Shown: one piece after another, positions 1-64,000 of the stretch
How positions within the stretch are numbered: the first letter of the stretch is position 1
Layout: the number at the start of each line of letters is the position of its first letter
NCBI RefSeq assembly: GCF_029240215.1
Contig: NZ_JARBTK010000005.1
Coordinates: 19,813 to 83,812, forward strand
Reading direction: 5' to 3'
Length of the DNA stretch: 64,000 bases
DNA from: Chryseobacterium sp.
GTDB lineage: Bacteria; Bacteroidota; Bacteroidia; Flavobacteriales; Weeksellaceae
Notes under the pieces: generated by a model
Seen by the model: the letters and a program-made list of their open reading frames with translations, nothing else
Database searches by the model: none
Told to the model about the DNA's origin: nothing
Program-made: the position numbers and the translations under genes

Positions 1-6661: not shown

Positions 6662-6672
6662 AAAATAAAGCG

Positions 6673-7044
6673 ATGGAACTTACAAAAAGATTATTATTTC
6701 TGGATGATATAAGATATCCCATTGAGGCTTATCATTATACAAAACAGGATATTTTCCTCAGAAAAGACTGGCATATCGTTCGAAATTACGAGCAGTTTGT
6801 CAACAGGATTTTGGAAAAAGGACTTCCGGAAATGATTTCTTTTGACCACGACCTTGCAGATGAACATTATTTAAAACCAAATTCTCAGGAATTTGTAGAA
6901 AAAACAGGCTACGATTGTGCAAAATGGTTGATAGAATATTGTATAGATAATTACTTAGACTTACCAAAATTCTACTGCCACTCCATGAATCCTGTGGGAA
7001 AGGAAAATATTGAAAGCCTTTTAAAAAATTTCAAAAACTATTAA
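6673..7044 (+). CDS. Cyclic-phosphate-processing receiver-like domain protein
   Basis: LFLDDIR, ISFDHDL, TGYDCAKWL, HSMNPVG motifs. Confidence 0.75.
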   Translation: MELTKRLLFLDDIRYPIEAYHYTKQDIFLRKDWHIVRNYEQFVNRILEKGLPEMISFDHDLADEHYLKPNSQEFVEKTGYDCAKWLIEYCIDNYLDLPKFYCHSMNPVGKENIESLLKNFKNY

Positions 7045-7055
7045 AAACTAAAAAA

Positions 7056-8069
7056 ATGATTTTCAAAACATATAACTCTATAGAAAATGCTTACCAAGCC
7101 CGCGTGATCGATCAGATAAGGTTGCAGGGTTTTGGTGATGAGGTTTTCATTGTACAGGAAAAGGTTCACGGTGCTAATTTCTCTTTCTTTACCGACGGAA
7201 AGGAGATTAAAATCGCAAAAAGAACCGCTTTCATCGAAAAGGATGAAAAATTCTATAATGCCCATCAAATGTTGGAACGTTACAGAAAAAACGTAATTGA
7301 TTTGTTCGAAAGAGTGAAAACTATTCATTCGGATTTGGAAACTGTAGTGATCTACGGTGAATTATTCGGTGGCGGTTACAAACATAAAGAAGTTGAGCCC
7401 GTAAAAGAAGCTATAAAAGTTCAAAAAGGTGTTGAATATGCACCTCACAACGAATTTTATGCATTCGATATTAAGTTAAACGGCACTACTTATTTGGATA
7501 CAGATTTGGTTAATCAAATTTTCGAGGAAACCGGATTTTTCTACGCTAAAATCTTATTTCAAGGGACTTTGGAAGAGGCTTTGAAGTTCCCTAATGTTTT
7601 CGATTCTAAAATTCCGGCTTGGTTGGGATTACCCGAAATCGAAAATAATATGTGTGAAGGAACGATCGTTAAAACTTTGAAAACCAAATATTTTGGAAAC
7701 GGCTCAAGAGTCATTTTGAAAAATAAAAATGAAAAGTGGACTGAGAAATCTAAAATGGTTAGGAAAGACAGACCAATTCAAAAAGAAGTTCGTTTCAGTG
7801 AAAATGCTCAGAATATTTGGGAAGAAATCCAAAAATATGCAACTGTAAACAGGTTGAACAACGTTGTCAGCAAAATTGGTGAATTTGAACTCAAAATGAT
7901 TGGGAAAGTGATTGGTCTTTTTGCACAGGATATTTTGGAGGATTTTGAAAAAGATTTCCCGAAAGTTTTCACAACCATCGAAAAAGACGAAGAGAAAAGA
8001 ATCAATAAAAAGTTGAATTCTTTGGTCATTGACGTTGTGAAAGAAGAGTTGATGACTTTAAAAGTATAG
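7056..8069 (+). CDS. RNA ligase, Rnl2 family
   Basis: Motif I EKVHGANFS, IYGELFGG, FYAFDI, EGTIVK, ILKNKN. Confidence 0.9.
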   Translation: MIFKTYNSIENAYQARVIDQIRLQGFGDEVFIVQEKVHGANFSFFTDGKEIKIAKRTAFIEKDEKFYNAHQMLERYRKNVIDLFERVKTIHSDLETVVIYGELFGGGYKHKEVEPVKEAIKVQKGVEYAPHNEFYAFDIKLNGTTYLDTDLVNQIFEETGFFYAKILFQGTLEEALKFPNVFDSKIPAWLGLPEIENNMCEGTIVKTLKTKYFGNGSRVILKNKNEKWTEKSKMVRKDRPIQKEVRFSENAQNIWEEIQKYATVNRLNNVVSKIGEFELKMIGKVIGLFAQDILEDFEKDFPKVFTTIEKDEEKRINKKLNSLVIDVVKEELMTLKV

Positions 8070-8133
8070 TTTCGGTAATTTATTATCGAAACTTTTTAAT
8101 GTAATTAATTTAAACCATAAATTTTCTATCTCG

Positions 8134-8237
8134 TTTGTCATTCCGTAGGAATCTAAGCAAAGTTTTTAGAATAAAGATTTAACAATTCACGTTTAGATTC
8201 TTTCAGAAATAGAAGATTCGACGGAGTCAATGACAAA
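8134..8237. repeat. REP/MITE-like inverted repeat (TTTGTCATT family), degenerate
   Basis: TTTGTCATTCCGTAGGAATCT...AATGACAAA. Confidence 0.7.
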
Positions 8238-8277
8238 CATTATGTAAAACTTTTTTAATTAAAAAACAAAATCAAAA

Positions 8278-8841
8278 ATGAAACCCAATATATTTTTTAC
8301 AGCCGACCATCATTTTAGTCACGAAAATATTATAAAATTTTCCGAAAGACCTTTTGAGTCTTTGGAACAAATGAATGAAGAGCTTATCAAAAGATGGAAT
8401 GAGAAAATCGGAGAGAATGATATTGTCTACCATTTAGGCGATGTGAGTTTAGGAAAACCTGATGTTACAAAGGATATTTTGGAGAGATTGAATGGTAAAA
8501 TCCATTTAATAAAAGGCAATCATGAATATTCTGCACTGCGGGTTTCGGATAGATTCGAATGGATTAAAGATTATCACGAACTTTCCATTGAAGATGAGGA
8601 AGTAACTCAGGGTAAACAGAAAATGATTCTTTTTCATTACGCAATGCATACCTGGAATGCGTCACATCACGGAGTTTGGCAGCTCTACGGTCATTCTCAC
8701 GGAACTTTATCCGATGATGAAAAGGCTTTAAGCATTGACGTTGGAGTCGATTGTCACAATTTTTATCCGATTTCTTACGAGGAAGTCAAGGAATTAATGA
8801 AGGCTAAAAAGTGGACACCACCTTTTGCTCCAAGAAATTAA
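8278..8841 (+). CDS. Calcineurin-like metallophosphoesterase
   Basis: ADHH, HLGD, GNHE, FHY, GHSHG metal-binding motifs. Confidence 0.9.
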   Translation: MKPNIFFTADHHFSHENIIKFSERPFESLEQMNEELIKRWNEKIGENDIVYHLGDVSLGKPDVTKDILERLNGKIHLIKGNHEYSALRVSDRFEWIKDYHELSIEDEEVTQGKQKMILFHYAMHTWNASHHGVWQLYGHSHGTLSDDEKALSIDVGVDCHNFYPISYEEVKELMKAKKWTPPFAPRN

Positions 8842-8845
8842 AAAT

Positions 8846-8868
8846 GCTCCTTTCGGGGAGCTTTTTTT
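8846..8868 (+). terminator. Intrinsic terminator
   Basis: GCTCCT-TTCG-GGGAGC + 7 T. Confidence 0.75.
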
Positions 8869-8884
8869 GAAATTATTTTTTTAC

Positions 8885-8921
8885 TGCGTAAATAGAATGC
8901 GTACTCGTGGTTTTATCTTTG
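8885..8921 (+). promoter_or_regulatory. Shared regulator box + -7 element (exonuclease genes)
   Basis: TGCGTA-AATAGAA-TGCGTA then TATCTTTG. Confidence 0.65.
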
Positions 8922-9030
8922 CAGTGCTTTAGCAGCAATTCTTCTTTAGGGTATTTCTTCCCGCTTTTTTTCCAATTTAGTAAAACCGAATGCAGATGAA
9001 TAAAAAATATGTAGAATAAAAAAAATTAAA

Positions 9031-9576
9031 ATGAAAACAACAAATCAAATATTAATTATCGACTTAGAAGCCACTTGTTGGGAAAACGACAGAATTCCCG
9101 CTGGTCAAAAAGTCGATATTATAGAGATAGGAATTTGCGAATTAAACAGAACAACAAAAGCAATTTCCAAGAAACAAAGCATTTATGTCATTCCGGAAAG
9201 GTCTAAAATCAATAAATTTTGTACAGATTTGACAGGAATTACTCCAAAATTGATAGAAGAAAAAGGAATTCATTTCGAAGAAGCCTGTGAGAAAATTAGG
9301 AATGAATATGATTCAACTTCGCTTACCTGGGCTGGTTTTGGAAATTTTGATAAAGAGCAAATCATGGAACAATGTGACTATCTCGGTATAGAAAATCCTT
9401 TTTCCGAAAATTATCTGAATGTGATGCATCAATTCAAAAATTATAATGGACTTCATAAAATGATGGGTTTAAAAAGAGCTCTAAAGTTCCTGAACATGGA
9501 TTTTGAAGGAAATCATCACAGCGGGGCAGACGATGCTTACAATGCTGCCAAAATTTTGAGAGAGATTTTGGAGTAA
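9031..9576 (+). CDS. DEDDh 3'-5' exonuclease, copy 1
   Basis: IIDLEATCW, IEIG, HH.GADDA. Confidence 0.9.
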   Translation: MKTTNQILIIDLEATCWENDRIPAGQKVDIIEIGICELNRTTKAISKKQSIYVIPERSKINKFCTDLTGITPKLIEEKGIHFEEACEKIRNEYDSTSLTWAGFGNFDKEQIMEQCDYLGIENPFSENYLNVMHQFKNYNGLHKMMGLKRALKFLNMDFEGNHHSGADDAYNAAKILREILE

Positions 9577-9603
9577 TTTTTTAACAATAAACAATTTAAA
9601 AAA

Positions 9604-10152
9604 GTGAAAACAACAGACAATATATTAATTATAGACCTCGAAGCAACGTGTTGGGATGACCGCCCGCCGAGAGGTCAGGAAAGCGAAATCATAGAAATCG
9701 GCGTTTGTATTATGGATGCAAAAACCGGTAAGATTTCACAAAATGAAGGAATCTTAGTGAAACCTCAATATTCAAAAGTAAGTCCGTTTTGTACGGAACT
9801 GACTTCCATTACTCAGAAAATGCTTGATGAAGATGGCATTTTGCTAGAAGATGCATTAGATATTCTGAGAGCAGAATACGATTCTGAAGACCTGACTTGG
9901 GCGAGTTATGGAAATTATGATTTGAATATGCTTCAAAATCAGGCAAGAAGATTCAATGTCGATTATCCTTTGAGTGATGATCATATTAATGTGAAAACAT
10001 TATTCGGACAAACGCATCCGACCGTCAGAAAAAGTGTCGGAATGGCAAGAGCTTTAGGCGAGTTGAATTTTAAGCTTGAAGGCACTCATCACAGAGGTGT
10101 GGATGATGCAAAGAATATTGCGAAAATTTTGTATTGGTGTTTGCAACAATAG
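9604..10152 (+). CDS. DEDDh 3'-5' exonuclease, copy 2
   Basis: IIDLEATCW, HHRGVDDA; tandem paralog. Confidence 0.9.
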   Translation: MKTTDNILIIDLEATCWDDRPPRGQESEIIEIGVCIMDAKTGKISQNEGILVKPQYSKVSPFCTELTSITQKMLDEDGILLEDALDILRAEYDSEDLTWASYGNYDLNMLQNQARRFNVDYPLSDDHINVKTLFGQTHPTVRKSVGMARALGELNFKLEGTHHRGVDDAKNIAKILYWCLQQ

Positions 10153-10181
10153 TAATGTAAAAATATAGCAATGTAGAAATG

Positions 10182-10206
10182 GCTTCCTTTTATGGGGAGC
10201 TTTTTT
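10182..10206 (+). terminator. Intrinsic terminator
   Basis: GCTTCCT/GGGGAGC stem + T run. Confidence 0.6.
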
Positions 10207-10233
10207 ATTGACATAGGAAAATGGAGCGTTAAG

Positions 10234-10354
10234 AAAATTAATTCTGTGAACGTTAAGAAAATTCTACTGTTTGAGCGCGAGACCAATATTGAATCGAAGA
10301 ACCAATGCCGAATTCGCGCGAGTTTTAGAATTTTTAGAGAACAGAATTAATTTT
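10234..10354. repeat. Nested inverted-repeat element (MITE-like)
   Basis: AAAATTAATTCTGT/ACAGAATTAATTTT, AAAATTCTA/TAGAATTTT, GCGCGA/TCGCGC. Confidence 0.6.
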
Positions 10355-10450
10355 TAGCGTAAGTTTCCAAGTCTTGTCCCGAAGCTTCGGGATTGTTTCA
10401 TTTGTTTTAAGACAAAAGAAAATTATAAAAAAAAACACATTAAAATATTC

Positions 10451-10486
10451 TACGCAAAAACATTGCGCAATAACGTCCTTACTTTG
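10451..10486 (+). promoter_or_regulatory. Shared regulator box + -7 element (ncRNA-slipin operon)
   Basis: TACGCA-AAAACAT-TGCGCA then TTACTTTG. Confidence 0.65.
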
Positions 10487-10621
10487 CATCATCAAAATAA
10501 AACAATACTAAAATTTTGAAAACAGATTTTAGTCAAAATATCAGGCAAGTCTTGTTGAGTGTTTCTGTATAGCACCATTGCAGGAGATTTTGTTGAGAAA
10601 CATTAATTTTTTCTGTTCAAC

Positions 10622-10919
10622 TTGATTTGAAGGTTTCAGGAGTTTGCCAAAAAACTTCTACCATGCGCTATGGGTCGAAGGTTCGAATCCTTCTATTTCC
10701 GTTAGGGAATATAACTCAGTTCGGTTAGAGTAATAGCTTTTTTGGATGCGAGGGTTCGACTCCCTCCCTCACTTCGGATGAGGTAGCTCAGTTGGTTAGA
10801 GCACTACACTTTTAATGTAGGTTGAAATAGACTCAAAATCTATTTTTAGTTAGAGCTTGAATATCTCGTTAAAAATATTCACCATGGAAAATTTGAGTTT
10901 TTTTCAGTTGTTGAATCAA
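10622..10919 (+). ncRNA. Yrl-like RNA with two circularly permuted tRNA modules
   Basis: T arm-closed acceptor-D arm order at 10667-10737 and 10750-10820; outer TTGATT/AATCAA stem; ends approximate. Confidence 0.65.
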
Positions 10920-11268
10920 CATTTTGAAAAAGCTTGTAAGAAAAGATTTTTTCTGGAAATAAAATTTACTTTATGAGTAGTCAATAATTGGACTGAATTT
11001 TCTAAGAAGGACGATTTTCCGCGTGAGCGATGGTAACGAATATCCTTTTTTGTTTGCAAAAAAGATAGAAGTGAACGTAGCGACCCGAGTTGTTGCTTTC
11101 AGCGATGGCAAGGGACACGCCCAGGATCTGATTCATTAGAAAATAAGTTTAAGAATACTATTCTGAAATGAATGGAATTTTGTGAAAAACTTTCCTTCCG
11201 CCATTTTTGGAAGAGAGAATCTCGAATTTTTCTTTTTTAATTAAAATTAATAACACTTAAAATAAAAT

Positions 11269-12369
11269 ATGATGTTTAAAAATGTACAAATTAAAGCGTA
11301 TCAGATTGGTTTAGTTTTCAAAAACCGAAACTTAATTGAGATCTTAAAAGAGGGTAATCATTGGATTTTTGGGAATAAATCTGTGGAAATTCATGAAATG
11401 AAAAACCAGTTTACAACGACTGAAGACCTGAATCTTTTATTGAAAAATGAAGGTTTGAATTCAATGTTGGAAGTTGTTGACGTAAAAGATGGTGAAATCG
11501 TTTTGGTACAGGAAAACGGAATCTTCAAAGAAGTTTTGAATGTTGGCCAGTATGCTTTCTGGAAAGGTGTTTTGAATAGAGAATTTCAAAAAGTTGACTT
11601 AACGAAAGTCGAGATTACAGAGAAAATCTCCAAAACGATCTTAGAAAATATGAAGTTGAAAAATTTCACAAGAAAGTTTGTGGTGACGAATCAATATAAA
11701 GGATTATTGTTAATTGACGGAAAATTAACCAAAGTTCTGGAAGCCGGAACTTACTATTTCTGGAACAACGAAATTTCTCTTGAGGTAAAAGCCATTGATA
11801 CGCGTACGCAACAAATGGAAATTGCAGGTCAGGAACTTTTAACGAAAGATAAAGCGATGCTTCGTATCAATTTCTATGTGCGTTTTCAGGTGGAAAACAT
11901 TGAAAAAGCCTTGATGGAAAATAAAGAATATGATAAGCAATTATATATTTTGATGCAATTGGCTTTACGTGAGTTCGTTGGAGCTTTGACATTGGATGAA
12001 TTGCTGGTGAAAAAAGATTCTGTAGGAAAAGAAATCCTTGAAAATCTTGGCAATAAAGCCGAAGATCTTGGTCTGAAAGCTTCTGACGCGGGAATCCGTG
12101 ACGTGATCCTGACCGGAGAAATGAAAGAAATCATGAATCAGGTTTTGATCGCCGAGAAAAAAGCTCAGGCCAACAGCATCATGCGTCGTGAGGAAACGGC
12201 TTCCACAAGAAGTTTGTTGAACACCGCAAAACTGATGGAAGAAAACGAAGTCTTGTGGAAACTGAAAGAAATGGAATATATGGAGAAAATCGCCGACAAA
12301 ATTGGAGATATCACCGTTTCTGGAAACAGTAATATCCTTTCTCAGCTGAAAGAGATCTTTGCAAAATAA
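11269..12369 (+). CDS. Slipin family SPFH/Band-7 protein
   Basis: GQELLTKDKA.LR.N, ALREFVG.LTLDELL, IRDVIL.GEMK, RREETASTRSLLNTAKLME. Confidence 0.9.
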   Translation: MMFKNVQIKAYQIGLVFKNRNLIEILKEGNHWIFGNKSVEIHEMKNQFTTTEDLNLLLKNEGLNSMLEVVDVKDGEIVLVQENGIFKEVLNVGQYAFWKGVLNREFQKVDLTKVEITEKISKTILENMKLKNFTRKFVVTNQYKGLLLIDGKLTKVLEAGTYYFWNNEISLEVKAIDTRTQQMEIAGQELLTKDKAMLRINFYVRFQVENIEKALMENKEYDKQLYILMQLALREFVGALTLDELLVKKDSVGKEILENLGNKAEDLGLKASDAGIRDVILTGEMKEIMNQVLIAEKKAQANSIMRREETASTRSLLNTAKLMEENEVLWKLKEMEYMEKIADKIGDITVSGNSNILSQLKEIFAK

Positions 12370-12427
12370 AACTAATAATCATTACTATAAAGGTGGGCTT
12401 CTGTAAAAAGAAGCCTGCTTTACAAAC

Positions 12428-12619
12428 AGCCTTGTAGCTTAAAAGGAAAAGCCTACGGCAAAATATTGCTTACCGTAGAGTTTGCGGATATTCCGGTTAG
12501 ACGTGCGCGGACTAATGGGTAGAGTTTACAGAAGCACCGAAAATCTTAGGAGAAGTAGGGAAGCGTATTTACAGCCGCAATGCCAATAGGGAATGTGAGT
12601 TCGAATCTCATCAAGGTTA
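12428..12619 (+). ncRNA. 192-nt tRNA-shaped RNA with a ~100-nt inserted domain
   Basis: Acceptor AGCCTTG/CAAGGTT, D arm GCTT/AAGC, T arm GTGAG-TTCGAAT-CTCAT; no canonical anticodon loop. Confidence 0.7.
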
Positions 12620-12627
12620 CAAAAAAT

Positions 12628-12659
12628 GACAGATCTAAATTTTAGATTTGTCTTTTTTT
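12628..12659. terminator. Terminator between convergent units
   Basis: GACAGATCTAA/TTAGATTTGTC stem, T run after and A run before. Confidence 0.7.
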
Positions 12660-13104
12660 ATTTGTTTTCCAACCATTTTTCATAGGAAATGACTCCCAAC
12701 TCAGGTTTTCCTTCTCCTTCCAAAATAGAAATAAATTCCAGTTGATTTCCATCCGGGTCATTAAAATAAATTGCTAAAGCCGGCATCCACGCAAAAACCA
12801 TTGGCTCATCAATTCCGTCTTTTAAAAAGTTGTAAGGTTTTAAATTTTTATTTTTCAAAAACTCAACGGAATAATTTAAAATATCTTCTTTATCAGCGGA
12901 AAAAGCAAAATGTCTCGTCTGTAAATCTTCTTTTTGCTCCCACAAACCAAGCATTGCTTCTTTATTTTTTCCGATCCATAAAAATGCAATTGGACGGTTT
13001 CCATCATGATGAGCAAATTCTAATCCTAAAACTTTAGTATAAAATTCTATTGCATTTTCCAAATTACTTACCAGTATGTGAGTTTCATATAATCCTTTTA
13101 TCAT
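12658..13104 (-). CDS. VOC/glyoxalase family protein
   Basis: ETHILV...FY..VLG, HFAF, YFNDPDGNQLEF. Confidence 0.85.
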   Translation of the reverse strand: MIKGLYETHILVSNLENAIEFYTKVLGLEFAHHDGNRPIAFLWIGKNKEAMLGLWEQKEDLQTRHFAFSADKEDILNYSVEFLKNKNLKPYNFLKDGIDEPMVFAWMPALAIYFNDPDGNQLEFISILEGEGKPELGVISYEKWLENK

Positions 13105-13223
13105 AGCTTACATTTTAATGTACACAAAGCTAGACAACGGATTTCCAAAAACTCCAAATTAGCAATTCCTTTATGTAAAATGAATGATAGATAGATTTTA
13201 TTCATTATAGACTCTACAGCATC

Positions 13224-13291
13224 TTTGTCATTCCGTAGGAATCTCAATAATACTTTTAATAATGAAACCGAGATTCCTACGGAATGACAAA
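13224..13291. repeat. REP/MITE-like perfect 22-bp inverted repeat
   Basis: TTTGTCATTCCGTAGGAATCTC / GAGATTCCTACGGAATGACAAA. Confidence 0.85.
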
Positions 13292-13372
13292 CTTTATGGT
13301 ATTGTGATGTTTGAAAACTATTCAGCGATTAATTAATCAAAAAAAATAAAACTTTTTCACAAATATTTTAAT

Positions 13373-13408
13373 TACGCAAAAACACTGCGCAATACTATTC
13401 TTACTTTG
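13373..13408 (+). promoter_or_regulatory. Shared regulator box + -7 element (Ro/TROVE gene)
   Basis: TACGCA-AAAACAC-TGCGCA then TTACTTTG. Confidence 0.65.
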
Positions 13409-13470
13409 CATAAGAAATCAGAGAGGAAGTGATAATCCTCCAAAAATGTTTAACAAAAAAAACAGTAACC

Positions 13471-14987
13471 ATGAAATTTAATTTTTTAAGAAAAGAGAAT
13501 AAAGTAGTCATGAACTACGAAGGTGCAAAAGCTTATACAATGAAACCTGCAGAAGAACTATACAGTGCTGTTGTTACAACAGGATTATCAAACGCAACCT
13601 ATGAAAAGGGAAATGACAGATTGGCGAGAATCCAGTCTCTGATTCAGAAAAACGATCCTGAATTCGTTGCAAAATTGGCGGTTTATGCAAGAAAAGATAT
13701 GTATTTGCGTTCAATTCCGTTGGTTTTGACGACCGAATTAGCGAAACAAACTTCAGGTACTGACTTGGTAAGCAGAACCGTTGACGGAGTGATTCAAAGA
13801 GCAGACGAAATCACGGAATTGTTGGCATATTATCAATTAGCCAACGAAAGAACAGAAACAAAAAAGCTGAACAAACTTTCAAAACAAATTCAAAAAGGTT
13901 TGGTAAAATCCTTCAATAAATTTGATGAATACCAATTCGCAAAATACAACAGAAAAGCTGATGTTACGTTGAAAGATGCCTTGTTCTTGGTTCACCCAAA
14001 AGCAAAAGACGAAAATCAACAAGCAATTTTCAACAAAATCGTCAATGATTCGTTGGAAACTTCATATACTTGGGAAGTTGAACTTTCGGTTTTAGGTCAA
14101 ACAAAATTTGCTAATGATGCGGAAAGAAAATCAGCTTTCAAAAACAAATGGGAAGAATTGATTTTCAGTAACAAATTGGGTTATATGGCAACGTTGAGAA
14201 ACTTGCGAAACATCATAGAAGCGAACGTTTCTTCAGACGCGATGTACAAAGTATGCAACTATTTGTCGGATGAAAAAGCAGTGAGAAATTCAAAACAATT
14301 GCCATTCAGATTTTTGGCGGCGTACAGAGAATTGAAAACGATCGATTCACCTTACTTGTCATCAATCTTAGAAGCATTGGAAGATGCGGTGATGGTGAGT
14401 GCGAAAAATATCAAAGGTTTTGGTTTCGATACTTCAGTTGTGATCGCAGCAGACGTTTCCGGTTCGATGCAACAGCCGGTTTCTCCGAAATCTAAAGTTT
14501 TGCTGTACGATATTGGTTTGTTGATGTCGATGATGTTGCAGTCACAGTGCAAAATATGATTTCAGGTATGTTTGGTGACCGTTGGAAGAGAGTTCCGATG
14601 CCTAAAAACGGGATATTGAGAAACGTTGATGCGTTCTACAAAAGAGAAGGTGAAGTTGGTTACTCCACAAATGGTTATTTGGTGATCGAAGATTTGATCA
14701 GAAAAAGAGAAAAAGTGGATAAAGTAATGTTGTTCACCGATACTCAGCTTTGGGATAGCAATGGTGGTAGAAATTCTTTTGAAAATTCTTGGAATCAATA
14801 CAAAAGTTTCAATCCAAATGCAAAATTGTATATTTTTGATTTGGCAGGTTACGGAAAACAACCGTTGGATGTCAGAAAAAATGATGTATATCTTATCGCG
14901 GGTTGGTCCGACAAAATTTTCGATGTACTGAATGCTTTGGAAGACCGAAAATCATCGGTAGCAATAATAAAAAAAGTAGTGCTGTAA
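13471..14987 (+). pseudogene. rsr: Ro60/TROVE-vWA RNA-binding protein with a -1 frameshift at the A run 14551-14554
   Basis: NYEGAKAY, YARKDMYLRS.P, MATLRNLRN, LPFRFLAAY, MIDAS-like DVSGSM; adding one A gives ...QCKNMISGMF and joins both ORFs. Confidence 0.85.
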
Positions 14988-15034
14988 AAGGCACTGCTTT
15001 TAAAAATAAAAACTAATAACCAATTTTTTTAGAA

Positions 15035-15152
15035 GCTATTTCCCGCTTGGAATTTATGCTGAGCGAAGTCGAAGCACAGCACTATATCTTTTTCTCCAAC
15101 GCTTTTTTTCCAACGCCAATTCAGAAAAAGGATGCCGTTTCAATCAGGGCTA
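15035..15152. repeat. Dispersed repeat family 2 (second copy ~39625-39727)
   Basis: GCTATTTCC..C...AATTTAT.CTGAGCGAAGTCGAAG...GGGCT shared; ends approximate. Confidence 0.6.
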
Positions 15153-15177
15153 TAAGGAGACAATGTTTAACTAACAG

Positions 15178-15265
15178 TTTGTCATTCTGAACTAAACGTA
15201 GTGAAGTGAAGAATCTCAACAAATATTTCAAGAGATTGTTTCATCATTTCATTCCTCGCAATGAC
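15178..15265. repeat. TTTGTCATT-family element, degenerate
   Basis: TTTGTCATT...GAATCTC..GAGATT...GCAATGAC. Confidence 0.6.
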
Positions 15266-15274
15266 CTAAAAAAT

Positions 15275-15346
15275 AACCGATGCCGTAAGAAAAGAAATCC
15301 TTCGACTTCCAATTGAAAAATGAGTCTTTTCGCAAATTGCTCGGTT
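15275..15346 (+). ncRNA. Y-RNA-like unit A (minimal)
   Basis: AACCGA[T]GC-CGTA ... GC-TCGGTT; ATCCTTCG box. Confidence 0.6.
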
Positions 15347-15352
15347 TTAAAT

Positions 15353-15437
15353 AACCAATGTCGTTACCATAAGAGTTCCATCGATCAAACTTATAACTTG
15401 AACAACATTCAAAACTCTTATAACCTGTTACTTGGTT
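15353..15437 (+). ncRNA. Y-RNA-like unit B (minimal)
   Basis: AACCAA[T]GT-CGTT ... AC-TTGGTT; TTCCATCG box. Confidence 0.6.
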
Positions 15438-15458
15438 TTCATTTAAAATAATTTTAAC

Positions 15459-24147: not shown

Positions 24148-25314
24148 ATGGATAATCAACCCAATGAAAATATAGATCCGCTTCAGTCGATCGAACCCTT
24201 GAAGACATTTGAGCCAACTCCACTTCAACCGGCACAGCCAACTCAAAATTCTGCTCCGGCAGTTTTGGTTGACAGAGACGGGAATGTGAATTTAAGCCAG
24301 ATTCAGGATGCAGAACGTCATAAGTATGAGTTGTTGGCAAATGCAATTGATGAATCTAATCCCGGCTCTATCGTAAATTTCGGTTCAGATCTGCAGAAAA
24401 CTTTAGCGAATCAGAGTGACAGTTTCTTAGGAAACGTACGAAGATCAAACTCAGGTGAAGTAGGAGAATTGATCAATAATTTATTGATTGAATTAAATTA
24501 TGTTGACGTTGATGAGATAAACGGAAGCAAAGTAAAAGGTTTTCTTAGCAGACTTCCTTTCATGAAAAAGATGATGACCCAAGTGGATAATCTTTTTGCT
24601 AAGTATGATAAAATCACAAGCAATATCGATCAGATTTCTCACAAAGTAAACGCAGGAATCATTACTTCGACTAAAGATAATGCGGTTTTGCAGACGATTT
24701 TTGACAGTAATGTAAACTCAATCAAAGCTATTGAAGATCTGGTGATTGCCGGAAATCTGAGAATGGAAAAAGCAGCTGTAGAATTGGCTGAAATGGAAAC
24801 CAATGTTCAGAATTTTGCTGATTACCAAATTGCTGACAAAAGGGATTTCATCAACAGATTAGACAGAAGATTAGCTGATTTAAAAGTGGTACGTCTGATT
24901 ATGATGCAGTCACTTCCGCAAATCAGACTGGTACAGAATAATAACGTTTCGATTGCTGAAAAAGCACAAACGATTTTAACGACCACTTTACCTGTTTGGA
25001 AAAATCAGCTTTCATTAGCAGTTGCAATGCACAGACAGCAGCAAAATATTGAAGTTCAGCAGAAAGTTTCTTCTACTACAGAAGAAATTTTGAGAAAAAA
25101 TGCAGAACGTCTGGGTCAGAATTCAATCAACGTAGCGAAAGCTAACGAGCAGACTATTGTTTCGGCTGAAACACTAAAAGAAACTACTGCAATGCTGATT
25201 AATACGTTGAACGAAGTGAAGCAGATTCAGAAACAAGGTACAGAAAGCAGAAGAAAACTTGATCAGGATCTTCAGACTTTAGAATCAGAATTAAAAGCTA
25301 ATATAAGAGGGTAA
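24148..25314 (+). CDS. telA: Toxic anion resistance protein (TelA/KlaB)
   Basis: RRL.DL......QSLPQIRLVQNNN..., TTLPVWKNQL. Confidence 0.85.
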   Translation: MDNQPNENIDPLQSIEPLKTFEPTPLQPAQPTQNSAPAVLVDRDGNVNLSQIQDAERHKYELLANAIDESNPGSIVNFGSDLQKTLANQSDSFLGNVRRSNSGEVGELINNLLIELNYVDVDEINGSKVKGFLSRLPFMKKMMTQVDNLFAKYDKITSNIDQISHKVNAGIITSTKDNAVLQTIFDSNVNSIKAIEDLVIAGNLRMEKAAVELAEMETNVQNFADYQIADKRDFINRLDRRLADLKVVRLIMMQSLPQIRLVQNNNVSIAEKAQTILTTTLPVWKNQLSLAVAMHRQQQNIEVQQKVSSTTEEILRKNAERLGQNSINVAKANEQTIVSAETLKETTAMLINTLNEVKQIQKQGTESRRKLDQDLQTLESELKANIRG

Positions 25315-25328
25315 AATAGGGCAAAAGC

Positions 25329-26273
25329 GTGAATGATGAGGTTGTAAACATAATGTCCCAAAGCAGAAGAAGATTAACAAAGCTTAAACTTCTCTCTAAT
25401 TTCTTTGAAAATATTGATGTCATATCGGTGTACATAAAAACAGATATTATTCATAAATTATTCGAAGAAAACAAGACTTTAGATTACAGTAAACTTGAAC
25501 TTTTCCATTTGCAGTATACTGACAGCCTGATAGAACTGTTGACGAAGATCAAAAAGAAAAAAGAAAATGATCTGTTGGCAGTAATTAATGAAATTAATAT
25601 CAACAATCAATATATTGATGCTTTTGAAGAAAAAAAAGTAGATAATTTTGAAACAGACAGAAAGTTCTACAGCGGAGTTTTTTCTGAACATTTAAGAAAG
25701 CTCTATAAAGATCTTACTGAAGATAAATTTTCTCTGAACTGGAATGACGTTCTATATTTTCACAAAAAATATGCAATAGAATTCTACAGAACGGAAGCTG
25801 ATGAAACTAAACTGAAAATGGGGAATGTTCCGTCATATCAGTATCAGGATTATTCGATCGAGAGAAAATTGTTGGGGAAACTGAATATTCAAAATTTTAA
25901 AGTTCGTTTCGTTTGTGGTTACAGAATTGGACGTGATGAATATGAGCTGTTTAAGATTTTTCAGTCTGATGAGCATTTCATTTTTAACGTTGAAGAAAGA
26001 AGGTTGTATTTGATTGATGATGAATTGTCCTATTTAGATACTTCAGAAAACGAATCGAATCAGGCTTCGGTTATGAATCAGCTTAAAAGAAGAAATGAAG
26101 AGCTTGAGGAAACCATTCATGAAAGAAAAAGAATTCTTCCGGAAGGAGTAGACAATGTTTTAAAAGATTATCTCAAAAATATCGAAAGCGTAGATATTAT
26201 GAGCAAAATATTTGATGTCAACGAAGAAACCAATATTCTTCGTGCAATGCTCAATTTAAATTTAAACAATTAA
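25329..26273 (+). CDS. Hypothetical protein in the Ter/TelA cluster
   Basis: 314-aa ORF packed between telA and terD. Confidence 0.7.
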   Translation: MNDEVVNIMSQSRRRLTKLKLLSNFFENIDVISVYIKTDIIHKLFEENKTLDYSKLELFHLQYTDSLIELLTKIKKKKENDLLAVINEININNQYIDAFEEKKVDNFETDRKFYSGVFSEHLRKLYKDLTEDKFSLNWNDVLYFHKKYAIEFYRTEADETKLKMGNVPSYQYQDYSIERKLLGKLNIQNFKVRFVCGYRIGRDEYELFKIFQSDEHFIFNVEERRLYLIDDELSYLDTSENESNQASVMNQLKRRNEELEETIHERKRILPEGVDNVLKDYLKNIESVDIMSKIFDVNEETNILRAMLNLNLNN

Positions 26274-26305
26274 ACTAAATTTTAATAATAAATAAACAAG
26301 ATAAA

Positions 26306-26917
26306 ATGGCGATTAACTTACAAAAAGGTCAGAGAATAAACCTTACCAAGGAAAACGGAACGACGCTTTCTCAAGCTTGTGTCGGGATCAATTGGGGGGC
26401 AATCGAGAAAAAGAGTTTTTTCGGCGGAACTTCAAAAGAAGCAGTTGACTTAGATGGCAGCTGTATTTTATACGATGCAAATAAAAATGCAACTGAGGTA
26501 ATCTATTTTGGAAACCTTAAATCTAAAAACGGCTCTGTAAAACACAGCGGAGACGATTTAACAGGTGACGTGAATGGTGATGACGGCTTAGATAACGAAG
26601 TGATCACGGTTGATTTTGCCAATTTAGATCCGGCTGTTGAGCACGTTGCTTTGGTTTTAAATAGTTATAGAGGTCAGGATTTCGGAACAATTCCTTTTGC
26701 GTCAATCCGTATTTATGAAGGAACACCTACGAATGTAAGAGAGGTTTTTGCTAAATATGATATCGCAAACGACAAATCGTTCAACGGTCATGTTGCCATG
26801 GTAATGGGAGTTTTCTATAAGAGAAACAACGAATGGAAATTCAATGCGATCGGAGATCCTACAGCTGACAGAAAACTGGAGCAGACGATTCAGACCGTTC
26901 AGCAAAAATATTTGTAA
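26306..26917 (+). CDS. terD: TerD/TerZ family protein
   Basis: VGINWG, VDLDGS, HSGDDLTGD, EWKFNAIG. Confidence 0.88.
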   Translation: MAINLQKGQRINLTKENGTTLSQACVGINWGAIEKKSFFGGTSKEAVDLDGSCILYDANKNATEVIYFGNLKSKNGSVKHSGDDLTGDVNGDDGLDNEVITVDFANLDPAVEHVALVLNSYRGQDFGTIPFASIRIYEGTPTNVREVFAKYDIANDKSFNGHVAMVMGVFYKRNNEWKFNAIGDPTADRKLEQTIQTVQQKYL

Positions 26918-27028
26918 GATTTTAAATAAAAAATGTCTGAAATGATCTAATTTTAGACTCAAAAATTAAGCAATAGCTGTATTTTTACAGTTGTTGCTTT
27001 TATCATATAATAACATATAATAAACATA

Positions 27029-28066
27029 GTGGAACAACATAACATTTTAGATTTACACCCGGGGTTGGTGTGGGGGTTTGCGGTAACAGTCGTTGTCATG
27101 CTGCTTCTGGATTTAGGAGTTTTCAACAAAAAAAGTCATGAGGTTTCTTCAAAAGAAGCGACAATCTGGTCAGTAGTCTGGATTTCCCTTTCAATGATCT
27201 TTTCGGGAGTTGTCTATTGGGTTTTCAATACAGACGGAACGGCCGGAAGTCATGCGGTTGCGGTAGAAAAGTTCACTCAGTATCAGGCTGCTTACTGGAT
27301 TGAAAAAGCTCTATCAGTCGATAATCTTTTCGTATTTATCTTAGTTTTTGGTTTCTTTAAAGTCCCTAAATTCCTTCATCATAAGGTTTTATTTTGGGGA
27401 ATTATCGGAGCTTTGATCTTCAGGGCGATCTTTATTTTTGCCGGAGTTGAATTGATTGAATTAACTTATTTGCCTGAAATGAATATTTTCGGTCATGCTG
27501 TTAAAATCAATGTGGTAATGACTCTTTTCGGATTGTTTTTGATCTATGCAGGAATCAAATCTTGGGGCGATGGTGACGGTGATGATGATGAAGATTATAG
27601 CGATACGGCAGGTGCAAAACTGATAAAAAGTTTCTGGAAAGTTTCTGATAACTACGATGGCGACAAGTTCTTCACCGTACAAAACGGAATCAGAATGGCA
27701 ACACCGCTTTTGGTAGTAGTTGCAGTAATTGAGTTTACAGACGTATTGTTTGCGGTAGATTCTATTCCGGCGATTTTTGCGATTTCAAATGATCCGTTTA
27801 TCCTTTATACTTCAAATATTTTTGCGATTTTAGGATTAAGATCATTGTATTTCTTGCTGGCAAACTTCATTCATATGTTCAGCAAATTACCTTATGGTTT
27901 AGCAATTATCTTAGCCTTTATCGGTGTTAAAATGCTGATCGCACCATGGTATCATATCTCATCACCAATTTCATTAGGAATTGTAGGTGGAGTATTGGTT
28001 ATCTCGGTTTTGCTTTCTGTCCTATTTCCCGATAAAAAGGAAGATGAGAAAGAACAATTAGATTAA
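27029..28066 (+). CDS. terC: TerC/Alx family membrane protein
   Basis: EKALSVDNLFVF, LFWGIIGALIFR, DVLFAVDSIPA, TSNIFAILGLRSL. Confidence 0.92.
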   Translation: MEQHNILDLHPGLVWGFAVTVVVMLLLDLGVFNKKSHEVSSKEATIWSVVWISLSMIFSGVVYWVFNTDGTAGSHAVAVEKFTQYQAAYWIEKALSVDNLFVFILVFGFFKVPKFLHHKVLFWGIIGALIFRAIFIFAGVELIELTYLPEMNIFGHAVKINVVMTLFGLFLIYAGIKSWGDGDGDDDEDYSDTAGAKLIKSFWKVSDNYDGDKFFTVQNGIRMATPLLVVVAVIEFTDVLFAVDSIPAIFAISNDPFILYTSNIFAILGLRSLYFLLANFIHMFSKLPYGLAIILAFIGVKMLIAPWYHISSPISLGIVGGVLVISVLLSVLFPDKKEDEKEQLD

Positions 28067-28080
28067 TAATAAATATCGAA

Positions 28081-28109
28081 AGGCTTTACAATTTGTAGAG
28101 CCTTTTTTT
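28081..28109 (+). terminator. Intrinsic terminator after terC
   Basis: AGGCTTTACA/TGTAGAGCCT + T run. Confidence 0.7.
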
Positions 28110-28267
28110 ATATCCCAACTTCAAATGTATTGATGAGACAGTGTATTTAAACGTACCAACTATTTTTCAGTACATTATCCATTAAGTATTGAAATGACTA
28201 ATTTCAAAAAGTATGTAATGCAAAATTCTTTACTGTTGATGGATTATAATAAGATGTCAGGTTTGAG

Positions 28268-29815
28268 CTAAGGTGTTTGTTTTTCAGATGAAGACAATGA
28301 TAAAAACTGAGAAGGTGAGATTCCGGTAACCTCCTTAAATTTTGTAGAAAAAGTACTGTGGGAAACAAATCCCGAGTCTTCTGCAAGAAAACTGATCTTG
28401 TAATTTCGGTAGCTGGGGTTTTCAGTTATTTTTTTTGTGATATAGTTTATTCTTAATTCATTGATGTAATTGTTGAAGTTTTTATTATAATGCTGGTTGA
28501 TAATTCTGGAAAGATAATTGGTATTGGTATTAAGATGCGATGCCAATTTTGAAAGTGACATATCCTGGTCCCTGAACATTTCTTCATTTTCAAAAATATT
28601 GAGTTTTTCTAAAATATCTAATTCCAGATCAGTATTAATTGAAGTTTGTACTGAGGCAGATAAGCTTTCAATGATTGTTTCTGTTTGTGTAGGATGCTGT
28701 GACTGAAATTGTTTTACATATTCCTGATAAAGTTTTTTCTGTTTTTTTAGAATAAAGAAATACCAAAAAGTAATGATGAGCAGTAGTATTGCAAAGATTA
28801 ATAATAGGTATAGCAGATTTGAGACCCTTTTTTCTTTTTCATCAATGATTTTGATTTTATCATTTTTGATCTTACTTACTGCTGCTTCTACTCCATTTTT
28901 ATTTTGTGTATTTATTAATTGCTTATAATGTTCTGCACTATCTGCATATTTTGAAATATTTTTTATGTCTTTTAATTTAATACTTGCTTCAATAATTTTA
29001 CCATATATATAAGATTTTACTTCAGGAGTAATATAAATGTTTGGAGAAGAAAGTGCATTTTTATAATATTTTAAGGCTTCATTATAATTTTTATCATCAA
29101 ATTCCATGTCTCCAAGATCTCTATAAATACCATAAAGATAATTTTTATGAGGGTTTTGTAAACTGGCTTTAATACCCTTGTTATAATAAAATCTGGCACT
29201 ATCATACACCTTACTTTCTTTATAGGCATTCCCTAACCCAAGAAATGTATGACTTAAGATTTTATAATATTCTTCATTATGCTTAATTTTTCTCAAAAGA
29301 AAAATATTTTCTTTATTAACCTTCAGGGCTTTGTCCGTTTCCTTTTCAAATTTATAAAGATTACTAAGAACTGAATTAATGCTAAGTGTTACCACTGCAT
29401 TCTCTTCACTGTTTTTTATGTATGAGCTATATCGTTTCGCCTTCAAAAGATATTCCTCAGCTTCTGAAGCTAGCCCTAAAAAACCATAAACTTCTCCCAT
29501 GTTGCAATTCACAAGTGCTTTACATCCATTATCTTCTGTTTTTTCTGAAAAAACCAAAGCTTTTTGAATATATTTTACTGCTGATTTAGAATTTCCTTTG
29601 ATCATAAAAGCCATACCTATAATACGGTTAGTATGTGCTTTAAAACGATCCGAATGTCCATCTTTAAGTAAAAATGATTCACCCAAAGAAATTTTTTTAT
29701 CAGGGTTCGTTGTTGATTTAAGGAGAGAAATAAGACTGTCTTCTTTCTTGTTAATTGTCTGAGCATTTCCTAAGAAAATAAACAGTAAGAAAAGTATAAA
29801 ATATGGTTTCATCAT
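28268..29815 (-). CDS. TPR + TM + AraC HTH one-component regulator
   Basis: Signal peptide, TPR helices, TM, C-terminal LSKLASHLNTNTNYLS...FNNYINELRI...GF.S.STF. Confidence 0.88.
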   Translation of the reverse strand: MMKPYFILFLLFIFLGNAQTINKKEDSLISLLKSTTNPDKKISLGESFLLKDGHSDRFKAHTNRIIGMAFMIKGNSKSAVKYIQKALVFSEKTEDNGCKALVNCNMGEVYGFLGLASEAEEYLLKAKRYSSYIKNSEENAVVTLSINSVLSNLYKFEKETDKALKVNKENIFLLRKIKHNEEYYKILSHTFLGLGNAYKESKVYDSARFYYNKGIKASLQNPHKNYLYGIYRDLGDMEFDDKNYNEALKYYKNALSSPNIYITPEVKSYIYGKIIEASIKLKDIKNISKYADSAEHYKQLINTQNKNGVEAAVSKIKNDKIKIIDEKEKRVSNLLYLLLIFAILLLIITFWYFFILKKQKKLYQEYVKQFQSQHPTQTETIIESLSASVQTSINTDLELDILEKLNIFENEEMFRDQDMSLSKLASHLNTNTNYLSRIINQHYNKNFNNYINELRINYITKKITENPSYRNYKISFLAEDSGFVSHSTFSTKFKEVTGISPSQFLSLSSSEKQTP

Positions 29816-30114
29816 TTGTAAAGTTGTACAAATTTAGATAAAATAAATTTTAGTATCGAGAAAACGATCTCGTATTTGGGTTTTACAATTATATGATTAT
29901 CAGTATTTTGTTTTTATATATTTTTAAAATTAATAATTCTGAAAGCCTATTCTTTTTCATGTAAGCATATTCCCGCTTCCTTTGCAGTCGTCATTATGAT
30001 TAGGAACAACCCAAATTTTAAATGAAAAAAATATTAAGTAAAATAAATGATCAAATGATGCAAATTATTTGGCAATAAAGAATACAAACACAACTTTCGA
30101 AAAACAATTTTAAA

Positions 30115-31557
30115 ATGAAAAAAAATATCATTCTTTTAGCTTTAGCAATTTCTTCACTGGCTTATTCTCAGGTGGGTATCAATAATGAAACCCCGAAAGC
30201 AACATTAGACATTACAGCAAAAACCACAGACGGTACAAAACCGGAAGGCATCATAGCGCCAAGATTGACGGGTGATCAGATAAAACTTGGAGATGCTCAG
30301 TATGATACTTCACAAACGGGAACAATTGTTTATGCAACTGCTGCGGTTACCACCACACCAACAGTAACCGACAAAACAAAAAATATTACAGCTATTGGCT
30401 ATTACTATTTTGATGGGGCTTTCTGGCAATCTTTGAATGGTTCTGCCACAGAACCCTGGAAGGTATCGGGTTCAACTACTCCTGCGACAAGCAATACACA
30501 GAACATTTACCAGACAGGTAGAGTGGGAATAGGAAGTAACCCTGGTGCTACTCCTGAAGCGAATCTGAATGTTTTTGAAAGTAATGCTGACGGAAATACG
30601 GGGACTTCGTTTGGGATAAAAAATACGATGTCTTCTAATAAGCAAGGTATTAAATACGGCATCAATAATTTTCTATACGACAATTCTACTGCTGGATCAG
30701 GAGGCTTGTACGGCACATATTCTTCAACAATTGACGGTTCAACAGTATCAAAACCAGGCTATGGAGGATATTTCACTTATGACTTGAGCGGGGCTAAAAA
30801 CAATGGAATTACTACACACACTCATGGTATGAGAAACACTATCGCATTAGAATCCGTCGGGGGAGACTTGACGAGCGGTTACGCTTATGCCAATTTTGCA
30901 GATGCCAAGGGATATGCTGCGGGAGGCAACCTCACGTTGACAGATTTGCGTGCATACAGTGGCTATACACTTCCCACAGCTTCTGCTGGGCATACGGCTT
31001 CTATAACCGGTCTTTTTGGTGGTCATTATACCGTGAGACCTAACCCTAATGGAGGGACAATCACATCTTCCGAAGTATACGGTGTCAGCGGACAGTTTGA
31101 TCCAACTGCTGTTTCAGCTTCAGGTACTTTTAATGCTACTTCACAGATTGCGGCTCTCCGCTCATATATAAACTTAGACGGAGCGGCTATCTATAACATC
31201 AATAATCTGTATGGTATTTTCGTAGACAAAGGTCCTGCCTCAGGCACAAACGCAACTATCAACAGAGCCATAGGCTTATATATCGAACCTTTCACTTTTA
31301 CAGGAGCCAATGCTGCCAACTCCTATAATATATATTCGGAAGGATCCCTTACCAAAAACTACTTTGAAGGGAAAGTAGGGATAGGATTAAATGCTCCAGC
31401 TGCGCAATTGCATATTGTAAAACAGGCAGCTGATCTTACTCCCGCAATTATAGAAGGATGTGGGGTATATGCAGACAATACAGAAGCATCTACTGCAGGT
31501 TTACCGGTTGGTGCTTTGTATCGTACCGCTTCAGGTGTTTTAATGGTAAGATATTAA
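30115..31557 (+). CDS. Exported Gly/Thr/Ala-rich protein
   Basis: Signal peptide, QVGINNETPKATLDI start, repeated VGIG..P.A.L motif. Confidence 0.75.
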   Translation: MKKNIILLALAISSLAYSQVGINNETPKATLDITAKTTDGTKPEGIIAPRLTGDQIKLGDAQYDTSQTGTIVYATAAVTTTPTVTDKTKNITAIGYYYFDGAFWQSLNGSATEPWKVSGSTTPATSNTQNIYQTGRVGIGSNPGATPEANLNVFESNADGNTGTSFGIKNTMSSNKQGIKYGINNFLYDNSTAGSGGLYGTYSSTIDGSTVSKPGYGGYFTYDLSGAKNNGITTHTHGMRNTIALESVGGDLTSGYAYANFADAKGYAAGGNLTLTDLRAYSGYTLPTASAGHTASITGLFGGHYTVRPNPNGGTITSSEVYGVSGQFDPTAVSASGTFNATSQIAALRSYINLDGAAIYNINNLYGIFVDKGPASGTNATINRAIGLYIEPFTFTGANAANSYNIYSEGSLTKNYFEGKVGIGLNAPAAQLHIVKQAADLTPAIIEGCGVYADNTEASTAGLPVGALYRTASGVLMVRY

Positions 31558-31707
31558 TAATGGTTTACGCTCCTAAATCTAAGCAGTTTATTGAATACTA
31601 TAAAATAAAAAGAGCATAAAAGTGAATTTGTTTACTTGTGTTTTTATCAATTCCTTAATGTAATTACCGCTTCGAAAGAAGCGGTAATTTTTTTAACCAA
31701 TAATTAG

Positions 31708-32025
31708 TTGCCGCAGATGCACAAATAAAATGTATTGCTTTTTTTAAGCTATTTGTATTTGTGCATCTGTGGCAATATAACAGACTTTAAGCTTTATATG
31801 ATTTATCTTAATGAATGTTCGTAACTATTAATAACTTAGTTTTTAACGGTTTGTTTGTCATTCTGTAGGAATCTCAACACACTGAAAATAAAGCAGTTTA
31901 GATTCCTCCGGAATGACAAAATGACTGCTGATTTTAGCGTTATGATTAAAAACGGACATTCATATTTATCTTATATAGTTTAGAAAAAACAATACCTTTT
32001 TATTTGTGCATCTGTGGCAATATAA
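31708..32025. repeat. Stack of small IR elements
   Basis: IR 31708-31727/31756-31775; TTTGTCATT element 31854-31920; 25-bp direct repeat 31756-31780 = 32001-32025. Confidence 0.65.
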
Positions 32026-32045
32026 AAAATTTAAGCTTATATAGT

Positions 32046-33047
32046 TTACTTATACTTCAAAAGCTTATTAATCTTCTTTCTCGTCTGAAGCGAAGCTTTA
32101 TACGCCTCATCTCTCAATTTCTGAATTTTCCCGACCGGCTGGAAGATTTCTGCACTTTCAAAAGGATTGAATGACAGCAATTCATTGTCGCAGGCTTTAG
32201 GATTGATCAAAGAATTTTTCTCAATTTTTACTTCACCTATTTTGATAAATGGTGAGTGTTCCCATTCCCGGTTCAGAATATTGATGGGCTGGTCTTTTAA
32301 ATCATAACACAGCTGAATCAGTACATCAGAATAGTAGTTTTCGTAAAGACAAAAATCTTCAATGGCTTTTCGGGTGCTGAGTTTTCTGCCGAAATTTTTT
32401 TTAATGTTTTGTGGTCTCAGTTTAATCTTAATCATATGATCCCCCAAACGATAAGCACCTACCGAATGATAATTAAAAGACAGAAAAAAATCATTTCTTT
32501 TCATGAAAAGTTCCCAGCTTTTTTTAAAAAACGATGCTGTCAAAATGCCTGGCAACACCTTATAAAATTGCGAAATCAATTGAAAGGAATTACCCCATTT
32601 TTTGGTAAAAAAACGATTGATTGCAGTAAATAGCTTCAAAAATTTAGAAACTGAATTAATCGGGAACAATGGAAAATTCACCAACGGATAATTGGCAATT
32701 GTACGGTCTGCATCATCTTTTATTTTGATTGAAAACCCATAGGCAGGAATGTCTTTTTTATTTCTATTAATTTTTAAGTGAGCATTTGAAAGCCTTACGA
32801 CGATATTGTATTTTTCTTTATCAAAAAGATATAAAAGATCTGACCGCATTTCAGGATTAATGATAAATTCTCCTTTCAAAACAGCATAGGTTTTTGCGTG
32901 TGCATTTCTTGTCGCGTAATTGACGTCGCTGATGGATGATGATTGTTCTACAAAATCTGCGATGCTTTTTTTTGCCTCTTCAAGGAGTTGTTTTTCTTCG
33001 TAGGAAAGCTTTTCAAAGTTCTTATTATATTTTAAAGGATTTGGCAT
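32046..33047 (-). CDS. Short catalase-related heme protein
   Basis: RNAHAK distal His, VRLSN, proximal RDEAY (RxxxY). Confidence 0.75.
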   Translation of the reverse strand: MPNPLKYNKNFEKLSYEEKQLLEEAKKSIADFVEQSSSISDVNYATRNAHAKTYAVLKGEFIINPEMRSDLLYLFDKEKYNIVVRLSNAHLKINRNKKDIPAYGFSIKIKDDADRTIANYPLVNFPLFPINSVSKFLKLFTAINRFFTKKWGNSFQLISQFYKVLPGILTASFFKKSWELFMKRNDFFLSFNYHSVGAYRLGDHMIKIKLRPQNIKKNFGRKLSTRKAIEDFCLYENYYSDVLIQLCYDLKDQPINILNREWEHSPFIKIGEVKIEKNSLINPKACDNELLSFNPFESAEIFQPVGKIQKLRDEAYKASLQTRKKINKLLKYK

Positions 33048-33334
33048 ATATTTTAAAAACTCAAGTATAACGCCAAGTTTTTAATTCTAGGTTAAGAGAA
33101 TATTAAACTTGTTTGAAATTTGTGTTTTTGGTAATAAAATTTTCAAATTTTAAAGATTTATTTGAAAAAGCTTTGTGATCTTCTATAAGTGGAACGGCTT
33201 TGTGTAACTTAAAAACAGTTAGCAGTTCATAAATCTTTGTGCACTTTGTGTTAAAAATTGTGCATGATGATTAATAACGACTAAACTTCAATCTTCTTCA
33301 CGCTCCAAAAAATCTTATCTTTGTAAAAAAAATT

Positions 33335-33769
33335 ATGGGAGTAGCAGATATGTTATTTAAGCGCAAAAAAGAACAGGCTGAGAAAAACCTGAAAGACGGA
33401 CAGGAATATATGACGGAATACGGTAAAAGAGAAAGCGTAGTGCAATTACCGAGCGGCTTGCAGTATGAAATTATCACTGAAGGTGACGGTCCGAAGCCAG
33501 GTCCGAAATCAATGGTAAAATGTCATTATCACGGAACAACGATTGGTGGTAAAGTTTTCGATAGTTCTGTGAAAAGAGGAACTCCGGCTTCATTTCCATT
33601 GAATAAAGTGATCAAGGGATGGACAGAAGGTTTGCAATTGATGTCTGTCGGAAGTAAATGGAGATTGATTATTCCACCGCATTTGGCATATGGAGATCAG
33701 CAGATCAGTAAAGAAATCGGACCCAACAGTACACTTGTCTTTCAGGTTGAGTTGTTGGAAATCAAATAA
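33335..33769 (+). CDS. FKBP-type peptidyl-prolyl isomerase
   Basis: HYHGT...FDSS..RG, VIKGW.EGL, IPPHLAYG. Confidence 0.93.
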   Translation: MGVADMLFKRKKEQAEKNLKDGQEYMTEYGKRESVVQLPSGLQYEIITEGDGPKPGPKSMVKCHYHGTTIGGKVFDSSVKRGTPASFPLNKVIKGWTEGLQLMSVGSKWRLIIPPHLAYGDQQISKEIGPNSTLVFQVELLEIK

Positions 33770-33869
33770 ATTTGATCAGTTAAAATATGAAGAATTACCT
33801 GTTTTTCGGGTAATTTTTTATTTAAATAAACAGTTTGAATCTGTAAATTTGAATCTGTAATTTTTTCAA

Positions 33870-34439
33870 ATGTCGGAATTAAAAAAAATCAGAGAACAGA
33901 AAAATCTCACTCAGGAAGAACTGGCTGAAAAATCAGGTATTTCCGTAAGAACCATTCAACGGATTGAGGCAGGAACATACCCGAAAGGTTATACGCTGAA
34001 AACCTTGGCTGCCACTCTTGATATTTCTGAAAAGCAATTATTACATCAGGAAATCCCGCAGGAAATTTTTGTTGAAAATTCTCTTCCATCGTCAGAAAAA
34101 GATGAGGTTCTTAATTATACTCTCATCAAAATGATTAATCTGTCTTCAATTCCTTTTGCGTGGTTTCCGGTTGCCAATTTTCTGCCGCCTTTATTGATGA
34201 TGCTCTTCACAAAAGAGAAATCCTCAATTGTAAAACAAATCATTTCTCTTCAGATATTTTTAGCCATTATTTCGCCCATTATTTTTCTGATTGTTGCCTT
34301 CTTAAAACTCGGTTCGGCATCTGTAATGATAACGATGATTTGCTTAACACTTGGAAATGTTTTCATTATTCTGAGAAATGCTTACGAAATTGACAAGAAA
34401 CGAAATCTTCGCTATAGCTTGAATTTCAGTATTATATAA
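33870..34439 (+). CDS. XRE HTH + membrane domain protein
   Basis: LTQEELAEKSGISVRTIQRIE; C-terminal TMs. Confidence 0.85.
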   Translation: MSELKKIREQKNLTQEELAEKSGISVRTIQRIEAGTYPKGYTLKTLAATLDISEKQLLHQEIPQEIFVENSLPSSEKDEVLNYTLIKMINLSSIPFAWFPVANFLPPLLMMLFTKEKSSIVKQIISLQIFLAIISPIIFLIVAFLKLGSASVMITMICLTLGNVFIILRNAYEIDKKRNLRYSLNFSII

Positions 34440-34525
34440 ATTTGTCATCCAGTTGTCGGGTTTTTGTCGGGGTGAATTTTTGAATTAAAACTGATTAATT
34501 CTGAATCTTTGTCAAAAATAATTCA

Positions 34526-35992
34526 ATGACAAAAAGACTTTACTACGGCATTCTTATTCTTTTCCTTTTCTTTGGAAATCTGAAAGCTCAAATCGATAAA
34601 AATTCATCATTATTTTTAGAATTAAAAAAACAGGACAGCCTTTTCTTCGAGCGTGGTTTCAATAATTGTGATATTGCATATCTCGAAAAATCGGTAGATG
34701 ATAATCTGAAATTTTATCATGACTTCGGCGGTTTCCAGGATAAAAAACTGTTTATGGAAAGAACGAAGAAAAATATCTGTGGCAATCCTAATCAAAAGCC
34801 GATTCGCAAAGTGATTGAAAGCAGTCTGGAAGTTTTTCCTTTGTATAATAACGGCGAATTGTATGGCGCTATCCAAACCGGAGAACATCAGTTTTTTACG
34901 CGCGAGAAAAATAAAGAAGATGTTTTGGGCGGACAAGCAAAATTCACATCAGTCTGGACCAAAAAAAACGGAAATTGGTTGATGAGCGATGTTCTCAGCT
35001 ATGACCACGGAGATCCGGCTAAAACAAAAATTTCAGACGATTTGGAAAAATTATTAAAAGATAATAGCATCCCAACTTTAGGATTAGGTGTAATCGAAAA
35101 TGGGAAATTAACACAAATAAAAGTTTACGGAACATTAAACGGCAAAACAACTGCGCCTTACAACAGCCTTTTTAATGTAGCATCATTAACCAAACCGGTT
35201 ACAGCAATGACGGTTCTGCGTTTAGTAAGCCTCGGGAAATGGAATCTTGATGAACCACTTTACAAATATTTTACCGATCCTGATGTTGCTAATGATCCTC
35301 GACACAAAAAATTGACGACCAGATTGGTTTTGAGCCATCAAACCGGTTTCTCAAATTGGAGATGGATGAATAAAGACCAAAAACTCAGTCTTAATTTTGA
35401 TCCCGGAACAAAATATCAATATTCAGGTGAGGGTTTTGAATATCTACGAAAAGCTATCGAAAATAAATTTCACAAAAGTCTGGAAGATTTAGCCAAAGAA
35501 ATGATTTTCCAACCATTAAACATGAAAGACACAAGTTATATTTGGGATGAGAAGAAAGACTCACAAAGAATTGTAATGGGATATAACAAAAACGGAAAAC
35601 AATATGATATTGTAAAAAATACAAAAGCAAACGCAGCAGATGATTTGATAACTTCTGTAGAAGATTATAGTAACTTCTTGATTGCCGTAATGGATAATAA
35701 ACTGCTTTCACCACAAGTTTTTGAAGAAATGAAAGCCAAACAGGTCGAAACTAAAAAAAACAAATATTACGGACTCGGATTTGAAATCTATGACTTAGGA
35801 AATAATGAAATTTCCCTTTCACACAGCGGTTCAGATAAAGGTGTTAACACGTTTGCGATCATTTTACCAAAAACAAAAAAAGGTATTGTTATCTTCACAA
35901 ATGTCGATGACGGCTACAAAATTTATGAAACTCTCATCAATCAATACTTTGGAGATATTGGTAGGAAGGTTGTTGAGATTGAAACAAAATAA
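34526..35992 (+). CDS. Serine hydrolase (beta-lactamase class C fold) with N-terminal DUF4440-like domain
   Basis: SLTK (SxxK), LSHQTG, YSGEG, HSG. Confidence 0.85.
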   Translation: MTKRLYYGILILFLFFGNLKAQIDKNSSLFLELKKQDSLFFERGFNNCDIAYLEKSVDDNLKFYHDFGGFQDKKLFMERTKKNICGNPNQKPIRKVIESSLEVFPLYNNGELYGAIQTGEHQFFTREKNKEDVLGGQAKFTSVWTKKNGNWLMSDVLSYDHGDPAKTKISDDLEKLLKDNSIPTLGLGVIENGKLTQIKVYGTLNGKTTAPYNSLFNVASLTKPVTAMTVLRLVSLGKWNLDEPLYKYFTDPDVANDPRHKKLTTRLVLSHQTGFSNWRWMNKDQKLSLNFDPGTKYQYSGEGFEYLRKAIENKFHKSLEDLAKEMIFQPLNMKDTSYIWDEKKDSQRIVMGYNKNGKQYDIVKNTKANAADDLITSVEDYSNFLIAVMDNKLLSPQVFEEMKAKQVETKKNKYYGLGFEIYDLGNNEISLSHSGSDKGVNTFAIILPKTKKGIVIFTNVDDGYKIYETLINQYFGDIGRKVVEIETK

Positions 35993-36029
35993 TTCTGATA
36001 TAATTAATTACAGTTAAATTATTTTTAAC

Positions 36030-36048
36030 TGTAATTAATTTTGTTACA
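36030..36048. promoter_or_regulatory. Putative Rrf2 operator 1
   Basis: TGTAA-N9-TTACA upstream of the Rrf2 gene. Confidence 0.55.
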
Positions 36049-36079
36049 ATTAAAATTTGTATATCTTTGTATCATAATT

Positions 36080-36490
36080 ATGAGCAATACAAGATTCGCA
36101 ACAGCGATACATATCATGACATTACTGGCAAAAGTTCCTCAGGAATGGCTCACTTCTGATTGGATTGCCGGAAGCATCAATGTAAATCCTGTTATTGTAC
36201 GTAAAGAATTGCGTGAATTACGTGAAGCGGGTTTAATTACAAGCAGATTGGGAAAAGATGGCGGAACGAGACTCTTAAAAAGTGCTGATGAAATTAAAAT
36301 TTCTGAAATCTATGAAGCTGTAAAAAACAATGAAATTTTAGGAAAAAAAAACCAGAAACCAAATCCTGCCTGTCCGGTAGGGAAGGAGATCAACAATCAT
36401 CTTTCTTTGCTTTTTGAGCAGACAGATCTATTGGTAAAAAGTTTTTTGGGAGACAAATCTCTTCAGGAATTTACAGATCAGTTCGATTAA
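36080..36490 (+). CDS. Rrf2 family regulator (likely start MSNTRF)
   Basis: IAGSINVNPV.VR, G..GG..L, CPVG. Confidence 0.88.
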   Translation: MSNTRFATAIHIMTLLAKVPQEWLTSDWIAGSINVNPVIVRKELRELREAGLITSRLGKDGGTRLLKSADEIKISEIYEAVKNNEILGKKNQKPNPACPVGKEINNHLSLLFEQTDLLVKSFLGDKSLQEFTDQFD

Positions 36491-36507
36491 AAATTTTTGA
36501 CCAAAAA

Positions 36508-36526
36508 TGTAACAATATTTATTACA
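36508..36526. promoter_or_regulatory. Putative Rrf2 operator 2
   Basis: TGTAA-N9-TTACA upstream of the oxidoreductase. Confidence 0.55.
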
Positions 36527-36546
36527 ATTAATTTAAATAAAAAAAT

Positions 36547-37200
36547 ATGAACAAAAAAGTAGCAGTAATCGGAGCCACAGGTTTCGTAGGAAAACAAGTT
36601 GTTAACGAATTATCAAACAGAGGTTATCAAGTGAATGCCATCGCTAGAGACAGCTCAAAAGTTGATGCGAAAGACAATGTAAATGCAATCAGCGCAGATG
36701 TAAACAATGTGGAAGAATTTGCAAAAGTTCTGGAAGGAAATGATGCCGTAATCAATACCTTCAATCCGGGATGGACGAATCCAAATCTTTATAATGATTT
36801 TTTAAACGGAAGTAAAAACATCGAAAAAGCAGTAGAACAATCCGGTGTTAAAAGATTTATTACCGTTGGTGGAGCAGGAAGTTTATTCATCGATGGAAAC
36901 CAATTGGTTGACGGTCCTGATTTCCCTGCAGATATCAAACCGGGAGCAACCGCTGCAAGAGATTATTTGAATGAAATCAAACAGAACAACACTTTAGACT
37001 GGACGTTTTTCAGCCCCGCAATCGAAATGCATCAGGGAACGGCGGGTATAAGAACCGGAAAATACAGAACATCTCTGGAGTCTCCCGTTTTTGATGAAAA
37101 CGGAAGAAGTATTCTTTCCGTAGAAGATGTTGCCGTTGCTTTGGTGGATGAATTGGAACAGAACAACCATATTCGTGAGCGTTTTACAGCAGCTTACTAA
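36547..37200 (+). CDS. NAD(P)H-binding Rossmann-fold oxidoreductase
   Basis: GATGFVG, VGGAGSL, WTFFSP, ISVEDVA-like motif. Confidence 0.88.
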   Translation: MNKKVAVIGATGFVGKQVVNELSNRGYQVNAIARDSSKVDAKDNVNAISADVNNVEEFAKVLEGNDAVINTFNPGWTNPNLYNDFLNGSKNIEKAVEQSGVKRFITVGGAGSLFIDGNQLVDGPDFPADIKPGATAARDYLNEIKQNNTLDWTFFSPAIEMHQGTAGIRTGKYRTSLESPVFDENGRSILSVEDVAVALVDELEQNNHIRERFTAAY

Positions 37201-37274
37201 TTTTTTTTCTTGATTTATATAAAGTTTCGGCGGCACCAAAGGTGCCGCCGAAACTATTTTTATCGATTAAATTT

Positions 37275-38300
37275 TTACAGATTCATAAACAACTTCGGAT
37301 TCACCGGAGTATTGTTTTTGTGCACTTCATAATGCAAATGAGGTCCTGTGGAACGACCGGAATTTCCTGATTTTGCAATCACCTGTCCCACTTTTACTTT
37401 ATCATTCGTTTTTGCAACCAATTGAGACAAATGTCCGTAAAGCGTTGCCAAGCCATTTCCGTGAGAAACTATTACACAGTTTCCGTAACCGCCTTTCTGT
37501 CCTGAGAAAATTACGGTTCCGGCAGCGGTGGCAATTACATCAGAACCAAAAGGAACAGCTATATCTAAGCCTTTATGATACTGCATCTGGTCAGCTTCCG
37601 CAGGTGGATTATTTTTTTCAGCAGGAGTTTTTGATGATGATGCAGCAACAGTATTGGAAGAAGTTGCAGGTGCTGAAGCTACAGTTTCTGTCTTTGCTTT
37701 TGGCGTAACCATTACTTTTACTTCACGTTTATTTCCGTAGCTGTCTGTCAATTCAATTGTTTTTTCGTAAGGTTCAGCTTTTACTTCAGGTTTTGGAGCT
37801 GCTGTAGCAGCTACTGTTGTTTTAGTTTCTGCTGTCGGTTTTACAGATGCGAAAACCGTTTTGAATGGAATAGGATTTTTTCTGATTCCGAAGTTAGATG
37901 AAATATAGCCTTCAGTAGGCATTCCCAAAGGAACCTGCATCAGTTTTTTCTGAAGATCCATCAAATATTGGCTGTATCTGTTTGATTGTTTGGCAAGATA
38001 AATTGAGTTTGAAACACTGTCGTTATCAAGAACCATCAGTTTTTCGTTCTTAATGTCTTTAGATTTTAAAAATGAATTCAGCTGTCCTACCGTTTGATCT
38101 ACTAAGCTAAGGTCTGTCTTCATTTTCAGATAATCTACACTATCTTTTTCTGTATTTATTTTTACCAGATTGACTTCATAATTTTTATCATCTTTTCCTG
38201 AATATAATTTGGCAATAAAAATACTTTGTGCAAAAACTACCAGTAAAAGTCCTCCGATCAGAATGTTTACTTTCTTTTTGCTTCCTAAAAATTTCTTCAT
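37275..38300 (-). CDS. M23 family metallopeptidase
   Basis: HKGLD (HxxxD), STGPHLHYEV. Confidence 0.9.
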   Translation of the reverse strand: MKKFLGSKKKVNILIGGLLLVVFAQSIFIAKLYSGKDDKNYEVNLVKINTEKDSVDYLKMKTDLSLVDQTVGQLNSFLKSKDIKNEKLMVLDNDSVSNSIYLAKQSNRYSQYLMDLQKKLMQVPLGMPTEGYISSNFGIRKNPIPFKTVFASVKPTAETKTTVAATAAPKPEVKAEPYEKTIELTDSYGNKREVKVMVTPKAKTETVASAPATSSNTVAASSSKTPAEKNNPPAEADQMQYHKGLDIAVPFGSDVIATAAGTVIFSGQKGGYGNCVIVSHGNGLATLYGHLSQLVAKTNDKVKVGQVIAKSGNSGRSTGPHLHYEVHKNNTPVNPKLFMNL

Positions 38301-38520
38301 TTTTCTTTCTTGGAATTTAAAAACCGTTTTAAGGGTGCAAATTTAGTTAAAAATTAATTTTAAGAATTATTTCTAATTAAAATCTGGAATATTTTATGTT
38401 TAACGGAATATTAAACATTTAATTGTATGAGAATGTTAATTTTTAATAAAATAAGGATTGTTAGATTTATACAGCCACTTATTTCTTTGTTTTAATATAT
38501 TTGCAATTCACATTTCAATT

Positions 38521-39561
38521 ATGGCGAAAAAGAAATCAACTTTAGAATCTTCAAACTCAAAAAAGGCTAAACACGACATTTCTGTCGGTGTCGTAGGAAG
38601 CGGAAGTTTCGCAACGGCAATTGTAAAAATGCTTGTTGAAAACTGCAAAACAGTACATTGGTGCGTGAGAAGTGAATTTGTAAAAGGTGCTATTGAACTT
38701 CGCGGTCACAACCCGACATATCTTACAGCTGTTAATTTTAATCTTAAAAATTTAAAGCTTACTACTGATATTAACGAACTTGTTTCTGCTTGCGATGTGG
38801 TGGTTTTGGCAACTCCGTCAATTTATTTGTCAGATACGATGGATAAAATGACGTGTGATTACAAGGACAAAATTTTTGTTTCTGCGATTAAAGGGATTAT
38901 TCCAAAAGTGAATGATGTTGTTGCGCATTATCTGAAAGAAGAGTTCCAAATCGGTTTCAGAAATCAGGCCGTGATTGCAGGACCTTGTCACGCAGAAGAA
39001 GTTGCGATGGAGAGACTTTCTTATCTTACCGTTGCGACCGTAGAAGACGAAACTTCAGACAAGTTAGTTGGAATTTTCAATTCAGATTTTATTAAAGTCA
39101 ATTCGAGTAAAGATATTTTAGGGAATGAATACAGTGCAATCCTTAAAAACATTTTTGCAATCGGAGCCGGAATTGCAAGCGGCTTGGGTTATGGAGATAA
39201 CTTTACCGCAGTTTTTGTATCAAACGCCATCCGTGAAATGGAAACTTTCCTTGAAGCGATTTACGAAGCTCCGAGAGATGTGAATGAAAGCGCTTATTTG
39301 GGAGATTTACTCGTTACGGCATATTCTTTATTCTCAAGAAACAGAAACTTAGGAAACCTCATCGGAAAAGGGTATACCGTAAAATCAGCAATTCAGTCGA
39401 TGAACATGGTTGCGGAAGGATATTACGCCGCAGATTCCATCTATAAAACGGCAAGACAGAAAAATCTTGAATTACCGATCATTGATACTATTTATGCGAT
39501 TTTATATGAAGGTAAAAATGCCGAGAAACAGTTTAAAAAACTGACTGCAAAACTGAATTAA
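38521..39561 (+). CDS. gpsA: NAD(P)H-dependent glycerol-3-phosphate dehydrogenase (likely start 38521)
   Basis: GSGSFATA, GPCHAEEV, KNIFAI, GDLLVT..S..SRN, AEG. Confidence 0.92.
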   Translation: MAKKKSTLESSNSKKAKHDISVGVVGSGSFATAIVKMLVENCKTVHWCVRSEFVKGAIELRGHNPTYLTAVNFNLKNLKLTTDINELVSACDVVVLATPSIYLSDTMDKMTCDYKDKIFVSAIKGIIPKVNDVVAHYLKEEFQIGFRNQAVIAGPCHAEEVAMERLSYLTVATVEDETSDKLVGIFNSDFIKVNSSKDILGNEYSAILKNIFAIGAGIASGLGYGDNFTAVFVSNAIREMETFLEAIYEAPRDVNESAYLGDLLVTAYSLFSRNRNLGNLIGKGYTVKSAIQSMNMVAEGYYAADSIYKTARQKNLELPIIDTIYAILYEGKNAEKQFKKLTAKLN

Positions 39562-40197
39562 GTTTTAGAAAAATAAAATATAAAGAGAACATCAGTAAAT
39601 TATTTGCTGGTGTTTTTTTATGGCAGCTATTTCCGCCTGTAATTTATCCTGAGCGAAGTCGAAGGACTCCCGCTTTTTTGTCTCCGCTTTGCTCCGGCAA
39701 AAAGAGCTCCGTTCAAGTCGGGCTGCTGCAATTCGGCGTTTAAAAGTCGAGTAAAAAGTAAAAGAGCCAAGTATAAAGTGTGAACAAATAATTTGAATTT
39801 TACAAGCATCCCGCTCCTACGGAGCTCCCAATTTTTCTATGATATTGATTTCTACAAACATTTTGCACCTACGAGCAAACATATATAATTTTTATGATTG
39901 ACTACAATCTGTCATCATGAAAAATGCCTTGTATTTCTTTATTAAGTTTACGCCTTTGTATAACTTATTACGGGAAAAATTTAAAATTCTTTCTTTGACT
40001 TTGCGATAAATAAAGTTATCAAAAACCGATATTCAATAATTTGCTTTTTGCAGATTCGATTTAAAAAATTTGAAAAACCCATTCAATCTGCGAGAGAATA
40101 AATTTCAACATTCTAAATCAAAATTTACCGTGTTAAAAATCATTAAACATCCATTTAATAAAAAACTTTTCCCGAAATTCGTAGTAAATTTAATGGA

Positions 40198-41703
40198 ATG
40201 CCGAATACAATTTTAAGCAGAACACCAAAACCAAAATATGACGTTGTTTTAATCGGAGGTGGAATTATGAGCGCTACATTAGCAACATTACTTCACGAAT
40301 TTGATCCCAATTTAAATATAGCAATTTTTGAAAGACTCGGAAGATTTGCCAAAGAAAGTACGGCAGCGTGGAATAATGCAGGAACAGGACATTCAGCATT
40401 TTGCGAATTGAATTATACGCCCGAAAATGAAGACGGAACAGTTGATATTTCTAAAGCTGAAAAGATTGCAGAGCAATTTGAGATTTCAAAACAGTTTTGG
40501 TCTTATTTGATTGACAAAAAATATATATCGACTCCGTCGGATTTCATTAATTCTTGCGCACACATGAGTTTGGTATTTGGCGAAAAAGATGCTGAATATC
40601 TCAAAAAACGTCATGAAGCGATGAAAGATTCGCCATTATTTTCTGCAATGGAATTTTCTACCGATCATGACCAATTGCGGGAATGGATTCCTTTGGTAAT
40701 GAGTAAAAGAAACGAAGCCGAAATTCTCGCTGCCACAAAAATGGATTTGGGTACCGATGTGAATTTCGGTAGTCTAACCCGAAAAATGGGAAGACATTTA
40801 CTTGAAGATTCAAACGTTGAAGTTTTCCTTTATCATGAAGTAAAAGATATCGATCCGAGAAACGATGGAAAATGGGAAATGAAAGTGAAAGATAGAATTC
40901 ACAATCATAAGCAGGAAGTAGTTGCGGACTTTGTTTTCATCGGAGCAGGAGGTTACGCACTTCCTTTGCTGGAAAGTTCAGAAATTAAAGAAAGTGAAGG
41001 GTATGGCGGTTTTCCGGTTTCCGGAGAATGGTTGGTAACGCACAATCCTGAATTGGTAGAAAAGCATCAGGCAAAAGTGTATACTCAGGCAACTGTAGAT
41101 GCGCCACCAATGTCAGTCCCGCATTTGGATTTAAGGATTATTGACGGAAAGAAGGCTTTGCTTTTCGGTCCTTTCGCAGGATTTTCAACTAAATTTTTAA
41201 AAGAAGGAAATTATCTGGATTTACCAGCAAGTGTCAATACAAAAAATATAAAATCGCTCTTCGGAGCTTGGTGGCATAATATTCCTCTGACAAAATATCT
41301 GGTACAGCAAGTTGCAATGACTAAGGCTCAGAGAATTCAGCATTTAAGGGAATTTGTAAAAGATGCCAAAGAAGAAGATTGGGAACTGAAAGTTGCCGGA
41401 CAACGTGTACAGATCATTAAAAAAGATGGAAAACAGGGTGGGAAATTAGAATTCGGAACCGAAGTTGTGGTCAATCAGCAGGGAACGATTGCATCTTTGT
41501 TGGGTGCATCTCCTGGAGCTTCCACAGCAGTTTTTGCAATGGTCAATGTTCTTGAAAAGTGTTTTCCTGAAAAAATCAATGGTGAGTGGAGAGAAAAATT
41601 ATTGGAAATGATTCCTTCGTACGGACAGAAATTAGCCGAAAATCCTGAACTTACCGAAAAAGTAAGAGCATACAGCAAAGAAAAATTAGAACTCAAACAT
41701 TAA
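40198..41703 (+). CDS. mqo: Malate:quinone oxidoreductase
   Basis: IGGGIMSATL, WNNAGTGH, PPMSVPHLD, AGQRVQIIK, SPGAST. Confidence 0.95.
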   Translation: MPNTILSRTPKPKYDVVLIGGGIMSATLATLLHEFDPNLNIAIFERLGRFAKESTAAWNNAGTGHSAFCELNYTPENEDGTVDISKAEKIAEQFEISKQFWSYLIDKKYISTPSDFINSCAHMSLVFGEKDAEYLKKRHEAMKDSPLFSAMEFSTDHDQLREWIPLVMSKRNEAEILAATKMDLGTDVNFGSLTRKMGRHLLEDSNVEVFLYHEVKDIDPRNDGKWEMKVKDRIHNHKQEVVADFVFIGAGGYALPLLESSEIKESEGYGGFPVSGEWLVTHNPELVEKHQAKVYTQATVDAPPMSVPHLDLRIIDGKKALLFGPFAGFSTKFLKEGNYLDLPASVNTKNIKSLFGAWWHNIPLTKYLVQQVAMTKAQRIQHLREFVKDAKEEDWELKVAGQRVQIIKKDGKQGGKLEFGTEVVVNQQGTIASLLGASPGASTAVFAMVNVLEKCFPEKINGEWREKLLEMIPSYGQKLAENPELTEKVRAYSKEKLELKH

Positions 41704-41788
41704 AATATAAGTAATGATTAATGGGCAATAAGTAATTTTGAGAACGCTGTAAAATTACCCATTACCCATTACTCATTATTCATCAGCT

Positions 41789-42184
41789 ATGGAAGAAGTC
41801 GTTGTAAAACCCGTCATCGCAAAAGAATTGCTTGAATCTCTTCAGACAAAAATTGAAGAAGAGAAGCAGGTGATTGTGCACTGCTGTTTCCCGGCCTCAC
41901 CGTTTTTGGGAAATCTCATCCGAATATGGAATACGACTTACCTTCTAGATAATACTTCAAGCCATAAAAGTAAATTGATTCACGCAGAAAATATCACGAT
42001 TTATCCGAATTGGACAGCAGTTCCTTTTATGAGAGACTTTTGGTTTACTTTAATCTTTTCAGGACTTCCGAAGGATTGTACAAGCTTTGATTTTAAAGAA
42101 ATTATTCCGGAAGAAGGTGGTTTTTTTGTGAAATCAATTAAACGAAACGGATCAGATATTTACAGAATTAAAATCTCAGAATAA
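41789..42184 (+). CDS. Hypothetical protein
   Basis: 131-aa ORF in operon context. Confidence 0.7.
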   Translation: MEEVVVKPVIAKELLESLQTKIEEEKQVIVHCCFPASPFLGNLIRIWNTTYLLDNTSSHKSKLIHAENITIYPNWTAVPFMRDFWFTLIFSGLPKDCTSFDFKEIIPEEGGFFVKSIKRNGSDIYRIKISE

Positions 42185-42187
42185 TTC

Positions 42188-42814
42188 ATGAAAAAACACA
42201 TTCTATTTTTACTCTTGCTACTTCCTGTTCTTCTATTTTCTCAGAAAAACAAACAACAGTCTAAGGAAATTCAGGAAATCAAAAAATTTCAGAAAAATTT
42301 AAATAAAGAATATTCAGATCCTAAAGAAACGCCTTTGAGAGATGATAATTTCATTCAATTTAAACAGCATCCTTTCTTTCCCATTGATTTAAAATACAGA
42401 GTTACTGCAAATTTTATTAAAACTGAAAATCCACAACCTTTTGATTTGCCTACATCTTCCGGAAAATCAAAATCGTATCAGGAATTTGGTAAAGCAACTT
42501 TTATTTTAGATGGAAAACCGTATACTTTAACGATTTACCAAAGCTTAGATTTAATGAAAAAAGAAGAATATAAAGACTATCTTTTCCTGCCTTTTCGAGA
42601 TGAAACCAACAATAAAGAAACCTACGGTGGTGGAAAATATATGGATCTGAAAATTCCGACAGGAAACATAATCATTCTGGATTTTAATCAGTCGTATCAG
42701 CCATTTTGCGCTTATAATGCTTATGATTACAATTGCCCGATCGTTCCTGAAGAAAATAAGCTGGCTGTCGAAATACGAGCCGGAGTAATGTACGAAGATA
42801 TTTATCATCATTAA
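42188..42814 (+). CDS. DUF1684 domain protein
   Basis: FLPFRD.TN..ETYGGG.Y.D, DFN.SY.P.CAYN..Y.CP. Confidence 0.88.
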   Translation: MKKHILFLLLLLPVLLFSQKNKQQSKEIQEIKKFQKNLNKEYSDPKETPLRDDNFIQFKQHPFFPIDLKYRVTANFIKTENPQPFDLPTSSGKSKSYQEFGKATFILDGKPYTLTIYQSLDLMKKEEYKDYLFLPFRDETNNKETYGGGKYMDLKIPTGNIIILDFNQSYQPFCAYNAYDYNCPIVPEENKLAVEIRAGVMYEDIYHH

Positions 42815-42818
42815 AAAT

Positions 42819-43310
42819 ATGACTGAATTAAAATTTTATCAACCTGAAGATCTTCCTGAACTTGATTATATTCTCGATGATATTCAATCGCAGTATACAG
42901 CAACGGCAAAGCAATCTTTAGAAAGAATAGAAGAGAGAAACCACAATGGAGATTTTTTTGCTTACCCGATTACCATTTTTTATGACGAAAAAGTAGCGGT
43001 TTTTTTTGTGCTTGATTTTGGAGAAGAAAAATATGATCTTACAGAAAATCCGGATTCGGTTTTGCTTCGTTCATTATCTGTAAATCCTGATTTTCAGGGA
43101 AAAGGGATTGGAAAATCAGCAATGATTGAAGTCGATCACTTTGTAAATGAACATTTTGCAGATTGCAACGAGATTGTTTTAGCCGTAAACGAGAAAAATA
43201 CCTCAGCTTTTCAATTGTATGTCAAAAGCGGATATGAATTTGAAGGTAAAATGAGAGAAGGCAGAAGCGGTCCTCAGTTTTTAATGTTTAAAAAACTTCA
43301 GAATAATTAA
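42819..43310 (+). CDS. GNAT acetyltransferase
   Basis: V.PDFQGKGIGK, N..A..LY...G. Confidence 0.85.
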   Translation: MTELKFYQPEDLPELDYILDDIQSQYTATAKQSLERIEERNHNGDFFAYPITIFYDEKVAVFFVLDFGEEKYDLTENPDSVLLRSLSVNPDFQGKGIGKSAMIEVDHFVNEHFADCNEIVLAVNEKNTSAFQLYVKSGYEFEGKMREGRSGPQFLMFKKLQNN

Positions 43311-43371
43311 ATCAATTTTTTAGTTTGGCGTGATACTTTCAATTTGGTTTAAACACTATTGAAATATAATT

Positions 43372-44181
43372 ATGGAAGTATCACTAAAAAATCAGGTCGC
43401 CATCATCACGGGTGCATCAAGCGGAATAGGTACGGGAATCGCAAAATCTATTGCCGAAGCCGGAGCTACTGTAATCATCAATCATTCTTCAGAAAAATCT
43501 CACGAAAGTGCTCAAGAAGTATTAAAGGAAATCACTGATACAGGCGGAAAAGGAATGACTTATCAATGTGATGTTTCCAAAGAAGATGAAGTGATCAAAA
43601 TGTTTCGGGATGTAGTTGCTGAGTTTGGAACGGTTGATATTTTAATCAATAATGCCGGAATTCAGAAAGATGCGAAATTTACCGAAATGACACTCGATGA
43701 CTGGAATGCAGTAATCAATGTTAACTTAACAGGTCAGTTCCTTTGTTCAAGGGAAGCCATCAAAGAGTTTCTCAGACGCGGTATTGATACTTCGCGTTCA
43801 ATTGCTTGTGGAAAAATCATTCACATCAGTTCGGTTCACGAAATTATTCCCTGGGCAGGTCATGCCAATTATGCGGCAAGTAAAGGTGCTATCAAAATGC
43901 TGATGCAGACTTTGGCGCAGGAATATGGTCCCGACAAAATACGGGTCAACTCAATCGGTCCCGGTGCGATACAAACACCTATCAATAAACAGGCTTGGGA
44001 AACGAAAGACGCTTTAAATTCTTTGTTGGAGCTTATTCCCTACAACAGAATCGGGCAACCAAAAGATATCGGAAATTTGGCTGCTTTTCTAGCGAGTGAT
44101 CTTGCAGATTATATTTCAGGAGCAAGTATTTTCGTAGATGGAGGAATGACGAGTCTTGAAAGTTTTGCAGATGGCGGATAA
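43372..44181 (+). CDS. SDR family oxidoreductase (glucose 1-dehydrogenase-like)
   Basis: TGASSGIG, NNAG, YAASK, VDGG. Confidence 0.9.
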   Translation: MEVSLKNQVAIITGASSGIGTGIAKSIAEAGATVIINHSSEKSHESAQEVLKEITDTGGKGMTYQCDVSKEDEVIKMFRDVVAEFGTVDILINNAGIQKDAKFTEMTLDDWNAVINVNLTGQFLCSREAIKEFLRRGIDTSRSIACGKIIHISSVHEIIPWAGHANYAASKGAIKMLMQTLAQEYGPDKIRVNSIGPGAIQTPINKQAWETKDALNSLLELIPYNRIGQPKDIGNLAAFLASDLADYISGASIFVDGGMTSLESFADGG

Positions 44182-44184
44182 GAT

Positions 44185-44871
44185 TTACTCAAAAATCTGC
44201 TGAATAATTTCTAATGAATTTGGAGTTTTAAAGTCCGGAATATGATAATGATAATATACTAAAATGCTGTCTAGAAAATTTTTTCTTTTTGATGACGGAA
44301 CCTTGATTTCATAAGGGTTTTGTGATGAAATAATACTTTTCCACAATAGCGAATTTTCTTCATCAAAAATAGGGTGCGTAGAATTATAGATAAAATTTCC
44401 GGTTTCCGGATCAAGAAATTTTCCGTCTCCTAAAAGTGGTGCAACACCCTGGATTTTTAAAATTTTAATTAAAAAAATAAGATGCGACTGGTAGTTTTTA
44501 TTGCTGAGTTGGTTTGTGAATTCATCAATTGTGGTAAACAGGGCTAAATTTTTATTTTCATTTCGTAAAATCTGATTGAGAAAATCTGAAATAAAAAATA
44601 CAACCGTATTGGCTTTAATGTCTGTATACACATCATGCAGATTGAGCAACTCAAATCCTGAGACAGTCTGCATTCCGCTTCCTTTACCAAGCCTTACTGA
44701 GAAGTTTAATTTATTTAACGGCAAAAGAAAAGCTTTCTTCTTATTTTTTTGAGAATAAATTCCTTTGAGAAAATAAGTCTGAAAACCTTCCTCTTCTGTA
44801 AAACAATGCAGGATTGCATCGTTTTCGCCATATTTTATAAAAGAAAGTAAAAAACCGTTCTGAGAATTCAT
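44185..44871 (-). CDS. recO: DNA repair protein RecO
   Basis: KYGENDAIL..FT; Bacteroidota RecO length; next to porZ. Confidence 0.85.
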   Translation of the reverse strand: MNSQNGFLLSFIKYGENDAILHCFTEEEGFQTYFLKGIYSQKNKKKAFLLPLNKLNFSVRLGKGSGMQTVSGFELLNLHDVYTDIKANTVVFFISDFLNQILRNENKNLALFTTIDEFTNQLSNKNYQSHLIFLIKILKIQGVAPLLGDGKFLDPETGNFIYNSTHPIFDEENSLLWKSIISSQNPYEIKVPSSKRKNFLDSILVYYHYHIPDFKTPNSLEIIQQIFE

Positions 44872-47141
44872 TAATTGACAACGGCTATTTTTGCAGTTGC
44901 TTTATCGCTTGCATCTTCATTCGTCATCAGCACAAAATAAATTCCTGATGCCACTCTTTTTCCTTTTTGATTATTAAGATCCCATTCGTAATATCCTGTT
45001 CTCGCAACGGCAGAATGCACAATGTTTCCTGCAGCATCTGTGATTCTGATATTGGTTTTCTCTGCCAGTCCTTTGATGGTCACTTTACCTTTAAACTGAG
45101 CATAAACTACAGGATTCGGGTACACTAAAACATTCCCGAAATTGGAAGTCACATCTGCAACATCACCTTGATAAGTTACAATTCCGTCGTAGGTAACGAA
45201 GTAAACTTTTCCTGTTTTTTTATCAACTTTAATATCTGTAACCGTATTTGTAGGAAGTGGTGAATTTTCTTTTGTAAACCTTTTAATAACCTGCTCACCG
45301 GAAGCTGAAAGATAATAAACTCCACCACCATCGATGGAAACCCATTTTTGATTTCCGGCATCAACTTCTATCTGTAAAACCTGAGAATCTCTGAATAATT
45401 CTTCTGCAAGACCTCCTTGTTCAATCACAATTGGCTCCATTTGAGGATTATTGTCAACTTCTGCAGCAGCGTTGGGAAGAATTCTTAGCCCAACATCAGT
45501 CCCTATCCAAGCATCATTTGATTTGTCAAAAGCGACAGATAAACTTCCTGTAGCAGAACCTGGTAAACCATTACTTTCGGCTAAAACGGTGAAGGTATCG
45601 TCGTTAATACTCTGTGTTTTTTTTGTGTCATACACTAAAAAATTATTGGATCTTGGAAGCGGAGTCCAGAATTTATTTTCGTGATAAACCGGCTGCTGTA
45701 CACCATTACTAATGATACCTACTGCATATTTTATTAAAAAATTATCCGCTGCTCTGTCATAATAAGCAAAACCCGGAGTTGCTGCGTTGCTTCCAGCAAA
45801 TGCCAGACTCGCAAACATATTGTTTTGATCATCGTACGCAAAGCCTACTGCCCTGTTAACAAAAGGATGAGGAGCGTCTAATTCGTATCTTTTAATAAAT
45901 TCAAAATCTTTAGAACCTGCATTGTATTTCATTTTATAAATACCATACCCCGGAGCAGTATTGTAGTTTGTAAAGTAAACTTCAGAAAAATTATTAGGGT
46001 CTGCAATAGCATCCAAAACATTAAATGCTGTAGAACTGCCTACAAAATAAGAAGGATAAACCCACTCTGTACCGGTAAAATAATAAAATCCCGGATTTTT
46101 TGCATTATTGAAACCCTCGTTGAAATTATTGATTCTTGAGCCGGTAGAAACCAAAAGCTGATTTTCATTGAAAATTCTTATTTTGTATGCAAAATTTAAA
46201 TATGGTCCATCTGGTTTATAAGCAATATTGTCTTCACTTTTTAAACCGGATAAAATTGTTCCTAAATAAATTTTTGAACCTACTTTTGTTGCGGTATTGC
46301 ATGCTTCTCCTACTGTGACAGAACCTGCAAAAGTTCCGTTGGTATTGTAACTGTAAATTCTGCTCGCATCTGTGATGACGATATTGTCTGCATTGACAAC
46401 AACATCATTTACACTACCAAAAATTTGTGATAAAGGTGTAGAAACTCCATTGTTGTAGATGTATGTCGTTGTTGGTGAAGAAAAGGACACTACATTTTCA
46501 GAGTCGATTTGGGTGAAATTCCCTGCCAACTCAGTAGTCCATGTAGAGAATACAGGAAATGTTGTATTGAGCTCATGAGTTTTTAAACCTGTATTGGTCA
46601 CCGAAAAAACTTTGTTGTCTTTTATCGTCGCCTCATTACTTGCCTGATAAACTCCGCCTGACACAAAAAATGCAGAGTCACCGAATTCTTTCTTTTTTAA
46701 ATCAAAAATAGAAACACCATAACCTACAGAAACAACAGCTCTGTCTCCGCTTATTGAGATATGATTAATCTTTTTGCTTCCATTGTAGCCTGTTGCGATA
46801 GGGATATCGACAACATAAGTAACTCCTTGTGGAGTAATAACATCTAAAGCTCCGTTTTGATAGCCAACTAAGCCGATTTTTGTCTGAGGATTGTAGTCAA
46901 AAGCGGAAATTTTGACTTCGTGAAGTCCGTTTGCTTTTGAGAGTTTTGTAATTTCTCCTGTTGAAACAGTATAATAAAAAATTCCGTTTTCTGTAGCAGC
47001 TACGATTTTTCCATTATCTTCTTTTACTGCAAGAACATTGTTGTACGAAAATAAATCTGCCCATTTTTTTGAAGAAATATTCTGCGCACTTACAAGCTGC
47101 AAGGATGCTAAAATACCAAGAGAAATTAAAATTTTTTTCAT
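44871..47141 (-). CDS. porZ: T9SS anchoring beta-propeller protein PorZ
   Basis: Signal peptide, propeller repeats, C-terminal CTD (VYPNPV...ASGIYFV). Confidence 0.85.
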   Translation of the reverse strand: MKKILISLGILASLQLVSAQNISSKKWADLFSYNNVLAVKEDNGKIVAATENGIFYYTVSTGEITKLSKANGLHEVKISAFDYNPQTKIGLVGYQNGALDVITPQGVTYVVDIPIATGYNGSKKINHISISGDRAVVSVGYGVSIFDLKKKEFGDSAFFVSGGVYQASNEATIKDNKVFSVTNTGLKTHELNTTFPVFSTWTTELAGNFTQIDSENVVSFSSPTTTYIYNNGVSTPLSQIFGSVNDVVVNADNIVITDASRIYSYNTNGTFAGSVTVGEACNTATKVGSKIYLGTILSGLKSEDNIAYKPDGPYLNFAYKIRIFNENQLLVSTGSRINNFNEGFNNAKNPGFYYFTGTEWVYPSYFVGSSTAFNVLDAIADPNNFSEVYFTNYNTAPGYGIYKMKYNAGSKDFEFIKRYELDAPHPFVNRAVGFAYDDQNNMFASLAFAGSNAATPGFAYYDRAADNFLIKYAVGIISNGVQQPVYHENKFWTPLPRSNNFLVYDTKKTQSINDDTFTVLAESNGLPGSATGSLSVAFDKSNDAWIGTDVGLRILPNAAAEVDNNPQMEPIVIEQGGLAEELFRDSQVLQIEVDAGNQKWVSIDGGGVYYLSASGEQVIKRFTKENSPLPTNTVTDIKVDKKTGKVYFVTYDGIVTYQGDVADVTSNFGNVLVYPNPVVYAQFKGKVTIKGLAEKTNIRITDAAGNIVHSAVARTGYYEWDLNNQKGKRVASGIYFVLMTNEDASDKATAKIAVVN

Positions 47142-47142
47142 A

Positions 47143-48093
47143 TTATGCTATTATACTGCTGTCAATTACCTGATTATTCCAGGAGATATTTTGTACATTT
47201 TTATTAGAATCAAAAAAGAAGTCTATTCTTCCCAAAAGAAGACCTGCCCAGCCAACCTGGTTGACCAAAACATTTTTTCCCTCTCTGTTTTTATAAGTTT
47301 CAGGTGCCGGTAAAAATGTGTGGGTATGGCCGCCTAAAATTAAGTCAATATTTTCTGTTTTCGAAGCTAAAATTTTATCACTTATTTTTTCAGGCTCGTC
47401 TGTGTAATCATAGCCAATGTGAGAAAGACAAATGACAAGGTCGCATTTCTGTTCGTTTTTCAGGAAATTTGAGTAATGTTGAGCAACATCAATCGGATCT
47501 GTCCAGATAGTTTCACCGTATTGCTTTTTACCTACAAGTCCTTCCAGTTTAATTCCTACACCAAAAACCCCGACCTTGATTCCATTTTTATTGAAAATTT
47601 TATACTGCGAAGTTTTTCCGTCTAAAATAGTATTTTTAAAATCATAATTCGAACAGATAAAAGGAAATTTAGCATTTGGTAAAGCTTTCAAAAATCCATT
47701 TAAACCATTGTCGAAATCATGATTTCCCATTGTGGAAGCGTCGTATTTCATCATCGACATCAGTTTGAATTCCAGTTCGCCTCCAAAAAAATTAAAATAA
47801 GGAGTTCCCTGAAAAATATCACCGGAATCCAACAACAAAAGATTGTTTTCTTCGCCTCTGATTTTCTGGATCAAACTTGCTCTTCTCGCAAAACCTCCCT
47901 GATTGGGATTTCTGGTGTAGCTTTCATCAAAAGGTTCGATTCTGCTGTGTTGATCGTTAGTGTGAAGAATGGTCAATTTATTGGCAGATTTAATAGAATT
48001 TAAATTCAATTCTTCTGCCATCATCAGATTCGGAGCCAAAGTCATTGCTAAAGTTCCGCCTGTTATTGTTCTTAAAAAGCCTTTTCTATCCAT
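47143..48093 (-). CDS. 5'-nucleotidase, metallophosphatase domain (Tat-like signal)
   Basis: HTNDQH, DSGD, GNHDFD, SHIG, GGHTH. Confidence 0.9.
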   Translation of the reverse strand: MDRKGFLRTITGGTLAMTLAPNLMMAEELNLNSIKSANKLTILHTNDQHSRIEPFDESYTRNPNQGGFARRASLIQKIRGEENNLLLLDSGDIFQGTPYFNFFGGELEFKLMSMMKYDASTMGNHDFDNGLNGFLKALPNAKFPFICSNYDFKNTILDGKTSQYKIFNKNGIKVGVFGVGIKLEGLVGKKQYGETIWTDPIDVAQHYSNFLKNEQKCDLVICLSHIGYDYTDEPEKISDKILASKTENIDLILGGHTHTFLPAPETYKNREGKNVLVNQVGWAGLLLGRIDFFFDSNKNVQNISWNNQVIDSSIIA

Positions 48094-48848
48094 TACTTCT
48101 TCCCGATAAAATTTAAACGAATATCTTCTTTTGGATTGATCTGCTGATTTTTTTTAAAATACTCAATAAATAAATCTCTTAATTTAATTCCTGTCGAAAT
48201 ATATTCTCCTTTGCTGAAAAACTTCATATTGTCACCACCCAAAGCCAAATAATCAGATGTTGCAATGTAATAATCCTGCGAAGGATTTACTGGTTGTCCG
48301 TTGATTAAAGTTTTGGATAACTGTCCGTTATTTGTTTCAATGTATAAATGAGAAACAGGATTATTGACTTGGTTTTTTGCGTAATAATCAAAAAGTCCCT
48401 GCAAATCTGTTCCTTTCATTTTCACAATAATGACTTCATTTTCGAAAGGCATTACTTCAAAAACGTTTTTTAAAAGTATATCACCTTTTCCGATTGTTGT
48501 TCGGATTCCGCCAATATTGATCAAAGCAGCATCTATATTATTTTTAAGATTGGTTTTTGCCCATTGATCAGCTCCATCAAACGTGTAATCTGCTAAAAGG
48601 TTTCCCAAATTGCTGTTATCCCCCTGTTTTGTAAGATCTACATTGGTGTGAGAGATTTTCTGATTCATCTCTTTATCCAATTTTTCTTTGTAGGGATTGA
48701 TCACTTTTACAAATTTCTCATCATTTTTCAGCTCGTTATTAATAGAAATATTCTTTTGAGTCTGCACATTGGCAACCTGCAACGAAGTCGTTTTGCAGGC
48801 AGTGAGCAAGATCAAAGCAATTCCTAATAATAAGAATCTATTTTTCAT
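48093..48848 (-). CDS. 5'-nucleotidase C-terminal domain lipoprotein
   Basis: Lipobox LTAC, N.GGIR, PFEN, DYLA.GGD. Confidence 0.88.
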   Translation of the reverse strand: MKNRFLLLGIALILLTACKTTSLQVANVQTQKNISINNELKNDEKFVKVINPYKEKLDKEMNQKISHTNVDLTKQGDNSNLGNLLADYTFDGADQWAKTNLKNNIDAALINIGGIRTTIGKGDILLKNVFEVMPFENEVIIVKMKGTDLQGLFDYYAKNQVNNPVSHLYIETNNGQLSKTLINGQPVNPSQDYYIATSDYLALGGDNMKFFSKGEYISTGIKLRDLFIEYFKKNQQINPKEDIRLNFIGKK

Positions 48849-49018
48849 ATGTTGTAATCATTTAATTTAAAGATCATACAGAATCACTTTCAGTAGTCGA
48901 TGCGATTTCATAATTTCTTTTAGTATATGCAAATATAATTATATGTATAATAAAACATTATTAATTATGATAAATTCTTGGTCTAATTTATTAAATTTGG
49001 AAAAAATATTTCTAACAG

Positions 49019-49891
49019 ATGAGCATTTTAAAAGGAGTAGGTGTTGCTTTGGTAACGCCCTTTAATGAAGATTTATCCGTAGATTTCGAAAGTTTGACAA
49101 AACTTGTTGAGTACAACATCGAAAACGGAACCAACTATTTGGTGGTATTGGGAACTACAGCGGAAGCTGCTACACTTTCTTCTGAAGAGAAGAAACAGGT
49201 AGTTGAGCACATCATTAAGGTAAATAATAAACGTCTTCCATTAGTTTTAGGAATTGGCGGAAACAATACTCTTGAAGTCAAACAGCAGATCGAAGAAACA
49301 GATTTGTCTGATTTTGAAGCAGTTTTATCTGTATCTCCATATTACAACAAACCAAATCAGGAGGGGCTTTACCAACATTATAAAGCTTTGGCTTCTACTG
49401 GGAAAAATATCATCATTTACAACGTTCCATCTAGAACCGGACAAAATGTTGAGGCAGAAACGACTTTACGTTTGGCAAATGAATTCCCAAATTTATTCTT
49501 GATTAAAGAAGCTGCTCCAAATATTCTTCAGTATTTTGATATTTTAAGAAAAAAACCTGAAGGATTTAATTTAGTTTCGGGAGATGATGAATTTACGCTT
49601 CCTGTAACTTTAGCTGGTGGAAACGGAGTAATTTCTGTTATAGGACAAGGTTATCCGAAAGAATTTTCGACCATGGTTCAATTGGCTTTTGATAAAAAAG
49701 TAGACGAAGCTTACGAGATTCACAATAAATTGGTAGAAATCACAAGACTGATTTTTGCAGAAGGAAATCCTTGCGGAATTAAAGTGATTTTAGCAGAAAA
49801 AGGATTGATTAAAAATTATTTAAGACTTCCATTAGTTCCTGCTTCAGAAGGACTTTATGCTAAGATCAAAGCTGAAATGGCAAAAATTTAA
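49019..49891 (+). CDS. dapA: 4-hydroxy-tetrahydrodipicolinate synthase
   Basis: GTTAE, PYYNKP, YNVPSRT, IKEA, SGDD. Confidence 0.95.
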   Translation: MSILKGVGVALVTPFNEDLSVDFESLTKLVEYNIENGTNYLVVLGTTAEAATLSSEEKKQVVEHIIKVNNKRLPLVLGIGGNNTLEVKQQIEETDLSDFEAVLSVSPYYNKPNQEGLYQHYKALASTGKNIIIYNVPSRTGQNVEAETTLRLANEFPNLFLIKEAAPNILQYFDILRKKPEGFNLVSGDDEFTLPVTLAGGNGVISVIGQGYPKEFSTMVQLAFDKKVDEAYEIHNKLVEITRLIFAEGNPCGIKVILAEKGLIKNYLRLPLVPASEGLYAKIKAEMAKI

Positions 49892-49930
49892 AAGAAAATA
49901 ATTTTAATAGCATAATTAATTAAAATTCAG

Positions 49931-49986
49931 TTTGTCATGCTGGAAGCATCTTTGTAAAGCTATTTAGATTCCTACGGAATGACAAA
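49931..49986. repeat. TTTGTCAT-family element, partly deleted
   Basis: TTTGTCAT...AGATTCCTACGGAATGACAAA. Confidence 0.65.
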
Positions 49987-50170
49987 CTTTGTATTTAATT
50001 ATAATATAAAAATGTGAAATTAAAGTGGAAGGTTTATGCTTTCCACTTTTTTAATAATATCACTAGATAAATCTTGTGAACTTTGCTGAGAAAGCTCTTG
50101 AGATTTAGTAGTCAAAAAAATTTACGCTCTCGTATTAAAAATTTAATCTAAAGTTAAAGCATCAAATATT

Positions 50171-50671
50171 ATGAAACTAATTAAAGCAACAGAAAAAGAT
50201 ATTCCTTTAATTCAGGATTTAGCAAAAAGATCCTGGGAAAATGCCTACGCAGAAATACTTTCCAAAGAACAGATGAAATATATGCTTGAAACAATGTATT
50301 CCGAAGCTGAAATTTCAGAGCATCTTAAAAACTCTAATTATCATTATTTTTTGGTTTTTGATGAGGTTTTAAATTCATTTGATGGATTTTTAGGCTACGA
50401 AAATCATTATGAAAACCAAACAACAAAACTTCACCGAATTTATTTAGTGCCTGAAAGTAAAGGAAAAGGTTTAGGTAAAAAAACTTTGGAATTTTTGAAT
50501 GAAGAAGTCAAAAATAGCGGAGATAACAGAATTATTTTAAATGTAAATAAATACAATTCTGCAAAAAGTTTTTATGAATCTCAAGGTTATCAGATTTACG
50601 ATGAAGGAGTTTTTGATATAGGAAATGGATATGTGATGGATGATTATTTGATGGAGATTCTCATAAAATAA
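50171..50671 (+). CDS. GNAT acetyltransferase
   Basis: IYLVPESKGKGLGK, LNVNKYN.A..FY...G. Confidence 0.88.
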   Translation: MKLIKATEKDIPLIQDLAKRSWENAYAEILSKEQMKYMLETMYSEAEISEHLKNSNYHYFLVFDEVLNSFDGFLGYENHYENQTTKLHRIYLVPESKGKGLGKKTLEFLNEEVKNSGDNRIILNVNKYNSAKSFYESQGYQIYDEGVFDIGNGYVMDDYLMEILIK

Positions 50672-50681
50672 AAAATCTGTT

Positions 50682-51344
50682 ATGAAACATTTATTATTAG
50701 TTATAGCAATCTTGGTCTGCAATAATTGTTTTTCGCAAAATGATTTGGAACTTAAAATAATTAATGACACGATTAAGAAAGTTTCAGGATTTGACGACAA
50801 TAACATTTTTTATGCTCTAAAAAATAATTCTGATAAGACTTATTTAATAATTTTAGATAATAATGAATTCAATGAAGACGGGGAGTATTATGTAGAGCCA
50901 CAGTTTGTTGGATTTCCTGATTATTATATTTTTGAAAAGAAAACCTTACTACCTGTTCAGTACGCATTTCATAATGGTGAAAACAAATTTGAAGTTGATA
51001 AAAACAGCAGTGATTTTAAAAATTTCAGGCGCTCATATTCTAAATTTTTTAGCCGGCAAGATTTGCAAATTGCGTTTCGAATCAGTAAAAAGATTGTAAA
51101 ACTAAAACCACTAGAGGAAAAGTACTCTTCAACGAAAGTAAATTTTCCAGCCTATAAAAGAAGGTTTATTGATTTGAAAAACAAATCTGAATATTATTTC
51201 CAAATGAGCCTGCAGATACCAAAGTGTATTGTTGATAAATATTATCAACCTATTAGAGCTAAAAATAATAAAGATTCTATTTTTGTGGGACAGATATTTT
51301 CAAATAAAATTCCTTTAATTTATAAGGTTTACAATGATAAATAA
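50682..51344 (+). CDS. Exported hypothetical protein
   Basis: Signal peptide; 220 aa. Confidence 0.65.
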   Translation: MKHLLLVIAILVCNNCFSQNDLELKIINDTIKKVSGFDDNNIFYALKNNSDKTYLIILDNNEFNEDGEYYVEPQFVGFPDYYIFEKKTLLPVQYAFHNGENKFEVDKNSSDFKNFRRSYSKFFSRQDLQIAFRISKKIVKLKPLEEKYSSTKVNFPAYKRRFIDLKNKSEYYFQMSLQIPKCIVDKYYQPIRAKNNKDSIFVGQIFSNKIPLIYKVYNDK

Positions 51345-51353
51345 CTGCAGTTT

Positions 51354-51845
51354 TTACTTTTTATTTAAGTTTTCTAAATATCTTTTTTTACAGGAATCAA
51401 ATTTCCAATAATTACCAGTATTTAATTTGGTTTCATTAAATTTAGTCCAAGACTTGCCTTCTCCAATATATTTTTTATCCTCAAAACCTATATAATTTTC
51501 ATAAATATCAAAACCAACTTCTGAATAGTGAATAATTAAAAAATTGGAAATTTGAAGTTTTTCAATAATCTCCAAAATATATAAATCTTCGAAAGTATTT
51601 AATCGGTTACAGATATCTTCGAAATATCCACTTTCCAAATCATCTGAATAAAATTCTTTAAAAAACGCTTCAAAAATTTTATCAAAAGAACTCTCTTCAA
51701 GGCAAATGTCTTCAATCATTTTTGCTTCCCATCCATCATCATCGGTCGGGATAATTAAAAAATTCTCTTCATAGAAGTGAGGAACATCAATTAGAAGTGT
51801 ATTTATTTCATCTTTAGTGATGATTAGTGTAATTCTATGTGCCAT
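51354..51845 (-). CDS. Acidic hypothetical protein (likely start MAHRITL)
   Basis: The ORF-track extension overlaps recG, so trimmed to the ATG at 51845. Confidence 0.55.
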   Translation of the reverse strand: MAHRITLIITKDEINTLLIDVPHFYEENFLIIPTDDDGWEAKMIEDICLEESSFDKIFEAFFKEFYSDDLESGYFEDICNRLNTFEDLYILEIIEKLQISNFLIIHYSEVGFDIYENYIGFEDKKYIGEGKSWTKFNETKLNTGNYWKFDSCKKRYLENLNKK

Positions 51846-51864
51846 TGTTGTTATGAAATTAAAT

Positions 51865-53949
51865 TTACGAAATCTTACTCCACTTATTTTTCCCTTTATA
51901 ATACTGTAGATAATAATTTTTAATAATCTGATGATCAGGTCTTGAAAGCAAAGGATCGGCTTCAAGAATCTTCTCCACCATATTTTTGGTGTTTTTAATG
52001 ATTGCCGAATCATTGACCAAATCAAGTCTTTTGAAATCTACAACACCACTTTGCTGAGTTCCCAGAATATCTCCCGGACCACGCAATTGCATATCAACTT
52101 CAGAAATTTTAAAACCGTCATTGGTTTCGGTCATGGTTTTGATTCTCGTTCGGCTTTCCGTCGATAATTTATCGGATGTCATCAGAATACAGTAACTCTG
52201 TTCTGCACCTCTTCCGACACGACCTCGCAACTGATGAAGCTGTGATAAACCGAATCTTTCTGCACTTTCAATCACCATTACAGAAGCATTCGGAACGTTG
52301 ACACCGACTTCAATTACAGTTGTTGCAACCATAATTTCTGCTTTTCCGGATGCGAAATAATTCATGGCGATGTCTTTTTCATCAGGTTTCATTCGCCCGT
52401 GAAGCATTGCAACGTTGTAATCTGAAAAAGATTGCATGACATGCTCTAAACCTTCCATTAAATTTTTATAATCCAACGTTTCAGATTCTTCGATTAACGG
52501 ATAAACAAAATAAATTTGCCGACCTTTTCTGATCTCATCACGACAGAAATTATAGACATAAGTTCTGTCTTTTTCTCTGCGGTGAGCCGTTATGATCGGT
52601 TTTCTTCCGACAGGCATTTCGTCAATTACAGAAACATCAAGATCAGAGTAAAAACTCATCGCCAAAGTTCGCGGAATCGGTGTTGCAGTCATTACCAAAA
52701 TGTGTGGTGGAATTTTATTTTTTGCCCAAAGTTTTGCTCTTTGCGCAACTCCAAATCGGTGTTGTTCGTCGATGATTGCTAATCCGAGATTTTTAAATTT
52801 AACTTTATCTTCCAAAACAGCATGAGTTCCTACCAAAATCGAAAGTTCACCGTTTTTTAACTCTTCGTGAATGACTTTTCGGGCAGAAGCTTTTACGGAA
52901 CCTGTCAGAATATTTACTTTGATTTCTGTGTCTTTGAGTAAGTCTTTGATTCCGTTGTAATGTTGTTGGGCAAGAATTTCTGTCGGAGCCATTAAGCAAC
53001 TTTGAAAACCGTTGTCGAGCGCAATTAACATCGTCAGTAGAGCAACCATTGTTTTCCCTGAACCGACATCACCCTGTAAAAGTCGATTCATCTGAATAGG
53101 CTTTTTCATATCAAGACGGATTTCTTTTAAAACCCTTTTTTGTGCATTGGTCAATTCAAAAGGAAGATGATTTTCATAAAAATCTGTAAAATAATCTCCG
53201 ACAATAGGAAACGGATTTCCATGTGATTTTGTTTTATGATGAGCCTTTTTTAAACCAAAACCTAGCTGGAAAAAGAAAGATTCTTCAAATTTTAATCTGA
53301 AATCAGCTTTCTCGAAATGTTCTAAGTTTTCTGGAAAATGAATATTCAGATAAGTTTGTTGTCTCGATAAAAATTTCATCGATTTTATCATGTATTCCGG
53401 AAGATTTTCCTGAATTAAATTAGGAATTTCTTTGCAGATATTTCGCAGAATTACCTGAAAGAATTTCTGATTCAAACCTCTTTTCGTCAGTTTTTCCGAA
53501 CTTGGATAAATGGGCCTTAAACGATTGTCTTTTTCTTTGTTTTCATCCAGTTCAATTTCAGGATGCGGCATCGAAAACTGATTATTGAAAGCATTGATCT
53601 TGCCAAAAATGAACACTTCACGATTCACCGGAAGCTGTTCTTTCAGCCATTTTGAGTATTGAAACCAAACCAAATCCATACTTCCTGTGTCATCATTGAA
53701 TTTGGCAGTCAGTCTTTTTATTTTCCCATTATGAATTTCCTGAACGTTGGAGATTTTGCCTTTCAATTGAATTTCAAGATTGCTTTCCTGAAGATTTCCG
53801 ATCTTATACAGTTTGTTTTTATCAATATATCGGATAGGATAGAAGTGCAGAAGATCTTCCACGGTAGAAATTCCCAACACATTTTTGATGAGTTTGGCTC
53901 GTTCAGGACCGATTCCTTTGATGTATTCTATGGAAGTTTCTAAAGTCAA
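51865..53949 (-). CDS. recG: ATP-dependent DNA helicase RecG (likely TTG start 53949)
   Basis: QGDVGSGKT, DEQH, TATPIPRT, QLRGRVGRG. Confidence 0.95.
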   Translation of the reverse strand: MTLETSIEYIKGIGPERAKLIKNVLGISTVEDLLHFYPIRYIDKNKLYKIGNLQESNLEIQLKGKISNVQEIHNGKIKRLTAKFNDDTGSMDLVWFQYSKWLKEQLPVNREVFIFGKINAFNNQFSMPHPEIELDENKEKDNRLRPIYPSSEKLTKRGLNQKFFQVILRNICKEIPNLIQENLPEYMIKSMKFLSRQQTYLNIHFPENLEHFEKADFRLKFEESFFFQLGFGLKKAHHKTKSHGNPFPIVGDYFTDFYENHLPFELTNAQKRVLKEIRLDMKKPIQMNRLLQGDVGSGKTMVALLTMLIALDNGFQSCLMAPTEILAQQHYNGIKDLLKDTEIKVNILTGSVKASARKVIHEELKNGELSILVGTHAVLEDKVKFKNLGLAIIDEQHRFGVAQRAKLWAKNKIPPHILVMTATPIPRTLAMSFYSDLDVSVIDEMPVGRKPIITAHRREKDRTYVYNFCRDEIRKGRQIYFVYPLIEESETLDYKNLMEGLEHVMQSFSDYNVAMLHGRMKPDEKDIAMNYFASGKAEIMVATTVIEVGVNVPNASVMVIESAERFGLSQLHQLRGRVGRGAEQSYCILMTSDKLSTESRTRIKTMTETNDGFKISEVDMQLRGPGDILGTQQSGVVDFKRLDLVNDSAIIKNTKNMVEKILEADPLLSRPDHQIIKNYYLQYYKGKNKWSKIS

Positions 53950-54062
53950 TGGGGTAGAAAGCCACGAATTTCGGGAAAATTTAGAAATAAAAAAAGCTTT
54001 CAAATCTGAAAGCTTTAGTTGTAATTTATTTATTCTCGCTGATTACTAAGATTTCAAAGAAG

Positions 54063-54596
54063 CTACTCTTTGATGTTTGATTTAAATTTTTTCTGAAAAT
54101 CTTCCCATTCCTGTCTTGTTTTAATTTTTTTAAACAGGTCATCTGAAATCAAAGTAAGGTATGGTTCGAGTTCTTTTGCAGACAATTCACCCTGTAAAAT
54201 AGTAATCGGAGCTCCGTTTTCGTCTAAAAATACGGTACTTGGAACAGCTCCTACATTCATAAACTGTGTAAATTCATGCAATGAGTTTCTTCCTTTTTTA
54301 TGTGCGGTATTTTCATTTGAAAATTTTCTTCCAAAAATTTCGATCTGCTTTTTTTCTTCTGCATTAAATTTTACAGGATAATAATTTTCATTTAAAAACT
54401 CTGAAATAATGGGATGTCCGTAGGTTTTTTTATCCATAATTTTGCACGGTCCACACCAATCTGCATAAAAATCAATCAGGATTTTTTTTGGTTGAACTTT
54501 CTGTGCGTTTAGGGCTTCTTCGATCGTCATCCATTTTACCTGAGCAAAATTTAAACTTATAAAAAAAAGGAACAGTATGGTGGAAATCTTTTTCAT
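54063..54596 (-). CDS. Thioredoxin-fold protein
   Basis: Signal peptide; WCGPC. Confidence 0.85.
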   Translation of the reverse strand: MKKISTILFLFFISLNFAQVKWMTIEEALNAQKVQPKKILIDFYADWCGPCKIMDKKTYGHPIISEFLNENYYPVKFNAEEKKQIEIFGRKFSNENTAHKKGRNSLHEFTQFMNVGAVPSTVFLDENGAPITILQGELSAKELEPYLTLISDDLFKKIKTRQEWEDFQKKFKSNIKE

Positions 54597-54625
54597 GATT
54601 TAATGTTTGTACAGGTTACTGATGT

Positions 54626-56104
54626 TTATTTTACTTCCTGCATCAGTTTTTTGACTAATGGAGATATCAAAATCAGTACCACTCCGGCAATTAATGCATA
54701 AATAGCAAGTTGATAGTAACCGTCTGTATATGATTGTAATTTAGATACTAAATCATTTCCTGTATTTGATTTTGAAATTTCTGCACCCAGTTTTCCTGCT
54801 GCCAATTGTCCAAATGCACTTGCCAGAAACCAAAGTCCCATCATCATTCCGAATAATCTTTTTGGAGATAATTTGGTGATGATTGACATTCCGATTGGTC
54901 CCAGACAAAGTTCACCAATTGTAGTGATAAAATATGCGAATGCAAAAACATTTAAAGAGGTAATACCTTTTACATTGGCAAAAAATTTAGTATAATAAAA
55001 AATATAAAATGAAGCTGAAAGGAATAAAAACCCGATTCCGAACTTGATAAGTGTGTTGGGTTCTAGTTTTTTCTTTGCCAGCCAAAGCCAAAGCAAGCCG
55101 ATAATTGGACTTAAAATAATAACAAAAAGCGTATTTGAACTGTTGTTGACAACATTTGGATCTATATTAAATCCTAATAAATTGTGATCTAAATTGTCTT
55201 TCGCAAATAAAGACAAAGAACCACCACTTTGCTCATAAATTGCATTAAATAAAAAATAGAAAAAGATAAATGCAAATGCGGCAATCAGTTTTTTCTTGTG
55301 GCTAACCTGCTCTAATTTTAATAATTCAAAAATAAAGTATCCGACAGCGATTATTCCTATAGTATACATGAAATAATCTGTATAGTCAGTATTTTTAACC
55401 ATTATAAAAATCAATGGAATGCTTAAAATTGATAAGGCATAAACTGCAATTTCTCTGATTCTTCTTTTACCAGAATCCATTTTCATTAACGGGGAATTAC
55501 CAATCGGTCCTAAGTTTTTCTTAGTAAAAAGAAAAGTAAGCAAACCGATAATCATCACTACTGCTGCGGCAAGAAAACATAAAGTCCATGAATGGTATTT
55601 TCCTAAATAGATGCACAAAGCACCTCCTAAAAGTCCGCCAATATTGATTCCTGCGTAGAACATACCGTAGCCGGCATCTCTTCTCGGATCTTTTTCGTCG
55701 TAGAGCTCTCCAACCATCGATGATACATTTGGTTTGAAAAATCCCGTTCCAATAATAGAAAATGCAATACCATAATAGAACATTTCTTGTGGAGCTAAAG
55801 CGATCAATAAATTCCCAAGAATCATGACGATACCACCGAAAAATAATGATTTTTTAAAACCTAAAATTTTATCAGCAAAAATTCCGCCTATAAAAGTGAA
55901 AGCATATACAAAAGCCTGAATGGCACCATATTGAAGATTGGCAACGTCATCTTTCAGCAAAAGCTGATCTACCATGAAAAATGTCAGAACTCCTCTCATT
56001 CCGTAAAAACAGAAACGTTCCCACATTTCTACGGTAAAAAGTGTCCATAATTGTTTTGGATATTTTCCTTTAAAATTTTGTATTTCTTCTAATGTTAAGC
56101 TCAT
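54626..56104 (-). CDS. POT/PTR peptide transporter 1
   Basis: EMWERFCFYG (ExxER), GFFKPN, GELCLGP. Confidence 0.92.
   Translation of the reverse strand: MSLTLEEIQNFKGKYPKQLWTLFTVEMWERFCFYGMRGVLTFFMVDQLLLKDDVANLQYGAIQAFVYAFTFIGGIFADKILGFKKSLFFGGIVMILGNLLIALAPQEMFYYGIAFSIIGTGFFKPNVSSMVGELYDEKDPRRDAGYGMFYAGINIGGLLGGALCIYLGKYHSWTLCFLAAAVVMIIGLLTFLFTKKNLGPIGNSPLMKMDSGKRRIREIAVYALSILSIPLIFIMVKNTDYTDYFMYTIGIIAVGYFIFELLKLEQVSHKKKLIAAFAFIFFYFLFNAIYEQSGGSLSLFAKDNLDHNLLGFNIDPNVVNNSSNTLFVIILSPIIGLLWLWLAKKKLEPNTLIKFGIGFLFLSASFYIFYYTKFFANVKGITSLNVFAFAYFITTIGELCLGPIGMSIITKLSPKRLFGMMMGLWFLASAFGQLAAGKLGAEISKSNTGNDLVSKLQSYTDGYYQLAIYALIAGVVLILISPLVKKLMQEVK

Positions 56105-64000: not shown

Follow-up and report, generated by a model that had tools for sequence, protein, structure and literature searches.

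The 64,000-nt stretch of DNA analyzed here (hereafter, the window) is Chryseobacterium chromosome, and just past a slipin gene, it carries a 192-nt sequence with the outline of a tRNA. The question raised by this locus is what kind of RNA, if any, it encodes. The original prediction described a tRNA mimic that carries a cargo domain at the end of a slipin operon and belongs to a class that could not be assigned. In this work, we found that the best explanation is a stand-alone gene for a predicted stable tRNA-mimic non-coding RNA. The class could be narrowed to the tRNA-mimic RNAs of RtcB/Ro60/Band-7 repair systems, namely, YrlA and the predicted b7a-tRNA, but the features that define YrlA are lacking. 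The parts of the gene and its nearest neighbors are as follows.

11269..12369 (+): slipin (SPFH/Band-7) gene, upstream of the RNA; Pfam Band_7, 3.8e-26
about 12393-12419: hairpin after the slipin stop codon, upstream of the RNA
12428..12622 (+): entire RNA gene, 192 nt through the discriminator, then the CAA trailer; one copy in the genome
12428..12434 (+): acceptor 5′ strand AGCCTTG, which pairs with CAAGGTT at 12612-12618; both-sided changes in 7/7 pairs, pairing in 98% of cells
12437..12452 (+): D arm, 4-bp stem with loop AAAAGGAA, GG in the loop, U8 and A9 before the arm; 4/4 pairs covary
12453..12478 (+): hairpin A, 6-bp stem CTACGG (12453-58)/CCGTAG (12473-78) directly 3′ of the D stem, 14-nt loop opening with an A run; 3/6 pairs covary
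12482..12580 (+): three-way-junction domain, closed by P1, TTGCGG (12482-12487)/CCGCAA (12575-12580); 4/6 P1 pairs covary
12493..12519 (+): P2 hairpin, 8 bp with a 2-3 bp extension and a pentaloop; 8/8 pairs covary, and the extension covaries in loop variants
12520..12523 (+): junction strand UAGA from P2 to P3, UAGA in 76/96 sequences; outside the search pattern
12524..12572 (+): P3-P4 arm; pairs 97-145 and 101-139 covary; variable tip at 12542-12553
12583..12591 (+): short variable-arm hairpin with UG 5′ and AAU 3′ of it, in class II tRNA fashion; 2/2 pairs covary
12595..12611 (+): T arm, 5-bp stem, loop UUCGAAU; 4/5 pairs covary, loop invariant
12612..12622 (+): 3′ strand of the acceptor, followed by the discriminator A (12619) and the CAA trailer; tail ACAA in 60/96 and ACCA in 6/96 sequences
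12628..12659 (+): intrinsic terminator, 12628-12652 plus a T-run, 6 nt 3′ of the RNA
13429..14987 (+): rsr (TROVE/Ro60), downstream of the RNA; Pfam TROVE; a frameshift near 14551 splits the gene in the assembly

The predicted RNA has a complete and non-permuted tRNA body, which consists of a 7-bp acceptor stem, D and T arms, the elbow nucleotides, and a class-II-style variable hairpin. The acceptor stem and the two arms reported originally are all in the sequence, and these helices covary; among the elbow nucleotides, U8, A14, and G18G19 are near-invariant in an alignment of 96 sequences. Judging from the alignment, the place of the anticodon arm is taken by a hairpin (6 bp, A-rich loop) and a three-way junction of approximately 100 nt. 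The irregular hairpin reported in place of the anticodon arm was found (hairpin A). Its loop has 11-21 nt in all members but one, and nearly all of its 74 variants open with AAAA or AAAAA; in one species (locus L009), the hairpin is partially missing. Hairpin A is not an anticodon arm. For the domain of approximately 100 nt, which had been placed in the variable region, the closure by TTGCGG/CCGCAA is real and covaries (e.g., from UUGCGG/CCGCAA to GAUUGG/CCAAUC), but the domain is better read in the anticodon-arm position of a class-II-like layout because P1 is followed by UG, the short hairpin, AAU, and then the T stem. This short hairpin usually has 3-5 bp in other lineages and is GNRA-capped in most of them. 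The P3-P4 arm, in which the length of the tip ranges from 11 to 44 nt across homologs, contains a symmetric GAAGC/GAAGC internal loop and a CCGAA/AGUAGG module, which we take from general knowledge of RNA 3D modules to be a predicted tandem sheared G-A and a motif of the loop-E/bulged-G type, respectively.

At the ends of the gene, conservation among the 20 Chryseobacterium homologs stops exactly where the tRNA frame stops. These sharp edges and the covariation bear out the prediction of a tRNA mimic with a conserved cargo domain. The A-CAA ending, which had been likened to that of the array tRNAs, is shared with 12 of the 15 array tRNA genes but is not array-specific, since this trailer type (N73-C-AA without an encoded CCA) is also found in approximately half of the other tRNA genes of the genome. 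In other words, the CAA trailer is of the same kind as that on the CCA-less tRNA genes of this genome. The flanking hairpin and terminator are also present as predicted.

The structure was evaluated with a covariation test based on the 96-sequence alignment, 47 pairs, 500 shuffles, and a control with slid partners. Pairing was found in 95.9% of the cells, compared to 78% in shuffles and 32-42% with slid partners, and both-sided changes were found in 34 of the 47 pairs; none of the 500 shuffles matched the alignment on any measure. Compensatory changes occur in every helix among these 96 homologs. The helices named originally are among those that covary, but three further helices with compensatory changes had been missed; the corrections concern the hairpin at 12583-12591 and the interior of the three-way junction. 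The insert (i.e., the junction domain) is the most conserved part of the RNA; the conservation of a 21-nt block in loci L078-L157 is partly ascertainment because the same block served as the search pattern. The folding energy of the single sequence is no better than that of shuffles (z = -0.22), and the comparative fold has -35 kcal/mol, compared to a minimum free energy of -46 kcal/mol with a different interior. The structural evidence is thus comparative, not thermodynamic. A coding function or a tmRNA-like tag was rejected, as indels of 1 and 8 nt within the variable tip disrupt the sole ORF (25 codons). A guide or splint function was also rejected, as the conserved single-stranded stretches are never longer than 4-5 nt.

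Among 201 Chryseobacterium genomes, we found 20 full-length homologs at 87-99% identity, and homologs are also present in other genera and in a second family. A search with the 21-nt pattern extended the RNA family to at least 120 Bacteroidota species in five orders, namely, Flavobacteriales, Chitinophagales, Cytophagales, Sphingobacteriales, and Bacteroidales. All of the 80 loci fetched match our RNA model R1, including 77 that are full-length (180-216 nt) and three that are interrupted by the end of the locus. The distribution is patchy, with the family present in approximately 10% of Chryseobacterium species and in three of 150 sampled genomes of the order (the genome of the window excluded), which implies that the repair enzymes function without the RNA in most relatives. 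A phage origin was rejected, as no match was found in the phage collection and the 21-nt pattern is absent from viral contigs. As a route to other phyla, a protein search with slipin homologs gave Chryseobacterium sequences only. Taken together, the comparative data indicate that the tRNA-bodied RNA is a real and strongly conserved family of 192-base structured RNAs.

With regard to known RNA classes, a search of the element against Rfam 15 gave no match of any kind, even at E<=10; it follows that there is no group I, tmRNA, or tRNA match. The absence of group I motifs noted originally therefore stands. ARAGORN made no tRNA or tmRNA call on the element. Many features of canonical tRNAs are present (the 7-bp acceptor, D and T arms, U8, A14, G18G19, and the T-loop UUCGAAU), but the anticodon arm (5-bp stem, 7-nt loop, and conserved anticodon) is missing, and both ARAGORN and the Rfam tRNA model are silent; a canonical tRNA was rejected. 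An intron-containing tRNA was also rejected. When introns are allowed, ARAGORN gives Val, Ser, Gly, Leu, or nothing, depending on the homolog, and these calls are artifacts given that the anticodons are inconsistent. Neither a group I core nor a bulge-helix-bulge was found, as the Rfam intron models have no match at E<=10 and the helices identified leave no such motif. A match to an Rfam family or to an intron-containing tRNA, and an insert of unconserved junk in a pseudogene, had been named as grounds for abandoning the prediction; what we found is the lack of any Rfam match and an insert that is the most conserved part of the RNA.

Other classes were rejected on similar grounds. For tmRNA, there is no conserved tag frame, the ARAGORN and Rfam models have no match, and the lack of the Ala identity determinant G3-U70 noted originally was corroborated, with pair 3-70 being C-G in the window (C-G in 79, U-A in 10, and U-G in four of the 96 aligned sequences). 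For YrlA, the 5′ and 3′ ends form no Ro60-binding stem, and GNCGAA(N)G is absent from the consensus. The Rfam model RF02553 (YrlA) has no match on the element in the window or in eight diverse loci, while neighboring RNAs score 26-50 bits. For 5S rRNA mimicry, the half of loop E is all that is common to both, and the 5S model has no match on the element; at E<=1, RF00001 (5S) found only the true 5S genes in two RNA-bearing genomes (G131 and G189). The look-alikes of the hairpin ribozyme, hammerhead, and K-turn were rejected because the junction strands are unfit by eye and Rfam reported none.

Literature searches and Rfam 15 yielded no description of the tRNA-bodied RNA, with the b7a-tRNA compared through its published summary. 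The closest relatives are YrlA and this predicted b7a-tRNA. According to that summary, the b7a-tRNA (Burroughs and Aravind, 2016) is a predicted tRNA-like RNA found beside Band-7/SPFH and RtcB genes, and occasionally rsr, with a proposed role in ligation that has not been validated experimentally, and is described as “strongly resembling an authentic tRNA” (bioRxiv 10.1101/312249). Similar to the b7a-tRNA as summarized, our RNA is found near slipin (29 of 77 loci, and 59 nt past slipin in the window) and RtcB (23 of 77). Unlike the b7a-tRNA as described there, it is 192 nt long, tRNA finders do not detect it, and a junction domain of 100 nt is part of it; also, its co-occurrence with Band-7 is not obligate, as four of the 20 RNA-bearing Chryseobacterium genomes have no slipin orthologue. 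In the window, the region upstream of slipin (10500-11270) contains permuted tRNA mimics that are a more obvious counterpart of the b7a-tRNA.

The likeness to YrlA (Rfam RF02553) lies in the tRNA mimicry, the elbow contacts between the D-loop and T-loop, and the association with RtcB/Rsr repair operons. However, YrlA has a permuted layout in which a loop caps the acceptor-like stem and the 5′ and 3′ ends pair into the stem that Ro60 binds, which contains GNCGAA(N)G, whereas the tRNA-bodied RNA has an open acceptor stem, no Ro motif, a closed three-way-junction domain, and no match to the YrlA covariance model. As in the tRNA-like domain of tmRNA, a tRNA acceptor and T arm are combined with a large non-tRNA domain where the anticodon arm would be, and the 3′ end is free, but there is no G3-U70, tag ORF, or pseudoknot ring, the D stem is full, and the total length is just 192 nt. 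Class II tRNAs have the same arrangement after P1 (two nt, a short hairpin, three nt, and the T stem) and the discriminator A; unlike these tRNAs, the RNA has an additional helix after the D stem and ahead of P1 and lacks a 7-nt anticodon loop and a conserved anticodon, and its D stem has 4 bp with an 8-nt loop. In the 5S rRNA, two arms and a closing helix likewise meet in a three-way junction, and the CCGA/AGUAGG half of loop E is letter-identical to that of Chryseobacterium 5S; the remainder is unalignable, and the 5S covariance model does not match. The part shared with 5S is a widespread RNA module and is no evidence of common descent. Lastly, the mascRNA of MALAT1, a tRNA-like 3′ module that directs RNase P/Z cleavage, is eukaryotic, and engineered “tRNA scaffolds” are artificial. 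As in these systems, the tRNA frame may excise and stabilize a non-tRNA cargo (general knowledge and the summary of bioRxiv 10.1101/312249); unlike them, the RNA is bacterial, and both the frame and the cargo are strongly selected.

The RNA is always found in an RNA-repair neighborhood, which includes a divergent WYL regulator, RtcB, RlaP, slipin/Band-7, Rsr, YrlA-like RNAs, and a TRCGYA-N7-TGCGYA promoter box. Among the 77 loci of 8 kb, slipin was found in 29, RtcB in 23, TROVE in 17, RlaP pairs in 11, and the WYL regulator gene in 33, where it is usually divergent and 100-300 bp upstream. The operator-like box is present in the 200 nt that precede the RNA in 41 of 92 loci, compared to eight of 92 in the downstream control, and mostly starts 46-67 nt ahead of the RNA 5′ end. 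The location at the end of the slipin operon holds in the window, where 59 nt separate the RNA from the slipin stop codon and 807 nt separate it from rsr, which is downstream in the same orientation, and where the RNA is followed by the terminator and a convergent gene; this location is, however, lineage-specific. There are at least four arrangements of the RNA relative to its neighbors, in all of which the structure is kept. Other Chryseobacterium species have the RNA between the WYL-box promoter and rtcB, whereas most of the remaining Bacteroidota have it upstream of the slipin gene or next to rsr (at 70-112 nt in several Flavobacterium and Ferruginibacter loci). In sister species, the unit behind the boxed promoter includes the RNA as well as rtcB-rlaP, whereas in the genome of the window, it includes rtcB-rlaP but not the RNA. 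YrlA-like RNAs are found directly beside the tRNA-bodied RNA in several loci. The best explanation for these patterns is that the RNA belongs to a WYL-controlled RNA-repair regulon of Bacteroidota.

Within this regulon, the partners differ in how closely they follow the RNA. RtcB2 is present in 197 of the 201 Chryseobacterium genomes, such that its co-occurrence with the RNA is uninformative. Slipin is more common with the RNA (16 of 20 RNA-bearing genomes compared to 57 of 181 others, although related genomes are not independent), with an orthologue absent in the other four RNA-bearing genomes. TROVE is not enriched (17 of 20 compared to 148 of 201 overall). Three complete genomes (G107, G124, and G189) have the RNA but no TROVE gene; of these, G124 (100% complete) has only a 23%-identical paralogue for SPFH. 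In the assembly of the window, rsr itself is frameshifted, with residues 12-376 matched in frame 1 and 376-515 in frame 3 by tblastn. Based on the gene content of these three genomes (for slipin, of G124) and the frameshifted rsr, the RNA family persists independently of Ro60 and slipin.

For the role of the RNA, the reading that we prefer, tentatively and at slightly less than even confidence, is a trans-acting tRNA-mimic cofactor of RtcB-type repair that would be matured in the manner of a CCA-less tRNA. When the regulon is turned on, the transcript would be cut at the ends of the tRNA frame by RNase P and the 3′ tRNA-processing nuclease and would then receive CCA, as do the many CCA-less tRNAs of this genome. 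We infer the RNase P/Z processing and CCA addition from the intact acceptor and elbow and from a trailer like that of CCA-less tRNA genes. Such a tRNA-type maturation is plausible considering the invariant U8, A14, G18G19, and T loop, the trailer, and the precedent of Mycobacterium smegmatis YrlA, which undergoes RNase P cleavage and receives a CCA tail (PMC4201824). After such maturation, the tRNA-bodied RNA would be an L-shaped molecule of approximately 190 nt and would present its elbow and acceptor end to repair enzymes that recognize tRNAs; RtcB and the RlaP nucleotidyltransferases, as the sole partners that are always present, are candidate recognizers, and the invariant junction domain may serve as a protein-binding platform. 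The RNA would then assist RtcB-type repair in trans, as a cofactor or adaptor, and need neither Ro60 nor slipin, in a role parallel to those of YrlA with Ro60 and of the predicted Band-7-associated tRNA. That tRNA-like RNAs act as cofactors of RtcB ligation has been proposed previously (bioRxiv 10.1101/312249). An action in trans, rather than as a leader, is suggested by the boxed promoter that runs rtcB-rlaP without the RNA and by the terminator and convergent gene found here.

In an alternative explanation that we consider unlikely, the RNA would be a sentinel or decoy, such that the tRNA body is a bait cleaved by invading or stress RNases and the resulting 2′,3′-cyclic-phosphate fragments are sensed by the WYL regulator, or the intact RNA competitively inhibits a nuclease. 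WYL domains are reportedly ligand-binding regulator domains, and in many lineages the gene lies right behind the WYL-box promoter and beside the divergent WYL gene. In Salmonella, tRNA fragments that RtcR binds switch on an analogous operon, and it has been suggested that YrlA competitively inhibits the anticodon nuclease, but this nuclease did not cleave Salmonella YrlA (PMC7790460). Furthermore, our RNA lacks the anticodon loop that is the usual target of tRNA ribotoxins, its most conserved part (i.e., the junction domain) is unlike any known toxin target, and its basal level would be low if the regulated promoter is the sole source. We regard as rather unlikely the notion of a strict Y RNA, in which Rsr (Ro60) would bind and stabilize the junction domain and the RNA would tether Rsr to a tRNA-binding effector, as is thought for YrlA. 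The proximity to rsr in the window and in the Flavobacterium and Ferruginibacter loci, the presence of TROVE in 17 of 77 loci, and a weak likeness of GGUAGAG..UUUAC to GUCGUAGAG..GUUAC at the start of the Y-like units at 15270-16320 would fit. Against it, there is neither a terminal 5′/3′ stem nor the proposed Rsr site GNCGAA(N)G (PMC4201824), and the Rfam YrlA model misses the RNA yet finds sub-threshold YrlA-like RNAs beside it. The three complete RNA-bearing genomes without a TROVE gene, the lack of TROVE enrichment, and the frameshift in rsr also argue against this role.

In archaea and animals, tRNA splicing relies on RtcB as the ligase. With RtcB as a constant neighbor and a class II layout in which P1 would be the anticodon stem, the RNA could be the precursor of a stress-specific tRNA, with the 87-nt junction interior as an intron that is removed by an endonuclease and sealed by RtcB. 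This is very unlikely, as the strands flanking P1 have no conserved anticodon loop (J1/2 has 18 variants, including AUAUU, AUGAU, and AAGAU), the intron mode of ARAGORN changes its call with the homolog, the supposed intron is the most conserved part, and hairpin A would fall at position 26, at which tRNAs never have a helix; the lack of a bulge-helix-bulge, a group I core, and an Rfam intron match also stands against it. A tmRNA-like aminoacylated rescue factor, with an acceptor end that enters damaged or stalled ribosomes and a junction domain that replaces the anticodon arm or SmpB, would make use of the free acceptor end, the conserved discriminator A, and the intact elbow, and a coupling of RtcB systems to the ribosome-rescue factor PrfH is known from other cases (PMC6514570). 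However, G3-U70 is absent throughout the pair counts given above, a tag frame is lacking, the ARAGORN and Rfam tmRNA models have no match, and the acceptor-stem sequence is not conserved, which leaves no obvious synthetase identity set; this role is highly improbable. As for a decayed tRNA gene interrupted by junk, or a leader that acts in cis on the downstream gene, the silence of ARAGORN and the Rfam tRNA model may fit the former, and the location directly ahead of rtcB in some species may fit the latter. These explanations have a negligible probability, and the comparative data refute them: the insert hardly varies between Bacteroidota orders, every helix covaries, the structure is kept in at least four positions relative to the neighbors, a terminator and a convergent gene follow the RNA in the window, and the rtcB promoter in the same genome operates without the RNA.

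A further possibility, which we consider quite improbable, is that a CCA-tailed and perhaps chargeable tRNA body represents a class of RNA cofactors independent of Ro60 and slipin. Such a cofactor would deliver the loop-E/three-way-junction domain to RtcB/RlaP or to damaged ribosomes, either as a subunit that gives an RNA-ligation machine its specificity or a tagging function, or as a self-reporting sentinel, the cleavage of which releases the long-sought ligand of the WYL regulators of RNA repair. With covariation in every helix, the tRNA-bodied RNA is a candidate for a new Rfam family and a natural example of a tRNA scaffold with an RNA cargo. It is found in culturable and genetically tractable Bacteroidota, such as Flavobacterium and Chryseobacterium, as a compact, sharply bounded, and extremely conserved RNA that combines a free tRNA-like acceptor end with a separate domain seemingly built for protein binding. 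As such, it bears on the role of the tRNA mimics (YrlA and b7a-tRNA) that accompany bacterial RtcB.

The sequence at 12428-12622 (+) agrees with the original prediction of a tRNA-framed RNA, which measures 192 nt to the discriminator plus CAA. The flanking hairpin is present upstream, 3' of the stop codon of the slipin (SPFH/Band-7) gene, and the expected terminator is an intrinsic one that begins 6 nt past the RNA end. No ORF of at least 50 codons overlaps the RNA on either strand, and ARAGORN makes no call on it. The prediction had not assigned a class, and a search with Rfam 15 left the RNA unmatched at gathering scores and at E ≤ 10.

Features of the RNA, with covarying pairs in the 96-sequence alignment
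Within 12428-12622 (+): acceptor helix, 7 bp, read from the sequence; 7/7 pairs covary
Next (+): U8-A9, then the D arm, 4 bp with GG in the loop, read from the sequence; 4/4 D-stem pairs covary
12453-58 with 12473-78 (+): hairpin A, 6 bp; 3/6 pairs covary
12482-87 with 12575-80 (+): P1, a long-range helix; 4/6 pairs covary
P2, helix of the inner domain: 8/8 pairs covary
P3, helix of the inner domain: 2 covarying pairs
Variable-arm hairpin: 2/2 pairs covary
T arm (+): canonical, loop UUCGAAU, then discriminator A and CAA; 4/5 T-stem pairs covary

In the island around the RNA, the slipin gene is followed by the RNA and then by a convergent VOC gene. The island also holds rsr (encoding a TROVE-domain protein, Rsr/Ro60) with an array of Y-like RNAs, a tRNA array, and genes for two RNase T-like exonucleases, a metallophosphoesterase, and an RNA ligase of the Rnl2 type. 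TRNA mimics of permuted form and a Flavo-1-like element lie in 0.9 kb of non-coding sequence. [quoted passage not shown] The Flavo-1 orphan RNA motif has two matches below its gathering score of 42, at 11013-11089 (+; 33.3 bits), right before the slipin gene, and at 15063-15155 (-; 29.6 bits), right after rsr, and may be part of the same RNA-repair regulon. A frameshift near 14551 apparently divides the rsr gene (13429-14987): a relative's Rsr aligns in frame 1 over residues 12-376 and in frame 3 over 376-515, and the ORFs of relatives are intact (506-545 aa). Pseudogenization, programmed frameshifting, or an error in the assembly could each account for the split.

The RNA is present as a single copy in its Chryseobacterium host, and BLAST found full-length homologs in 20/201 Chryseobacterium genomes at 87-99% identity. 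Conservation extends from the first acceptor base exactly to the ACAA tail, and the flanks are wholly divergent. More remote copies occur in two further genera of the family, and a covariance model (R1) built from them extends the set to a second family within the order, with matches of 213, 206, and 143 bits. A 21-nt pattern of the most conserved block was found in at least 120 species records from Flavobacteriales, Chitinophagales, Cytophagales, Sphingobacteriales, and Bacteroidales, and in no viral contigs. All 80 fetched pattern loci have a model match; 77 are full-length (180-216 nt) and include the inner domain as well as the tRNA frame, and three are truncated by the locus end. The distribution is patchy (~10% of Chryseobacterium species; 3/150 sampled genomes of the order, excluding that of the window). 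One contig labeled as an Agrobacterium sp. MAG (CALRQL020000003.1; locus L098) also has the RNA with WYL and TROVE neighbors, and it is probably mis-binned Bacteroidota or else a case of lateral transfer.

The folding energy of the single sequence is not better than that of shuffles (z = -0.22), so the case for structure must be comparative. In the 96-sequence alignment, 95.9% of cells hold standard pairs, compared with 78% for shuffles and 32-42% for slid partners. Changes on both sides occur in 34 of the 47 pairs, and none of 500 shuffles reaches any of these measures. The comparative fold has an energy of -35 kcal/mol vs. -46 for the minimum-energy fold, whose different interior lacks covariation support.

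From P1 onward, the layout is that of a class II tRNA, with P1 at the anticodon-stem position. Hairpin A occupies the site where tRNAs have nucleotide 26 only; its loop, of 11-21 nt in nearly all members, opens with AAAA(A) in almost every case. The near-invariance of U8, A14, G18G19, A21, and the T loop indicates selection on the tRNA elbow. The inner domain forms a three-way junction closed by P1. The first base of the strand after P1 is an invariant A, two to three further covarying pairs and a pentaloop cap complete the P2 hairpin, UAGA joins P2 to P3, and AG forms the third junction strand at the long, irregular P3-P4 arm. Within this arm, an internal loop, GAAGC/GAAGC, is symmetric and is accompanied by a CCGAA / AGUAGG module; we take the two to be candidates for tandem sheared G-A pairs and a loop-E/bulged-G motif, respectively, and such motifs are typical protein-binding sites. 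The tip distal to the module varies from 11 to 44 nt. In order from P1 to the T stem come UG, a small hairpin of usually 3-5 bp (with a GNRA cap outside Chryseobacterium), and AAU. With its covarying tRNA frame and conserved inner domain, the RNA bears out the core of the original prediction, a tRNA mimic with a cargo domain.

The RNA combines a 7-bp acceptor and an intact elbow, the features by which RNase P, nucleases that process tRNA 3' ends, and the CCA-adding enzyme recognize their substrates. Only 6 of the 53 tRNA genes of the host genome encode CCA, so tRNA 3' maturation in the host relies on CCA addition. Most have N73-C and then a trailer rich in A or T; in 12/15 island tRNA genes and about half of those elsewhere, CCA is not encoded and the ending is N73-C-AA or similarly A-rich. 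The ACAA tail found in 60/96 family members is a trailer of this type, and we infer tRNA-type maturation of the RNA. In Mycobacterium smegmatis, YrlA is cleaved by RNase P in vivo and carries a CCA tail (PMC4201824).

Nine other Chryseobacterium species have the RNA between a TRCGYA-N7-TGCGYA promoter box and an rtcB paralog followed by rlaP genes; upstream are a WYL regulator and a HopJ gene in divergent orientation. The window's own genome has the same boxed promoter and divergent HopJ gene on another contig (C14; locus L077, about 784.6-787 kb), where the promoter drives rtcB2 and rlaP directly and the RNA is absent. Across Bacteroidota (8-kb loci, n = 77), neighbors of the RNA include a WYL regulator (33/77; usually divergent, 100-300 bp upstream), slipin (29/77; usually 600-900 nt downstream), RtcB (23/77), TROVE (17/77; in some only 70-112 nt away), and RlaP pairs (11/77). 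Of 92 loci, 41 have the box no more than 200 nt upstream, compared with 8 for the downstream control; it mostly starts 46-67 nt 5' of the first base, so the RNA is often the first transcribed item of a regulated promoter.

Several loci have YrlA-like RNAs between the RNA and the slipin gene. At 11 loci, including those of Flavobacterium (L090, L096, L121, L122, L130, and L137), a divergent gene for a 203-aa protein of no Pfam family separates the WYL gene from the RNA and lies 83-91 nt upstream of the latter. Further RNAs of 116-176 nt with a complete tRNA frame and an ACAA tail adjoin the family in Flavobacteriaceae and other taxa (e.g., L083:6495-6652, L115:5686-5844, L122:1414-1533, L090:4343-4463, and L154:6629-6804). 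Their inserts differ, several having Y-RNA-like GUCAAU or GUCGUAGA ... ACUUCG modules, which suggests that tRNA frames with a cargo make up a wider class.

Several identities were rejected. The RNA is not coding, since its sole ORF is interrupted by 1- and 8-nt indels; a 7-nt anticodon loop is absent, and only the loop-E half is shared with 5S rRNA. A pseudogene or leader is excluded; structure kept across positions, together with the terminator at the RNA end here, indicates a trans-acting product. A tRNA spliced by RtcB would suit the rtcB neighbors, but as an intron-bearing tRNA the RNA is called Val, Ser, Gly, or Leu in ARAGORN intron mode, differing between homologs, the strands flanking P1 are variable, and the putative insert is the best conserved region; we consider this highly improbable. 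The same holds for a charged rescue factor, for which the acceptor and elbow would be suitable: pair 3-70 is C-G or U-A, confirming the predicted lack of tmRNA Ala identity, and the RNA has a D stem but no tag frame and no tmRNA model match.

A true Rsr-bound Y RNA would explain the TROVE neighbors. In YrlA, which is permuted, the ends form a Ro60-binding stem with GNCGAA(N)G (PMC4201824); in the RNA, the ends form an open acceptor stem, this motif is absent, and the YrlA model does not match, although it finds sub-threshold YrlA-like RNAs elsewhere in the island and directly beside the family in other taxa. TROVE is encoded in 17/20 RNA-bearing genomes vs. 148/201 overall, showing no enrichment, and the window's RNA is 99% identical to relatives' copy despite the frameshifted rsr of the same assembly. 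This reading is doubtful. Slipin orthologs are enriched (16/20 vs. 73/201), with the related genomes not being independent, and RtcB2 is found in 197/201. RNA-bearing genomes G107 and G189 lack TROVE, and G001, G030, and G125 lack slipin; in the 100% complete G124, the RNA precedes rtcB2, TROVE is absent, and the SPFH paralog has only 23% identity. These absences and the rsr frameshift leave the boxed promoter with the WYL regulator and RtcB/RlaP as the only constant companions. About 20 Chryseobacterium species (among them G137, G147, G188, G153, and G143) have a slipin ORF of ~505 aa that the query matches twice (residues 1-178 and 42-366), which points to an internal duplication of the N-terminal part. 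A sentinel or decoy for ribotoxins that would feed the WYL sensor appears unlikely.

We tentatively favor, at slightly below even confidence, a trans-acting cofactor or adaptor within the WYL-controlled RtcB/RlaP repair regulon that would be matured in the manner of a tRNA and act independently of Ro60 and slipin. It would parallel YrlA and b7a-tRNA, yet differ in this independence. The summary in Wang, Chen, Wolin, and Xiong (bioRxiv 10.1101/312249), on which our comparison with b7a-tRNA is based, cites its prediction by Burroughs and Aravind (NAR 2016), unvalidated at that time, and takes b7a-tRNA and YrlA as support for tRNA-like molecules contributing to RNA ligation; the literature searched contains no description of the 192-nt RNA. 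The family is a candidate new Rfam family, and the RNA is of clear interest for the fields of RNA repair and tRNA mimicry.
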